DNA from: Candidatus Moraniibacteriota bacterium | GTDB lineage: Bacteria; Patescibacteriota; Minisyncoccia; Moranbacterales; UBA1568 | DNA: 48,403 nucleotides | Assembly (NCBI GenBank): GCA_023261695.1 | Contig: JAHFON010000005.1 | Location: 1 to 48,403 of the forward strand | Reading direction: 5' to 3' | Shown here: positions 1 through 48,403 of the stretch, piece by piece | How the letters are laid out: each line of letters opens with the position of its first letter | Position numbering within the stretch: the stretch's first letter is position 1 | Program-made: the position numbers and the translations under genes | Notes under the pieces: generated by a model | The model's database searches: none | Seen by the model: the letters and a program-made list of their open reading frames with translations, nothing else | What the model was told of the DNA's origin: nothing

Positions 1-344
1 GATTATAGGAAATGATAAACAGAACAGATCAAAGACAGACAAGGAAAAGTAATTGCTTCTATCAAAATTATTTGATAGGTCCCTAAATACTTAGCCATTT
101 GCTGGAAACTCTGGAGTATCTGATGGTACTATGGTAAAATTGTTCCATAGAACAAAATATGCCAAGTAAAAAACCAATCAGTGTATCTTATTTTCAAAAT
201 AAGAAACCAGACAATCAGCAGGAAAGATTAAAAACCATGGAGGACATCGCGGTTTTTAGAATCCTCAGAGACCAAACGCTAAGTCCGCCAATCGGCGGAA
301 AAATATGGTCCGTTCTCTCTGGCGACAGAGAGCTAACATGAAAG
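1..344 (+). ncRNA. Group I intron (3' part) in 23S rRNA at the site equivalent to E. coli L1931
   Basis: Core elements P TTGCTGGAAACTC (99-111), Q AATCAGCAGG (213-222), R TCAGAGACCA (265-274), S AAAATATGGTCC (300-311); P3 CTTAGC/GCTAAG; P9 hairpin 315-332; terminal G344 followed by exon AGCGAAATTCCTTG. The 5' end is outside the window. Confidence 0.9.
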
Positions 345-1009
<665 letters not shown>

Positions 1010-1353
1010 TCAGAAGAGAGATCAAAGACGTATGATTTGAGATTTAAGAATCATCTTTTGAACAGTTTGAACCCGAGGAAGAGTATGACATCTACAATGG
1101 GTTTTTCGTCTTTGAAACAATGATAAGAATCAATCGCATCACGGCGGTACTTTCTTTCTTTTTACGATGGAAGAAAGTAACAAGCTGACTGAATTCGGTG
1201 GAGTCCGGCATATATCAAAGTGTGTCGCGATAATACCGAGGGAATTTTCCAGAATCATTTGGAGAAGCCCGTAGAGACTAAATGTCAGCAACCCTTGAAT
1301 TTGTTGAAGGGTGAAGCTATAGTCCAATGCACTTGGCAACAAGTGGTAACATG
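1010..1353 (+). ncRNA. ORF-less group I intron in 23S rRNA at the site equivalent to L2593
   Basis: Interrupts conserved AACCGT^CGTGAGACAG; ends in G; IGS TCACGGCGGT (1139-1148) pairs with both exons with a U.G at the 5' splice site; P3 GCTGAC/GTCAGC; R CCGTAGAGACTA; S GCTATAGTCC. No homing endonuclease ORF. Confidence 0.92.
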
Positions 1354-1660
<307 letters not shown>

Positions 1661-1824
1661 TCTTTTTTTCATTGACACGACGAAGCAGAAAAGTGAAGGC
1701 GGTTATCGCCTACGCTCGAAGCTTCGGCGTATCGACGACGGTTAACAGTGAAGAGCGCTTGTCCATACGAGATACATACTTATTTGATAGTGTTTTTTAA
1801 TTTTATTTTTTTAAGGGCAAAGTA

Positions 1825-1932
1825 TCCGGTGCTTCTAGCGAAGTGGAAACACCTGTTCCCATCCCGAACACAGCAGTTAAGCACTTCAGCTCCGATGGTA
1901 GCCTTCAGTGGCAAGAGTAGGTCAGTGCCGGG
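1825..1932 (+). rRNA. rrf: 5S rRNA
   Basis: CACCTGTTCCCATCCCGAACACAG motif, GTTAAG, CCGATGGTAG, GAGTAGG; complementary termini; follows 23S. Confidence 0.95.
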
Positions 1933-1953
1933 TACTTTGAACTTAAGAAATGC

Positions 1954-1985
1954 AAAATTCTGCCGGTTTAAACCGGCAGAATTTT
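1954..1985. terminator. rRNA operon terminator (perfect palindrome)
   Basis: AAAATTCTGCCGGTTTAAACCGGCAGAATTTT is self-complementary and lies just after 5S. Confidence 0.75.
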
Positions 1986-2113
1986 GGTGTTTGGATAAAA
2001 ACTAACTTGGGCGCTTGGCTTCTATGTCATGGCAAGTGGAATAAATATCTTTTCGCTTTCCTTGTCATCAGTTTTATTTCTTGGTAGTCTAACAAAGTGC
2101 TTGAAAAAAACAG

Positions 2114-2189
2114 GCCGTTGTAGCTCAGTTGGTAGAGCACGTCCTTGGTAAGGACGAGGTCATCGGTTCAATCCCGATCAACGGCTCCA
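2114..2189 (+). tRNA. tRNA-Thr(GGU)
   Basis: Full cloverleaf, anticodon arm CGTCC-TTGGTAA-GGACG, encoded CCA. Confidence 0.97.
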
Positions 2190-2383
2190 AAATTAGACTT
2201 TCCGATAACGAAGATGTAATTAAACGCAATAACTCTGACACTTTTCGCGTTTACCGTCTTTTTGTAACAAGTTAATCGCTAAAAAGTCTCAAATGTGCTG
2301 AACGAGTACAGTGGCTTGTGAAAAGTTAAAAAGTTTAATATTATGACCGTATAGTCGTATATAAACTTTTTAACTAAACCATT

Positions 2384-3379
2384 ATGAATAACAAAACATT
2401 AGTTAGTTTCATTATTGCTGTCTTGGTTGTTGGTGGAATTTGGTATTTTGCTTCAAATAAGCAAGAGGCAAAATTAGAAACAACTAAAGTTAAAATTGCG
2501 AACTTGCCAATCACTGATGGCCTACCGCTTTACCTTGCTTTAGAGAAAGGGTATTTCAAAGACGATGGACTTGATGTAGAGCTTGTAAAATTTGAAGCTC
2601 CCAATCAACTTATTGACGCGATAATGTCTGGTCAAGTTGATTTCACTTCGCCAAGTGGCGCGATGGGGATTACTGGCGTTGCTGATTTCAAAAACCCTGA
2701 CAAGGTCAAGATTTATGTTGCCTCAGGAGATGATGAGAAGACACCCGTGGATTCAGTGTTCGTTAAAGCAGACAGTCACATTACTTCAATTCAAGAATTG
2801 AAAGGAAAGAAGCTTGGTATTCTACCTGGTATCCAATGGCGAACAATCTCAACTCATATTTTGGCAAAGAATAATTTGGTAGCCAATAAAGATGTAGTTT
2901 TAGTAGAACTAGCGCCGTCACTCCAAGTTACTGCGCTTGCTTCTGGAGAAATTGACGCCCTCCTCGCTCTTGAACCAATGTCCACGACACTTAGGGCCAA
3001 GGGCATCGGAAAGGAAATCCTACGAGCAGCCGCTGCAACGACAATTGCTAACCCATTCTTCCCTGGGGCTGGTGCAGTGCGAGTAGATTTTGCTATGAAA
3101 AATCCTCACACAACAGAAAAGGTGTTAAGGGTTTTTGCTCGTGCTATTAAAGAAATCAGAGAAAATCCAGATCAAGCTCGGCAGTATTTAAAGGGGTATA
3201 CGCCACTTGATGATGCGTTGATTGCTCAGGCGTCAATTCATAAATTCAAAATGTATGACGAGATAACCAATGATGATATCGCGATGATTCAGAAATTCTA
3301 CGATATATTTTCGACGTACAAAATCGTGGATAAGCAAATGGATTTCAAACATCTTTTGTATTCTCCAACCTTAAACTAA
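2384..3379 (+). CDS. ABC transporter substrate-binding protein, NitT/TauT/SsuA family
   Basis: N-terminal membrane anchor; LPLYLALEKGYFKDDGLDVEL and ITSIQELKGKKLG motifs of NMT1/SsuA-like proteins. Confidence 0.9.
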   Translation: MNNKTLVSFIIAVLVVGGIWYFASNKQEAKLETTKVKIANLPITDGLPLYLALEKGYFKDDGLDVELVKFEAPNQLIDAIMSGQVDFTSPSGAMGITGVADFKNPDKVKIYVASGDDEKTPVDSVFVKADSHITSIQELKGKKLGILPGIQWRTISTHILAKNNLVANKDVVLVELAPSLQVTALASGEIDALLALEPMSTTLRAKGIGKEILRAAAATTIANPFFPGAGAVRVDFAMKNPHTTEKVLRVFARAIKEIRENPDQARQYLKGYTPLDDALIAQASIHKFKMYDEITNDDIAMIQKFYDIFSTYKIVDKQMDFKHLLYSPTLN

Positions 3380-4129
3380 ATGAATGCTTTTATCTCTGTT
3401 CAAAATCTTAAGAAATCGTTTAACAATACCGAAGTCTTCCGAGACTTCAGTATTGATGTTGAGCAGGGAAAAATAACGGCGATTTTCGGACCGAACGGCT
3501 CCGGAAAATCAACTTTGCTAAACATTCTTTCTGGTATCACCACCAAAGATGGCGGTCAATTTGAGATTGAAAATTTTAATCACTTTGGATTTAGTTATAT
3601 CTTTCAAAATTATCGCGAGTCGTTGCTCCCATGGCGCACAAATTTTGAAAATGTCGCTTTGCCACTAGAAATACAAAAAAAGAGTAAGCAAGAGATAAAG
3701 AAAAAAGTTGAGGAATTGCAAAAACTTTTTGAATTCAAATTTGATTGGGAGAACTATCCATACGAATTGAGCGGAGGGCAACAGCAGATTTTGGCGTTTA
3801 TGCGCGCCCTCGTTACGAGTCCAAAAGTTTTATTCATTGACGAACCATTTTCTGCGCTTGATTACGAAAATAACTTGCGATTGCGAGAGCACCTCCAGAA
3901 ATATTATCTGAAATACACGCCGACAATTTTATTGATTACTCATAACATTGAGGAGGCAGTTCATCTTGCTGAAAAAATTGTAGTGTTCTCACAACGACCA
4001 ACCAAAGTACTGGAAGTTATAGAAAACCCTTTGTCATATCCAAGAACAGTACAATCGCTTAAAGCAGAGCAATTTCACCAAGTGAAAGACAAGGTGCTTT
4101 CTGCTTTTCAAAAAGTCACAAACTTATGA
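3380..4129 (+). CDS. ABC transporter ATP-binding protein (TauB/SsuB-like)
   Basis: Walker A GPNGSGKS, signature LSGGQQQ, Walker B IDEPFSALD, H-loop ITHNIEEA. Confidence 0.95.
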   Translation: MNAFISVQNLKKSFNNTEVFRDFSIDVEQGKITAIFGPNGSGKSTLLNILSGITTKDGGQFEIENFNHFGFSYIFQNYRESLLPWRTNFENVALPLEIQKKSKQEIKKKVEELQKLFEFKFDWENYPYELSGGQQQILAFMRALVTSPKVLFIDEPFSALDYENNLRLREHLQKYYLKYTPTILLITHNIEEAVHLAEKIVVFSQRPTKVLEVIENPLSYPRTVQSLKAEQFHQVKDKVLSAFQKVTNL

Positions 4130-4869
4130 GGAAATATACTATCATTGGGCCAATACTCTTGATTTTAATTTGGGATGTGGCCTCACAGCTCCAACTTGTT
4201 GATAAATTTTTTCTACCTGATCCGTTTACCGTTATTAAAAAACTCGTAGAACTGATTGGAAGTGGTGCAATTCTGGGCGACCTCATTTTCACACTTGAAA
4301 GAGTGGTTTTGTCCTTTTTTATCGCGTTAGCAATTGGTTTACCTCTCGGTTTATTTCTTGGCGGGTCAGAAAAAATTTATCGGAGTGTAGAATTTATCAT
4401 TGATTTTTTTCGTTCCACTCCGGCCACAGCCCTTTTTCCACTTTTCCTTCTCGTTTTTGGTATAACTGATAAATCAAAAATTGCTGTCGCCGCTTTCGCG
4501 GCAATGCTCATTATTATTTTCAATACTGCTTATGGTGTTATGCATGCCAAAAAATCAAGAATATTGGCGGCGCAGATAATGGGAGCGACAAAAGTACAAA
4601 TTTTTCGCTGGATATTGTTTTGGGAGAGCTTGCCACAAACATTCATCGGCTTACGGAGTGCAATCAGTTTGTCGCTCGTCATTATCGTTGTGACTGAAAT
4701 GTTTATCGGCACAACTTCGGGCTTGGGGCGAAAAATTATTGATTCGCAAATAACCTACGAAATTCCGGCAATGTACGCGACTATCCTTATGACAGGTATA
4801 GTAGGTTATCTGCTCAACTTACTTTTCCTTGAAGCAGAGAAGAGATTTTTGCATTGGTGTCGTGAGTAA
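4126..4869 (+). CDS. ABC transporter permease (TauC/SsuC-like)
   Basis: Several TM segments, EAA-like loop AAQIMGAT, ATGA overlap with the ATPase gene. Confidence 0.92.
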   Translation: MRKYTIIGPILLILIWDVASQLQLVDKFFLPDPFTVIKKLVELIGSGAILGDLIFTLERVVLSFFIALAIGLPLGLFLGGSEKIYRSVEFIIDFFRSTPATALFPLFLLVFGITDKSKIAVAAFAAMLIIIFNTAYGVMHAKKSRILAAQIMGATKVQIFRWILFWESLPQTFIGLRSAISLSLVIIVVTEMFIGTTSGLGRKIIDSQITYEIPAMYATILMTGIVGYLLNLLFLEAEKRFLHWCRE

Positions 4870-4898
4870 GCTGTTAATCATTTTAAGTTTAACAAAAT

Positions 4899-5522
4899 AT
4901 GAAAAATCAACTTGATCACGCAACCATAAGGTTAGACACTACAATAATTCCTGGTGGGTACTGGGGTGGTCTAATCGCAAAAGGCCAGTATCTAAGGATC
5001 ATCGATCTCGATGGTCAGCAGGCTGTTGATTTTCTCTGTTATGATGCACACAACCCAAAAAATCGCTACAATGCCGCTAATACAATAAAAATCGCGGGGA
5101 ACATATATCTTAATAAGGGAAGTATTCTGTGGTCTGAAGCGGCTGACCATCTTGCCACAATTACGGATGATACGTGTGGATTACATGATACAATCTATGG
5201 TTGTTGTAGCAAGGAAGTTAATATGGTTCGTTATGGGGAAGCCGCACCCGCTTGTCGAGAAAATTTTCTTGCTGCTCTTAAAAAATATAATTTAGGTGCT
5301 AGAGATATTGTTTCCAATGTAAATTTCTTTATGAATGTTTCCGTTGGGCCCAATGGTGAGCTGACAATTTGTGAAGGGCTTTCAAAGCCGGGTGATTATG
5401 TTGAGTTGCGCGCTGAACGTGATTTGATCACGGTATTATCAAATTGTCCTCAAAAATTCAATCCATGTTCTGGCTTTAATCCATCTCCAGTACGTGTTCT
5501 GATTTATTCTTTGAAAGAATAG
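4899..5522 (+). CDS. DUF1989 / urea carboxylase-associated family protein (CgdB/UAAP2-like)
   Basis: LRIIDLDGQQAVDF, DTCGLHDT..GCC, CRENF, NVNFFMNV, SKPGDYVELRAE, LSNCPQ motifs. Confidence 0.88.
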   Translation: MKNQLDHATIRLDTTIIPGGYWGGLIAKGQYLRIIDLDGQQAVDFLCYDAHNPKNRYNAANTIKIAGNIYLNKGSILWSEAADHLATITDDTCGLHDTIYGCCSKEVNMVRYGEAAPACRENFLAALKKYNLGARDIVSNVNFFMNVSVGPNGELTICEGLSKPGDYVELRAERDLITVLSNCPQKFNPCSGFNPSPVRVLIYSLKE

Positions 5523-5815
5523 ATAGATACAGTGTCAGAATTAGAAGCCCTACCGAGGCTTTGAGCGAGGCGGTGGTGGCGCTTTCCCCATTCAAGAATT
5601 TTTAATAAAATAGGTTCGAGCGAAGCCATAAAGACACTCCAAAATTAGACTTTCGGACAAAATACGGACTTTTTGTGGGTTTTTGGGCATAGGTTTGATG
5701 TAATTTTAGCTTGACAGGATAGATAGATGTAATATTCTATGTTTAATGCATAAAATGCATCATCTCGTTTGTACTCACAGTTCACTCGCAAGTACGAAAA
5801 GAAAAGGAGGATGCG

Positions 5816-6079
5816 ATGTCAGAAAATGAGACCGATGAGGTGGTAACCATCTCTTTCGACTGGCTGGGGAAAAATTCCTTGGACACGTGGAAAAAACCCA
5901 AGACCAGAATGACAAGAGATGGCAGGACGGTTACCGTTGTACCGGGTATTGGCGAAAACGGTGTCGGCTGGCGCAATCCCTTAGTCATAGAGCCAAAGGG
6001 GGCGACAGTAATTTCGTCCTTCCCCGATCATCGCACCGGATGCTGGACGGTCGAGGTGAGGGTACCCGCCGTTTCGTGA
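5816..6079 (+). CDS. Hypothetical protein
   Basis: AGGAGG SD before ATG; TTGACA (5711) and TATTCT (5733) promoter upstream; no recognised family. Confidence 0.55.
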   Translation: MSENETDEVVTISFDWLGKNSLDTWKKPKTRMTRDGRTVTVVPGIGENGVGWRNPLVIEPKGATVISSFPDHRTGCWTVEVRVPAVS

Positions 6080-6268
6080 TTTTCTTTAGAAGCGCCATCG
6101 CCGGCTCCTTGTGGCAGAACAGTGCCGCAAGGATCCTGACTTTTTTTGAGTAGCGGAGAAGAGATCAAGATTAAGCCCGCCTTTTCTTTCTAAGAAATTC
6201 GCGCGGTTGACGGAAATGATATTTTCGCGTAGAGTGAAAAGGTTGTAAATAACGAATTATTGAGAACT

Positions 6269-6430
6269 ATGGGACAAGTCAAAGATACTTTAGTGAAACT
6301 CAAGTGTTCTGTGTGCAATCGCATCACTCATTACACTAAGCGCAACAAGAAAAAGGTGAAAGAAAAACTCGCGCTTAGCAAGTATTGTCGATTTTGCAGG
6401 AAAAATACCGGCCACACCGAAAGCAAATGA
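6269..6430 (+). CDS. rpmG: 50S ribosomal protein L33 (Zn-binding form)
   Basis: Not in the ORF track; translated by hand as MGQVKDTLVKLKCSVCNRITHYTKRNKKKVKEKLALSKYCRFCRKNTGHTESK, with two CxxC pairs. Confidence 0.93.
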   Translation: MGQVKDTLVKLKCSVCNRITHYTKRNKKKVKEKLALSKYCRFCRKNTGHTESK

Positions 6431-6543
6431 TTTGTGTAGCGAAAATAAAAATACCTTGTCAGCTCGCTGGAGGTATTTTATTTTTTGGGATTCTCTTTTT
6501 TGCGCAACGTTTGTTATAATACAAGGCAGGTATAAAATCAGAG

Positions 6544-6614
6544 GGGGGCGTCGTATAATGGTAGTACAAAGGTCTCCAAAACCTTCAGCGTAGGTTCGAT
6601 TCCTACCGTCCCTG
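6544..6614 (+). tRNA. tRNA-Trp(CCA)
   Basis: Cloverleaf, anticodon arm AAGGT-CTCCAAA-ACCTT; CCA end not encoded. Confidence 0.95.
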
Positions 6615-6620
6615 CAAATT

Positions 6621-6692
6621 GGCCTCATCGTCTAGCGGCTAGGACATCAGGTTCTCATCCTGAAAACAGGGGTCCGATTCCCCTTGGGGCTA
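6621..6692 (+). tRNA. tRNA-Glu(CUC)
   Basis: Cloverleaf, anticodon arm TCAGG-TTCTCAT-CCTGA; atypical T-loop TCCGATT. Confidence 0.93.
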
Positions 6693-6815
6693 CGATTTTT
6701 TGCTTTGACAAAATCTTTTTTATATCTTATCCTACTAAACCAGCCAAAGGCTGGCTCAGTTTAGTTCGCTAACAATTGAATAATAATAATCCTCAAAAAG
6801 AAAGGAAGGTGCGAG

Positions 6816-7685
6816 ATGGAAAATGCTACAGTTGCTTGGCCGTCTTTTTACAGTAGATTGCTAAAGCAATGGGAAAGGGGAAAGTTTGTTAGTATTAAGA
6901 TTGATAGCCTAAATTCGGACACCGCACGACGTATTGTAGATGCAACGCATCACTTAGTATGTGCTTACGAAATCCCTGTGTTTTTTGGTAATGGGAACGC
7001 CAGTATAAGCGCATTGCGCAATATCGTACAGCACGTTCATGGTATTGATCCATACCTGTTAGTGATCCTTGATGGTGGTGGTATCGCCCATTATCCTACG
7101 GGTAATGAGGTAAAGGAGGCAACATCCGAACACTTTGGGGCGGATGCAGTTACCTTGAATCCGTATCCTGGTTTTGCGCCGGTTCAACATTTTCTCGGGC
7201 GAGTTAACAAAGGTGTTGTTATACCTTGTCGTACTTCCAGATCAGACGGGAATGAATTTCAAGATATTGAGATTGTTCGTTGGTTTAGCGATCTAATCAA
7301 GATCTCTGATGACTATGATGAGGTGAGTAGGTTAAGCGGTATTATGGGGTGGTGTAATCCAAGCGGGCAATGTCATGTCCCCTTTTACCAATATCTAGCA
7401 TTATGCGTGTCTCGCCGCTGGAATTTCAACAAAAACTGCATTCTTGCTGTAGGAGTTGAATGTGGTGGCACTGAGGAGCTTCTAGCGGTCGCAAAAATTG
7501 CCCCCAACATCACGATTTTGGTAGAATGTCGGGAAAATATGCTACTAGAAGAACATGTTAAAAATATTGTTCAAGCCGTCCGAGATAGTAATGGCCAAGG
7601 GATGATTATTGAATCACCCAGTACTGATCTCGAGTACATAATGAAGTTGCATAACCTCGTAAACCGGTATCGTCTAGGTTGTTAG
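6816..7685 (+). CDS. Divergent OMP decarboxylase (PyrF type 2)-like protein, catalytic motif lost
   Basis: GADAVTLNPYPG, CRTS..G.EFQD and LAVG segments match PyrF; the DxKxxD motif is replaced by DGGGIA. Confidence 0.75.
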   Translation: MENATVAWPSFYSRLLKQWERGKFVSIKIDSLNSDTARRIVDATHHLVCAYEIPVFFGNGNASISALRNIVQHVHGIDPYLLVILDGGGIAHYPTGNEVKEATSEHFGADAVTLNPYPGFAPVQHFLGRVNKGVVIPCRTSRSDGNEFQDIEIVRWFSDLIKISDDYDEVSRLSGIMGWCNPSGQCHVPFYQYLALCVSRRWNFNKNCILAVGVECGGTEELLAVAKIAPNITILVECRENMLLEEHVKNIVQAVRDSNGQGMIIESPSTDLEYIMKLHNLVNRYRLGC

Positions 7686-7725
7686 GCAAAAATATTTGAT
7701 CCCTTACGGAAGGGATATAACAGGA

Positions 7726-7778
7726 GGGAAGACAAATGATCATAGAGGCAAGGGGAAGACAAATGATCATAGAGGCAA
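7726..7778 (+). repeat. 27-bp-period tandem duplication spanning a start codon
   Basis: GGGAAGACAAATGATCATAGAGGCAA at 7726-7751 and 7753-7778. Confidence 0.9.
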
Positions 7779-8104
7779 TAAGTGTCCCAGCAAAAGAGAC
7801 TAAGTTCTTTGCTCGGACTCGGGAAAACAACGAAGAAGTTGCGCGCTCATTTATTGTTGTCGCGCGCAATGGTTTGCACAAGTCTCCCTTTGCTTTACTG
7901 GAAGACGTATCCGTCGCGCCCGGATATCGTGAAATGGGAATTGGCGGGTCTTTTGTTGATAGGGTTATCGATGAAGCGCGCGCGGAGAATTGCTACAAAC
8001 TAATTTCTACGGTACGTTTTGATCGTTCGAATCTGTTCGCGTGGTACGCGAAAAAGGGCTTCATGCCTTGGGGCATAGAATTCAGGATGAATCTGGAGCC
8101 TTGA
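7736..8104 (+). CDS. GNAT family N-acetyltransferase
   Basis: LEDVSVAPGYREMGIG acetyl-CoA motif and WYAKKGF. Confidence 0.85.
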   Translation: MIIEARGRQMIIEAISVPAKETKFFARTRENNEEVARSFIVVARNGLHKSPFALLEDVSVAPGYREMGIGGSFVDRVIDEARAENCYKLISTVRFDRSNLFAWYAKKGFMPWGIEFRMNLEP

Positions 8105-8113
8105 CGTAATGGG

Positions 8114-8162
8114 GGCTCGTCCGAAACACTTCTGATACAGAGGTGTGGAGGACGAGCCTTTT
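8114..8162 (+). terminator. Intrinsic terminator
   Basis: GGCTCGTCC...GGACGAGCC stem followed by TTTT. Confidence 0.7.
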
Positions 8163-8305
8163 ACTTTATACATACAAAAAAATTTAAAATTTCCTTGTTA
8201 TACCAATATGTTGCTATAGCAATGGTTTATGTAGTGGCGAATATCGGGAAGCCGGGGAATAGTTAGCGGAATTATTTTGTGTTAAACTGAATTTACCGTT
8301 AACCG

Positions 8306-8340
8306 CAAACTACAAACTACAAATCACAAACTATAAACTA
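8306..8340 (+). repeat. Heptamer tandem repeat (CAAACTA)x5, imperfect
   Basis: CAAACTA CAAACTA CAAATCA CAAACTA TAAACTA immediately before the ATG at 8343. Confidence 0.85.
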
Positions 8341-8342
8341 TT

Positions 8343-9056
8343 ATGTCTACTCTTATTTTTGATATTGAAACCGTGGGAGAAGATTTTGACGCTTTGGACG
8401 AGACGACGCAGGACGTGCTGACGCGTTGGATAAAAAAAGAATCCGAGAGCGGCGAGGATTATGCGGCCGCGCTGGCGGATATGAAAAACGGACTGGGATT
8501 TTCACCGCTCACGGGACAGATTGTGGCTATCGGCATTTATGACGGCGAGCGGGAGAAAGGGGCGGTGTATTTTCAATCTTCTCCGAAAAAGAAAGACGAA
8601 AGTTTTGAAGAAAACGGCTGTAAATTTGAAGTGATGACGGAAAAAGAAATGCTGCAAAAATTTTGGGAGGTAGTGGAAAAATATGAAACATTCGTAACGT
8701 TCAACGGCCGTGCGTTTGACGTGCCGTTTCTGATGGTGCGTTCGGCGATTCACGGAATTCGTCCGAGTAAAAATTTGCTGGCCAACCGCTATCTCAATTA
8801 CCAGCCCGGGCACGCCAGGCACGTTGACCTTTTGGATCAACTGACGTTTTATGGCGCGATGCGCAAAAAAGGAAGTTTGCATCTTTGGTGCCGCGCTTTC
8901 GGCATTGAAAGCCCCAAAGCGCAGGGCGTGGACGGCGATGACGTGAAAGCTCTTTTTGACGGCGGTCGTTCCACCGACATCGCGCGCTACAACGCGCGAG
9001 ACTTGCGCGCGACGTACGAACTTTATACTCATTATCTCCGCCTTTTGCAATTCTAG
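8343..9056 (+). CDS. RNase H-like / PolB-type 3'-5' exonuclease domain protein
   Basis: ExoI FDIET, ExoII VTFNGRAFDVPF, ExoIII YNARD. Confidence 0.88.
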   Translation: MSTLIFDIETVGEDFDALDETTQDVLTRWIKKESESGEDYAAALADMKNGLGFSPLTGQIVAIGIYDGEREKGAVYFQSSPKKKDESFEENGCKFEVMTEKEMLQKFWEVVEKYETFVTFNGRAFDVPFLMVRSAIHGIRPSKNLLANRYLNYQPGHARHVDLLDQLTFYGAMRKKGSLHLWCRAFGIESPKAQGVDGDDVKALFDGGRSTDIARYNARDLRATYELYTHYLRLLQF

Positions 9057-9122
9057 TTTGTCTTGACAGGTCGCATTTGATATACTTTTAGGTGTGTTAT
9101 AAGTATTTTGGCAGGTTGTCTT

Positions 9123-10199
9123 ATGCTGATTGAAGATGAACTGAAGGCTTTTAAGGCGCGTTTGGACCCGAAAATCGGGGCGTATTTTGACAAAGTGATT
9201 GCTGAAGCCGACAAAGAAGACGCGTTGGTGGCTGATGCGATTCGGCACTCGCGCAAGCTGGTTTTGTCTGGCGGAAAACGTCTGCGGGCGGCTTTTATGT
9301 ATTACGGTTATCTGGCCAGCGGCGGCGCGGATACGGAGAAAATACTGGAGGCGTCCGTGAGCATTGAACTGATTCATACGTTTCTTTTGGCGCACGACGA
9401 CATTATTGATCGGGACGATATGCGTCATGGAGTTACGACGTTGCACCGGCACTACGCGAATGTCGGCCAGACGTTTTTTCCCAAAAAAGACACAGAACAC
9501 TTTGGCAACGCTATGGCGATTATTGTCGGCGATATGCTGGGCGCTTTTGGGAACGACGTTATTTTTCGTTCGGATTTCGCGCCGGAGATGAAATTCGCGG
9601 CGCTCTCCAAGTTGCAGAACATTGTCTCTTTCACGGTCATCGGTCAAGCGCGAGACATATACATTGAATATCAAGGCAAAGCGAGTGAGCGAGAAATTCT
9701 TTCAATGTATAAAAACAAGACTGCCAAATATACCGTGGAGGGGCCGCTTCATTTGGGCGCGCTATTGGCCGGAGCGTCGGCAGAGTTGCTTAAAGAATTT
9801 TCGGCTTATGCTATCCCGCTGGGCATCGCTTTTCAGATACAAGACGATATTTTAGGTATTTTCGGCAATGCCAAGCGTTTGGGAAAACCGACCGGCTCGG
9901 ATATTCAAGAAGGCAAGATCACGCTGCTGGTTTCCAGAGCCCTGCGCGACGGGACCAAAGAGCAAAAGAAACGGATTAGGGAAATTCTGGCTCTGAAAGA
10001 TAAGCTTGCTGAAAAAGAGATCAAAGAGTTTCGCGAACTGATTGAAATAACGGGCGCAAGAAGCGGCGCCAAACAACTGGCGGAGCAATACATAGAAGAA
10101 GGCACACACTCGCTTGAGAGAGCGCGTGACAAAATGGACGCGCGGGCGTACAATTTTCTTTCTTCTGTGGCGGAGTATATGATGAATCGTGAATACTAA
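9123..10199 (+). CDS. Polyprenyl (FPP/GGPP) synthetase
   Basis: GGKRLR, first Asp-rich motif HDDIID..D.R.G, KTAKY, FQIQDD, DIQEGK. Confidence 0.95.
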   Translation: MLIEDELKAFKARLDPKIGAYFDKVIAEADKEDALVADAIRHSRKLVLSGGKRLRAAFMYYGYLASGGADTEKILEASVSIELIHTFLLAHDDIIDRDDMRHGVTTLHRHYANVGQTFFPKKDTEHFGNAMAIIVGDMLGAFGNDVIFRSDFAPEMKFAALSKLQNIVSFTVIGQARDIYIEYQGKASEREILSMYKNKTAKYTVEGPLHLGALLAGASAELLKEFSAYAIPLGIAFQIQDDILGIFGNAKRLGKPTGSDIQEGKITLLVSRALRDGTKEQKKRIREILALKDKLAEKEIKEFRELIEITGARSGAKQLAEQYIEEGTHSLERARDKMDARAYNFLSSVAEYMMNREY

Positions 10200-10241
10200 T
10201 ACCGCTATAAATTGCCAATCCGGTACAAATATACGAATATT

Positions 10242-10958
10242 ATGACTTTTGAAGAATCTCAATCGTTACCGAAACATGTAGTCATCATTCCTGACGGCAA
10301 TCGACGCTGGGCGGTCGAACGTGGCCTGCAGTCTTGGGAGGGACACGAAGCCGGTGCCCAAAACACGGAGAAACTGATACGGGAAGCCAAAAAACTTGGC
10401 ATTAAAGAAATGTCTTTTTGGGGATCGTCATTGGAAAATCTCTCCAAGCGTCCCTTGATGGAACGTCGAGCTTTGCTTCGCATTTACGAAACTTATTTCA
10501 AGAAACTCATTGCGAGCGAGGAAATCCATCAAGACGAAGCGCGGATCCGTTTTATCGGACATTGGGAGGAGCAGTTTCCGGATTCTCTCAAGAAAATTAT
10601 GTGCGAGGGCATTGAAGCGACCAAAAATTACGGTAAATATTTTTTGAATTTTTTCTTGGCGTACAGCGGCGATGACGAGATGCGTCTAGCTTTTGAAAAA
10701 GTCGCGCGTCTGCTTAAGGAAGGTGAGAAAGTGACTAATGAAATGATTAAAAATAGTTTGATGACGCGAGAATTGCCGCCGGTAGATTTATTGATTCGCA
10801 CGGGCGGCGAACCGCATTTATCCGCCGGTTTTATGATGTGGGATATCGCCAACACGCAACTTTATTTTTCCGATAAATATTTTCCGGATTTTGACGAAGC
10901 GGCTTTCTGCGAAGCGATAGCCGACTACACGGAAAGGCAGAGAAGGTTTGGGAGGTAA
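10242..10958 (+). CDS. uppS: Undecaprenyl diphosphate synthase
   Basis: HVVIIPDGNRRWA, SLEN..R, DLLIRTGGE.HLS.GF motifs. Confidence 0.95.
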   Translation: MTFEESQSLPKHVVIIPDGNRRWAVERGLQSWEGHEAGAQNTEKLIREAKKLGIKEMSFWGSSLENLSKRPLMERRALLRIYETYFKKLIASEEIHQDEARIRFIGHWEEQFPDSLKKIMCEGIEATKNYGKYFLNFFLAYSGDDEMRLAFEKVARLLKEGEKVTNEMIKNSLMTRELPPVDLLIRTGGEPHLSAGFMMWDIANTQLYFSDKYFPDFDEAAFCEAIADYTERQRRFGR

Positions 10959-11188
10959 GTAAAAAATTTTCAATTTCTGATTTTCATTAATGTATTATGC
11001 CTCTCAAAGTCGGTACAATCAAGACGCAACAAGACCTTCTTACAACAACAGTAGTAGGGTGATTCCTTTCGAGTTTCGGATAACATTGCCGGCTCCAAAC
11101 TGGCAGACAATCGCGCGTAAACAGCCCCCAGCTTCATAACTGGAGGAGGACTTTTTCATTTCCAGAGATTTTGCTATTATGTGTATGT

Positions 11189-11350
11189 GTATGAGCACGC
11201 TACAATTGAGCGAAAAGTAGCCTAAACCCCGGTTTTCTACCGGTGGCATGGTGAAAAGTCCAGTTAGACATAAAGAACCCATCATGTGGGGTGTCTAACT
11301 GGCCATATCGGGAAACCGGTATGAGGGGCTTCGGCCTCTACTCATGTGGT
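11189..11350. ncRNA. Candidate structured RNA (unassigned)
   Basis: Nested stems TACCGGT/ACCGGTA, ATGG/CCAT, CCAGTTAGACA/TGTCTAACTGG, plus a cUUCGg hairpin at 11324-11339. Confidence 0.45.
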
Positions 11351-11390
11351 GGGCTTTTTGTATTCAAAATTTAAATTTCAAGATTAAAAA

Positions 11391-11753
11391 ATGAAACCAA
11401 GCGGACAAGATAAAAACAAGCAACATCTAATATTTGTATTGCTCGATAAAGGACAATGTTTTTGTGTTTCTAAAAAATATCAAGAAGCAATTGAAATTTT
11501 TGATAGAATCTTAACGATTGATAAAGAAAATCCGGATGCATCAAGAGGCAGAGCTTTTGCAGTATCAAAATTAAAAGAACAGGAAAAAACTGAAAATCCA
11601 AGGACAGACATAATACCTACATCTCTGAGATGCGATATAAATGGAGATAAAATAAATGACAGGGGCTCCTATTCTGGAAAAAGAATAGAGAATAATACTT
11701 ATGATGAAGATTCTAATGATTTTGAAAATTTGCAAAAGATATATATCGATTGA
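11391..11753 (+). CDS. TPR-containing protein
   Basis: KG......KKYQEAIEIFDRILTIDKENPDA pattern typical of a TPR. Confidence 0.7.
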   Translation: MKPSGQDKNKQHLIFVLLDKGQCFCVSKKYQEAIEIFDRILTIDKENPDASRGRAFAVSKLKEQEKTENPRTDIIPTSLRCDINGDKINDRGSYSGKRIENNTYDEDSNDFENLQKIYID

Positions 11754-11761
11754 AATATTTT

Positions 11762-12787
11762 ATGAAAATAATAATAATTATTGTTATCACTTTGATGGGT
11801 GTGGCGAGTTTGATTACTTTTACTCCACAAGTTTCTGCTTTTATAACCCCTCATTTGAACACTCCATTACAGGTACAGATGACTCCTTCCCAAGAATGGA
11901 ATAACCAAGAAACCCGTAACAATCTGATAGCAACTTACGGTCTTTTGCTATTCAATTCTTGCAGTGGGAGTGAACAATATTGTACCAGCAGTATGGATTC
12001 GTACGGATATGCAACTTGTTTACGATTTGTTCAATTGGATCTTGCTCAGAGCATAAAAGATGGGTGCCGTGCATCATGCTCATCTGGTTATTACAGAGCA
12101 TCGAATGGCCAATGCCTAACGCCGGAGGCAGGATGTAACAAGGAATTTGGGCAGGACTCGCACTTTTTAAAGTACAATACAAAAGGTGAACCTGACTGTG
12201 GCACTTGTGCCAAGGGCGATGTTTGGGATCCTTATTATTCCAGATGCGTAGCCCAGACTCCGAGTGGAAGGCTCAACACTGATAATAAACTGACCAATGA
12301 TTGTGCCAGTGGTTATGAATGGAATTCAAGTCGAGATCGATGTGTTGTAATATCACCAAAAAGATCACAAGATCAAATCTGTAAAGATAGGTATGGAGAA
12401 AATAGCATATGGGATCGGACCATATATACCAAGTCCAAGAATTGGGCCCGAGTTACGTGTGATTGTGTAAGTGACTATAAGTGGAATAAGGAAAAGACAA
12501 TGTGTGTCGCATTACCGGTTACTCCAGCATCAAAGACTACATCTTCACAGACAGCCGATCTTAAAACTACAGAATCTCCTAATCTCAAAACACCTGATAC
12601 AAAGCTTCAGGATGTAACTTTCCCAAAGCTTCAGGATGTAACTTTCCCATCGCAAGTAAATAATTTTTCAACTGATGTCACTGCAAAATCACAAATAAGC
12701 AATCTTACGGTCAGTGAGGTTTCGAATACGCCAGTTTCCGCAAAAAATGGCTTCTGGTCGTGGTTTCTTGGTTTGTTTGGATATTAA
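11762..12787 (+). CDS. Exported cysteine-rich repeat protein
   Basis: Signal peptide; repeated C-x2-G/D-x2-W-x5-C units; Thr/Ser-rich linker; C-terminal FWSWFLGLFG. Confidence 0.75.
   Translation: MKIIIIIVITLMGVASLITFTPQVSAFITPHLNTPLQVQMTPSQEWNNQETRNNLIATYGLLLFNSCSGSEQYCTSSMDSYGYATCLRFVQLDLAQSIKDGCRASCSSGYYRASNGQCLTPEAGCNKEFGQDSHFLKYNTKGEPDCGTCAKGDVWDPYYSRCVAQTPSGRLNTDNKLTNDCASGYEWNSSRDRCVVISPKRSQDQICKDRYGENSIWDRTIYTKSKNWARVTCDCVSDYKWNKEKTMCVALPVTPASKTTSSQTADLKTTESPNLKTPDTKLQDVTFPKLQDVTFPSQVNNFSTDVTAKSQISNLTVSEVSNTPVSAKNGFWSWFLGLFGY
12600..12647 (+). repeat. 24-bp in-frame tandem repeat (KLQDVTFP x2)
   Basis: CAAAGCTTCAGGATGTAACTTTCC twice. Confidence 0.9.
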
Positions 12788-12802
12788 AATCATCAAAACA
12801 AT

Positions 12803-13189
12803 ATGCAAGACGAAAAACAGGCGGACAAAATTTCTGTAAATAACAGTATAAGCAGGAAAACGGCCATATTGTTGTTAGCTGTCGTATCCGTGCTTTTCAT
12901 CGGGTATAAATATATTTCCTCAGCCATAGACGAACAAAGACAGAAGGCGATAGAGGATAAAAAATTACAAGCAATTGAACAACAGAGAAATGAGTTGCTA
13001 CAGTGTTTGGATACAGCTAAAGGAGAGTTTGATAGAAAAGTGAAAACATCGAAAGAGTTCGGCTGGTATGATATGCAACATAATGGATTATCGCTAGATC
13101 AAGTCAATTCCCTAACAGCTCCAAAGATAGAAGCAGATAAGAAACAGATGGAAGTAGACAAGCAGGAATGCTACCAAATATACAAATGA
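12803..13189 (+). CDS. Membrane-anchored hypothetical protein
   Basis: Single TM then coiled coil with two Cys; operonic spacing. Confidence 0.7.
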   Translation: MQDEKQADKISVNNSISRKTAILLLAVVSVLFIGYKYISSAIDEQRQKAIEDKKLQAIEQQRNELLQCLDTAKGEFDRKVKTSKEFGWYDMQHNGLSLDQVNSLTAPKIEADKKQMEVDKQECYQIYK

Positions 13190-13935
13190 AATCCAGATTA
13201 CTGTATATCTACATCCTGATTATTCTCCTCCTTGCCGGTGGCGTTTTTGCTTATAAGAGTTCGCATAACGAACCACAAGTAATCAGTCCGCCACCAAAAG
13301 AAGAACCCCAGAGTACTTTTGACCAATCCTTTGGATTTGAGTGCCCAAGTGACTTTAAGACGTATAAAGAATATCTTGGTTCAATAGGTCAATGGGTGAT
13401 TAGATATACTGAAAAGTACCCCAGAGCAAGCACGGAAGAAATGATGGCTGTCCGGGATACGCTCAGAGAAAGGAATAATTGTGGGATACCACCCATTAAT
13501 ACAAGCACATCAGAACAATCAAAGAGTAACCTTCCTCAAAAGTACTATTTCAGTGATTCTAGCGCCGCTAAAAGTGGTAGTTGCCCAGGTATGGGTACCA
13601 GTTTGCAGGGGAAATATGACTCTGTTATACGGTATGGAGTCATCAAGTTTTCTTCGACTTCAGGGGACATACGGCTGAACTATTATGATATCAAGCAAGG
13701 GAAGGTTCTAGAGAGCTTTCAAGAGCATCCCTGGTTTTGGGCAGGCATTGACGATATAGATCATGATCAGTGTATGGAAGAATTTGCTCAATTCGTGGAA
13801 AGTAACAGAAATTCCATCTTTAAGATAGAGGGCAAAAAGGAAGGCGATGACTGTGTTTATTATACAAATGGGCCTTGTCTAGAAAACATCACGATAAAGA
13901 AGGCGACTGCCATAGGTGAATATACAGAGAGATAG
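13186..13935 (+). CDS. Membrane-anchored hypothetical protein
   Basis: ATGA overlap with the previous gene; N-terminal TM; paired Cys. Confidence 0.7.
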   Translation: MKSRLLYIYILIILLLAGGVFAYKSSHNEPQVISPPPKEEPQSTFDQSFGFECPSDFKTYKEYLGSIGQWVIRYTEKYPRASTEEMMAVRDTLRERNNCGIPPINTSTSEQSKSNLPQKYYFSDSSAAKSGSCPGMGTSLQGKYDSVIRYGVIKFSSTSGDIRLNYYDIKQGKVLESFQEHPWFWAGIDDIDHDQCMEEFAQFVESNRNSIFKIEGKKEGDDCVYYTNGPCLENITIKKATAIGEYTER

Positions 13936-13997
13936 CTTCACTGAGCTTGATATTGCCGCAGGATTGAGAAATCGTAGTTGTGGAGTATACTTGTATT

Positions 13998-15002
13998 ATG
14001 GAAGACATCTATACAATTCTTATTCTAATTTCATTTATTTGCTTGGTAGTTGGCGTAATTAAGCCAACTTTTTTCTCTCGTGTATTGAAAAGTTGGGCCA
14101 CGAGGGGGAGAATTGGTCTTGTTTTTGGCATTTCGACATTTATTCTCTTCGTCCTTTTTGGCATTACATCTGATAAAAATGAAGTAGCTCGGCAAGCGGA
14201 AGCCGCCAGATTGGCAGCCCAAATAATTGAATCAAAAAAACCGGAGGCAAACCAGGAAGAAGCGATAGCAGAGAGGAACAGTGAAAATCTCTTACCGGCT
14301 AATACGGATGTTCAGCAGGCTACATTGGTACCGGAAGAAGAAAAGAAAGCAGAGGAAACCTTTGAGGTCGTCAGAGCAGTTGATGGCGATACCATCGTGC
14401 TGAATATAAACGGCAAGGCAGAGACATTGAGACTCATTGGCATTGATACGCCTGAAACTGTCGATCCACGTAAGCCGGTGCAATGTTTTGGCAAGGAGGC
14501 TTCTGACAAGGCGAAAGCAACATTGAATGGGAAGATAGTGAAGATTGAAGCGGATCCGTCTCAAGGGGAGAGAGATAAATATCAAAGACTTCTTCGCTAT
14601 GTGTTTCTTGAAGATGGTACCTCGTACAATAAAATGATGATTGAGGAAGGATATGCTCATGAGTATACATACAACCTCCCATATAAATACCAAGCTGAAT
14701 ATAAAGAAGCCGAAACAAGCGCAAGAGACAACAAGAGAGGTCTCTGGGGAGATGTCTGTAATGGAAACACCTCACAATCCGCCCAAAACACAAGTACACC
14801 AAGCGCCGCTGCTGTTACTGCAGTCACAGAAGTGGAGCCAGAAAGAACGCCAAGCTCTTCCCTTTCATATGGCTGTAACTGTAAGAAGACCTGCGCCCAA
14901 ATGAGCTCATGTGATGAGGCTCAGTATCAGCTAAAGTCTTGTGGGTGTTCCGCTCGAGATGCAGATAAAGATGGGACAGCATGTGATTCTCAGTGCCAGT
15001 AA
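13998..15002 (+). CDS. Membrane-anchored thermonuclease (SNase) with C-terminal Cys-rich Excalibur-like domain
   Basis: VDGDTI, RLIGIDTPE, DKYQRLLRYV, RGLW motifs; C-terminal CAQMSSCDEA...DADKDGTAC. Confidence 0.9.
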   Translation: MEDIYTILILISFICLVVGVIKPTFFSRVLKSWATRGRIGLVFGISTFILFVLFGITSDKNEVARQAEAARLAAQIIESKKPEANQEEAIAERNSENLLPANTDVQQATLVPEEEKKAEETFEVVRAVDGDTIVLNINGKAETLRLIGIDTPETVDPRKPVQCFGKEASDKAKATLNGKIVKIEADPSQGERDKYQRLLRYVFLEDGTSYNKMMIEEGYAHEYTYNLPYKYQAEYKEAETSARDNKRGLWGDVCNGNTSQSAQNTSTPSAAAVTAVTEVEPERTPSSSLSYGCNCKKTCAQMSSCDEAQYQLKSCGCSARDADKDGTACDSQCQ

Positions 15003-15056
15003 ATATTTAACACATAGCGTATGCTGGCAAGTTAAAACTCAGCTTAATATAATGCT

Positions 15057-15584
15057 ATGTCAAGATACCTTGAGAAGGTCGAGCAAGTAGTCCGGAGTTT
15101 CAAAAGAATACCCCCACCAGGTTATCCTGAGTCTACCAAAGATGACGTGTGGGATTTTTACCGGTATTTTCTTCAAGATGCCTACCACCTTAAGGATTGG
15201 ATTGTATATGATGACTCGCTTGGTGTGAGTAAGAAAGAGATGGATGCCTTTATTGAAGGTAATATTTATATGAAGCTTCTTCAGTCAGTTGTAACAGGCA
15301 TCAAGCATTTAAAGGCTAACCATAAGCAAATAGTTTTTCCTAACCTTGTTCTTACGTGGGTTGATGAGGGCGGGTCAGAACCCAGTCCCGCGGTTTCATG
15401 TGGTGATTTAGTTCTTGGTATTGATGAGGAAGGATACTTTTTGTTAGAGGAAGATAGCAGCACAACGAGAGTAGAGAAACAAACGAAGACTGTGCACCCT
15501 AGAGTTTTAAGTGTAAAAGTTCTTGAAGCTTGGAATCAATTTTTAAAGAACCATGGTTTGGATGGTCATTTTGGGCTCTCTTAG
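15057..15584 (+). CDS. Hypothetical protein, possibly HEPN-like
   Basis: Helical N-terminal part with YHLKDW and TGIKH; family call is tentative. Confidence 0.55.
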   Translation: MSRYLEKVEQVVRSFKRIPPPGYPESTKDDVWDFYRYFLQDAYHLKDWIVYDDSLGVSKKEMDAFIEGNIYMKLLQSVVTGIKHLKANHKQIVFPNLVLTWVDEGGSEPSPAVSCGDLVLGIDEEGYFLLEEDSSTTRVEKQTKTVHPRVLSVKVLEAWNQFLKNHGLDGHFGLS

Positions 15585-15690
15585 GGGTCTACCCCGTGGC
15601 TTGCCGCGGTATCAAAGACAAGGTTGTCAGAGATACCTCGCCAGCTTGCTGCGCGGAGTATTCATTACTGAAATTAATTTAAAAAAAATC

Positions 15691-16683
15691 ATGGGATCCG
15701 GAGCTGATCGAAACAATCCCTGTCCATGTGGAAACGGGGAAAAGTATAAAAATTGCTGTATGGGAAAAATGGAAACGAGAAAATGCCCTCGATGTAAAAA
15801 AGACAATCAAATTGCCGAGGAGGCTCGAAAATTTCAATGTGGTCATTGCGGTGCCTATCTCTCAAAGGTTGATCGTCCCTCAGTAGTAGAAGTTCTCAAA
15901 ACGACTGATGATTTAGATAGCCACCTAAATCAGAGAGTGCTTCAAAACTTTCTAACTATGAACTTTCTGGACACTGCTCTATCTGATCAAGAGGGGCAGG
16001 GAAAGTTTATGCAGAGGCAAGTGAATGCCTTGCGTAGCCTAATGAAAGCTAACAAACACTTGCGCTGTTATCGGCGTGATGAGGTTACGGAGATGGAACG
16101 TCTCGGAAAAGCTAATGCCGAGTCAGGGACCACAAGCTATATTGCTTCTATCGAATCTATTGAGCTCGAAGCTGAGTGGGACGCCTATTTGGTTCAGCTA
16201 AAATCGGCACTGGACACTTTTGCTGGAGGCCTCGGTATCCTCGTTGATGTACCATTCCACGGCTGGCATTCGGACACTGATAGAGCAACTGGGAGGAAGA
16301 GAAGCGGTATAAAAATTCTGAATGCCCTGAAGAACATCGGTACTCCTTCGCCTGAAATTGAGGCAATGGTTTCTTTCTTGGAAGCCAATATGGAGTGGGT
16401 TACCCGTATTGTAGAGCTTCGGGATAAGCCAGTTCATCATGGTCAGTCAGTCGGAAGCGGCATTCATTTCAATCCTGAGCTAAGCACCACGCACAAGGCA
16501 AAAATTATTCATGATAAAAATCAATCAGAAGACATCGCTACTTTTATGGAACGTACCTTGAAAGATATGGCTTCTTTTTTTCGAATGCTCACGTATTTGG
16601 GAATCAATCATCGGCTTGATAAAGGCTTTAAGATGGGTGTGGACAAAGACGATAACTTTATTATCGTATTCCCGTCTGTGTAG
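15691..16683 (+). CDS. SEC-C motif / Zn ribbon / HEPN-like protein
   Basis: RNNPCPCGNGEKYKNCC (SEC-C), CPRC..CGHC, and R-x4-H (RDKPVH). Confidence 0.7.
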   Translation: MGSGADRNNPCPCGNGEKYKNCCMGKMETRKCPRCKKDNQIAEEARKFQCGHCGAYLSKVDRPSVVEVLKTTDDLDSHLNQRVLQNFLTMNFLDTALSDQEGQGKFMQRQVNALRSLMKANKHLRCYRRDEVTEMERLGKANAESGTTSYIASIESIELEAEWDAYLVQLKSALDTFAGGLGILVDVPFHGWHSDTDRATGRKRSGIKILNALKNIGTPSPEIEAMVSFLEANMEWVTRIVELRDKPVHHGQSVGSGIHFNPELSTTHKAKIIHDKNQSEDIATFMERTLKDMASFFRMLTYLGINHRLDKGFKMGVDKDDNFIIVFPSV

Positions 16684-16821
16684 GGATGGTTGATAGGGGA
16701 GCCCGAAATTTTTTCCAATAGACAGAGTAATTTTTTTCAAACGTTGATGCCAGTGTCTCTCAATAGCGTGAGTAATCTCTGTACACAGAGAAACAAGAAT
16801 ATTCTGGCTTCGTGTAAATAC

Positions 16822-17334
16822 TTACCCTTTGATCAAGTCTTTTAGATCCATTGCACCCTTTACGATACTATCATAGCCAGCGCGGTCACATAAACTAAGG
16901 AATCGTTCAAACTTTTTGGTGTAGTTACCATTATAGAGAATTCTACCCATGCTTGCCCGGCTATCACTTAGTTTTTGTAGTCGATTTAACCGGTATAACA
17001 CCTTACCCGCTACCGAATGGCGGTTGTAGGTGGTTAATTGATACTGGAGCCCATGACAGCGTCTGCACTTGAATTCGTGACCATTTAGCGGCAAATAGAG
17101 TTTAGTAGCTCGATAATCACACATACATCGAAAATAGGCTCGCGCGCCATAGGTAATATCCCTCCACTCTAGGGCTATCTTCTGAGGCTCATTCCCAGAC
17201 ACGCTAATGCACCAATCTGACTTATCATCCGGATCTTCTGCCCAAAAGTTTATATCCGCACGCGTTCCAAGCCCCAGTAGGAGATCCTTTGGAGTCAACG
17301 TGTAGCAATTTTCAACAAATAATTCAGTGTTCAT
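16822..17334 (-). CDS. Zn-finger hypothetical protein
   Basis: YFRCMC.YRATKLY...FKCRRCHGLQY motif. Confidence 0.7.
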   Translation of the reverse strand: MNTELFVENCYTLTPKDLLLGLGTRADINFWAEDPDDKSDWCISVSGNEPQKIALEWRDITYGARAYFRCMCDYRATKLYLPLNGHEFKCRRCHGLQYQLTTYNRHSVAGKVLYRLNRLQKLSDSRASMGRILYNGNYTKKFERFLSLCDRAGYDSIVKGAMDLKDLIKG

Positions 17335-17589
17335 ACAAATGTGATTTTGTAGTTATTATTCATGGCGGTTTTTCCATGATGGGGAGGAAAGTTCTGGATT
17401 GCCCGGCATGGAAGCTTCTTTGTGCCTGCAGGTACGATTCGCCATCAAAGTAACTAAACCGGGCTACTGATAGTCTATTGTTGCTCCTGCTTCTGTTGCC
17501 TGCTGTTGTAGATCTCTTATGATTTTCTGCTATTATTAGCCTTCTTTTGTTTGTTATTTCCTGTATTCTTTTTTCCGAATTTAGCTCAA

Positions 17590-18105
17590 TTGGGCAAGAG
17601 GGGGGAGTATGCCGTCCGATTGGTACGTCATTATGGTCCTGTGTATTTGATTCCGTTGTTTCTCGGAATACACGTCTGACTGACTATCGGTACCTGGATC
17701 TCACAGGATTTTCGGCGACTCGCCCATAGACTATTTCCACTAGCTTTCGATTGCCGTACCGTTTTGGTATGTCATATGTACGCCCATCAGTAGGACAACG
17801 TACACGTTTACATCTCTTCTCTGATTTTCCTAATACGGGCTAGGGGTCTGATGAGACCTGTAACATAGATATCAGGTCACTAGCTCGTATTGGGCCCTAG
17901 ATTGCTGTCTAGAGAGCATCAGGAGGAGTCGTTATTTTAATGGCGTCCAGCAGGCGGATTAACGATTGCCTCCACACCCTGCCAGTAACTCCGCATCGGC
18001 ATTGCTACCTTTGCAACGTACCGAGCTTTATTAGCGTTCGGTCGCTCACCCCACATTTTATTGAAAGGTAGGAACCAAAATCACACTGCAATTTTGATTC
18101 CTACT
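17590..18105. ncRNA. Large ORF-less, hairpin-dense region (candidate ncRNA or ssDNA origin)
   Basis: At least eight stems, including a 15-bp stem 17829-17843/17880-17894 enclosing GACCTG/CAGGTC; no credible ORF; strand ambiguous. Confidence 0.45.
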
Positions 18106-18535
18106 GAAGATTATCAAAGTACCAAAAACTTCTTCGAAAATCAGTCAATTTTCGGTATTTTAATGGAAACACAATAAAAAAGCGCTTTATAGCGCTATTT
18201 TTGTCTTAATCTGCTTCTTCCTCCAGCATTTCAAGTTAACTGCTTGCCTCAAGGTCAATTTTCAAAAAAATTGCGAAAAATATTTTTACCGGCATTGATT
18301 TCCGAAGTGAAAAGAGATCAAAATCCATTTTATATCCGCCACGCGAGCGATAACCCTACCACTACCCCATCATCTCTAAAGGAGGAGGTATGAGTATACC
18401 CCCCAATCAACATATTGCCTTAATTTAGCCATTTTCTTCTGGCTATACCACTTTATGGGTATTAGGAGCTCACTAATCAGTGACAACGAGCTCCGGCATG
18501 CTCGGTCGAGGCATGTGTCACATCCATATACAAGT

Positions 18536-18724
18536 ATGAAAAGAGAACAAACAGTATCATATGCCCCCGGCGCTACAGCAACTAAGCCAATGATTCGGAT
18601 TGCCAACCGGTTTCTTGAGGAGTACGGCTTTACAGTGGGGGACAGGGTCGAAATCAATTATGCAGACGGTCTAATTACCATTACTCATATAAATCTATAT
18701 GACCACGACAATACAATGGCCTGA
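18536..18724 (+). CDS. SymE/AbrB-fold protein (SymE-like toxin or regulator)
   Basis: PMIRIANRFLEEYGFTVGDRVEI matches the SymE pattern P.I.L.G.WL...GF..G..V.V. Confidence 0.7.
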   Translation: MKREQTVSYAPGATATKPMIRIANRFLEEYGFTVGDRVEINYADGLITITHINLYDHDNTMA

Positions 18725-18890
18725 GGCCATATCCCACCAAAAACGGGAACTTATTACACAACTAATCCTTCAAAACATTGAAAGCGATGAGGATAGAGAT
18801 CAATGGTTAGATGAACTTGAAACGGCTACCGCATATGATGGAGAAGAAATAATGGCTAATCTACTGGAAAATATAGCGCCAAAACTATAA
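18699..18890 (+). CDS. Small acidic hypothetical protein
   Basis: 63 aa ORF overlapping the SymE-like gene. Confidence 0.55.
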   Translation: MTTTIQWPEAISHQKRELITQLILQNIESDEDRDQWLDELETATAYDGEEIMANLLENIAPKL

Positions 18891-19011
18891 ATCTACTGGG
18901 AACGTCAAAGTTTTTGGTACTTTGGTAACGTTAGTAAGGAGGTTTTAATGGGTCGAATTATAACCACACCTGAAACAACATCAAATTTATAAAGGTAGAG
19001 AGAAAAAACAT

Positions 19012-19251
19012 ATGATCTACAAGAAATCTGAGGGTGAGCCTACAGCACTCCTAATCTCATGCAGAGACGAAGTAGCGGTGCAGGACAGACTGACATTCCA
19101 CTCGTATTTGGCGGGAACTCTGCGTATCACGCACTGGATTGAAGAGACAGATGATCTCGAGTCAAGGCTCGAAAGCATGTATGACATCCTCTTTGAGGAC
19201 GTAATGCAGAGCAGGGGAAGTAGCGGTACAGGGAATGAGGCAGTGAATTAA
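19012..19251 (+). CDS. Small hypothetical protein
   Basis: 79 aa ORF leading the recombinase operon. Confidence 0.5.
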   Translation: MIYKKSEGEPTALLISCRDEVAVQDRLTFHSYLAGTLRITHWIEETDDLESRLESMYDILFEDVMQSRGSSGTGNEAVN

Positions 19252-19281
19252 TAATCTTTTTAAGAAGTAATAAATAACATT

Positions 19282-19740
19282 ATGACCAAGACAACTAAAA
19301 AAGACCAAAAACGCGTTGCGATCTATGCGAGGGTAGCATCTTCAGGTGTTGTGGCTGAGAGAAGCCTCGCAAGACAACTCGATGAGATAAGAAAACATGC
19401 GAAAGAGAAAGGACATATGGTCTTTAAGGAATACTGCGATGTAGGCATAAGTGGAGGAACCGAAAACCGGCCGGCGCTTGATCAACTGAGAAAGGATGCC
19501 AACAGAGGGTGTTTTGAAGAGGTTCTATTACAAACGTCAGAAAGGTTGGCACGCGGGTACCCACTCATGGCTTTGTTTTTAGACGAGCTGGAAGAGCGGG
19601 GAATATCATGTGTATCAGTTGCCAAGCCAGTTTCTCTTTTATGTATTGGCATACAAGAGGAGGATTTGGCAGGCATGCAAGAGGGGCTTCCGTTCAAGCA
19701 CCCGGGCAGATATGAGGCAAACAGAGCAAAAAATGAATAA
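19282..19740 (+). CDS. Serine recombinase catalytic-domain-only protein, catalytic Ser apparently replaced by Ala
   Basis: AIYARVAS (consensus YxRVS), D.GISG...RPALDQL, ERLAR; no DNA-binding domain. Confidence 0.8.
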   Translation: MTKTTKKDQKRVAIYARVASSGVVAERSLARQLDEIRKHAKEKGHMVFKEYCDVGISGGTENRPALDQLRKDANRGCFEEVLLQTSERLARGYPLMALFLDELEERGISCVSVAKPVSLLCIGIQEEDLAGMQEGLPFKHPGRYEANRAKNE

Positions 19741-19754
19741 AATAATGAAAATTT

Positions 19755-21542
19755 ATGAGCGACATAATTGAAAAGGAAACCAAGCTGATAGCGGTTTATG
19801 CTAGAGTTTCCACTTCCGCACAGGAGGAACAGGAAACTATCGAGGCGCAGCTTTTGCAGGTACGCCAATTTGCTGATAAGCACGCCTATACAATCGTAAA
19901 TGAGTATCTCGACAATGGATGGAGTGGTGACAGTATTATAAGACCAGCTCTCGATCAGCTCCGGATAGATGCGAAGAAGAAAATATGGGAAGGGGTTTTG
20001 ATATATGATCCGGATAGATTAGCTCGCAGATACTCGTATCAGGAGCTGGTTATGGATGAGTTACGTGAAGCTGGTATAGAAGTGATATTTGTCACTACTT
20101 CTGCTCCCAAAAATGAAGAAGATAAGATTCTGTATGGAGTTAAGGGATTATTTGCTCAATATGAGAGAGCAAAAATTGCGGAGCGTTTCCGCATAGGAAA
20201 GATTAACCGAGTAAACTTGGGTCATGTGCTAACAACGGAGGCGCCATTCGGCTACACGTATATACCGAATATGGGTAAGAGAGGTACAAGTGAGTATGTT
20301 TTTGGCTATTACAAGATCAATAGAAACGAAGCGAAAGTTGTTGGCATGATCTTCAAATGGGTTGCCAATGATGGATTAACTCTGAGGGCTGTTGTACGGA
20401 AGCTACAAGAACAGAGCATACCTCCTCGCCGGAGTAAGCGGGGCGTATGGAATACAAGCACGTTGAGTACTCTTTTGCGCAATCAAACCTATATCGGCAA
20501 GGCACATTGGGGATCTTCCTATGCCGTAGTTCCCGCGAAGCCATTGAAGGATGAAAAATACAGGAAAATTAAAAAATCAAGCAAGCGTATGAAGCCAGAA
20601 AGTGAGTGGCTGTCCATTCCTGTAAAAGCCATTGTGAAGCAGGATCTTTTCGATCGTGCAGGACAAAGATTAAGGGAGAATTTTGCAATGATGGGACGGA
20701 ATAAGAAGAATGATTACCTGCTCGCTGGAAAGATCTGGTGCGCCTGCGGGAGAAGAAGGGCTGGGGAAGGACCGCAACATGGAAAACACCTTTATTACCG
20801 ATGCACAGATCGAGTCTATAGCTTCCCATTACCTCGTACTTGCAATGAGGGGGGGATCAATGCCAGAATTGCCGATGAAGCTGTGTGGCAGAAACTCAAG
20901 CAAATCATGAGCACCCCAGCATTAATGCTGTCTCAAGTTGAGCGATGGATGGGTAATCATAAAAGTAATGAGAGCAAGAGAGTCGTTATGGATATCGAGA
21001 ATGCTGAAAAACAAATAGCAAAACTAAATGGGCAAATGGATAAGTATGCCAAGGCTTACTCTGCAGACGTCTTTACTCTCAAACAGTTGAAGGGCTATCT
21101 GGCACCTCTGAAAGAAAAAATGGCTGTATTGGAAAAAAGTCTTGCTCAGGCCTATAGTGAGCAATTGCCAAAACTTGAAATGGCAACGCCGACCATCGAA
21201 GAGATAGAACTCTTTGCCAAAGACGCCACAAAAGCCTTGGATGGCTTGAGATTTAGCTCTAAGAAGGCTATAATTGGGAAAACTATCGATAAAATCATTT
21301 CTACTCAGAGAGATCTACAGTTCTACGGCTTTATCAATTTACAACAAATACATGTCGAGTTCATCACTGAGAGTCGGTATTGTCGGTTTGCCCAACGTGG
21401 GGAAGTCCACCCTGTTCAAAGCGCTGACGCGCAAAGCGGTGGATATCAACAACTATCCTTTTTGTACCATAGAACCCAACGTGGGGATTGTGGAAGTGTC
21501 AGATTCTCGCCTGTCGCAATTAGCCGCGCTTTCTCGAAGTAA
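19755..21542 (+). CDS. Large serine recombinase (integrase)
   Basis: YARVST, DRLAR, APFGY recombinase domain, [16 protein letters not shown] Zn ribbon, coiled coil; reads through the right att site into ychF in another frame. Confidence 0.95.
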
Positions 21543-22410
21543 AAAAATTATTCCGGCGGTCATTGAATTTGTGGATATTGCCGGTTTGGTCAAAGGGGCG
21601 AGCGAGGGAGAAGGTTTGGGCAATAAATTTCTTGGGAGTATTCGCGAAGTGGACGCGATAGTGGAGGTGGTGCGGGTGTTTGAAAATCCTAATATTATTC
21701 ACGTTCACAATCGCGTCGCGCCGACGGAAGACATTGAAATTATCAATGTTGAACTTATTTTGTCCGATTTGGAGACGCTGACCAAGCGCAAATTCAAAAC
21801 CGCCAAAGACGCGCGCGCCGGAACCAAATCGGCTGTGGCGGAAATGAGCGTGCTGGAAAAATTGGAGACGGCGTTGCAGGCAGGCAGTTTGGCGCACGCT
21901 GTGATACAGAAATTTTCAGACGAGGAGCGAAAAATCGCGCAGTCTTTGCAGTTGTTGACCGCCAAGCCGTTTTTTTATGTGTATAATGTTTCGGATATCG
22001 ATGCTGATTTAGGCTCTGAACTGGAAAGCCGTCCCCACGTGAAACTGGATATCAAAATTGAAGAAGAACTGCTGGAAATGTCGGCGGAAGAAATAATTGA
22101 AATGGGACTGCGGTCGCATTTGGGCGATCTTTCGCAAAGAGCCTACGCCCTGCTTAATCTCATCACGTATTTTACCACCGGCGAAGACGAAACACGCGCC
22201 TGGACGATTGTTCGCGGATCTACCGCGCCAATCGCGGGAGCGGCTATCCATACTGATTTTCAAGAAAAATTCATTCGGGCGGAGGTTATTCATTGTGAAA
22301 AATTACTGGAAGCTAAATCATGGAGCGCCGCTCGCGACGCAGGCTTGCTTCGTTTGGAAGGCAAAGAATACATCGTCCAAGACGGCGATGTGGTTGTATT
22401 TAAGATTTGA
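21352..22410 (+). CDS. ychF: Ribosome-binding ATPase YchF (N-terminus supplied by the element)
   Basis: [55 protein letters not shown]. Confidence 0.97.
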
Positions 22411-22459
22411 GTTTATCCGAATGATTGTTGAGCATTTTATTTTGTGATAAACTTGTTTT

Positions 22460-22753
22460 ATGACTACGGAAATTATCAAGAAAAAAATAGTCCCGATTCT
22501 CAAGCGCCGAGGAGTTCTCAAGGCAGCTGTTTTTGGGTCGGCCGCAAGAGGTAAAATGACAAAAAAAAGTGATGTTGATTTATTGTTGGAGATCTCACAA
22601 AATAAAACGCTTTTTGACATAATAAAGCTTAAATTGGAATTGGAGGAAAAATTAAAAAGAAGTGTGGATATAGTGGAATATAGCGCCATCCATCCTCTTA
22701 TTAAAAATCAGGTTTTGAAAGAGCAAAAAAATATATATGAAAAGAGACCCTAA
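22460..22753 (+). CDS. Minimal nucleotidyltransferase antitoxin (MntA-like)
   Basis: FGSAARG.....SDVDLL motif. Confidence 0.92.
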   Translation: MTTEIIKKKIVPILKRRGVLKAAVFGSAARGKMTKKSDVDLLLEISQNKTLFDIIKLKLELEEKLKRSVDIVEYSAIHPLIKNQVLKEQKNIYEKRP

Positions 22754-23075
22754 ATTATTTTTCGCGGATATCTTTGAAAGTATTGAGTTGATTGAAAAAT
22801 ACACAAAAGGTTTGACGTACGAAAAATTTATTAAAAACAATACAATTCAAGATGCGGTATTGAGGCGTTTTGAAATAATTGGAGAAGCTGCAAAAAATAT
22901 TCCAGATAATATAAAAAAGAAACACCAGAATATACCATGGAAAGAGATGGCTAATATGAGAAATGTAATTTCTCATGAATATTTTGGTATCACTATGAAA
23001 AGAATTTGGAATACGGCAAAAAAGGATTTGCCAAAACTTAAAAAGCAAATTTCAGGCATTTTTATAACATCTTGA
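22737..23075 (+). CDS. HEPN (DUF86) toxin, HepT-like
   Basis: DAVLRRFEIIGEAAK, IPW, RNVISHEY (R-x4-H). Confidence 0.92.
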   Translation: MKRDPKLFFADIFESIELIEKYTKGLTYEKFIKNNTIQDAVLRRFEIIGEAAKNIPDNIKKKHQNIPWKEMANMRNVISHEYFGITMKRIWNTAKKDLPKLKKQISGIFITS

Positions 23076-23314
23076 GTTGCATCGCTCTCTCGTCTGGAGG
23101 GCAAAGAATACATCGTCCAAGACGGCGATGTGGTTGTATTTAAGATTTGAGTTTAATGCCTATTTATGGGTAAAATGTGGCCATTGACTTTTTCTATATT
23201 TTAGTGTAAAATAAGCTGTTGCAAAATCCAGTGCAATAGGTTCCTTAATAATTGGAAATTATCCATTAGGAAAAATAGGAAAAACAATCGTTAGATAAAA
23301 AAGGAGAAGTGTAG

Positions 23315-23689
23315 ATGAAAAGACAGATGAAGAGAATTTCAGTACTAGTTATCGCTCTTGTGTCATTAGTTTTTCAGGGTTGCGCGCTTTATTCGGTCGC
23401 TAGTGGGATTGGCGGTGGAGGTCCATTTGACTCTCACCCGAGGAGAGCGGTAGACCCAATCGTTCACGCTCGGGAGGAGTGTCGCCTAGTGAAGAGTGTA
23501 GTCGATTCGAAGGTTCGGGCGTATGACGAAGTGGTATTTTTTGAAGGAGAAGCCACTGTCGTCAGTAAAATAGGAATGGTACGTTCTGGAGAGAGGTATT
23601 TGGTAGGAGTTGACACCTACCAAAGTGGCACTGTTTCAATATCCTTTTTGTGGAGTTTAAATAACCACCTTGTACCTTGCCGTCGCTAG
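23315..23689 (+). CDS. Putative lipoprotein
   Basis: Signal peptide with FQG-C lipobox-like site; own promoter and SD. Confidence 0.6.
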   Translation: MKRQMKRISVLVIALVSLVFQGCALYSVASGIGGGGPFDSHPRRAVDPIVHAREECRLVKSVVDSKVRAYDEVVFFEGEATVVSKIGMVRSGERYLVGVDTYQSGTVSISFLWSLNNHLVPCRR

Positions 23690-23710
23690 TAGTAACGGGG
23701 GGGGTACAAT

Positions 23711-23739
23711 AAGAGCCGAGACAATGTCCCGGCTCTTTT
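23711..23739 (+). terminator. Intrinsic terminator
   Basis: AAGAGCCG...CGGCTCTTTT. Confidence 0.7.
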
Positions 23740-23746
23740 ACTTTGC

Positions 23747-23788
23747 TTGACACGCGGGGAATTGGCAATCTATAATACAGAGTGCTAA
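23747..23788 (+). promoter_or_regulatory. groEL sigma70 promoter with overlapping CIRCE (HrcA operator)
   Basis: TTGACA 23747-23752, TATAAT 23771-23776; CIRCE TTGGCAATC-N9-GAGTGCTAA at 23762-23788. Confidence 0.88.
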
Positions 23789-23812
23789 ATGAGTAATAAA
23801 TAAGCAGTATAA

Positions 23813-25468
<1,656 letters not shown>

Positions 25469-25561
25469 ACGCTTGAACAAGAGAGACCTAATGGAAAATC
25501 AAAAAAGAGACATGAGTCTCTTTTTTTGTGGTATAATACAGACGGACAAAAATAAAAAACT

Positions 25562-27310
25562 ATGCGCATTGAATTAAATCAACTGAAACTTTTCTTGTCG
25601 GATTCCAATCTGGTTCCCAAGGAAATACTGGAGCAGGTGGCGGAAGAAGCGGCGAAGAGCGGTAAAAATCTGGGAGCGCTTCTCTTGGAAAAAAAACTTA
25701 TTCAGGAGGCGGAACTGCAAAAAGTGTACGCCTATATTCTGGGTATCCCGTTTGTTGATCTTTCCAAGGAAACTATTCCCATTGAGATTCTGCAAATCGT
25801 ACCGGAGCTTATCGCCAAGAAATACAATATCGTAGCCTTTGAAAAAACCGGCACGAATTTGAAGGTGGCGATGCTGAATCCGGAGGATCTGCAGACCATT
25901 GATTTTATCAAGAAGAAAACCGGTTTGAAAATCGTGCCTTGTCTGACGACGCGCGAGAACATACAGGGCATATTGCGCCAGTATGAAAAAAGTCTCAAGG
26001 CGGAATTCGGAGATATCTTGACCGGAGATATTAAGCCAGACGGCAAAAATGAAGATGATGAAAATCTGGAACAAGTAGCCGCCGGTCTTCCGATCATCCG
26101 TATCGTGGATACACTTTTGAAACACGCCATTTTGGAATCCGCCAGTGATATTCATATTGAACCGGAAGAAAAAGCGGTGCACGTGCGTTACCGCATCGAC
26201 GGAGTTTTACACGACGCGATGACTCTGCCCAAGGACGTGGCGACCGGTCTTGTGGCACGCATCAAAGTGCTTTCCAATCTCAAATTGGACGAACATCGTT
26301 TGCCGCAGGACGGACGGTTTAAGATTCAGAACGAAGAATACAATATCTCTTTTCGCGTCAGCATACTGCCGATTTTTGACGGCGAAAAAATAGTGATGCG
26401 TCTTTTGGACGAGTCTTCCAAGGGTTTGACGCTGGAAAAAATGGGATTGGTTGGTTCGGCGTTGGAAGCGGTGCATCGCGAAATTAACAAGCCCAATGGA
26501 ATGATTCTGGTAACTGGCCCGACGGGTTCCGGCAAGACGACTACGCTGTATACGGTGATGGATATTTTGAACACGCCGGAAGTGAATATCAGCACGGTGG
26601 AAGACCCGGTAGAGTACCGGATGCCGCGCGTCAATCAAACGCAAGTCAATCCCAAGATCGGTATGACGTTTGCCGCGGCACTGCGTTCTCTTTTGCGCCA
26701 AGACCCGGATATTATTATGGTGGGGGAAATTCGCGATCAGGAAACATTGGAGATCGCTATGCACGCGGCGATGACGGGACATCTGGTGCTTTCCACTTTG
26801 CATACCAATAGCGCTTCCGCAACATTGCCGCGAATGTTGGATATGGGCGCGGAACCGTTTTTGATCGCGTCCACGGTCAATGTGATTATTGCCCAGCGTC
26901 TGGTGCGTTGTCTGTGTGTTGAGTGCCGCAAGCCGTATAAATTGGACAAAAAAGAAATAGAGTCGCTTGGCAAATCGTACGATATGGAGACTATTTTACA
27001 ATATCTCAAAGATACTCCCATCAGCCGCAAGTTTGTGGAAAAGGCCAAAGATTGGGGAGAAGTGACTCTATACAAAAAAACCGGCTGTGATCAATGTATG
27101 GGTGAGGGGTATCACGGGCGCAATGGCATTTACGAAGTATTGCCTATGGACACGGAAATCAGAAAATTGGTCACGCAATCGGCCACTACCGAAGAGATAG
27201 AAAAGACGGCCAAGAAAAATGGTATGGCTACGATAGCGGAAGACGGATTCTTAAAAATCGTGCAGGGTATCACATCGCTGGAAGAGGTTTTGCGCGTGAC
27301 GAAAGAATAA
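25562..27310 (+). CDS. pilB: Type IV pilus assembly ATPase PilB/GspE
   Basis: ASDIHIEP, RLPQDG, GPTGSGKTTT, LRQDPD, GHLVLSTLH, tetracysteine motif. Confidence 0.93.
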   Translation: MRIELNQLKLFLSDSNLVPKEILEQVAEEAAKSGKNLGALLLEKKLIQEAELQKVYAYILGIPFVDLSKETIPIEILQIVPELIAKKYNIVAFEKTGTNLKVAMLNPEDLQTIDFIKKKTGLKIVPCLTTRENIQGILRQYEKSLKAEFGDILTGDIKPDGKNEDDENLEQVAAGLPIIRIVDTLLKHAILESASDIHIEPEEKAVHVRYRIDGVLHDAMTLPKDVATGLVARIKVLSNLKLDEHRLPQDGRFKIQNEEYNISFRVSILPIFDGEKIVMRLLDESSKGLTLEKMGLVGSALEAVHREINKPNGMILVTGPTGSGKTTTLYTVMDILNTPEVNISTVEDPVEYRMPRVNQTQVNPKIGMTFAAALRSLLRQDPDIIMVGEIRDQETLEIAMHAAMTGHLVLSTLHTNSASATLPRMLDMGAEPFLIASTVNVIIAQRLVRCLCVECRKPYKLDKKEIESLGKSYDMETILQYLKDTPISRKFVEKAKDWGEVTLYKKTGCDQCMGEGYHGRNGIYEVLPMDTEIRKLVTQSATTEEIEKTAKKNGMATIAEDGFLKIVQGITSLEEVLRVTKE

Positions 27311-27343
27311 TTGAGGCGCGGGGAAAGCGGCCTCAATCACTTC

Positions 27344-28843
27344 TTATTTCCCAAATTCGTTGTGGCGAAGCTCGCGTTTGATATGCGATCTGGCGGATGA
27401 GGTTTTCACGAAATCCAGCCAGTCGCGGCTGGGCTTCTTTTTTTCTTTGGTAGTCAGAATCTGAATAACTTGCCCGTTCTCTATGTGATAATCAAGCGGC
27501 ACTATTTTTCCATCAGCTTTGGCGCCGGTGGCGCGATCGCCGATTTCGCTGTGTATGGCGTAAGCAAAATCTATGGGCGTTGCCTCTTCCGGCAGTTCCA
27601 CGATGTCGCCTTTGGGCGTGAAGGCAAAGATATGATTTTTGAAAAATTCAATGCGCAGGCCTTCAATAAATTCTTTGTCATCGCGGCCGATTTCTTTCTG
27701 CCACTCTTTTAACTGATTGACCCAGACCAGCTCTTTGGGCGCGGTCGTGACGGGCGGTTTTTTTCCGAAGAAGAATCCGCGCCACCCGGGCTGTTCTTGT
27801 TCCGTGTACATCCAATGAGCGGCGATGCCGTATTCCGCTTCACTGTGCATTTTGGGGGTGCGGATTTGCACCTCCAGAATCCGGCCTTCGGGACCGAAAA
27901 TAGTTGTGTGAAGGGATTGGTAACCGTTGGGTTTGGGGAGGGAAATGTAGTCCTTGATGCGGCCGACCATAGGGCGATACTCGCGATGAATGATGCCGAG
28001 AGCCTCATAGCAGTCGGAAATTTCCGGAACAATGATACGAATGGCGATAAGGTCATAGATGCGGCTGATGTTCATCTCGTGGCGCTTCAGTTTTTGATAT
28101 AAGCGATAGGGATGTTTGGTGCGACCGCTGATATCGGTCAGTCGGATTTTTTCTTTTCCCAGGGTTTCGCGAATGAGTTTTACGACGCGATTCATATATT
28201 CTTCGCCTTCGCGCAGATAAGTTTCTTCAATCTTTTTGGTTTCGGCGTAACGTTTGGGCTCCATATACATAAAACAGATGTCTTCCAGCTCGCCTTTAAT
28301 TTCACCTATGCCGAGGCGGTTGGCGATGGGCGCGTACACCTCCATAGTTTCTCGCGCGATGCGCTTCTGTTTTTCCGGCGGGAGATATTCCAACGTGCGC
28401 ATATTGTGCAATCTGTCGGCCAGTTTGATAATTACAACGCGGATGTCTTGCGCCATAGCGAGAAACATCTTACGAAGATTATCAATGTAGTATTCTTTTT
28501 GGGAGTCGTGCAGTTTGATCTTTCCGAGTTTGGTAATGCCGCTGACAAGATAAGCCACTTCCGCGCCAAAGTTTTTTTCTATTTCCGCGAGCGTCACCTC
28601 CGTGTCTTCCGGAACGTCGTGCAAAAGTCCGGCCATCAGGGTTTTTATATCCATGCCGATTTCCGCGAGGATTTTAGCCACATGCAAAGAGTGGCTGATG
28701 TAGGCTTCGCCCGACTTGCGTTTTTGTCCGTGGTGAGCTTTCTCCGCGAAATGATAGACTTCAGTGAGTAATTTTTGGTCACCACTGGAAAGGGGATGAG
28801 TTGTGGCTTTCAAGATGTCATTGAAAGTTATGGGAGATGACAT
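27344..28843 (-). CDS. rel: RelA/SpoT family (p)ppGpp synthetase/hydrolase, short form
   Basis: HD domain LLHDVPED, KLADRLHNMRT, KPNGYQSLHT, EVQIRT, TGS domain; ends soon after TGS. Confidence 0.93.
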   Translation of the reverse strand: MSSPITFNDILKATTHPLSSGDQKLLTEVYHFAEKAHHGQKRKSGEAYISHSLHVAKILAEIGMDIKTLMAGLLHDVPEDTEVTLAEIEKNFGAEVAYLVSGITKLGKIKLHDSQKEYYIDNLRKMFLAMAQDIRVVIIKLADRLHNMRTLEYLPPEKQKRIARETMEVYAPIANRLGIGEIKGELEDICFMYMEPKRYAETKKIEETYLREGEEYMNRVVKLIRETLGKEKIRLTDISGRTKHPYRLYQKLKRHEMNISRIYDLIAIRIIVPEISDCYEALGIIHREYRPMVGRIKDYISLPKPNGYQSLHTTIFGPEGRILEVQIRTPKMHSEAEYGIAAHWMYTEQEQPGWRGFFFGKKPPVTTAPKELVWVNQLKEWQKEIGRDDKEFIEGLRIEFFKNHIFAFTPKGDIVELPEEATPIDFAYAIHSEIGDRATGAKADGKIVPLDYHIENGQVIQILTTKEKKKPSRDWLDFVKTSSARSHIKRELRHNEFGK

Positions 28844-28942
28844 AGGAGGATAACAAGAAAATTATCTATATATAGAGTATAATACAAGGGAAGTTACACT
28901 TTTGACAAACGCGGCAGGTTTGCGTTAATTTGAAAACAATTT

Positions 28943-29634
28943 ATGGAGGCGATATTATTTTCCATCGCGGCTTTTTTCTCGACTTATTTCGGAGGATTGC
29001 TCTCTTTGAGATTTAAGGAGAAACTGCATATTATAATGAGTTTTGCGGCGGGAGTCCTTCTCGGAGTTTTCAGTTTTGAAGTTTTGCCGGAAATAATCAA
29101 CGAGATTAAAATCAATGATTTTAACCCGCTTGGAGTGACGATCGCTTTCGTGCTGGGATTTATGTTTTTTCACATTATAGAAAAAACTATCCTTATTCAT
29201 CACGCCCAAGAAGCAATGTACGCGGCGCATAAGCACCCCCACGTGGGTATATTTGCGGCCATAACCTTAGCCACTCATAGTTTCGTGGACGGACTTGGTA
29301 TCGGTTTGGGTTTTCAGGTGAGCGAGGCCACCGGTTTGTTAGTCACATTGGCGGTGATAGCTCATGACTTTACGGATGGGATGAATACGGTGACTTTATT
29401 ATTAAATCATAAAAACAAAATAGAAACTGCCAAGCGATTTTTATTGTTGGACGCTTTGGCTCCGGTATTGGGAGCGGCCGCAACGCTTATTTTTCAACTG
29501 CCGCCGCATTTTCTTATTATTTACCTCGGGTTTTTTGGGGGATTTTTGATGTACATAGGAGTTCATTCAAGTTAATCGGGCTAACTATAGCAGGATTGCT
29601 GTTCGTTTTTGTGATCACTCGTTTTGTGGGATAA
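28943..29634 (+). pseudogene. ZIP family metal transporter with frameshifting deletion near the C-terminus
   Basis: HSFVDG and AHDFTDG ZIP motifs; ORF stops at 29575 after YIG; the last TM (SSFKLIGLTIAGLLFVFVITRFVG*) is in another frame to 29634. Confidence 0.7.
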
Positions 29635-29715
29635 ATTGAAAGATGTCTCTTTTCTGTTTTACCAAAAAGTTGTATACTCAAAGCAAGATAAATAATTTTA
29701 CGGGTACAATTAATT

Positions 29716-30234
29716 ATGCATCTTTTCAATAATGTTTCTCGTGACAAAACCAAAGGCTCGGTTCTGGTTTTTGCTCTGTTGATTCTGGCTTTTTCTCTCG
29801 TTTCCGCTCTTTCCATCGCTACGCTTTCAGGCACCGAAAGGAGAGCTTCTTTAGCTACTGAAAAATCCAGCCGCTCATTTCAAGTAGCTGATTCCGGAAT
29901 GGAAGCGATTCTCTACAAGATATATAAAGTAAATGATATTGGTCCCGCGTATGACAATCTTAATGAATTAGCAGGAGATATGGGCGTTACTTGTAGTAGT
30001 AGCGCTGGAGAAATTAAATTCGGTACAACCACCAACGGTTACACTATATATTTTTACGAGCTAGACCCTAGCGCGCCGTCTCCAACAAATTGTCAGAGTC
30101 CTGATTGGAGAGAGAAAATAACGCATATCAAATCCGTGGGCACTTCCGGCAACACTACCAGAGCCATAAACGTGGGATTGTCTGCTCCGTGTGTGCCCGA
30201 CCCACTTGCCGTGCCTCCTGTTACCTGTCCATAA
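29716..30234 (+). CDS. PilX-like minor pilin
   Basis: KG-SVLVFALLIL prepilin-like N-terminus and SFQVADSGME motif. Confidence 0.75.
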   Translation: MHLFNNVSRDKTKGSVLVFALLILAFSLVSALSIATLSGTERRASLATEKSSRSFQVADSGMEAILYKIYKVNDIGPAYDNLNELAGDMGVTCSSSAGEIKFGTTTNGYTIYFYELDPSAPSPTNCQSPDWREKITHIKSVGTSGNTTRAINVGLSAPCVPDPLAVPPVTCP

Positions 30235-30251
30235 AAATAAAATATCTTGTG

Positions 30252-32423
30252 TCAATTTGTCGCTGACGATTTTATTTTGTGAGGATTGTGGTTGGGGCAT
30301 TGTTTATTTGAACAACGCTCCGGTATGGTTTTTGTGCCTTGCATTATCAGCGCGCCGCAAAGCTTGCAAAGCGCTCCGGTCGGTTTGGCTTTGATGGCGT
30401 TTTTACAATCCGGATAATTGGAGCAACTGTAAAATATGCCGAAGCGTCCGCGGCGTTCGGTCATTTTGCCTTTTTTGCAGACGGGGCAAGTCACGTCTGT
30501 GGTGGGAGCGGCGCCGGCGTCTTTTTTGACGAATTTGCATTTCGGAAATCTGTTGCAAGCGATAAATTTGCCGAACTTTCCCTCGCGCTCCAGCAGTTTG
30601 CCGTCTTTGCATTGAGGACAGGCTTCGCCGGTTTCTTTGGGCGGTTCAATAGTTTTTCCCTCCGCGGTGAGCGCCCCGTCGCATTCCGGAAAGCGCGCGC
30701 AACTGAAAAATTTGCCGGTGCGGGAGAGTTTGATTATCATATTTGATCCGCACTTGGGGCAGACGGTTCCTTTCGGCGCGTCTCCCATATTGGTGACTTT
30801 ATCCACTTGATCCTTGCTTTTTACGGCTTGGGCGAAAGGCACGTAAAAATCTTTGAGCGTTTTTGCGTATTCGCGTTCTCCGTTTGCGATGTCGTCCAGC
30901 TTGTTTTCCATATCGGCGGTGAATGTTTCAGAAACTATGTTTTCAAAATTTTTGAAAATAAAATCATCCACCACCAGACCGGTGTCGGTGACTATAAGCG
31001 CCTTGCCTTCTTTTGTCACGTAGCCGCGATCTTGTATAGTTTTGACAATCGCGGCGTAAGTGCTGGGACGGCCTACCCCGCGCTTTTCCAATTCTTTCAC
31101 GAGGCCGGCTTCCGTATAGCGCTTGGGTGGTTCGGTTTGTTTGGCTTCCGATTCTATTTTTTTCAAAGTCAGCGGATCTGAAGCGGCGACTCTCGGTACT
31201 TCAACATCTTCGCCGCGCGCCGCCGTGTCGAGTTTAAGCCAGCCGTCAAAGACGAGATGAGAGCCGCTTACGGAAAAATTGGGAAGCGCGCGGTCAGTCG
31301 TGTTGGCGATAATTTTCGTACGGAGAATTTCCGCGTCGGCCATTTGAGAAGCAAGTGTTCTGACGCGGATGAGAGCGTAGAGTTTTTTCTCATCGTCGGT
31401 AAAGCCGGCGCTTTTCCGGAACTGGTCTGTGGGACGGATCGCCTCGTGAGCTTCTTGAGCGTTCTTGCTTTTGGTTTTCCACTTCCGTACCGCGAGATAT
31501 TTTTCGCCAAATTCTTTTTTGACTGCCGAAGTTATTTCTTGGAGCGCCGTTTCGCTCAAAGAAACGCTGTCGGTGCGCATATAAGTTATGAAACCATTTT
31601 CGTACAATTTTTGGGCGGCGCGCATCGTGCGAGCGGGAGACAGATTGAGCCGCGAACTGCCGGCTTGTTGCAAGGTAGATGTCGTAAAAGGCGCCGCGGG
31701 ATGACGCAAAGCTTCCGTGTTTGTCACCTCCACGATTTCCCAAGCTTTACTTTTGGCAATTTTCAAAATATGTTCCGCCTCTTTCTTTTCTTTGGGTTGT
31801 TGTACGCAAGTGAAGAGAATATTTTCTTTTTTAGCAGTGGCGCACAGAGCGGTGATGACATGATAAGTTTCCGGGACGAAACTTCCAATTTCTTTTTCGC
31901 GCAAAGCGAGAATGTGAAGTGCGGGTGATTGGACGCGGCCGGCGGATAAACCATAGCGCACCTTTTTCCACACCAAGCCGGAAAGATCGTAACCCACGAG
32001 CCGGTCTAAGACGCGGCGGGCCTCTTGAGCTTTGCGCAAATTGGTGTTGAGTTCGCGCGGATTGGCAACGGCTTCCTTGACGGCCTTCTCGGTAATTTCG
32101 TAGAAGAGAACGCGTCTGGGTTTTTTAATGCCGCAAGTTTCGGCAACGTGCCACGAGATGGCCTCGCCTTCGCGATCGGGATCAGTAGCGAGCAGGACAG
32201 AGTCACTTTTTTTGACGAGCGTTTTGATTTCATTCACCGTCGCTTCTTTGCCGGGAGAAATGATGTAGCGCGGAATGAAACCGCCCTGAATATCAATGGC
32301 GTCTTTGTTGGATTTGGGCAAGTCACGAATATGCCCGATGGATGCGACAACTTTGTATTCATTTTTGAGATACTTTTCGATAGTCTTGGCCTTGGAAGGA
32401 GATTCTACTATTAGCAGTTTCAT
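30252..32423 (-). CDS. topA: DNA topoisomerase I
   Basis: IVESPSKA, ATDPDREGE, SAGRVQS, ITYMRTD, C-terminal Zn ribbons. Confidence 0.98.
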   Translation of the reverse strand: MKLLIVESPSKAKTIEKYLKNEYKVVASIGHIRDLPKSNKDAIDIQGGFIPRYIISPGKEATVNEIKTLVKKSDSVLLATDPDREGEAISWHVAETCGIKKPRRVLFYEITEKAVKEAVANPRELNTNLRKAQEARRVLDRLVGYDLSGLVWKKVRYGLSAGRVQSPALHILALREKEIGSFVPETYHVITALCATAKKENILFTCVQQPKEKKEAEHILKIAKSKAWEIVEVTNTEALRHPAAPFTTSTLQQAGSSRLNLSPARTMRAAQKLYENGFITYMRTDSVSLSETALQEITSAVKKEFGEKYLAVRKWKTKSKNAQEAHEAIRPTDQFRKSAGFTDDEKKLYALIRVRTLASQMADAEILRTKIIANTTDRALPNFSVSGSHLVFDGWLKLDTAARGEDVEVPRVAASDPLTLKKIESEAKQTEPPKRYTEAGLVKELEKRGVGRPSTYAAIVKTIQDRGYVTKEGKALIVTDTGLVVDDFIFKNFENIVSETFTADMENKLDDIANGEREYAKTLKDFYVPFAQAVKSKDQVDKVTNMGDAPKGTVCPKCGSNMIIKLSRTGKFFSCARFPECDGALTAEGKTIEPPKETGEACPQCKDGKLLEREGKFGKFIACNRFPKCKFVKKDAGAAPTTDVTCPVCKKGKMTERRGRFGIFYSCSNYPDCKNAIKAKPTGALCKLCGALIMQGTKTIPERCSNKQCPNHNPHKIKSSATN

Positions 32424-32429
32424 ATAGTT

Positions 32430-33530
32430 TTATATTTCTATGTAATTCATTCCGCCGATATTTTTAGCAAACGCTTTGATTTCCAACAGAGTGAGCGCGG
32501 AAATTACGGACGCCGTTTCCAGTTTAGTCGCTTTGATAATCTTGTCAACGTGCGTCGGTTCCTGCGAGAGAATTTGGAGGATTTTCTTTTCTTCCGGGGA
32601 GAGAGAAATGTTTTCCGCGCGTGAAACTTTTTTTTCCGAAACAGAAGAGTTTTTTGTCGCGGGAAACTCTTCCAAAATATCCTGCACGGACGCAACGATT
32701 TTCGCGCCGCTTTTGATGAGAGCATTGGCGCCTAAAGAAGCCGGAGAAAAAATTGATCCGGGGACGGCAAACACCTCCCGATTGTAATCCAAAGCGAGGC
32801 GCGCCGTGATGAGCGTGCCGCTATTTTCGGAGGCTTCAATCACGAGTGTCCCTAGACTCATACCGGCCATAATGCGATTGCGCGCTGGGAAAGCGGCCTC
32901 AATCACTTTTGTGCCCGGCAGGTATTCGGAAACGAGCGCGCCGGAATGCATCACGGCTTGAGCCAAAGAAAGATGTGAGCGAGGATAGATTGAATCATCA
33001 TCAATACCGCCTCCGAGTACCGCCAAAGTCTCGGCGCCGGCCTCCAGGGCGGCTTTGTGCGCGATGGAATCAATACCGAGCGCCAGACCGGAAACAATGA
33101 CGTAACCGGCTTTCGCCAAATCTGAAGCGAAGCGATAAGCGGCCTGTTCGCCATAATTGGTAAATTTGCGCGCTCCGACTATGGCGATCAGCGGTTTTTC
33201 CGTCCAGTCATAGTTGCCGCGTGTATAGAGTATGGCTGGCGCGTCCGGAATTTCTTTAAGCAGGCGTGGATAAGTAGCATCAGTAAAAGCTGATATGTGG
33301 ATGTTTTGGCTGATAACTTTCTCCCACTCTTTTTCCGGAGAGATAACATCTCTGCCGGTGATGAGCGCGACGACGGTTTTCTCGCCCAAGCCGTTTATTT
33401 CCAATAAAGACTTTTTGTCGGCCTCCCAGACGGCCACGGGATTGCCAAAGTGTGTTATCAAATTCCGTACGGTTTTGTTGCCGATGCCGGGAATGAGAGT
33501 GAGGGCGTGAATAATGGCGGAGGAATGCAT
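32430..33530 (-). CDS. dprA: DNA processing protein DprA
   Basis: IAIVGAR, IVSGLALGID, FPARNRI, REVFAVPG; adjacent to topA. Confidence 0.97.
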   Translation of the reverse strand: MHSSAIIHALTLIPGIGNKTVRNLITHFGNPVAVWEADKKSLLEINGLGEKTVVALITGRDVISPEKEWEKVISQNIHISAFTDATYPRLLKEIPDAPAILYTRGNYDWTEKPLIAIVGARKFTNYGEQAAYRFASDLAKAGYVIVSGLALGIDSIAHKAALEAGAETLAVLGGGIDDDSIYPRSHLSLAQAVMHSGALVSEYLPGTKVIEAAFPARNRIMAGMSLGTLVIEASENSGTLITARLALDYNREVFAVPGSIFSPASLGANALIKSGAKIVASVQDILEEFPATKNSSVSEKKVSRAENISLSPEEKKILQILSQEPTHVDKIIKATKLETASVISALTLLEIKAFAKNIGGMNYIEI

Positions 33531-33640
33531 AGCGCAAAATAAATCTGTCCGTTATTGTAGCCTAGTTTCAACGTGAACGCAAAAATTGACCGCGCGGGCT
33601 TTTCCAGTACAATATAATCATTGATATTTGGTCATTCAGA

Positions 33641-33712
33641 GGGCCGGTAGTTTAGTGGTAGAATGCCGCATTTGCAATGCGGAGATCGCGGGTCCGATTC
33701 CCGCCCGGTCCA
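33641..33712 (+). tRNA. tRNA-Ala(UGC)
   Basis: G3:U70 pair, anticodon arm CCGCA-TTTGCAA-TGCGG; atypical T-loop TCCGATT. Confidence 0.95.
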
Positions 33713-34027
33713 CTATTTCAGATTTGTGCGATTATGCGCCTTGGGCTGGCGAAATTTTTGGCGGTCAATTTCTTTTCCTTGCCCTACCTTCCACGCGCGC
33801 AATCGCATAATAGCGGGCAGACCGAGGGCGCGGCGAAAAAAATCGTGGAAATTACTGAAAGAAGCGCTGAAATTCCAGCCCCAAAATGAGGCTTGATTTT
33901 TCTTGAGATTTTTTGTAGTGTGGTTAAATACTTGCAGATTTACTGCAATATTTTATATCAGCACCTTTACAACCGAGAATGCAGATAGTTAGTAGTTATG
34001 TCAACAATTCAACGACAGGAGGTGGTT

Positions 34028-34555
34028 ATGCAATGGTCTTGGATGAGCCCAAAAGTTCAGATTGAAAAGGCTGGTCCAAAGGGCGAGGGAGTTTTCGTTG
34101 TGAAAGAAATATTCAAAGATGACGTTGTCGCTGTTGCGGGCGGGCGAATTGTTTCTTTGGAAACGCTGGATAACGACCCGAACTTTTCAAAAGTCCAACT
34201 TCACGCTTTTCAAGTGGAAAATGACCTCTGTATTTGTCCTCCCGGATTAGATCCGGAAAGAGCATCCGGAATTTTTAAGGTGAACCATTCATGCGATCCG
34301 ACTTGCGGAATCAGAGGACAGATTACCATTGTCGCCTTGCGCTACATAGGGCCCGGAGAAGAAGTTACGTTTGACTACGCAATGACAGATACATGTGAGC
34401 TGAGAATGAAATGTCATTGCGGTAGTCTTCTTAATTGCAGAAAAATAATCACGGGCGAGGACTGGAAAAGAAAAGACCTTCAGAAGAAATACGAGGGTCA
34501 CTTTTCCAGTTACATAGAAAAACTGATCCGTGAGCAAAATCGCCTTACCATTTAA
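34028..34555 (+). CDS. SET domain protein (with post-SET)
   Basis: GEGVF, VNHSCDP, GEEVTFDY, CHCGS..CR; SD AGGAGGT before the ATG at 34028. Confidence 0.92.
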   Translation: MQWSWMSPKVQIEKAGPKGEGVFVVKEIFKDDVVAVAGGRIVSLETLDNDPNFSKVQLHAFQVENDLCICPPGLDPERASGIFKVNHSCDPTCGIRGQITIVALRYIGPGEEVTFDYAMTDTCELRMKCHCGSLLNCRKIITGEDWKRKDLQKKYEGHFSSYIEKLIREQNRLTI

Positions 34556-34585
34556 ACCAGCGGATATAACGTAGGTGGTGTGTGC

Positions 34586-34702
34586 AATCAAAAAAAAAGG
34601 GGCGTGTCACTATAGCATCAGTGGCCGCCCCTTCACTATTTGTGATACTTTCAAGATTTTTTCAAATTATAAACCGGAGGGCAGATCTTCTATCTTCCAG
34701 CC
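34586..34702 (-). pseudogene. Relic copy of the cysS 3' end plus shared terminator
   Basis: Minus strand encodes GWKIEDLPSG(+1 nt)YNLKKS*, versus cysS GWKIEDVASGYNLKKS*; similar to 37164-37276. Confidence 0.85.
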
Positions 34703-34928
34703 GCCAGCGTCACAGACCGAAGGCGTAGCGGAAGATTTTTTTGGAGGGGGATTTCACCCGCCGACCTGTCAGCCGCAGTTTCAACGCAGGCGGTGGTCAG
34801 CGGTTCGAATCTACTACAGTCCACCAGTTTGTTTTATTTGAAACTCGCTGTACACTATCTTGCATTTAGCCTTGTTATAGCATATAATACTACTGCAAGT
34901 AAGCTTTATGATTACTATCAGTAATAAT

Positions 34929-35531
34929 ATGGATAACAAACCCACAAAAGGTGAGTATGTCGAGATCTTATTAAGATCTCCCAAAACTGTCTTTTCTATC
35001 AGAGACATTGCTTTGTTATGGGGAGAGCAAGCAGAAGCGGCCGTTCGGGTTAGATTAAGCCAGTATGTTAAGAACGGAAAATTAATCAGGGTACATCGTG
35101 GTATCTACGCCAAAGATAAAAACTACGATCGTTTTGAATTAGCTACTCGGATTTATACTCCATCGTACGTTAGCTTTGAAACCGTGTTGACTCGAACGGG
35201 AGTAAATTTTCAGTATTACGGCAATATATTTGTTGCTTCTTATGTAACCAGAGAAATTGAAGCGGATGGACAGAAAATATCTTTTGTAAAAATGAAAGAC
35301 TATGTTTTGAGTAATACGATTGGGATTGAACACACGAACGATGTTGCTACCGCTACAAAAGAACGGGCTTTTTTGGACCGCATCTACGTAAGCAAGGATT
35401 ATCACTTTGATCACTTGGATGTTTTGGATTGGGACAAGGTATTTGAAATTTTGCCGATATACCGCAATAAGAGAATGAATAAAAAAGTTGATGAATATTT
35501 TAAACACTATAAAGAAAATTCATCCCGTTAG
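34929..35531 (+). CDS. Type IV TA antitoxin, AbiEi family
   Basis: wHTH with LIRVHRGIY, PSYVSFETVL, ATKERAFLD. Confidence 0.85.
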   Translation: MDNKPTKGEYVEILLRSPKTVFSIRDIALLWGEQAEAAVRVRLSQYVKNGKLIRVHRGIYAKDKNYDRFELATRIYTPSYVSFETVLTRTGVNFQYYGNIFVASYVTREIEADGQKISFVKMKDYVLSNTIGIEHTNDVATATKERAFLDRIYVSKDYHFDHLDVLDWDKVFEILPIYRNKRMNKKVDEYFKHYKENSSR

Positions 35532-35544
35532 ATAATAAAACCAT

Positions 35545-36294
35545 ATGACATTAGATTATCCAAAACATAAAAATCTCTTACTGCAAATTTTGAAAGACAT
35601 CTTTTCCGATACTTCGCTCTCACCATACTTGGGATTTAAGGGTGGTACGGCGGCTTTAATGTTTTATGACTTACGCCGTAATTCGGTTGATATCGATCTT
35701 GATCTTTTGGATGAAGGCAAAGAACAAGAAGTCTTTGAAAAAATTCAAAAAATAGCATCCAGCTATGGAAAGATTGTTGACTCACGCATCAAGAGGTTCA
35801 ATCTCGTTACGATTATTTCTTACAATGCAAAGTCTCAAAACATCAAGATTGAAGTAAATCGCCGAGACTTTGGTTCTAAATATGAATTGAAAACATTACT
35901 CGGAATCTCAATGGCCGTGATGGTTAAAGAAGATATGTTTGCCAATAAGTTGATGGCTATGTATGAACGAATCGGCAAGACGAGCCGAGATGTTTATGAC
36001 GTTTACTTTTTCGCAAAAAATAATTGGCCAATAAATAAAAAATTGGTTGAAGATCGTGCCAAAATGCCATTTAAGGAAGTTTTGGTTAAATGCGTAGAGC
36101 TTTTGGAGAAGATGGATAATCGCCATATTTTGGATGGCCTCGGTGAAATGCTCACTGAACCACAGAAAGATTGGGCTCGAGCCAAACTCCGAACCGAAAC
36201 AATCTTTTTATTAAAAGCTTGGCTTGAAAGCGAAAAACTTAATTTGCATGATAAAATTATTGTCGGTGAAAATGTAGATATAAAGATTGTCTAG
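35545..36294 (+). CDS. AbiEii/AbiGii nucleotidyltransferase toxin
   Basis: FKGGTA...RNSVDIDLD, KIEV, ANKL.A, RDVYD. Confidence 0.9.
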   Translation: MTLDYPKHKNLLLQILKDIFSDTSLSPYLGFKGGTAALMFYDLRRNSVDIDLDLLDEGKEQEVFEKIQKIASSYGKIVDSRIKRFNLVTIISYNAKSQNIKIEVNRRDFGSKYELKTLLGISMAVMVKEDMFANKLMAMYERIGKTSRDVYDVYFFAKNNWPINKKLVEDRAKMPFKEVLVKCVELLEKMDNRHILDGLGEMLTEPQKDWARAKLRTETIFLLKAWLESEKLNLHDKIIVGENVDIKIV

Positions 36295-36525
36295 CCTACC
36301 CGCCGCAGTTTCAACACAGGCGGTGGTCAGCCATTTCGTTCGGATATTTTCAAACAGACACCGCCAGGTCGTTTTTTTGTTGACTTCTGGCAATGATTCG
36401 TGTCATAATCGCGGTAATATTTGGTATCGCCAAATAACAAGGAATGGTTCTTTGTCATTTACAATATATTTCTTGCTGTCAGCCACGCCACAGGCGGGCT
36501 GGCTGCGAAGAAAGGAGGATGTGCC

Positions 36526-37158
36526 GTGTGGGAGGTTTCTTTGATGACATTGATCTTTGTGTTTTTACTGTTTTGCACGGTCGCTTCGTTTGTATTCATC
36601 TCGCGGTTAGTCTCGCGCCATTTAGATGAGGCAACTGTGAAAAAGGGAGGAGGCGATATGTGGGTCTCATTGGTATTTGTGGCTCTAGTTTATTGTCTGG
36701 CCGGATCGATTGTCGCGATTCCGTATGTGTATCTGGCCGGAAGTTCCAGCGGAAGGTTTGTTGATCTCTTGAGTTTAAGTTTTTTAACAACCGCAGTATT
36801 GGCGCCTTTGGCCATTCTTATCATCTGTGTTGTGTACGCCTTCATACGCACTCCCGCCCCAACACGAGGAGATGCAGATGGCAGGAAACGACTAAAAACA
36901 GCGGGAGATTTTTTTTGTTTTATAGGACTGGTTGGGTATTTCTTATCCCCAGTTCTGCTAAATGGGATATCGTTGTATCTGAAATGGAACGGGTATGAAG
37001 CAGACAGCCGGGCAGTGTTCTCGATCAGATATTGGGCAATTCTTGTAATACCCATCGTTTGGCTTTTGTGGGTTATTGTGACCACAAAAGTTAGAAGCAT
37101 TCTACGTAGAAAAAATATGGAGGATATGCATAGATCGTATTTAAAGTCAGCAATGTAA
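36526..37158 (+). CDS. Multi-pass membrane hypothetical protein
   Basis: About five TM segments; AGGAGG before GTG 36526 and a second GGAGGAGG before in-frame ATG 36658; start uncertain. Confidence 0.6.
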   Translation: MWEVSLMTLIFVFLLFCTVASFVFISRLVSRHLDEATVKKGGGDMWVSLVFVALVYCLAGSIVAIPYVYLAGSSSGRFVDLLSLSFLTTAVLAPLAILIICVVYAFIRTPAPTRGDADGRKRLKTAGDFFCFIGLVGYFLSPVLLNGISLYLKWNGYEADSRAVFSIRYWAILVIPIVWLLWVIVTTKVRSILRRKNMEDMHRSYLKSAM

Positions 37159-37225
37159 AGATAAATCAAAAAAGGGGCGTGTTACTGTCGCATCAGTAGC
37201 CGCCCCTTCACCATTTGTGATATTT

Positions 37226-38638
37226 TCAAGATTTTTTCAAATTGTATCCACTTGCCACATCTTCTATTTTCCAGCCCTTTTCTTCAATGAGCGAGCGCAG
37301 ACGGTCGGACTCGGCGAAACTTTTGGTTTTTCTGGCCTCCTCTCGTTTTTGGGCAAGCTCGTTTATATCGGCTGGTATGATTTCGGTTTCCGGCGCGAAA
37401 CCAAACAGAAAAAATATTTTTTCAAAAACTGCTTTGAGCGCTTCGCGGTTGACTGTCGCTTTTTCATCCAACGAAATATTTACTTTTTTTGCAAGTTCAA
37501 GAGTAGCGGTGAGAGCTTCGGGAGTATTCAAATCGTCACGCATAGCTTTGCGCACGCGTGTCAGATATTCATTTCCGTCGAAACCGGAATTGCCAATACT
37601 TTCATTATAAGACTCCAGACGCTCTATAACGCTCGAAAGCGTTTCTTTGTTTTTCTTCGCCTGCTCCAAGGCTTCCCAAGTGAAATTCATCTGATTGCGG
37701 TAATGGGAACCGATAAGCAACATACGCAAATCCATTGGCGAAAACCCGCGTTCCAAAATATTTTCCAAAGTATAAACGTTGCCTTTGGACTTGGACATTT
37801 TTTCGCCATTGACTAAAATGTGGCGGGTGTGCAAAAAATACCGGACAAAGGGTTTGCCGCTCGCGCCTTCGGACTGCGCGATTTCCGCTTCGTGATGGGG
37901 AAAAATATTGTCCTCGCCTCCCGTGTGAATATCCAGCGTGTCGCCCAGATATTCCATACTCATTGCGCTGCATTCTATGTGCCAGCCGGGATAACCCTCG
38001 CTCCACGGAGACGGCCAGCGCATCAGATGCGAAGCCGGAGCTTTGAGCCAGAGCGCGAAATCCCAAGGATGTTTTTTGTCCGGATGTTTTTCCAGGCGCG
38101 CGCCGACTTTGAGATTCTCCAAAGTGTTGCCGGAGAGTTTTCCGTAATCTGGAAAAGTGGTAACGTCCAAGAAAACATTGCCGTTTTTTTCGTACGCATG
38201 GCCCTTGGCGATCAGATCTTCTATGAGTTTGATCATCTGTTTGATGTGCGCCGTGGCGCGGGGGAAATAATGCGCCGGCAAAATATTCATCGCTTTTTCC
38301 GTCTGGTGGAAATAATTTTCAAAAAATAAAGCGATTTCCGCGGGCGTTTTCTTTTCTTCCCGCGCTTTTTTTTCAATCTTATCTTCGCCGGAATCTCCTT
38401 GATTGATGTCATCTGCCGTCAGATGTCCAACGTCCGTGATGTTTTTGATGAAGCGCACTTCGTAACCCGCGTCTTCCAAAACGCGCCGTGCCGTGTCGGC
38501 AAATACGTAAGCGCGGATATTGCCGATGTGGATATAGCCGTACACTGTCGGTCCGCAAACGTACATCCCGACTTTGCCCGCATACAGAGGATGGAATTCT
38601 TCTTTTTTCTTGGAAAGAGTATTGTAAAAAGTGATCAT
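37226..38638 (-). CDS. cysS: Cysteine--tRNA ligase
   Basis: MYVCGPTVY, HIGN, PGWHIECSAM, KMSKS; start taken at MITFYNTL. Confidence 0.98.
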   Translation of the reverse strand: MITFYNTLSKKKEEFHPLYAGKVGMYVCGPTVYGYIHIGNIRAYVFADTARRVLEDAGYEVRFIKNITDVGHLTADDINQGDSGEDKIEKKAREEKKTPAEIALFFENYFHQTEKAMNILPAHYFPRATAHIKQMIKLIEDLIAKGHAYEKNGNVFLDVTTFPDYGKLSGNTLENLKVGARLEKHPDKKHPWDFALWLKAPASHLMRWPSPWSEGYPGWHIECSAMSMEYLGDTLDIHTGGEDNIFPHHEAEIAQSEGASGKPFVRYFLHTRHILVNGEKMSKSKGNVYTLENILERGFSPMDLRMLLIGSHYRNQMNFTWEALEQAKKNKETLSSVIERLESYNESIGNSGFDGNEYLTRVRKAMRDDLNTPEALTATLELAKKVNISLDEKATVNREALKAVFEKIFFLFGFAPETEIIPADINELAQKREEARKTKSFAESDRLRSLIEEKGWKIEDVASGYNLKKS

Positions 38639-38645
38639 ATCCGTA

Positions 38646-39554
38646 CTACAGCCATTTTTTGATTCGGAAAACCGTGATCGTAATGAGGGAAAGCAAACCC
38701 ATAAATCCGGCATGAATCCAAAAAGCGTGAGGGTTGTTGCCGAAAGGAATCTGCGCGCTCATCGCCAGCATATTGGAATATACGGTCATCGGCAGTAAAA
38801 TAGCCGAAAAAATCGTGAGCACTTTCATTGTGATGTCCAACTTGTTGGAGAGAAGAGAATTGTTGGTGGCCTCCAGCGCTTCGATGGTTTCTTTTTGGCT
38901 TTCCAAAATGTTCCAAATGCGGATATTGGTGCCGATCAAATCTTGAAAATAAATTTTGGTTTCTTGAGGAATAATCGGATGGTCTTTCTGGATGATGGAT
39001 TCCAGAATGGAGCGTTGGGGTTTCATCGTGCGGCGAAAATTCAGAATGTCGCGCTTCAGAACGGAAATCTCAAACACCATTTCTTTTTCTTTTTCCGCGA
39101 ATACTTGCGTTTCTATGTAATCAATTTTTTTATTGATGTGATCCAGGCGCGGAAAACAGGAATTGAGCAATATTTGCAAAAGGTTATGCAGGAGATGGGC
39201 CGGAGTCATTTCCAGAAACAGCCGGCGTTTGCCCTCGCTTTTTTCCAGATCTTCAAAAAACTGACTCAACTGGTAAATACTTTGTCGATGACTGGTGATC
39301 AGATGTCCCTCGGTCAAAATAATATCCAGCTCGCCCGGATAAGTGGTGCGATGTTTCACGTCAAAGAGGGGAATATGGACTGACAAAAACAGGCTGCCGT
39401 CATACTGCACGACTTTGGGCTGATAAGTGGGCGTGATGAATTCTTCTATCGCGAGCGGATGGATATTGAAGTTTTCTTGCAAGTAAGTAATGTCGTCGTT
39501 TTGGGGATCTTCAAAATCAATCCAGATGATCTTTTTGTGTTTGAGGATTTTCAT
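38646..39554 (-). CDS. corA: CorA family Mg/Co transporter
   Basis: WID, IHPLAIEE, MKVLTI..I.LP.T and two C-terminal TMs; the GMN motif appears as AMS. Confidence 0.85.
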   Translation of the reverse strand: MKILKHKKIIWIDFEDPQNDDITYLQENFNIHPLAIEEFITPTYQPKVVQYDGSLFLSVHIPLFDVKHRTTYPGELDIILTEGHLITSHRQSIYQLSQFFEDLEKSEGKRRLFLEMTPAHLLHNLLQILLNSCFPRLDHINKKIDYIETQVFAEKEKEMVFEISVLKRDILNFRRTMKPQRSILESIIQKDHPIIPQETKIYFQDLIGTNIRIWNILESQKETIEALEATNNSLLSNKLDITMKVLTIFSAILLPMTVYSNMLAMSAQIPFGNNPHAFWIHAGFMGLLSLITITVFRIKKWL

Positions 39555-39657
39555 TGTTTGGGTATTTTTTGTCGGTCAGCGTAAGTTTATCGCGTGTTCA
39601 GTATATCAAGAAAAAACCAATTGACAAAGTGAGCAGACGGTATATATGCTGGAATAT

Positions 39658-39894
39658 ATGTTAAAGCGATTCATACTTTTTTGCATACGCGGGTATCAGA
39701 AAACTCTTTCATTGGAGCACGGGTTTTTGGGGATGGTCTTCGGAGAACGGTTCTGCCGTTTTCATCCCACCTGCAGTGCTTATACTTATGCGGCTGTGGA
39801 GCGTTACGGGGTGATACGCGGTTGTTTTTTAGGGCTTAAAAGAATCTTGCGCTGTCATCCGTGGAATGACGGAGGGTATGACCCTCTTGACTAA
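39658..39894 (+). CDS. yidD: Membrane protein insertion efficiency factor YidD
   Basis: [23 protein letters not shown]. Confidence 0.93.
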
Positions 39895-39962
39895 TAAAAT
39901 ATAGTGTGCTATGTTCTAATCGTGATGTGAGGGCGGCTAAAACTTCTAACAGGGAGGTCACT

Positions 39963-40013
39963 ATGAGGAGATACGGGCACCACATCCATTTTGTTCGTTC
40001 TAATAAATGCTAA
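39963..40013 (+). CDS. Putative 16-aa small peptide MRRYGHHIHFVRSNKC
   Basis: GGAGG SD, upstream TTGACT-17-TATGTT promoter, downstream terminator. Confidence 0.35.
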   Translation: MRRYGHHIHFVRSNKC

Positions 40014-40054
40014 GTCCGGCCGGGTCGCCGAAGTGACGGCGTCTCATGCCCTCC

Positions 40055-40109
40055 CCCTCTCCGCAAAGAATTCGTCGATGACGAAAACTTCGCGGGGAGG
40101 GCTTTTTTT
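40055..40109 (+). terminator. Intrinsic terminator upstream of hrcA
   Basis: CCCTCTCCGC...GCGGGGAGGG followed by a T run. Confidence 0.75.
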
Positions 40110-40177
40110 AATGAAAGATTTCTCGGTCTCACCTGTTCTTGAAAGGTTTTGTTTGGAATGACAATAAGAAACCACTT

Positions 40178-40219
40178 TTGGCACTCTACTTGACAGAGTG
40201 CCAGCTTGTTTTTTATACT
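40178..40219 (+). promoter_or_regulatory. hrcA promoter with CIRCE
   Basis: CIRCE TTGGCACTC-N9-GAGTGCCAG at 40178-40204 containing TTGACA (40190-40195); TATACT at 40214-40219. Confidence 0.88.
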
Positions 40220-40235
40220 ATGAGGAGTGAAAGTT

Positions 40236-40997
40236 ATGAATGATCGCCAGAAGCAAATTTTGTCGGCCGTGGTGGAGCTTTACACGAAAACAGCCCTGCC
40301 CGTTGGTTCGCATACGCTCCTTAAGTATTTCGATTTTCCGGTGAGCTCCGCGACATTGCGGAGCGATATGTCGGTGCTTGAAGAAACGGGCTATCTCTAT
40401 CAGCCGCATATTTCCGCCGGACGCATTCCGACTGATGCGGGCTATCGGATGTACGTGGAAAAAATGATGAGTGAGAAACCGCTCTCGCGCCGCGACCAGG
40501 AGCGTTTGCAAAAAGAGCTTCTTGTCCTGCGCGCCAAGCACGTCCGTCTCGTGCGCACGACAGCCAAGTTGTTGTCCGCGCTTTCCGGCAATTTGGCGGT
40601 TTCGGGCATAGTGGACAGGGATGAGTTTTATGATTTCGGAATAAAAGAGCTGATTGAGAAACCGGAATTTCAAGAGATGGACGAGTTGTGCCGCTTAGTG
40701 GAAACACTGGATTCGCTGGATGAAAAATTGGACGGTTTGATGCTAAAATTGAAAGATGGGGAGACACGTATTTTTATCGGCAATGAAAATCCTATCGCCG
40801 GCGCGAGCAACTGTTCTATGGTTGTGGCGCCTTATCGGAATCGGGAAGGCGAGCGCGGCATATTGGCGATTATCGGACCCAAGCGTATGGAGTATGCCAG
40901 AAATAAATCGCTGGTTGAATATATGAAAAAATTGCTAAACACATCGCTGGTTATGGTTTTCGCGGGCAATCTAATTTATTTTATCAAACAAATATGA
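40236..40997 (+). CDS. hrcA: Heat-inducible transcription repressor HrcA (short form)
   Basis: RQKQIL..VVELY, PVGS, SSATLR, QPHISAGRIPT, IIGPKRMEY. Confidence 0.95.
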   Translation: MNDRQKQILSAVVELYTKTALPVGSHTLLKYFDFPVSSATLRSDMSVLEETGYLYQPHISAGRIPTDAGYRMYVEKMMSEKPLSRRDQERLQKELLVLRAKHVRLVRTTAKLLSALSGNLAVSGIVDRDEFYDFGIKELIEKPEFQEMDELCRLVETLDSLDEKLDGLMLKLKDGETRIFIGNENPIAGASNCSMVVAPYRNREGERGILAIIGPKRMEYARNKSLVEYMKKLLNTSLVMVFAGNLIYFIKQI

Positions 40998-41575
40998 CAT
41001 CCCAGAAAAATCAAGAACCGGAAATGGAAAATCAAACACAGGAAGGGCCAGAGTCGCAAGAACCGCAAGAGATTACCGAACAGCCATCAGAATCGGAGAA
41101 AAAAACAGACGAGACGGATAAAGAACTGGCGGAAGAATATTTGAATGATCTGAAGCGCTGTCAGGCGGAATTTGAAAATTACAAGAAACGGCAATCAGCG
41201 ACGCAGAAAGAATTGGGCGGGTATCTGATAGAGAAATTGGTGTTGGATATTATTCCGGTGCTTGATAATTTCCGTTCCGCGACACAACACGTGCCGCCGG
41301 AACAGAAAGATAACGCGTGGGTGGTCGGTATCCAGTATATAGAGAAGCAACTAGAAACCGTACTGACCAACAATGGCGTGCAAATGATAGAAGCGCGGGA
41401 AGGAGAGGATTTTGATCCGAAGATACATGAAGCGGTAAGCACGGAAGCCCGGACCGAAGAGCTCGAATCTGTTGAAGGAAAAAATAATGAACAGCATATT
41501 ATAACAAAAGTCATCCAAAAAGGTTACAAGTTTGGAGACAGGGTAATCAGAGCGGCGAGAGTAATAGTTAAGTAA
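40994..41575 (+). CDS. grpE: Nucleotide exchange factor GrpE
   Basis: QAEFENYKKR, FDPKIHEAV, QKGY...RVIRAARV. Confidence 0.96.
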   Translation: MTSQKNQEPEMENQTQEGPESQEPQEITEQPSESEKKTDETDKELAEEYLNDLKRCQAEFENYKKRQSATQKELGGYLIEKLVLDIIPVLDNFRSATQHVPPEQKDNAWVVGIQYIEKQLETVLTNNGVQMIEAREGEDFDPKIHEAVSTEARTEELESVEGKNNEQHIITKVIQKGYKFGDRVIRAARVIVK

Positions 41576-41606
41576 AAATTTAATTTAAAAATCTAACAAT
41601 AAGCAT

Positions 41607-43559
41607 ATGGCAAAAATTTTGGGCATAGATTTGGGGACGACGAACTCGGCGATGGCGATAATGGAAGGCGGATCGCCGACCATTATTGAAAACAAAGAGG
41701 GTAACCGCACTACGCCTTCTATGGTGGCGATATCCAAAACCGGCGAGCGCCTCGTGGGTTTGCTCGCCAAGCGTCAGGGCGTGACCAATCCGGAGAACAC
41801 GCTGTTTTCAGTAAAGCGTCTCGTGGGACGGCACTTCAACGACGAAGAAGTCCAGCGTGACAAAAAAACTCTGCCGTACAAGATCATTCAGGCCGGCGAG
41901 GGCGTGAAAATTGTGATGGGCGGCAAAGAATATACGCCTCAAGAAATTTCAGCGATGGTGCTCGGCAAACTGAAAGCCGATGCCGAGGAGAAGCTGGGAG
42001 AGAAAATCACCGATGCCGTGATTACGGTGCCGGCTTATTTTGACGACTCGCAACGCAAGGCCACCAAAGAAGCCGGAGAAATCGCCGGTTTCAACGTGCG
42101 CCGCATCATCAACGAGCCGACGGCGGCCGCGCTGGCGTACGGTTTCAACAAAAGAAAAGACGAGAAAATCGCGGTCTATGATTTGGGCGGCGGCACGTTT
42201 GACATTTCTATTTTGGAAGTGGCCGAAGACACCGTGGAGGTCAAATCCACGAACGGCGACACGCATCTGGGGGGCGATGATTTTGACCAGCGCGTCATTC
42301 ATTGGATCATTGACGAATTCAAAAAGCAGGAAGGCATTGATCTGTCCAAAGATCCGCTCGCGCTCCAGCGCATCAAAGAGGCCGCTGAAAAAGCTAAAAT
42401 TGAACTTTCCACTGCCAATGATACCGAAATCAATCAGCCGTTCATTACGTCCGGCGCTGATGGTCCGAAACACTTACTGCTGAAGATGACGCGTGCCAAA
42501 CTGGAAGAATTGGTGCACGATCTGGTAGAAGCGACATTTGGTCCGGTGAAGAAAGCTCTGGCCGATGCCAAACTGGAAACCAAAGATATCAATGAAGTAG
42601 TATTGGTCGGCGGAATGACCCGGATGCCGCTGGTGCTTGCGTCCGTGGAGAAATTTTTTGGCAAAAAACCCAATATCACCGTCAATCCCGATGAGGTAGT
42701 CGCGGCCGGCGCCGCTTTGCAAGGCGGCGTGCTGGAAGGTTCCGTGAAAGACGTTTTATTGTTGGATGTTACTCCGCTCACTTTCGGGATTGAAACATTG
42801 GGCGGCGTGCGCACTTCGCTTATTGAACGCAACACCACGGTGCCGGTGCAGAGATCGCAAGTTTTTTCCACGGCCGCTGATAATCAGCCGTCGGTGGAAA
42901 TTCACGTTTTGCAGGGTGAGCGTGAAATGGCGACGGACAACAAATCTCTCGGGCGGTTCATTCTAGACGGCATCCCGCCATCGCCGCGCGGCATTCCGCA
43001 GGTGGAAGTAACGTTTGATATTGACGCGTCAGGTATTCTGACTGTTACCGCGAAAGACAAGGCCACCGGCAAAACGCAAAACATTCGCATTGAAGCGTCC
43101 ACCGGACTTTCTAAAGATGAGATTGAACGGATGAAAAAAGATGCCGAACTGCACAGCGAAGAAGATAAACGCAAAAAGGAACTGATTGAAGCGCGCAATC
43201 TGGCGGACTCGCTGTCCTACACCACAGAGAAATCTGTTAAAGAAGCCGGTGATAAATTGACCGCTGATGAAAAGAAGCCGGTGGAAGAAGCTATTACCGA
43301 GCTCAACAAAGTGAAGAACGGCGATGATCTGGAAGCTATCAAGAAAGCCACGGAAGTCCTTTCTCAAGCCGCGCAAGCCATAGGCCAGAAGCTCTATGCC
43401 GCCGCTCAAGAAGCCGAAAAAGCCAAGCAGGGTGCCACAGGTGAAACCAAGCCGGAAGGCGAGGGTACCGCTGAAGCGCCAAAAGAGGCTGAAACAGAGT
43501 CCACTCCGGATACGAAAGATAAAGGTGAAGGCGAGGCACCAGCCGAACCGAAAAAGTAG
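41607..43559 (+). CDS. dnaK: Chaperone DnaK
   Basis: [30 protein letters not shown]. Confidence 0.98.
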
Positions 43560-43563
43560 GAGT

Positions 43564-43597
43564 ATTAAGAGCGGAGGGTTATTCCTCCGCTCTTAAT
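43564..43597. terminator. dnaK terminator hairpin
   Basis: ATTAAGAGCGGAGG-N6-CCTCCGCTCTTAAT perfect 14-bp stem. Confidence 0.75.
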
Positions 43598-43630
43598 CTA
43601 ACAAAAATAAGTTATACAAATTAAAGTTGT

Positions 43631-43936
43631 ATGGCACAACAAGAAGATTTTAGGGGACTTAATAAGATTGCGTTGAAGTTGCTTGGGGTTTCAGGTATTA
43701 ATGCCGCTGTTAGTCCCGACTTGCTTTCTGGTATAGTTCAGTATTGGACTGCTCAATCGAATGTCTCGGTTGTTTTCGCTACTGTGTTTGCTACTATAGG
43801 GACGACGTTTCTTACACAATTTGACGGATATGATAGATGGATCTCAATATTTCCATTTATTACATTTTTTTATTTTATGATAAGAACATGGGCATTTGGA
43901 CGATGCGCAAAAATTGCTGTCAGCCTATGGCTGTGA
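43631..43936 (+). CDS. Small membrane hypothetical protein
   Basis: Two hydrophobic segments; no recognised family. Confidence 0.5.
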   Translation: MAQQEDFRGLNKIALKLLGVSGINAAVSPDLLSGIVQYWTAQSNVSVVFATVFATIGTTFLTQFDGYDRWISIFPFITFFYFMIRTWAFGRCAKIAVSLWL

Positions 43937-43965
43937 TGGTCAAATAAACCAAATAACTTTATTAA

Positions 43966-44244
43966 ATGTTTATGGAAAATCAGGAACAAATAGAAGTATC
44001 TGCAGAAATTATGGAACTGAAATATAATAAATCAGCGGTTATTGGATTGGTATTATCAATAATTTCAATCTTTGGTGTTGGGCTTGCTGGGATTGCAGGT
44101 TTTATTTTTGGAATTATTGCGTTGACTCAAATTAAATATACAAATGAAAGAGGGAAGGGAATGGCAATCGCTGCTATTATTATCGGTTTCATTTGGAGTG
44201 TTGTTATTAGTATCGTGCAACGATTAGCTGACGCGGAACTATAA
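43966..44244 (+). CDS. DUF4190-like membrane protein
   Basis: GIIALTQIK...ERGKGMAIAAIIIG motif. Confidence 0.8.
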   Translation: MFMENQEQIEVSAEIMELKYNKSAVIGLVLSIISIFGVGLAGIAGFIFGIIALTQIKYTNERGKGMAIAAIIIGFIWSVVISIVQRLADAEL

Positions 44245-44262
44245 TTCTTATAGCCCCTACGT

Positions 44263-44889
44263 ATGCAAATGAAAATTCAAGCAGAGATACATTTTTATAC
44301 TGAGGATCAAATGTCGGTGTTGCTCGACGTTCCTTCAGAAAAAAGAAGAGAGTTTTATGAAGGATTATTATTTACGTTGTATGTTTTTCGAAATTGGTAT
44401 AATTTGGGCAATCATGCATCAGTTGAAGGATTACTGACTCTGTTGGCAGGAGCAGGAGATGATATAAATAGTTTTATTGATTATTATCAAAAAAATACTA
44501 TCAAAGTAAATGATTATGCTGGGCAAAAAGCGGATAAAGGGTTCGCTGTTATTCTCAATTATGACGATACTGCGAATAAGCCAATTCACTTTGATTTTGA
44601 TACATGGGGATTTGGTTGGCTTGGTACTGGATTAGGATACTACTCCCCAAGGTCGGTAGGTACTCTCTTGCAGTATCTGTTAGAAAAATCATCTCAGAGA
44701 CCACTCTACTTTTTTGGTCCTCGATACTATGAACTACTTTGTTACAGTATCGCAACTACAATCAGTGCTTTTAAACCATCGCCAACTTTATTTAACCGGA
44801 TATCATTGCAAATCGCTTCAGATGCATATGCGTATACTTTCGAGGGAAAAAATAATTCTCAAGAAGAGAATGACCATGTGTCTTTTTGA
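44263..44889 (+). CDS. Hypothetical protein
   Basis: 208 aa ORF in AT-rich accessory cluster. Confidence 0.6.
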   Translation: MQMKIQAEIHFYTEDQMSVLLDVPSEKRREFYEGLLFTLYVFRNWYNLGNHASVEGLLTLLAGAGDDINSFIDYYQKNTIKVNDYAGQKADKGFAVILNYDDTANKPIHFDFDTWGFGWLGTGLGYYSPRSVGTLLQYLLEKSSQRPLYFFGPRYYELLCYSIATTISAFKPSPTLFNRISLQIASDAYAYTFEGKNNSQEENDHVSF

Positions 44890-44961
44890 ATCTGGAAAGC
44901 AAAGAGTATATTAAGAGCAGAGGATCACCCTCGCCGTTCTTTAATTTGTAGATTATAGTAT

Positions 44962-45270
44962 ATGAAATTCATCATCATCTACATTACGCATCCGAATTTA
45001 AAGATTGCCAAGAAAGTGACTGAGGCTTTGTTGAAAGACAGACTGATTGCCTGTGTGAACTATTTTCCTATCGAAAGCGCGTACTGGTGGAAGGGAAAAA
45101 TCGAGAGCGGAAAAGAAATTGTCTCTTTGATGAAAACAAAAAAGGAAAATTGGACAAAGGTGAAAAAAGCGGTGGAAACGATGCATCCGTACGAAACCCC
45201 GTGTATCATGAAACTTGAAGTAAAGTCCAACAAAGCGTACGCCGATTGGATTAAGAAAGAGACAAGATAA
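44962..45270 (+). CDS. cutA: Divalent-cation tolerance protein CutA
   Basis: LIACVN, SAYWWKGKIE, HPYETPCI. Confidence 0.93.
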   Translation: MKFIIIYITHPNLKIAKKVTEALLKDRLIACVNYFPIESAYWWKGKIESGKEIVSLMKTKKENWTKVKKAVETMHPYETPCIMKLEVKSNKAYADWIKKETR

Positions 45271-45301
45271 AAAGACGTAGCGGTAAAATTAAATACTCTT
45301 T

Positions 45302-45832
45302 ATGCAGGAACAGAAGAATCTAGCTTTTATAGACGGCCAGAATCTCTATATGGGTACGGCTAAACGTGAACAGAATCCGTGGCGGATAAATCTGAAGCGT
45401 TTCCGTATATATCTGGAACAGAAATATGGGATAGAGAAGGCGTATTATTTTCTGGGATATGTGCAAGAAGCGAGAGATGGTCTTTATGAGGAAATACAGG
45501 CGGCTGGTTTTGTTTTGATATTCCGCGAGCACAATGTGGCGATGCTCGGGAAAAAGAAAGGGAACGTTGATTCTGACATCATTTTCAATGTTATGAGGCG
45601 TTTGTATAGAGGGGAGAATTTCGGGAAGATTTTCCTTGTTTCTGGTGATGGTGATTATAAGATGTTAGTAGATTTTCTTATCGAAGAGGGGAGGTTCGGC
45701 AAAATGCTATTCCCGAATCGACAGTTCGCCTCCTCATTGTATAAAAAACTGGGTTCCGAATACTTCGATTATCTGGAATCTGTACACGGTAAGATTGGTC
45801 AAAAAAAAGAAAAGGGCTCCTTAGGTAATTAG
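45302..45832 (+). CDS. NYN domain (LabA/DUF88, PIN-like) protein
   Basis: FIDGQNL, KKGNVDSD, LVSGDGDY acidic motifs. Confidence 0.9.
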   Translation: MQEQKNLAFIDGQNLYMGTAKREQNPWRINLKRFRIYLEQKYGIEKAYYFLGYVQEARDGLYEEIQAAGFVLIFREHNVAMLGKKKGNVDSDIIFNVMRRLYRGENFGKIFLVSGDGDYKMLVDFLIEEGRFGKMLFPNRQFASSLYKKLGSEYFDYLESVHGKIGQKKEKGSLGN

Positions 45833-45892
45833 CCGTTTGGATCCCTTTTCGTCTGAATGTTTGTATTATAGCAAAATGAAAGAAGTTGTCAA
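45801..45892 (-). ncRNA. Candidate ~58-nt antisense sRNA with its own promoter and terminator
   Basis: Minus-strand TTGACA (45892-45887), 16 bp, TATAAT (45870-45865) with extended TG; hairpin 45809-45850 followed by U8. Confidence 0.6.
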
Positions 45893-45955
45893 TCGGCTAT
45901 ACCACAAGTAATTTCTTTGAATTCGTATTTTGTCTGAGTTTCTATGTGAATAGGT

Positions 45956-46696
45956 ATGCTGAAATTTTTTCAACAATTTCCGGAAATTACCGCGCTTATG
46001 TCTGAACGGACAGATGGTTCTATGCGGTACTTTGAAGATGGCAGTGAACCGCAAAATGTAGAAAATAGGAAAGTTTTTTTTAGAAAAAACGGTATTGAGA
46101 GTGAGTTGGTAATCGTACCGGATATTGTGCACGGAAATCACGTGATCACAATAGATGCTGAAAGCAAACGGTTCCAAGAAAAGACAGACGCTTTGGTAAC
46201 TTCTGACAAGGGAATATATCTTTCAGTTACGGTGGCTGATTGTCTACCGATTTTATTTTATGATCCGATACGCGGAAATATTGGCATTGCGCACATGGGT
46301 TGGCGAGGCGCGCTAAGCGGTGTGGTTACAGAGACTATGTCAGCTTTGATAAAACTGGGAAGCGATGCCAGAAATGTTTCTGTCGCCATCGGTCCCTGCA
46401 TCCAAAAGTGCCATTTTGAAATCTTAAAAGAAAACGCGCCTCTCTATAAAGAATACGCGGAATTTGTCTATTATGAGCGAGCTGGCTCCACTCAGGCTGT
46501 GTCGGGCCAGGGCGGAAAAGTATATGTAGATCTTCCGAAAATAGCGTCTAAACAATTGGAGCAAGCCGGAATTCCGTCTGAAAATATTAACGCGAGCGAT
46601 GTCTGCACTTTTTGTGAAAAAGAAAAGTGGTTTTCCTATCGCCGAGACAAACCGGAAAAAGTGCAGGCGATGGTAGCGGTCATCGGTATGCGATAA
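45956..46696 (+). CDS. pgeF: YfiH/PgeF family purine nucleoside phosphorylase-like protein
   Basis: VHG, DALVT, VADCLPI, AHMGWRG, IGPCI, FSYRR. Confidence 0.92.
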   Translation: MLKFFQQFPEITALMSERTDGSMRYFEDGSEPQNVENRKVFFRKNGIESELVIVPDIVHGNHVITIDAESKRFQEKTDALVTSDKGIYLSVTVADCLPILFYDPIRGNIGIAHMGWRGALSGVVTETMSALIKLGSDARNVSVAIGPCIQKCHFEILKENAPLYKEYAEFVYYERAGSTQAVSGQGGKVYVDLPKIASKQLEQAGIPSENINASDVCTFCEKEKWFSYRRDKPEKVQAMVAVIGMR

Positions 46697-46712
46697 CGCA
46701 GGGCAGGGTTTA

Positions 46713-47399
46713 TTAGTTTTCTTTTTCATTTATATTTATATTTTCAGTTTCGTCGTGAAAGTCAATGCAATCTTTCTTAAAGAGAGACGCGGCTATGCGG
46801 TAGATGGTGTAAGTGATAAAGAAGGCTGACAAAACATCTATGGAGTAGTGCAGATGTCCCAGTAAAACAACCGCGCCAAAAAATACAGAAGCGAAAATAA
46901 ATAAAATCCTTAGGTAAATATCGTCCCAAAAGAGGAGTGCTAAAAGGAACGGCAAGCCGGTATGAGCGGAAAAGAAATAGTCCTCGCCGTTCACAAGTTT
47001 ACTCAAAATGCTTAAGTTGTCTATTTTCATTTGGGTCGGAAACGGACCCAAATGGGTGGTAGCAATAAAAACTGACCGTATCAGCACAAACAGAGCAATG
47101 GATTTGATGGCGAAGTTTATTTTTTTGGGCCAATGGAGTAAAAGCAGTATAACAAATACCCACATAAATACCGGACCGTAAACAAAGAGGCCATCAACGT
47201 CAAAGACGCGAGTATTACTTAAAACTATATCGGTAACATAATTGCTTGCGACTTCAGTGGCGTAAGTTGTGGCATAGAAATTCACCACTAAAGAAGCGGC
47301 AAAAAGAGCGAGCCCAACCAAAAAAGAATTTACGTAAGCCTTATCGTTAAAATGGTCTGCGTACTTCTTGGACAAGTTTTTGATATATTGCTTAGTCAT
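46713..47399 (-). CDS. PAP2 superfamily membrane enzyme (sphingomyelin-synthase-like motifs)
   Basis: Six TMs, DYFFSAHTG and HLHYSIDV. Confidence 0.75.
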   Translation of the reverse strand: MTKQYIKNLSKKYADHFNDKAYVNSFLVGLALFAASLVVNFYATTYATEVASNYVTDIVLSNTRVFDVDGLFVYGPVFMWVFVILLLLHWPKKINFAIKSIALFVLIRSVFIATTHLGPFPTQMKIDNLSILSKLVNGEDYFFSAHTGLPFLLALLFWDDIYLRILFIFASVFFGAVVLLGHLHYSIDVLSAFFITYTIYRIAASLFKKDCIDFHDETENININEKEN

Positions 47400-48109
47400 T
47401 ATCGGACATCTTTATATTCTTTAGTAAGCGGTTTTTTCAGAAATACTTCGGAGAGAAAATTAGAGATGTATTTGAAAGCCACATTTATTAATCCTTCGTC
47501 CTTAAACCTTCTTCCAGATGTGTACATATAAAGTCCTGTCGTAAATGTTACTTTGCCCACTTTACTTAAACGCCTAGCAATATTGGTATCTTCTCCGTAG
47601 AAACTTATGTTTTCATCAAAGCCTCTTATTTTTTCTAGCGCGCTTCGTTTGGCGGCAAAATTTCCACCTACTGCCATATAACCGGTAATGAGATAAGCGA
47701 TATATGCGAAAAAGTGCCAATAGATCCAAACCATTAATTTGGCAAACGGTGATATATCATAATAAATGTAGCGACCACTGAAGCAAACCAGCTTTGGATT
47801 GTCTTGGAATGCTTTATGGATTTTCTCTACCCATCCGGCCGGCATTTTAGTATCGGCATCAACAAAAGCTACTATTTCTCCGTCGCTTTCTTTAAGACCT
47901 CGCTGTCTGGCTTTAGTGAGTCCTTTTACCGGCTCGTTTACAACTTTTACTCCTGTGAAACTGACTGCTACTTCAGTTGTCTTATCTGTACTTGCGTTAT
48001 TAACAACTATTATTTCTGATAATCCAGCGCCGTTCTGCAAAGCGTTTTTTAGGCAGTTTTTTATATACTTTTCTTCATTGTGAGCGGGTATGATGAGGCT
48101 GATTTTCAT
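47399..48109 (-). CDS. Glycosyltransferase family 2
   Basis: IIPAHNEE, NNASTD, FVDAD, GGNFA, GED. Confidence 0.93.
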   Translation of the reverse strand: MKISLIIPAHNEEKYIKNCLKNALQNGAGLSEIIVVNNASTDKTTEVAVSFTGVKVVNEPVKGLTKARQRGLKESDGEIVAFVDADTKMPAGWVEKIHKAFQDNPKLVCFSGRYIYYDISPFAKLMVWIYWHFFAYIAYLITGYMAVGGNFAAKRSALEKIRGFDENISFYGEDTNIARRLSKVGKVTFTTGLYMYTSGRRFKDEGLINVAFKYISNFLSEVFLKKPLTKEYKDVR

Positions 48110-48110
48110 T

Positions 48111-48403
48111 TTATTTCTTGCTTTCTAGGGCTTTATGGTAGATTTCTTCAAATTGGGCCGTGATTGATTCCGGAGAAAATCCCATAGCTTTTTCGCGTCC
48201 GGTTTTTCCGAATGCCTCCGATATTTTATCATTTCTTGCGAGTTTCAATAGCCGATCCGTGTAGGTTATTCTGTCATTCGGTTCAACTATATAACCCGTT
48301 TGGTTATCAAAAATATATTCCGGCAGACCACCGGCTCGAGCGCCCACTACCGGCAGTTCGCAGGCCATTGATTGGAGCGTAGTCATTGATTGAGTATCTG
48401 ATG
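48111..48403 (-). CDS. Glycosyltransferase family 4, C-terminal fragment (5' end outside window)
   Basis: TLQSMACELPVV...GGLPEYI.....GYIV motif. Confidence 0.85.
   Translation of the reverse strand, partial: SDTQSMTTLQSMACELPVVGARAGGLPEYIFDNQTGYIVEPNDRITYTDRLLKLARNDKISEAFGKTGREKAMGFSPESITAQFEEIYHKALESKK

Follow-up and report, generated by a model that had tools for sequence, protein, structure and literature searches.

Serine integrases catalyse recombination between attP and attB, and excision requires a directionality factor. In the model serine integrases (SPbeta SprA, phiC31, Bxb1 and LI/A118), attP lies, to our knowledge, outside the int open reading frame (ORF). Mycobacteriophages with integration-dependent immunity, whose integrases are of the tyrosine type, carry attP inside the repressor gene, such that recombination state alters the C-terminus of the repressor and its behaviour.

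For the integrase gene itself, the Mx8 report describes attP within int (IntP/IntX), with integration creating a recombinant gene that has a new 3' end, and reports the altered Int as still active with changed properties (PMC6070905). SSV-type archaeal integrases are described as carrying the site inside the integrase ORF, the gene being split on integration and rejoined on excision (PMC7253208), and islands of the tRNA/tmRNA type as bringing along a duplicate of the gene end that they displace, with the target left functional and a fragment marking the other boundary (PMC4383910).

Here, we analysed 48,403 nucleotides of Candidatus Moraniibacteriota bacterium (GCA_023261695.1, JAHFON010000005.1:1-48403; hereafter "the window", whose positions we use throughout), where a 10,364-bp mobile island (11014-21377) interrupts ychF, an essential GTPase gene, within its first few codons. 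The best explanation as a whole, to which we give a probability of roughly 55%, is that this is an integrated island in which the detached end of the integrase is functional and two Int isoforms are set by recombination state.

Results

A mobile island supplies a new start for ychF

The insertion point of the island is the GG of ychF codon 6, and the 8-nt repeat AGTCGGTA is present at both ends (11008-11015 and 21372-21379), as an earlier note on this DNA had reported. On the left, beyond the host gene uppS (undecaprenyl diphosphate synthase; 10212..10958, + strand; Pfam Prenyltransf, E 1.9e-56), lies the displaced native 5' end of ychF (10997..11013, + strand), which comprises ATG, 4 codons and the GG of the Gly6 codon and reads MPLKVG from ATG 10997 before running into element DNA. 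On the right, ATG 21352 opens inside the int ORF (19755-21542) and begins a 352-aa ychF (21352..22410, + strand) with the element-supplied start MSSSSLRVG, which is 3 residues longer than the native N-terminus and agrees with the earlier reading. This is the sole full ychF in the 860-kb genome, is 69-79% identical to same-genus ychF, and has both expected domains (P-loop GTPase, MMR_HSR1, PF01926, E 8.7e-22; C-terminal YchF-GTPase_C, PF06071, E 3.5e-33).

By itself, a repeat of 8 nt in 10 kb is unremarkable, and our repeat search returned many chance pairs of at least 12 nt in the region, such that one might propose that there is no mobile element here, only a chance repeat and a ychF with a long divergent N-terminus that overlaps a recombinase gene. 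Three lines of comparison argue that the repeat is not chance. First, the prediction that joining the flanks restores the native ychF start was borne out, in that all 19 same-genus loci have native-type starts like the displaced MPLKVG (M[SA]L[KQ]VG, n = 18; MAGTKLNVG, n = 1), and MSSSSLRVG, which the earlier note expected to be absent from element-free relatives, opens ychF at 0 of these 19. Second, an independent groundwater run from another study (X4) contains a 247-nt contig that aligns to 21372-21596 and whose 22 letters before the aligned part match 10986-11007 at 21/22 positions, and the element has no cover in this run; judged from its alignment, the contig is the predicted empty attB, from a relative of about 96% identity. 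Third, 17 further elements have paired junctions of the same kind. On these comparisons the reading without an element is already refuted, and we give it virtually no credence. The placement of ychF directly after uppS holds in this genome but not beyond it: uppS was found within 1.5 kb upstream of ychF in 0/19 relatives, and the adjacency is, on this sampling, peculiar to this genome.

The attachment site lies within int

Comparison of the 18 elements with both ends (17 besides that of the window) yielded a 50-bp family attP, ATGTC-N19-GG-N19-GACAT, that lies entirely within int (codons about 532-549) and whose outer dyad, ATGTC (-24..-20) and GACAT, is retained in 16-18 of the 18 elements (att logo). 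Because GG is the only sequence common to both junctions in 7/18 elements, the true crossover is GG (11012-11013 and 21376-21377), with this 2-nt crossover and the dyad both assigned by sequence comparison of the 18 elements; the shared core previously taken as the recombination site is thus a real repeat, but only its GG is the crossover. By the same logo and shared-core analysis, attL (10988..11037, + strand) joins the ychF B arm, GG and the element P' arm, whose outer motif is GACCT at 11033-11037 (4/5 against the family GACAT), and attR (21352..21401, + strand) joins the element P arm (ATGTC, 21352-21356), GG and the ychF B' arm with its P-loop codons. The ATG of the attR ATGTC doubles as the new ychF start codon, and the same letters read in the int frame encode the conserved [Y/H/N]-V of Int.

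This arrangement recurs well beyond the window. The int gene runs into ychF in 72 of 80 related genome loci, always in the same relative frame, and supplies an in-frame ATG in 71/72. This ATG precedes the Gly codon by exactly 8 codons in 59/72, and ATGTC occupies -24 in 57/72. The att site in int, the ychF restart and the swap of the Int C-terminus are therefore shared by the whole element family, which is found mainly in small-genome (Patescibacteria/CPR-labelled) bacteria, and are not a feature of the window alone. We regard this anatomy, with an att site inside int, a rewritten ychF start and a swapped Int C-terminus, as close to certain from sequence comparison.

The int and ychF genes are co-oriented and overlapping in 72/72 loci. 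Within the window int, a promoter-like sequence (TTGAGA-17-TATAAT; 21246..21274, + strand; 11/12, a consensus match only) ends 78 nt before the new ychF ATG. At the same offset 56/73 loci score at least 8/12, in a segment that overlaps conserved codons. Given the shared orientation and overlap and the fixed position of the promoter-like site, it is plausible that ychF has come under element transcription.

One serine integrase with two predicted C-termini

In its integrated form, int (19755..21542, + strand) encodes 595 aa, of which residues 1-541 are element-encoded and 542-595 come from ychF DNA in another frame; the earlier note had correctly described Int as crossing the core in frame (S540-R541-Y542) and taking 53 residues from an alternative ychF frame. 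By domains and predicted fold, Int is a canonical large serine recombinase (LSR). It has a catalytic Resolvase domain (PF00239, E 1.4e-27, residues 12-151) with R17-V18-S19, including the nucleophilic serine, invariant across 35 aligned homologues, a Recombinase domain (PF07508, E 2.7e-18), and a zinc ribbon (Zn_ribbon_recom, PF13408, E 4e-07; 30.8 bits against a cut-off of 25.3) with C329, C331, C350 and C363 likewise invariant among the aligned homologues. AlphaFold2 (AF2) predicts a coiled coil within the zinc domain (helices 388-407, 414-436 and 442-469), with equivalents in the uninterrupted homologue P0118. Top Foldseek matches are the SPbeta, phiC31, Bxb1 and LI integrases, the best being full-length SPbeta and phiC31 integrases (E 1e-21 to 1e-16), at sequence identities of 13-18% to these solved LSRs. 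The integrated protein keeps all catalytic, recombinase-domain, zinc-domain and coiled-coil parts, and its host-read end (residues 535-595, pLDDT <50) is predicted to be disordered.

The remainder of int lies at the opposite end of the island, where codon R541 and 41 further codons (RYNQDATRPSYNNSSRVIPFEFRITLPAPNWQTIARKQPPAS; 11011..11139, + strand) run to a stop at 11137-11139. The left-end frame is open as had been claimed, such that a circular form would encode an Int of 582 aa, from which integration detaches about 7% of the protein.

Conservation and predicted docking of the detached tail

In each of the 18 elements (5,696-11,532 bp) an open tail comes directly after a remnant of ychF, and the pre-set test of whether homologous elements keep an IPFEF-like tail at their left ends was positive in 18/18, with lengths of 32-52 codons and the motif KLIPFxFxIKLPxP. 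Left-end tails were found in 17/72 ychF loci; elsewhere flanks were too short or elements too long to judge. A codon test divides the tail: codon choice is almost fixed over the first 9 codons, a sign that the P' arm constrains the DNA here, and each conserved residue of the KLIPFxFxIKLPxP block uses 2-6 synonymous codons, a sign of constraint on the protein. Pooled pN/pS is 0.49, with pS saturated at 0.69. The tail profile matched 88 proteins at E<=1e-3 among 1.84 billion representatives, 87 of which are only 37-255 aa long.

Int genes that are uninterrupted, with an internal dyad and the same tail, occur at 7 genome loci and on 13 metagenome contigs. Three of these (L099, L092 and L079) sit on Mb-scale contigs labelled non-CPR, and the simple picture of a circle and a prophage leaves them unexplained.

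Structure predictions offer a place for the tail. In P0118, linker 527-547 has pLDDT <50 and a tail strand (551-559) falls in a block of pLDDT 86. A complex model of window Int 150-540 with the window tail scored 0.73 against 0.02 for the best control, where the score is a model confidence obtained from alignments made for this analysis and the mark applied is reached by 58/80 solved complexes and 2/110 mismatched pairs. Runs shared at least 82% of contacts, with partner pLDDT of at least 53. In the model, tail residues 15-29 touch three stretches of Int (518-530, 368-398 and 476-484); the beta-strand of the tail is predicted to dock on the final strand of the zinc domain, against the base of the coiled coil. 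Together, protein-level conservation, predicted docking and the disordered host-read tail give indirect support to the view that the tail matters to Int.

The tail swap might instead be a harmless by-product, with directionality set by a separate factor, Xis-like or of another kind, and both Int forms alike: attP must mimic the ychF 5' end and provide an ATG, for which the linker before a dispensable or stabilising tail would be the sole place available. The integrated form does retain every catalytic, recombinase-domain, zinc-domain and coiled-coil part, and C-terminal residues are often disordered in the solved LSRs, with 28 unbuilt in SPbeta and residues 590-605 in phiC31 (PMC11722253, 10.1101/2025.05.02.651858). 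However, almost every assembly shows the state in which the tail is separated from int, and a tail of no use would be expected to decay there; yet this one is open at 18/18 left ends, is conserved as protein beyond the attP arm, and is predicted with high confidence to dock on the zinc domain and coiled-coil base. Because it is kept open and protein-conserved though unlinked from the integrated int, we infer that the tail is under selection in the circular state and is a working part of the enzyme.

Cargo, an Xis-like gene and persistence of the island

The cargo region (11140..19281) is almost wholly on the + strand. It holds a TPR-like ORF (11391-11753), three ORFs without family (11750-12787, 12803-13189 and 13168-13935), a nuclease of the SNase type whose end is Excalibur-like (13980-15002), an ORF at 15057-15584, a SEC-C-motif protein (15553-16683), an ORF on the - strand (16822-17334) and a SymE-like ORF (18455-18724); no part of this cargo recurs in the 17 other elements. 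Next to int lies a 152-aa Resolvase-domain remnant (19282..19740, + strand; Pfam Resolvase, E 6.1e-18, profile positions 1-100 of 145) that is 40% identical to Int residues 4-114 and has Ala in place of the catalytic Ser (RVAS vs RVST).

This remnant occupies the slot of an Xis-like HTH_17 gene, which sits directly upstream of int in 39/75 related loci (PF12728, E 1.3e-13 for the copy at locus L053). Its protein could serve as a conventional directionality factor, in which case no tail switch would be needed, and this favours the by-product view. Against that view, no HTH_17 gene adjoins int in the other 36/75, the window included, where the best family-HMM match in the element had E 8.2. On balance we consider it improbable that the swap is a mere by-product.

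The window copy looks worn, given its GACCT P' motif, a divergent tail (off consensus at several attP-encoded positions, RYNQDATRP vs RYGVNTTRH), the lack of an Xis-like gene and the dead resolvase remnant. The junction search proposed earlier recovered the predicted attB in run X4 but no attP joint among the assembled contigs of 4 runs, and no circular form was seen (terminal repeats in 0/26 metagenome stretches), leaving present-day mobility of the island unproven.

The absence of an excision product, the missing Xis-like gene and the degenerate P' motif would fit a "suicidal" integrase of the SSV type, whose attP-in-int architecture is described as disrupting its own gene on integration (PMC7253208): the tail-less Int would be inactive, the island locked in, and the intact look of the family due to recent insertions. 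One of the 72 integrated int genes is indeed broken (L053). Yet the other 71 remain full length (about 500-600 aa), only about 41/582 codons are lost, and every recognised LSR domain is kept. Moreover, family members occupy the same insertion site across many lineages with sequences diverged to 55-68% identity, which implies repeated horizontal spread and, with it, repeated exit from the chromosome or some other transfer route. We therefore rate a locked-in island as the less probable of these two alternatives, and quite unlikely.

Discussion

Sequence comparison shows that GG x GG recombination sets the int-coding P arm before the ychF P-loop codons, that the ATG of ATGTC takes over as ychF start such that ychF stays whole, and that the last 41 int codons shift to the far left end, leaving the prophage int to end in out-of-frame ychF sequence; in the circle, the 582-aa Int would be reconstituted. 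In the functional-tail reading that we propose, Int would come in two isoforms, depending on the recombination state of the int gene: a full-length circle form that is the integration-proficient enzyme, and a tail-less prophage form that keeps catalysis and DNA binding under altered coiled-coil control, with reduced re-integration and/or eased excision, aided by an Xis-like partner where present. ychF would probably be transcribed from within or through int.

Whether the two isoforms differ functionally seems to us, from these sequences, an evenly balanced question, and that such a difference concerns directionality is a tentative suggestion. More speculative again, and rather doubtful, is that the tail is a built-in, genetically switched directionality module, in which the self-tail on the coiled-coil base allows integration only and its loss frees the coiled coil to take the excisive trajectory, whether unaided or helped by a small Xis-like protein. 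If so, it would be the topology of int, and not a separately regulated factor, that encodes direction, and a single 50-bp stretch would at once be recombination site, integrase coding sequence, ychF start codon and perhaps part of the ychF expression signal.

Compared with known systems, Int shares with the SPbeta SprA, phiC31, Bxb1 and Listeria LI/A118 integrases the order of catalytic Ser domain, recombinase domain and zinc ribbon with inserted coiled coil, and the island shares with serine-integrase systems short dyad att sites, a 2-nt crossover and integration within a host gene. Unlike in the model systems, its ~50-bp attP is wholly int-coding and the Int C-terminus depends on recombination state. 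The predicted docking site appears, from residue positions, to resemble the SPbeta region of directionality-factor action; we found no counterpart of a tail docked on the zinc domain and coiled coil in the published LSR structural papers that we read. Our literature search found attP within int to be already known from tyrosine integrases, and found no precedent for a serine integrase with attP inside its own int.

In contrast to tRNA/tmRNA-type islands, this one regenerates a protein N-terminus and start codon, in an alternative frame of int and 3 residues longer. Where the mycobacteriophages alter a repressor, the gene affected here is the integrase itself. Mx8 Int is a tyrosine recombinase whose targets are not a protein-coding 5' end for int to rebuild, whereas the island's bases double as the beginning of an essential host gene. 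SSV-type integrases are tyrosine recombinases too, and their splitting leaves two inactive pseudogenes, whereas the island detaches only the last ~7% and keeps the domains in one ORF. The island's Int thus works like the Mx8 and SSV systems but belongs to neither family, being a serine and not a tyrosine recombinase.

Insertion of a serine recombinase island at ychF

Evaluating the interval between uppS (10212-10958) and ychF (21352-22410), both assigned by Pfam, within a window that is one complete contig of an 860-kb genome in 43 contigs, we found a 595-aa ORF (19755-21542) with Pfam Resolvase, Recombinase and Zn_ribbon_recom, which are all three large serine recombinase (LSR) domains. We call this gene int, its protein Int, and the 10,364-bp island that carries it (11014-21377) the element. 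The sequence AGTCGGTA is present twice, at 11008-11015 and at 21372-21379. At the left copy, ATG 10997 starts MPLKVG and then runs into foreign sequence, while at the right copy the ATG that opens ychF (21352) sits within int, the frame of which spans the repeat as S540-R541-Y542 and stops 53 residues on, in out-of-frame ychF DNA. At the left end, the int frame from R541 continues for 41 further codons to a stop at 11137-11139; we refer to this detached 3' part of int as the tail, and to the 582-aa Int that would carry it as the circle form. The earlier note's description of the window sequence (repeat, ATG 21352, int frame and left-end frame) was correct in every detail.

We compared ychF across 20 loci from 41 related genomes, 19 of the loci belonging to other genomes of the same genus. 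Native starts at these 19 were M[SA]L[KQ]VG (18 loci) or MAGTKLNVG (one locus), and none had the MSSSSLRVG that the element supplies. The expectation that relatives would have uppS directly beside a ychF with its native start thus held for the start (19/19) and failed for the adjacency, as uppS was found within 1.5 kb upstream in 0/19, so that the uppS-ychF arrangement is particular to the window genome; many of the 19 possess a divergent phosphoglucomutase-like gene upstream of ychF in place of uppS.

Parts of the window also occur in four groundwater sequencing runs, all of them as contigs. Contigs bridging both junctions (attL on the left, attR on the right) were present in three runs of a single study, among which may be the run from which the window derives. 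In run X4, from a different study, a 247-nt contig aligns to 21372-21596 with 9 differences, its preceding 22 letters match window 10986-11007 at 21 of 22 positions, and the element is without any coverage. This contig holds the empty attB that had been predicted (…ATGCCTCTCAA joined to AGTCGGTATTGTC…), in a close relative of the window genome, and at the level of sequence these comparisons establish a real insertion at ychF. No attP joints were found in the four runs, where their absence says little since the runs consist of contigs only.

A family of integrases that rewrites the start of ychF

Among 8000 scored candidates, 2400 Int homologues were recovered at E<=1e-3, the best 120 sharing 55-68% identity and the named ones coming mostly from Patescibacteria/CPR groups. 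The C-termini of the best homologues are mutually non-homologous as integrase and resemble ychF P-loop DNA read in the wrong frame. A scan of species-representative genomes found 199 relatives, of which 80 loci were retained; at 72 of them, the 3' end of int and the YchF P-loop motif share the same DNA, in a constant relative frame. An in-frame ATG from int, with no stop ahead of the Gly codon, is present in 71 of the 72 ychF loci and lies exactly 8 codons ahead of the Gly codon in 59. The usual rebuilt start, MSSSSLSIG or MSSTKLAIG, is 3 residues longer than the native one. Two loci are irregular: L053 carries a broken int (10001-11707), the longest frame of which into ychF is 324 aa, and L062 has a stop directly after MSH from the element ATG (~11560-11600), so that ychF there would require another start, e.g., GTG.

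Of 400 further genomes drawn evenly from the phylum, 4 carry a close Int homologue (E<=1e-100), which puts ychF-targeting islands at ~1% of sampled genomes. A viral contig collection scanned with the Int alignment held no relatives, and nothing therefore ties the family to known phage contigs. For CPR biology, these data describe a phylum-wide class of islands with varied cargo, all targeting the P-loop codons of ychF, and for annotation they explain the non-homologous C-termini of hundreds of annotated recombinases.

The attachment site lies within int

We aligned both junctions of 18 elements (that of the window and 17 others with both ends), which range from 5,696 to 11,532 bp. Because GG is the sole sequence common to attL and attR in 7 of the 18, we assign the crossover dinucleotide to the GG that opens the Gly6 codon; the window's 8-nt repeat is this core extended by chance overlap. 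The reconstructed attP carries ATGTC at -24..-20 and GACAT at +20..+24, a dyad that 16-18 of the 18 elements retain and within which symmetry is weaker. At ~50 bp it has the usual length for LSRs and consists wholly of int coding sequence: ATGTC encodes a conserved [Y/H/N]-V in the int frame and Met-Ser in the ychF frame, and GACAT encodes the R-H of NTTRH in the int frame. In attB, the native ychF ATGTC lies at -15..-11, 9 nt nearer the centre than in attP, which accounts for the three extra ychF codons. Taken together, these junction alignments demonstrate the crossover dinucleotide, an attP within int, the rebuilt ychF start and the recurrence of all three across the family. The overprinting is dense, as one 50-bp stretch serves as dyad recombination site, as integrase codons and, in another frame, as the start of an essential host gene.

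Besides int, the only recurrent cargo in the 18 elements is an Xis-like HTH_17 ORF (13/18) and a ~388-aa protein matching no Pfam family (6/18; L036 8513-9679, L053 8504-9670, L074 8513-9673, L091 8513-9679, L045 8391-9632, L065 2180-3355), and no relaxase, replication or capsid genes were recognised in searches outside the PHROGs library. The ~388-aa protein is a candidate for a replication or transfer function of the family; it lies directly upstream of the Xis-like gene and int in 5 of its 6 elements.

The window's own copy may be past its prime: no HTH_17 gene was found in it, a 152-aa resolvase remnant with Ala in place of the catalytic Ser occupies the usual HTH_17 position, its P' motif reads GACCT, and the residues encoded by its attP depart from the family consensus. 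The remnant ORF (19282-19740, + strand) spans no more than the initial ~100 positions of the resolvase catalytic domain, shares 40% identity with Int residues 4-114, and occurs in the window's element alone among the 18. Also within the island are an 89-aa ORF (18455-18724, +) that scores 29.3 bits for the SymE toxin family (PF08845, E 9.5e-07, cut-off 29) and a perfect 24-nt tandem duplication (12600-12647) that doubles the peptide PKLQDVTF in a 345-aa Cys-rich ORF (11750-12787).

The detached tail is conserved as protein

The C-terminus of one homologue, P0118, is …NTTQH…LIPFEFIIKLPAP…; it is not derived from ychF and looks like the left-end frame of the window. Searching with a profile of the tail, we found a tail ORF upstream of int, on the int strand, in 17 of 72 ychF loci (E 1e-9 to 1e-20), plus one weak match at L064; a missing tail at the other ychF loci says little, given flanks of <=10 kb or contig ends. 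In all 17, as in the window, the tail directly follows what remains of a ychF start, M[SAP][LF][SQK][IV]G in varying length. The prediction that an IPFEF-like tail would be conserved at the left ends of homologous elements was borne out in the 18 elements, window included, where the frames are open over 32-52 codons. Their consensus is R-[YH]-G-x-N-T-T-R-H-(x5-12)-K-L-I-P-F-x-F-x-I-K-L-P-x-P, often followed by QYERxIxARNxQGxI.

Codon usage separates two parts of the tail. At the first nine codons, nearly all copies with the consensus residue write it with 1-2 codons (AAC 13/13, CAT 16/17, GTG 7/7), the near-fixed choice expected under DNA-site constraint. The KLIPFxFxIKLPxP block, outside the attP arm, keeps its residues with 2-6 synonymous codons each (Pro 4, Leu 5-6), the variation expected under selection on protein. 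These patterns, together with the profile matches, establish the tail as a detached and conserved 3' part of int. We rejected a separate micro-protein in the integrated state, since other left ends lack an in-frame start and the window's ATG 10990 is TTG in X4.

Against 1.84 billion representative proteins, the tail profile gave 88 matches at E<=1e-3, 87 of which measure 37-255 aa; the top match, P0122, is an unrelated 3015-aa repeat protein and was discarded. Among six matches inspected, three were short tail ORFs and P0138 and P0192 were C-terminal int fragments running into the tail, and many orphan ORFs of 37-255 aa are thereby explained as tails. Second tail copies were seen in L067 (3309-3569) and L079 (938-1435), the first copies being ~1 kb and ~9 kb away, and that in L079 has a complete ATGTC-N19-GG dyad arm; these second copies suggest remnants of older or tandem elements.

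Uninterrupted int genes occur in nature

At seven of the eight genome loci without adjacent ychF, int reads through the dyad into the tail, with a 1-nt frameshift and shortened tail in L079 (record labelled Bradyrhizobium); the eighth, L050, runs out at a contig end. A search of metagenome contigs for the dyad plus tail pattern returned 26 stretches, 13 with a recombinase ORF continuing through the dyad into the tail; L101 and L120 are one and the same contig. Of the remainder, eight were dismissed as chance matches (L104, L107, L110, L115, L116, L118, L121, L126), four have tails following short ORFs (L106, L109, L111, L122) and L119 probably represents an incomplete int. Terminal repeats were found in 0/26. 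A word-based search with the P0118 tail region gave 12 candidates and 3 matches, and is too insensitive for counting uninterrupted forms. The full-length gene therefore occurs in nature, as seen in both genomes and metagenome contigs.

Uninterrupted genes with an internal dyad (L099, L092, L082 and L079 on genome contigs; L105, L123, L124 and L127 on metagenome contigs) are found on contigs ranging from 17 kb to 2.25 Mb, some of which bear the labels Limisphaerales, Alphaproteobacteria or Bradyrhizobium, beside IS110 and rve transposases, an IrrE-like peptidase, ThiF/multiubiquitin genes and a NERD-domain gene. In L099 and L079, which bear non-CPR labels, the neighbours are transposases and defence-like genes, with nothing among them that accounts for chromosomal retention.

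Predicted tail docking and a putative switch

AlphaFold2 (AF2) models, one of the uninterrupted P0118 (mean pLDDT 74) and one of the integrated Int from the window (69), both have LSR architecture, and a structure search, run on the P0118 model alone, placed SPbeta, phiC31, Bxb1 and LI integrases as the closest solved structures. Confidence is low in the attP-encoded linker of P0118 (527-547) and a tail strand (551-559) falls within a block of pLDDT 86, while in the window's integrated Int everything beyond residue 535 is below 50. Modelling Int residues 150-540 of the window with its left-end tail gave a complex score of 0.73 against 0.02 for the best control, a score that 58 of the 80 solved complexes and 2 of the 110 mismatched pairs in a benchmark reached; these counts apply roughly, since the complex was modelled with alignments of our own. 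Contact agreement between runs was at least 82% and partner pLDDT at least 53. Tail residues 15-29 (SSRVIPFEFRITLPA) would pair with the last zinc-domain strand (518-530) and also contact 368-398 and 476-484, where the coiled coil exits and re-enters the zinc domain. Because the closest solved LSR is only 18% identical, recall of a solved complex is unlikely. By model confidence, the tail is predicted to dock on the zinc domain at the base of the coiled coil. In phiC31, the extreme C-terminus is described as belonging to an acidic patch facing the recombination directionality factor (RDF; 10.1101/2025.05.02.651858), and, judged from residue positions, the docking site would correspond to the site at which RDFs act on LSRs.

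The tail is unlinked from int when integrated, yet it is open and conserved as protein, which argues that selection acts on the whole gene, i.e., in the circular state; elements must then exit the chromosome, by action of the tail-less Int. The simplest reading would be two Int isoforms with differing properties, the full-length Int being required for, or better at, integration and the prophage Int still recombining attL x attR, perhaps aided by the Xis-like HTH_17 protein that 39 of 75 loci encode immediately ahead of int. A functional switch through exchange of the Int tail is thus plausible, though putative. Serine integrases are central genome-engineering tools, and reversal of their one-way reaction is actively studied. 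The system described here offers a natural case in which the Int C-terminus varies with recombination state and the changed part is predicted at the directionality-factor site, and both isoforms can be derived straight from the sequence, for side-by-side comparison in standard plasmid assays.

Expression and surroundings of ychF

After insertion, ychF lies 10.4 kb from uppS in the window and overlaps int on the same strand in 72/72 loci. A TTGAGA-17-TATAAT site (11/12 match) ends 78 nt ahead of the new ATG. At the same offset from the crossover, sites scoring >=8/12 occur in 56 of 73 loci, mostly TTGA[AG]N…[GCA]ATA[AG]T, and best sites of >=9/12 in 40/73 versus 54/292 control windows within int; a sigma-70-type scan of 18800-21500 showed no enrichment (5 sites against 4.5 expected). 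This recurrence in position is a hint of a promoter within int, graded no higher because the site overlaps conserved int codons (L-x-F and A-I-I/V).

Other features were observed around these genes. The ychF 3' end, including its stop, recurs as a ~57-nt exact direct repeat (22359-22415 and 23099-23155) that brackets a two-gene toxin-antitoxin cassette (22460-23075) of MNT (Polbeta/NTP_transf_2) and HepT-like type, which looks like a second, small insertion also regenerating the ychF end. In the related genome G011, a fragment of the ychF 3' end lies by itself, ~11 kb away from ychF. A 237-aa ORF (8343-9056, +) with a PolB-type 3'-5' exonuclease/RNase H-like domain precedes a polyprenyl synthetase gene and uppS in the window.

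Comparison with known systems

Our full-text literature search turned up neither a serine integrase whose attP lies inside int nor ychF as a target in CPR bacteria, and no such case was encountered in a large LSR survey (PMC10083194), the supplementary attachment-site tables of which could hold some. Among tyrosine integrases, that of Mx8 is described as having attP within int, such that integration yields a new 3' end and an altered yet active protein (PMC6070905), and the archaeal SSV-type 'suicidal' integrases are likewise described with attP within int (PMC7253208). The elements evaluated here share with Mx8 and SSV an attP inside their own int, whereas the enzyme belongs to the bona fide LSR family and, beyond those systems, the attP bases within int also provide an essential host gene with its start.

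Follow-up and report, generated by a model that had tools for sequence, protein, structure and literature searches.

What is encoded immediately upstream of a small Zn-ribbon gene in a stretch of bacterial DNA that holds no credible protein gene? The stretch lies in a 48,403-nt contig, referred to here as the window (JAHFON010000005.1, assembly GCA_023261695.1, Candidatus Moraniibacteriota bacterium), from an 860-kb, 43-contig Patescibacteria-type genome; the window opens with a 23S rRNA gene carrying two group I introns. A first-pass annotation, made from the sequence alone, had noted dense stems at this place and proposed either a large non-coding RNA partnered with the Zn-finger protein or a structured, possibly RNA-primed origin standing in for a Rep gene. 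It had also held that 17335-18450 has no credible reading frame, and indeed no ORF of more than 60 aa lies wholly within that interval. Comparative analysis identifies on the minus strand, from about 18103 to 17585, a structured RNA gene of ~520 nt, placed just upstream of the gene for the Zn-ribbon protein (ZnR, 16822-17334).

Homologous ZnR sequences fell into 45 clusters, the few named ones being Patescibacteria metagenome-assembled genomes (MAGs). Pattern scans for ZnR loci yielded 11 from species genomes and 30 from metagenomes, ten of which were set aside as copies on the basis of identical matches and scores (L018, L019 and L020, equal to L003, together with L023, L026, L027, L033, L036, L037 and L039), leaving 31 distinct loci plus the window, or 32 ZnR sources. 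Searches with blastn, nhmmer and a covariance model (CM) of 141 positions, R1, agreed on the same set of RNA-bearing loci: nine with full-length homologues (L002, L003, L008, L013, L021, L022, L028, L029 and L034) and one, L016, in which the RNA is cut by the contig end. With the window counted, the RNA is present in 11 of the 32 distinct sources; the other 21 gave no CM match. The family is sampled by only ten full sequences, which are mutually related and fall into two subtypes that have the 5′ third and the 3′ end in common and diverge between them. Compared with the window, the RNA has a nucleotide identity of 0.64–0.75, against 0.58–0.67 for the adjacent ZnR gene.

The first-pass annotation had reasoned that a fold of this kind should be more stable than shuffled sequence. 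The minus strand of 17335-18110 folds at −228.1 kcal/mol, compared with −191.0 ± 6.5 kcal/mol for 20 dinucleotide shuffles (z −5.8), and the plus strand gives z −3.1. The 528-nt RNA alone reaches only z −2.0 on the RNA strand and z −2.5 on the reverse complement (30 shuffles), so that the RNA strand of the window row folds no better than its reverse complement. Across ten family members the z-scores of the minimum free energy range from −1.6 to −4.9. Folding energy by itself is modest evidence, and it is covariation that bears the case.

Covariation was assessed in a ten-sequence alignment (A4), for which RNAalifold gave a structure of 112 pairs in 19 helices, and in a five-sequence alignment of subtype 1 (A3); controls were obtained by sliding the pairing partners by 1–3 columns. 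In A4, 88.0% of 1085 cells are paired, against 38–46% in slid controls, and in A3, 90.2% against 37–42%; these percentages are inflated relative to the controls, the structures having been derived from the same alignments of related sequences. Changes on both sides of a pair occur in 62 of the 112 A4 pairs (18–23 in slid controls) and in 37 A3 pairs (5–10 in slid controls). None of 500 column shuffles of A4 reached the observed value on any of five measures, and a scan of all A4 column pairs returned no covarying stacks beyond the known helices. The predicted fold includes at least ten covarying helices, a helix joining the 5′ and 3′ parts, and a pseudoknot (Table 1).

Table 1 Features of the RNA locus, in window coordinates, with their comparative support.
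Feature	Position	Strand	Observations
Structured RNA gene	17585..18103	−	Basis: nhmmer and CM matches in 10 further loci; alignments A3 and A4; covariation
Helix 1, long 5′ hairpin	18071..18101 (18101-18088 / 18084-18071)	−	9/14 pairs changed on both sides; 89.6% of cells paired
Helix 4, hairpin with conserved A-rich loop (GAUAAUAAAGC-like)	18015..18046	−	78.9% paired; 3/9 pairs changed on both sides
Helix 6, hairpin	17993..18014	−	97.1% paired; 3/7 pairs changed on both sides
Helix 7, 5′ arm (GGAGU)	17988..17992	−	Pairs with 17608-17604; 95.7% paired; 3/5 pairs changed on both sides
Helix 7, 3′ arm (ACUCC)	17604..17608	−	Within conserved C-rich 3′ block
Helices 8 and 9, hairpin domain	17947..17985 (17985-17978/17954-17947; 17974-17971/17958-17955)	−	97.5% and 98.3% paired
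Pseudoknot, 5′ strand (UCGUUA)	17960..17965	−	In loop of helix 9
Pseudoknot, 3′ strand (UAACGA)	17929..17934	−	Downstream of helix 8
Helix 10, 3′ arm (GACGGC)	17611..17616	−	Pairs with 17944-17939
Helix 13, hairpin with conserved ACAGCA-type loop	17893..17917	−	6/8 pairs changed on both sides
Helix 15, long hairpin	17837..17886	−	9/13 pairs changed on both sides; extra insertion in loop in the window only
Helix 17, hairpin	17778..17803	−	Equals A3 helix 13: 100% paired, 3/10 pairs changed on both sides
Helix 18, hairpin of 3′ domain	17641..17673	−	7/7 pairs changed on both sides; 95.7% paired
A-rich spacer between RNA and ZnR start codon	17335..17584	−	Window-specific; much shorter in L003, L021, L028 and L029
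Perfect palindrome, terminator-like on both strands, followed by conserved block upstream of RNA	18181..18196	.	Common to window and Rep-type locus L006
ZnR, 170-aa Zn-ribbon protein, uncharacterised family	16822..17334	−	Invariant CxC...CxxCH signature

The molecule is predicted to be closed by helix 7, whose arms lie in the 5′ third and in the conserved C-rich 3′ end and whose sequence changes between subtypes from GGAGU/ACUCC to GGGAA/UUCCC. The loop of helix 4 is near-invariant in A4, and the domain of helices 8 and 9 contains a conserved G-rich internal strand. The 6-bp pseudoknot, spotted by eye and then counted with fixed anchors (a 4-nt offset being required for L013), is Watson-Crick in 59 of 60 cells, against 14–26 of 60 in slid controls, with three or four pair types at all six positions. 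Helix 10 has an invariant GCC/GGC core of three pairs, and the core accordingly carries no covariation evidence. One helix of the A4 structure is probably mistaken: the strand 17926-17920, matched there with 17766-17759 as helix 12, pairs by eye in both subtypes with the segment after helix 15, which corresponds to A3 helix 8.

Most of the stems that had been picked out in the single sequence reappear in this structure: those at 17641-17673, 17777-17804, 17895-17914 and 18069-18103 are helices 18, 17, 13 and 1, and the hairpin at 18000-18042 resolves into helices 4 and 6. The stem at 17829-17894 survives in its outer part as helix 15, whereas its inner GACCTG/CAGGTC pairing sits in the window-specific insertion, the conserved inner pairing being CUGAU/AUCAG. 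A small hairpin at 17714-17724 lies in a variable stretch and finds no support. Of three end-to-end pairings suggested, the one between 17604-17608 and 17988-17992 is the covarying helix 7, and the other two are, by eye on A4, not preserved in the homologues. The accompanying suggestion that pairings cross was right in kind, since a pseudoknot exists, but wrong as to site.

The strand is indicated by wobble pairs. Across the family G.U cells outnumber A.C cells by 177 to 45, which assigns function to the minus strand of the window. Helix 15 of the window row alone shows the opposite bias, and this explains the remark in the first-pass annotation that G.U usage favours different strands in different stems: the family as a whole favours one.

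No reading frame is conserved across the family, in which the longest stop-free stretches span only 44–85 aa, and indels of 1–3 nt break every frame within the best-conserved part; the RNA is therefore non-coding. Together with conservation, covariation and the pseudoknot, this bears out the proposal of a large non-coding RNA. We placed the ends of the RNA where conservation and helices start and stop, and they are to be taken as approximate, since a scan for the sigma-70 consensus detected no canonical promoter and no terminator was found at the 3′ end. Among the sequencing runs listed, no RNA run contained the stretch.

The RNA belongs to a previously undescribed family that is not in Rfam 15. 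Scans of the window with cmscan at gathering scores, of 16500-19000 at E ≤ 10 and of six homologous loci at E ≤ 1 gave nothing over the RNA, the families named beforehand as candidates (ROOL, GOLLD, OLE and HEARO) included, along with raiA, group I and II introns, RNase P, tmRNA and 6S RNA; the only weak matches nearby fall in the upstream palindrome, and the same scan did find the two group I introns in the 23S gene. No description of such an RNA appears in the titles and abstract openings of the literature surveyed. A housekeeping RNA is excluded, given that the genome has its own RNase P RNA on contig C16 and its own tmRNA on contig C29 and that BLAST did not find the RNA in 400 other genomes sampled from the phylum.

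The family is also rare. It was not found by BLAST in those 400 other Patescibacteria genomes, two of the same genus included, nor by CM in 150 sampled Patescibacteria genomes, and blastn against GenBank phages and PLSDB plasmids gave no match. The four RNA-bearing genomes (G000, G401, G402 and G403) each hold a single copy. Two degenerate DNA patterns run over IMG/VR hit 118 or more and 14 stretches, respectively; nhmmer detected no RNA in the 80 and 14 that were fetched, and these hits are attributed to chance.

The RNA resides in mobile DNA. The region of ~10.9–21.4 kb has no nucleotide match in two genomes of the same genus and one of the same family, whereas the flanking uppS-like and ychF-like genes do match, so the RNA lies inside a strain-specific island of ~10 kb. 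Serine recombinases are encoded at the island end (19282-21542), as a truncated resolvase and a large serine recombinase of 595 aa. Island borders could not be fixed by synteny, the relatives' flanking genes being on different contigs, and among contigs of three DNA runs compared with 9500-23500 none joins across the island, nor was an excision junction or empty site seen.

Clustering of ORFs over all loci revealed a shared backbone, consisting of a divergent operon for an ArdC-N-like protein, a SymE/AbrB-like protein and a third small protein and, opposite it, a rightward unit ending in ZnR. Many of the sister elements encode a protein with an ArdC-N-like ssDNA-binding domain. Neighbouring cargo in sister elements is defence-like (HsdM methylase, C-5 methylase and a Z1-domain protein). 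Seven of 18 sister loci scanned, as well as the window at 11219-11339, contain the 121-nt LOOT RNA (RF03000).

Between the shared regulatory block and ZnR the content varies, and nine loci have the RNA there. The RNA ends no more than ~100 nt from the ZnR start in L003, L021, L028 and L029; another ORF intervenes in L002, L008 and L013; and L022 and L016 have it ~270 nt downstream of the ZnR gene, on the opposite strand and convergent with it. Directly upstream of ZnR, L004, L005, L006 and L041 encode a rolling-circle Rep of ~275 aa (PF23343; replication initiators in PHROGs), and L035 encodes an HTH_36/DnaD-like protein with an IstB/DnaC-like ATPase. In L006 the palindrome and upstream block common with the window lead straight into ORFs. 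The CM found no RNA in Rep-type loci or in two whole Rep-bearing genomes, and a single PF23343-type query found no Rep in the four RNA-bearing genomes. Neither RNA nor Rep was seen upstream of ZnR in L011, L024 and L038, so that the space is not always filled and may be a variable cargo site; this weakens any argument by position. For L024 the emptiness may be a flank effect: its contig stops immediately beyond ZnR, and it shares an identical ZnR with L016, a locus that has the RNA on the downstream side.

ZnR itself offers little guidance to function. Its family has 1341 representatives at E ≤ 0.001, and no Pfam family scored above threshold for ZnR or for 17 distant relatives scanned. The AlphaFold model (pLDDT 83) has no Foldseek match in the PDB at E ≤ 0.001, and a wide fold comparison (VIA) was uninformative, the best Z of 5.3 covering the C-terminal helices only. 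ESM Atlas returned hypothetical-protein clusters, some labelled Uroviricota. ZnR was found neither in PHROGs nor in IMG/VR, nor by tblastn against phages or plasmids, and two distant relatives were likewise not found in phages.

That RNA and protein are partners, as had been proposed, is suggested by adjacency. Each of the 11 RNA copies has a ZnR gene no more than ~550 nt away, an adjacency partly built in, every locus having been reached through ZnR. Some loci have ZnR and no RNA, and in the ZnR tree the loci with RNA, with Rep and with DnaD/DnaC are interleaved: L034, of the RNA type, groups as sister to L035 (DnaD/DnaC), and L004 (Rep) to L038. The upstream modules have therefore been swapped repeatedly. 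Labels for RNA subtype or upstream module need as many changes on this tree as shuffled labels do, so there is no sign of co-evolution between RNA and ZnR.

We propose, with a probability of about one half, that the RNA is a large folded non-coding module of a family of small, serine recombinase-carrying integrative elements of Patescibacteria, and that it most likely serves replication or maintenance of the element. It would be read from the minus strand of the window, with transcription probably beginning in the conserved block upstream of the 5′ hairpin. In most elements it lies ahead of ZnR; in the two convergent loci it forms a separate unit, so it is an independent gene and more than a leader. 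What has been established is in keeping with an independent, folded, probably trans-acting RNA that belongs to the element. Once the element has excised, the RNA might take the part of initiator or primer, or else supply the core of a particle whose protein is ZnR or comes from the host. A role in replication or maintenance is suggested by position, a Rep or a DnaD-like and DnaC/IstB-like pair occupying the RNA's usual place upstream of ZnR. The same position, with Rep in four loci and the DnaD/DnaC-like pair in one, lends support to the idea that the RNA may stand in for a Rep gene. A more specific version is doubtful, namely that the RNA replaces the HUH Rep or DnaD/DnaC-like module in starting replication or strand transfer of the excised circle, as a structured primer or origin RNA or as a nicking or joining ribozyme, possibly with ZnR as cofactor.

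Nearly as likely as the replication reading, though still tentative, is cargo unrelated to replication: a stand-alone RNA for defence, counter-defence or host manipulation, carried by the element much as prophages carry GOLLD and ROOL, at a variable cargo site upstream of ZnR. It would account for a space that is empty in some loci and differently filled in others, for the defence-like genes nearby and for module types shuffled on the ZnR tree. Two alternative occupants of the space are, however, replication initiators and not cargo, RNA and Rep were not found together in the six genomes checked, and the RNA has stayed beside ZnR in every copy found through ZnR despite rearrangement. The other readings are each contradicted by specific results. 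That the RNA is a cis-acting 5′ leader, a very large riboswitch-like or attenuator RNA controlling ZnR expression, is improbable: the short distance to the ZnR start in four loci and the lack of a detectable terminator between RNA and ZnR in the window would suit it, but the RNA is convergent with ZnR in two loci and separated from it by an ORF in three, and the ZnR genes of Rep-type and other loci manage without it. To our knowledge, known leaders also fall far short of an RNA of ~520 nt that is closed end to end and pseudoknotted.

Slightly less probable again is a fold that acts in ssDNA, as a single-strand origin or a single-strand promoter once the DNA has been transferred or replicated by rolling circle. 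Covariation looks the same in RNA and in ssDNA, and the ArdC-N-like domain in sister elements would be at home with such a role. Single-strand origins of rolling-circle plasmids accompany a Rep, however, instead of replacing one, which makes the ssDNA origin offered by the first-pass annotation unlikely here, where element and Rep were not seen together in the Rep-type loci and genomes or the RNA-type genomes checked. Heavy G.U use (177 cells) also speaks against it, and we know of no single-strand origin of comparable size with a multi-helix junction and a pseudoknot. Least credible of all is that the stretch is chance structure or what remains of a protein gene, for instance a dead Rep. The RNA does occupy the place of the Rep gene of other elements, but at E ≤ 0.01 tblastn with four Rep proteins gave no match in the window or the RNA-type loci; conservation is no lower here than in the adjacent gene; substitutions compensate one another within helices instead of following codons; and indels break every frame.

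Bacteria have few large RNAs of intricate fold, and every new class has led to new biology, from ribozymes to RNA-protein machines and RNA cages. The present family, from the little-studied Patescibacteria, has strong comparative support from few sequences, and it comes with an unusually pointed lead to function: of closely related elements, some carry the RNA directly upstream of ZnR and others a protein that initiates replication. It raises the question of whether an RNA module can substitute for a Rep-type protein in a mobile element of DNA. Even if it has no role in replication, the family is well worth a structure determination and an entry of its own in Rfam.

Several known systems invite comparison. 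Group I and II introns and RNase P RNA are likewise large, with a pseudoknotted core and ends brought together, but the RNA matches none of their models. LOOT shares the same elements; it stands upstream of other ORFs, is unrelated in sequence and forms no part of this RNA. HEARO and the omega RNAs of IscB and TnpB resemble it as structured RNAs beside a small Zn-motif ORF in mobile DNA, whereas this RNA is internal to the element, has no HEARO match and can be missing where ZnR occurs. A guide RNA of that type working with a nuclease was rejected, ZnR having no RuvC or HNH family match and no clear fold match.

ColE1 RNA II is a replication primer of ~550 nt, a folded RNA that lets a plasmid do without an initiator protein of its own. 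The RNA described here is folded and of about equal length; it differs in its C-rich 3′ end, predicted to be tied by helices to the 5′ part, and in loops far more conserved than a primer needs. A sigma-70 consensus scan showed no antisense promoter-like site on the plus strand within 17585-18103.

GOLLD, ROOL and OLE are RNAs of ~500–800 nt with many helices, long-range closure, pseudoknots and no known biochemical function, and GOLLD and ROOL are carried on mobile DNA such as prophages. Part of this description draws on the abstract of PMC12286853. The RNA of the window has the same size class, many helices, long-range closure and a pseudoknot; it is set apart by the lack of an Rfam match, and by its occurrence so far solely in Patescibacteria-type loci, always beside ZnR and in a position that a Rep can fill.

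At the position where the window carries the structured RNA (about 520 nt), immediately upstream of the gene for the 170-aa Zn-ribbon protein ZnR, other elements carry replication genes. In the four sister loci with a rolling-circle Rep (located, like the other sister loci, through ZnR homologues), this gene adjoins ZnR on its upstream side, which is the place of the RNA. The DnaD-like and DnaC-like pair of L035 is a third type of replication module at the same place.

Features of the island and of the sister loci (L-numbers)
Feature	Position	Strand	Remark
LOOT RNA (Rfam RF03000)	window 11219-11339	+	inside same island as the structured RNA
Perfect palindrome AGCGCT-N4-AGCGCT	window 18181-18196		A and T runs on its flanks
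SymE/AbrB-fold small protein	window 18455-18724	+	
Truncated resolvase (152 aa) and large serine recombinase (595 aa)	window 19282-21542		
Rolling-circle Rep, ~275 aa	L004 2792-3631; L005 3186-4004; L006 3151-3978; L041 1966-2808		PF23343 REP_ORF2-G2P; HUH-type motifs
HTH_36/DnaD-like protein and IstB/DnaC-like ATPase	L035 866-2666		upstream of ZnR
Second small Cys-rich (Zn-finger-like) protein, 76-77 aa	L004 3660-3893; L005 4637-4867; L008 3647-3877; L035 2650-2880; L038 2659-2892		
ZnR gene split between an ORF of 111 aa and one of 151 aa, which overlap	L007 4001-4625 (= L039)		
tRNA gene	L013 27-98		at edge of the element's divergent operon

ZnR itself is accompanied by the 76-77-aa Cys-rich protein in five loci, and L002 and L013 have another, distinct Cys-rich protein, 83-84 aa long; neither is present in the window. 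The split of ZnR in L007 is probably a frameshift.

The SymE/AbrB-fold protein belongs to the divergent operon, the shared backbone unit pointing away from the unit that ends in ZnR, and is conserved in 13 loci, with or without the structured RNA. The palindrome of the window, terminator-like on either strand, is kept in L006, and related hairpins are found in L003 and L028; it could serve as an operator between the divergent units.

The tail of the 595-aa recombinase ORF overlaps the start of a ychF-like gene (window 21274-22410), approximately where similarity to relatives returns, and this overlap region is probably the right edge of the island. The tRNA gene of L013 is a possible integration site. 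Immediately beyond the island lies a nucleotidyltransferase and HepT-like RNase pair of the MNT/HepT toxin-antitoxin type (22460-23075). The start of the window (1-1666) is a 23S rRNA gene with group I introns at two places, 59-332 and 1150-1346, followed by a 5S gene and tRNA-Thr. Within the island, a secreted-looking staphylococcal-nuclease homologue (13980-15002) has an Excalibur-like Cys-rich tail at its C-terminus.

LOOT RNA was also found in 7 of the 18 sister loci scanned (L002, L005, L011, L012, L022, L028 and L034), usually with an ORF directly 3′ of it; in the window, L012 and L028 the next product is a related, secreted-looking protein. LOOT RNA appears to be one of the components of this element family.

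Follow-up and report, generated by a model that had tools for sequence, protein, structure and literature searches.

Convergent with the 3´ end of a NYN nuclease gene, in a window of 48,403 nt from a Candidatus Moraniibacteriota genome (the whole stretch of DNA that was analyzed), we found an RNA gene that sequence comparison shows to be a conserved, structured and NYN-linked element. The region appears to be a self-contained two-gene module consisting of the NYN nuclease and the convergent RNA. We favor a reading in which the RNA serves as a dedicated neutralizer of the nuclease, a proposal in which, taken as a whole, our confidence falls slightly below even.

The RNA gene

An earlier note on this DNA had drawn attention to a consensus promoter on the minus strand (TTGACA and TATAAT separated by 16 nt, with an extended TG) that had no ORF to drive, and had predicted an RNA of ~58 nt folding into a hairpin followed by U8. 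The features were located as claimed (Table 1). The promoter (45892..45865) matches the sigma-70 consensus at 12/12 positions with the 16 nt spacer and was the top site among 8.4 kb scanned. The 860 kb genome contains 10 perfect 12/12 sites, two of them with the TG extension, compared to 0.64 and 0.04, respectively, expected from base composition, indicating that the organism uses the sigma-70 consensus and that a perfect site is rarely accidental. We placed the RNA start 7 nt past the -10 box (45858), and with both transcript ends predicted in this way the RNA is 58 nt long. Read in the sense of the minus strand, the hairpin is GAAAAGGG-A-UCC ... GGA-G-CCCUUUUC. The core contains a conserved internal loop, AAAC here (GAAC in the family consensus) opposite UAA, which we take to resemble the UAA/GAN motif, and an inner GG/CC stem that closes a 7 nt apical loop. 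The minus-strand hairpin has an MFE of -15.5 kcal/mol (z = -2.6 relative to shuffles); the hairpin also folds on the plus strand (-20.4 kcal/mol), and a U-tract is found 3´ of it on the minus strand only. Promoter, hairpin and U8 together have the makeup of a sigma-70 promoter/intrinsic terminator unit, from which transcription is predicted.

Covariance model R1 gave 81.1 bits at the window RNA, which is present as a single copy in the genome. The RNA matched no Rfam 15 family at the gathering threshold, and at E ≤ 10 the top matches across 45700-46000 scored 13-19 bits compared to cut-offs of 40-90. As the earlier note had supposed, the promoter does not seem to serve a coding sequence: no conserved minus-strand ORF was found downstream of it, and the longest antisense ORFs within the NYN CDS, with a median of 39 aa in 76 homologues, were not conserved, on which ground a hidden antisense protein driven by this promoter was rejected.

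Table 1. Features of the NYN gene and the convergent RNA gene in the window.
Feature	Position	Strand	Remarks
NYN-domain (PIN-like) nuclease gene	45302..45832	+	176 aa; ends KKEKGSLGN*; TAG stop 45830-45832
Possible -10 box TAAAAT of the NYN gene	45284..45289	+	12 nt before ATG; read from sequence
RNA promoter, -35 TTGACA	45887..45892	-	Outer edge of the conserved module
RNA promoter, extended -10 TGcTATAAT	45865..45873	-	TG 45873-45872, TATAAT 45870-45865; conserved while the spacer varies
Predicted small RNA, 58 nt	45801..45858	-	5´ leader AUUCAGAC, hairpin and U8 tail
Structured core (hairpin)	45809..45850	-	P1 GAAAAGGG/CCCUUUUC, extended by UCC/GGA
U8 tract, intrinsic terminator	45801..45808	-	A8 on the + strand, coding the Lys-rich NYN tail

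Comparison of the 3´ flanks of NYN homologues revealed a conserved promoter and a covarying hairpin. Upstream of the RNA, the closest match to the sigma-70 consensus reached at least 10/12 for 55/85 elements but for only 1/85 reverse-complement controls, and 76/85 elements had the promoter unit at 9/12 or better. Across homologues, the hexamers of the RNA promoters are kept and the spacers drift freely. Paired cells amounted to 87-89% in the core alignments, and both sides had changed for 11/15 pairs in alignment A2 and 6/15 pairs in alignment A6. The covariation score was equaled by 0/500 shuffles, and slid controls scored lower. For the outer stem in the metagenome set, ~39 G.U cells were counted versus at most three non-standard cells, whereas the ratio of G.U to A.C was only ~2:1 in alignment A2; G.U in excess over A.C points to the minus strand as the one that encodes the RNA.

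Different classes of Patescibacteria share the GAAC/UAA internal loop and the leader AUCAAGACGA. This conservation exceeds the needs of pairing, is not required for antisense action alone, and would fit contact with a protein. In three subclades (L049, L053 and L062), the RNA has shrunk to a simple hairpin that lacks the conserved internal loop, and the loop thus is not a universal protein-binding determinant. In NYN relatives at ~35-40% identity, the convergent RNA is a different one that shares the architecture and has a similar 5´ leader. These class B RNAs, which are defined only by single-sequence folds together with promoter and U-tract geometry, passed the filter for 19/20 fetched loci as well as for L006-L009; on a heterogeneous alignment of 21 class B sequences, RNAalifold returned 0 pairs.

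Association with the NYN gene

An R1 match was present at the 3´ end of the NYN gene, on the opposite strand, for 84/88 homologue loci (E < 0.01) from other Patescibacteria and two Bacteroidota, and two of the four loci without a match show a visible RNA variant. When metagenomes were scanned for the RNA first, 81 elements were detected in 80 loci, ~72 of which have the RNA next to a NYN gene. For 69 elements, the convergent NYN ORF is intact; a NYN gene also is present at L193 (tblastn), only a C-terminal NYN remnant is left beside the RNA at L145, and most of the remaining loci contain RNA genes that survived NYN deletion. Among 61 relatives, the RNA was found only beside a NYN orthologue, a decayed NYN gene or one RhuM gene. 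Where the NYN gene has been deleted or broken (L133, L145, L177 and others), the RNA gene is still there with its promoter intact, a picture that recent NYN deletions alone could also give. NYN genes lacking the RNA are nearly absent.

The convergent layout, abutting or overlapping, is invariant over ~170 loci and both RNA classes and persists at loci whose inner RNA domain has been replaced or lost. A few loci have tandem RNA copies (L055, L073, L107, L172 and L176), with a promoter-like site upstream of each copy in L055 and L073. The same hairpin stands at the end of one RhuM gene (G023, L132). Since 29 other RhuM loci had neither a convergent promoter nor the hairpin, we rejected the possibility of a generic 3´ RNA cassette for other toxin-like genes and, from the sequences, read the RhuM case as a one-off remnant or recombinant. 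Judged by these sequence counts, the RNA gene goes specifically with this NYN family, almost without exception.

The earlier note had described a compact nuclease-plus-RNA module in which the RNA overlaps the NYN stop codon. A conserved RNA gene paired with a NYN family is indeed what was found, and the overlap is present in the window, but it does not hold as a conserved or defining feature. The CDS stops before the RNA core at 28/69 loci, and at the remaining loci it runs through the hairpin in any of three frames. Given that the stop position varies and all three frames are used, the overlap is incidental. The U8-type tract is retained also in loci whose CDS ends before it.

Nucleotide similarity to an orthologous locus (L002) extends only from 45291 to 45893, that is, from the ATG side to the -35 box. 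The 122 ORFs in the flanks form a diverse set made up largely of housekeeping genes, none of them conserved as a third component. The two genes stay together as a compact module where the genomic surroundings are unrelated, which agrees with reading the RNA as an antitoxin. Among the sequencing runs listed for this stretch, three DNA runs, all of a single groundwater study, contain it. The broader NYN subfamily was detected in 41 of 150 sampled Patescibacteria genomes and the canonical RNA form in 9 of the same 150. Relatives of the NYN protein are encoded on at least 594 stretches in a collection of species-representative genomes, and the carrier of one locus (L094), Parasediminibacterium sp. 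JCM 36343, is a cultured isolate. Viral contigs gave 0 pattern matches for the module, phages gave no match for the NYN protein, and the sole match among plasmids was a distant NYN with 28% identity on one plasmid. By these searches, there is no obvious sign that the module serves mobile replicons for addiction. An empty-site comparison based on the cutA-pgeF adjacency was dropped because the genus is too divergent (best PgeF identity 49%, gene in 15/40 genomes).

The nuclease and a proposed function of the RNA

The assignment of the protein to the NYN family, also made in the earlier note, was borne out by a Pfam match to PF01936 (residues 9-131, 45.4 bits versus a cut-off of 24.2, E = 1.5e-11) and by a structural model resembling 2qip and MARF1. 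Using Foldseek with the AlphaFold model (pLDDT 87.8, pTM 0.85), we identified 2qip as the nearest solved fold (TM 0.70, E = 4.8e-8), followed by the MARF1 NYN domain (5yaa, 6fdl; E ~3e-4) and then the FEN/T4 RNase H family, and a profile of 48 NYN homologues matched 2qip in the PDB at E = 1e-10. As modeled, the protein has a PIN-like alpha/beta fold resembling solved NYN domains. Residues D11, N14, D90, D116 and D118 are invariant in the family alignment (n = 48), and we take D11, D90, D116 and D118 to be the catalytic positions on the basis of the NYN/PIN literature. The protein matched no NCBIfam model and none of the PADLOC-DB 2.0 defense models, among which the top hit was HEC-09 (E = 0.054, 11 bits). 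The one other NYN gene examined, a universal canonical paralogue in the same genome with ~26% identity to the module NYN, has an ordinary terminator without a convergent promoter or a dedicated convergent RNA gene. A bacterial NYN protein has been described as a Mn-dependent, sequence-nonspecific ssRNA nuclease (10.1101/2024.04.08.588522), and RNase activity is expected for the protein encoded here.

No Shine-Dalgarno sequence precedes the NYN start codon in the window, and the -10 box is a weak call, with a 12 nt spacing longer than in homologues. At 36/72 homologue loci, a -10-like hexamer lies 6-9 nt ahead of the start codon, with a TG extension in 28 of these, compared to a background of ~1 per position elsewhere; only 6/72 have an SD-like core before the start. 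From these sequences, the NYN mRNA appears to be leaderless in about half of the loci, and leaderless expression without a Shine-Dalgarno sequence suggests low output.

We propose that the first gene encodes a small, metal-dependent ribonuclease of the NYN (PIN-like) fold, without a Shine-Dalgarno sequence and in many relatives probably expressed from a leaderless mRNA by an extended -10 promoter. The second gene, convergent and abutting the 3´ end of the first, would produce from its very strong promoter an RNA of ~58 nt composed of a short conserved leader, a covarying stem with a conserved internal loop, and an intrinsic terminator. This RNA would be an antitoxin dedicated to the NYN nuclease and made in excess, and the nuclease would be released once the supply of RNA fails, for example when transcription is shut off or the module is lost. 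The likeliest mode would be binding to the NYN protein as an inhibitor or pseudo-substrate, similar to type III systems, with pairing to the complementary 3´ end of the NYN mRNA as an additional contribution. We infer from the sequences that the RNA is transcribed, that the NYN protein is toxic, that the RNA neutralizes it, and how it does so. An antitoxin role by any mode seems to us somewhat probable on this evidence, while the protein-binding mode specifically is suggested tentatively. The existence of RNA-only remnants and near absence of RNA-less NYN genes are consistent with an RNA antitoxin. Linkage and co-diversification of adjacent, co-inherited genes do not prove neutralization.

A type I-like mechanism, in which the RNA is only a cis-antisense regulator that pairs with the 3´ hairpin and A-tract of the NYN mRNA and never touches the protein, is unlikely in our estimation. 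In such a mechanism, the duplex would be cut (for example by RNase III), the protective 3´ hairpin would be lost, and the mRNA would be degraded. The hairpin is by construction common to both transcripts, and an mRNA that extends as far as the hairpin would necessarily have a 3´ end complementary to the RNA. The strictly convergent, abutting layout that is invariant in both RNA classes is unneeded for a protein binder acting in trans and would fit antisense action better; some type I systems (txpA/RatA, bsrG/SR4 and par of pAD1) likewise have a 3´ overlap and a shared bidirectional terminator. However, the overlap is limited to the 3´ UTR and last codons, and with the CDS of many loci ending before the core, translation could not be directly blocked. 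We also dropped 5´-end pairing between the NYN mRNA and the RNA, for which there was no cognate signal (-11.5 versus -10.7 kcal/mol, p = 0.065). Antisense action furthermore leaves the phylum-wide conservation of the loop and leader unexplained, and a soluble nuclease of 176 aa is unlike typical type I toxins. On balance, the sequence data slightly favor direct neutralization of the protein by the RNA over pure 3´ antisense control.

We consider it improbable that RNA and protein form a ribonucleoprotein in which the RNA plays a positive part, whether as cofactor, scaffold, activator or preferred NYN substrate, and for example directs or gates an RNA-processing or defense activity rather than inhibiting the nuclease. 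The tight linkage, the co-diversification and the conserved internal loop and leader also fit this possibility, and a bacterial NYN protein has been implicated in crRNA trimming (10.1101/2024.04.08.588522). Against it, the RNA has no variable segment that could be used as a guide, and the intact RNA genes left after NYN loss are more easily understood as antidotes than as cofactors, which would be of no use on their own. A genome-wide search for trans targets or mimicry likewise gave no extended complementarity or similarity beyond U/A-tract matches. Mimicry of a Shine-Dalgarno sequence (UAAGGAG in the window RNA; the plus strand versus the 16S 3´ end) was set aside, as the last bases vary among homologues.

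That the RNA has no dedicated function, with the hairpin merely a bidirectional NYN terminator and the promoter fortuitous or an insulator against readthrough, is very hard to credit: a NYN gene needs some terminator and the hairpin does form on both strands, but the U-tract and the G.U pairs favor the minus strand, promoter position and hexamers are kept over hundreds of species while the spacer drifts, the inner loop and leader are conserved far beyond what a terminator needs, the RNA gene and promoter outlast NYN deletion, and the housekeeping NYN paralogue does with an ordinary terminator.

Comparison with known systems

In the literature outside subscription journals, we found no partner RNA for NYN proteins and no prior description of this module, and the pairing of a nuclease with an RNA antidote of this kind looks previously undescribed. 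Members of the Candidate Phyla Radiation are hard to grow, and their small RNAs and toxin-antitoxin or defense biology have hardly been explored. If the RNA neutralizes the nuclease, NYN would be a new toxin fold among RNA-antitoxin systems, the architecture would be a new mixture of type I and type III features, and the RNA would form a new structured family. Whether or not it acts as an antidote, the RNA is new, conserved and non-coding, is well supported as such, and has a protein partner dedicated to it. With a module of ~600 bp, an RNA of ~58 nt and one cultured carrier, the hypothesis is directly testable. More speculatively, the locus may be the founding case of a large new class of RNA-neutralized, leaderless NYN RNase modules in Patescibacteria with spill-over into Bacteroidota, in which a strongly expressed cognate RNA of ~58 nt, its conserved leader, covarying stem and GAAC/UAA loop making up a new fold, would restrain the nuclease. 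There would be several co-diversified RNA/protein specificity classes, and the arrangement would combine a type I architecture with type III logic, maybe as a switch for abortive infection or addiction in organisms whose genomes are minimal.

In type III systems, the antitoxin is encoded upstream of the toxin on the same strand as an array of direct repeats, with a terminator between the two, and is processed by the toxin, which has a ToxN/Kid-like fold. As in the type III systems ToxIN, CptIN and TenpIN, a predicted endoribonuclease has a small structured RNA as its sole partner, here as read from sequence, and the module is compact and horizontally scattered, lacks a protein antitoxin and occasionally has tandem RNA copies. 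Unlike in these systems, the RNA is a single unit, downstream and convergent, with its own consensus promoter and terminator rather than a tandem-repeat antitoxin located upstream and co-transcribed, and the fold of the protein is NYN/PIN-like.

Type I toxins usually are hydrophobic membrane peptides of < 60 aa, to which the longer, soluble NYN protein does not conform. Similar to the type I systems with a 3´ overlap (txpA/RatA, bsrG/SR4 and RNA I/RNA II of par), the module has a convergent RNA that would be complementary to the mRNA 3´ end, a shared hairpin, and, as predicted from sequence, a strong RNA promoter alongside weak signals for the protein gene. It differs from them in the minimal overlap, often outside the CDS, in the loop and leader conserved across a phylum, and in having no pairing signal at the mRNA 5´ end. 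Nuclease toxins of type I are available for comparison in SymE/SymR and RalR/RalA, the latter reported as a case in which a nuclease can serve as a type I toxin (PMC4041452).

Like the bacterial sRNAs in Rfam, the RNA is small and terminator-ended, but it matched none of the families in release 15 at the gathering threshold. The protein shares its fold and conserved acidic residues with known NYN proteins (PF01936; LabA/DUF88-like proteins, VPA0982 (2qip), MARF1 and the CRISPR-associated NYN protein of Bacteroides fragilis), and unlike the canonical NYN paralogue of the same genome, it represents a distinct subfamily with a dedicated convergent RNA.

The NYN gene and its convergent RNA gene

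The window is one contig (C34) of an 860-kb genome in 43 contigs, and its closest protein relatives carry names such as Moranbacteria and Patescibacteria. The earlier note had described a minus-strand consensus promoter, a hairpin with U8 and an RNA of about 58 nt convergent with a NYN gene, and this description proved accurate in every position. The predicted length of 58 nt assumes a start 7 nt past the -10 box.

Features of the NYN-RNA locus and its neighbours in the window
Feature	Coordinates	Strand	Remarks
cutA	44962..45270		upstream of NYN ORF
NYN candidate -10 box, TAAAAT	45284-45289		12 nt from ATG
NYN-domain ORF, 176 aa	45302..45832	+	PF01936, E = 1.5e-11
U8 tract	45808..45801	-	directly after hairpin
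Hairpin	45850..45809	-	same strand as promoter
TGc and -10 box TATAAT	45870-45865 (-10)	-	promoter match 12/12
-35 box TTGACA	45892-45887	-	16-nt spacer, then TGc-TATAAT
Cu-oxidase_4/PgeF-type gene	45956..46696		downstream of NYN ORF

The RNA promoter is the top-scoring site within the 8.4 kb scanned. Perfect 12/12 sites number 10 across the genome (2 with TG) against 0.64 (0.04) expected from composition, making an accidental origin of the window's site unlikely. Five more near-consensus promoters in this genome, at C16:5714(+), C29:49823(+), C11:45552(+), C5:702(-) and C2:16694(-), have a G+C-rich hairpin and U-tract within about 20-60 nt downstream and may mark additional small RNAs or leader attenuators. 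Elsewhere in the window, the 23S rRNA gene is split by two group I introns (59-332 and 1150-1346; Rfam RF00028, 53 and 58.6 bits) and followed by 5S rRNA and tRNA genes, and a full-length LOOT RNA lies at 11219-11339 on the + strand (RF03000, 78 bits).

The predicted NYN structure (pLDDT 87.8) matches 2qip, a LabA-like NYN protein, and MARF1 NYN domains, with further matches to FEN and T4 RNase H nucleases. D11, N14, D90, D116 and D118 are invariant among 48 sequences, and the conserved Asp residues are probably catalytic; PADLOC and NCBIfam models gave no match to the protein. An SD-like core precedes the NYN start in only 6/72 loci. A -10-like hexamer lies 6-9 nt ahead of the start codon in 36/72 loci (28 with TG), compared with about 1 per position in the background, a placement suggestive of a leaderless mRNA made from an extended -10 promoter. 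The distance of the window's own candidate from the ATG makes the leaderless call weaker there. The window's NYN start codon follows cutA by just 31 nt (45270-45301), with no SD sequence, and the gene may be co-transcribed with cutA.

Conservation, structure and strand of the RNA

Among 61 related genomes, orthologues of the NYN gene are sporadic, with matches of at least 60% identity in four further genomes and of 35-39% at four places; nearly all of them also carry a second, canonical NYN paralogue, which in the window's genome is followed by an ordinary terminator on its own strand and lacks a convergent promoter. A convergent TTGAC[AT]-16/17-TATA[AC]T promoter and a hairpin lie past the stop codon in 7/8 homologous loci, and the RNA is present at the eighth (L008) too. 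A scan in which each species was represented by one genome confirmed at least 594 relatives of NYN; the 80 loci retained come from Saccharibacteria, Paceibacterota, Peregrinibacteria, Gracilibacteria and two Bacteroidota, including the isolate Parasediminibacterium sp. JCM 36343. Nearly all share one consensus, in RNA sense TTGACA-N16/17-TATAAT-N~7-AUyAAGACGAAAAGGGnnCCGAACGGnUAAnUnCCUAAGGnnCCCUUUUCUUUUU. A covariance model made from 76 elements (threshold E < 0.01) matches 84/88 loci found by NYN homology, each time on the opposite strand at the NYN 3' end; the other four comprise a weak match (L105), two visible variants (L006, L009) and a truncated gene (L103). No Rfam family matches the RNA, whose internal loop may resemble the UAA/GAN motif.

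Comparing NYN 3' flanks, the check proposed in the earlier note, showed the promoter to be kept and the stems to covary. The best upstream sigma-70 match reaches at least 9/12 in 76/85 elements and at least 10/12 in 55/85 (reverse-complement controls, 13/85 and 1/85), while promoter spacers vary freely in sequence. In alignment A2, 87.2% of cells are paired, 11/15 pairs show changes on both sides, and the covariation score was reached by 0/500 shuffles and by none of the slid controls. For the metagenome set, whose pairing count is biased towards the model's structure by alignment to it, the outer helix is 96.1% paired, with double-sided changes in five pairs. That helix holds about 39 G.U cells and at most 3 non-standard cells; since G.U cells would be A.C mismatches on the + strand, the minus strand is favoured, with a weaker ratio in alignment A2 (120 G.U vs 52 A.C). 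The U-tract lies 3' of the hairpin on the minus strand only, and is retained where the coding sequence ends earlier. These comparisons argue for a genuine RNA gene with a defined structure, encoded on the minus strand.

The overlap with the NYN stop codon, presented earlier as a feature, turned out to be incidental. Among 69 NYN loci found through the RNA, the coding sequence ends before the RNA core in 28 and enters it in three frames in the others (19, 16 and 6 loci), with C-terminal tails including KKEKGSLGN, KKKRAP and KRKGGLR. The varying stop position and three frames indicate that conservation of the DNA serves the RNA and not a peptide tail.

Module boundaries, distribution and decay

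Between the window and an 82%-identity orthologue, nucleotide similarity spans 45291 to 45893 only, its limits being about 11 nt before the ATG and the -35 box. Flanking ORFs, 122 in total at 72 loci, vary widely and include no conserved third gene; most are housekeeping (ribosomal proteins, SecY, RuvB, DnaB, gyrase, tRNA synthetases, RNase R, RNase Y) and a minority toxin-antitoxin, restriction or mobile (PemK twice, EcoRI methylase, GmrSD, SocA, AAA_15/21, IS200 transposase, recombinase). In the cultured Parasediminibacterium isolate (L094), recombinase-domain and AAA_15/AAA_21 (OLD/AbiEii-like) ATPase genes flank the module (2-1090 and 2322-3518), surroundings of a mobile or defence-island-like kind. 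One locus (L093) has an additional complete RNA copy at 161-223(-), 1.8 kb upstream of the module, and another (L057) a further NYN-domain gene, 2113-2607(+), just past the RNA promoter. The RNA gene is tandemly duplicated in L055, L073, L107, L172, L176 and L271; every copy in L055 and L073 has a promoter-like site upstream, and the two copies in L107 abut with no promoter between.

The covariance model found matches in eight of 61 relatives scanned. Five adjoin an NYN orthologue, including that in the window's genome, which holds a single copy; another, intact together with its promoter, lies beside NYN fragments with stops (L133), a further one closes a RhuM-family gene (L132), and the last is weak. 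A pattern scan of metagenome contigs gave 80 loci, with 81 elements analysed, 69 of them beside an intact convergent NYN-like ORF. The gene is present by tblastn at L193 and reduced to C-terminal codons at L145, while the locus L192 is cut by a contig end; at L176, where the RNA is in tandem, the second copy counts as an element of its own, and L172 likewise has two copies. No NYN gene is seen at 8 loci, two with <270 nt on that side. At several orphan RNAs, traces of the NYN C-terminus directly follow another gene's terminator, which indicates that NYN was deleted and the RNA gene kept. NYN without the RNA was almost never seen. In L214 (995-1897(-)) and L210 (251-1411(-)) no stop separates the NYN frame from an upstream frame, which encodes a GNAT acetyltransferase domain in L214; read-through fusions or missing stop codons may explain this.

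In L132 (G023:C2, 323-1534), the 403-aa RhuM-family gene ends within the RNA hairpin with the tail of the window's NYN protein, KKEKGSLGN. The RNA cassette is joined at an A-tract with no NYN remnant between, and the locus would have arisen by recombination or by a precise deletion. This is the sole RhuM case, 29 other RhuM genes examined having no such RNA, so a generic antisense cassette for any toxic gene is unlikely. RhuM-family genes occur in 81/201 genomes of an order-level sample, with up to 9 matches per genome, and in-frame stops in many suggest frequent decay.

In an even sample of 150 phylum genomes, the canonical RNA occurs in 9 and the NYN subfamily profile (E <= 1e-15) in 41; the RNA adjoins the four best protein matches plus two others. 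Of the remaining, more distant NYN genes, 20 of the higher-ranked ones were taken, and 19 passed a filter for leader, U-tract and promoter (>=8/12); the twentieth has two tandem hairpins. The RNAs at these loci, called class B, have the same architecture as the canonical class A, with leader AUCACGAUGA similar to its AUCAAGACGA, and differ in their stems and in a conserved apical element, GGUUUCGUCC-like, of their own. Covariation analysis of class B gave no supported structure.

Possible mechanism and relation to known systems

The RNA could act as an antidote to the NYN nuclease, which would fit their near-obligate pairing, the contrast between a very strong RNA promoter and weak NYN expression signals, the lack of a protein partner, the scattered, context-independent distribution and the asymmetric decay with RNA-only remnants. 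Type I-like antisense control alone would account for the most invariant feature, the convergent, abutting arrangement, which persists in loci that have lost the inner RNA domain (L049, L053, L062). However, overlap with the coding sequence is minimal or nil, and no pairing signal was found between the RNA and the NYN mRNA 5' end; we consider this explanation unlikely. A ribonucleoprotein with a positive role is a shade less probable again, a terminator and nothing else is very improbable, and some other arrangement takes the remaining odds.

The literature searched, which did not cover subscription journals, describes neither an RNA partner of NYN proteins nor small-RNA toxin-antitoxin systems in CPR. 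The internal loop and leader kept phylum-wide, and the co-diversification of RNA and protein, favour protein contact over pure antisense pairing, and we tentatively propose that the RNA neutralises NYN in a type III-like manner.
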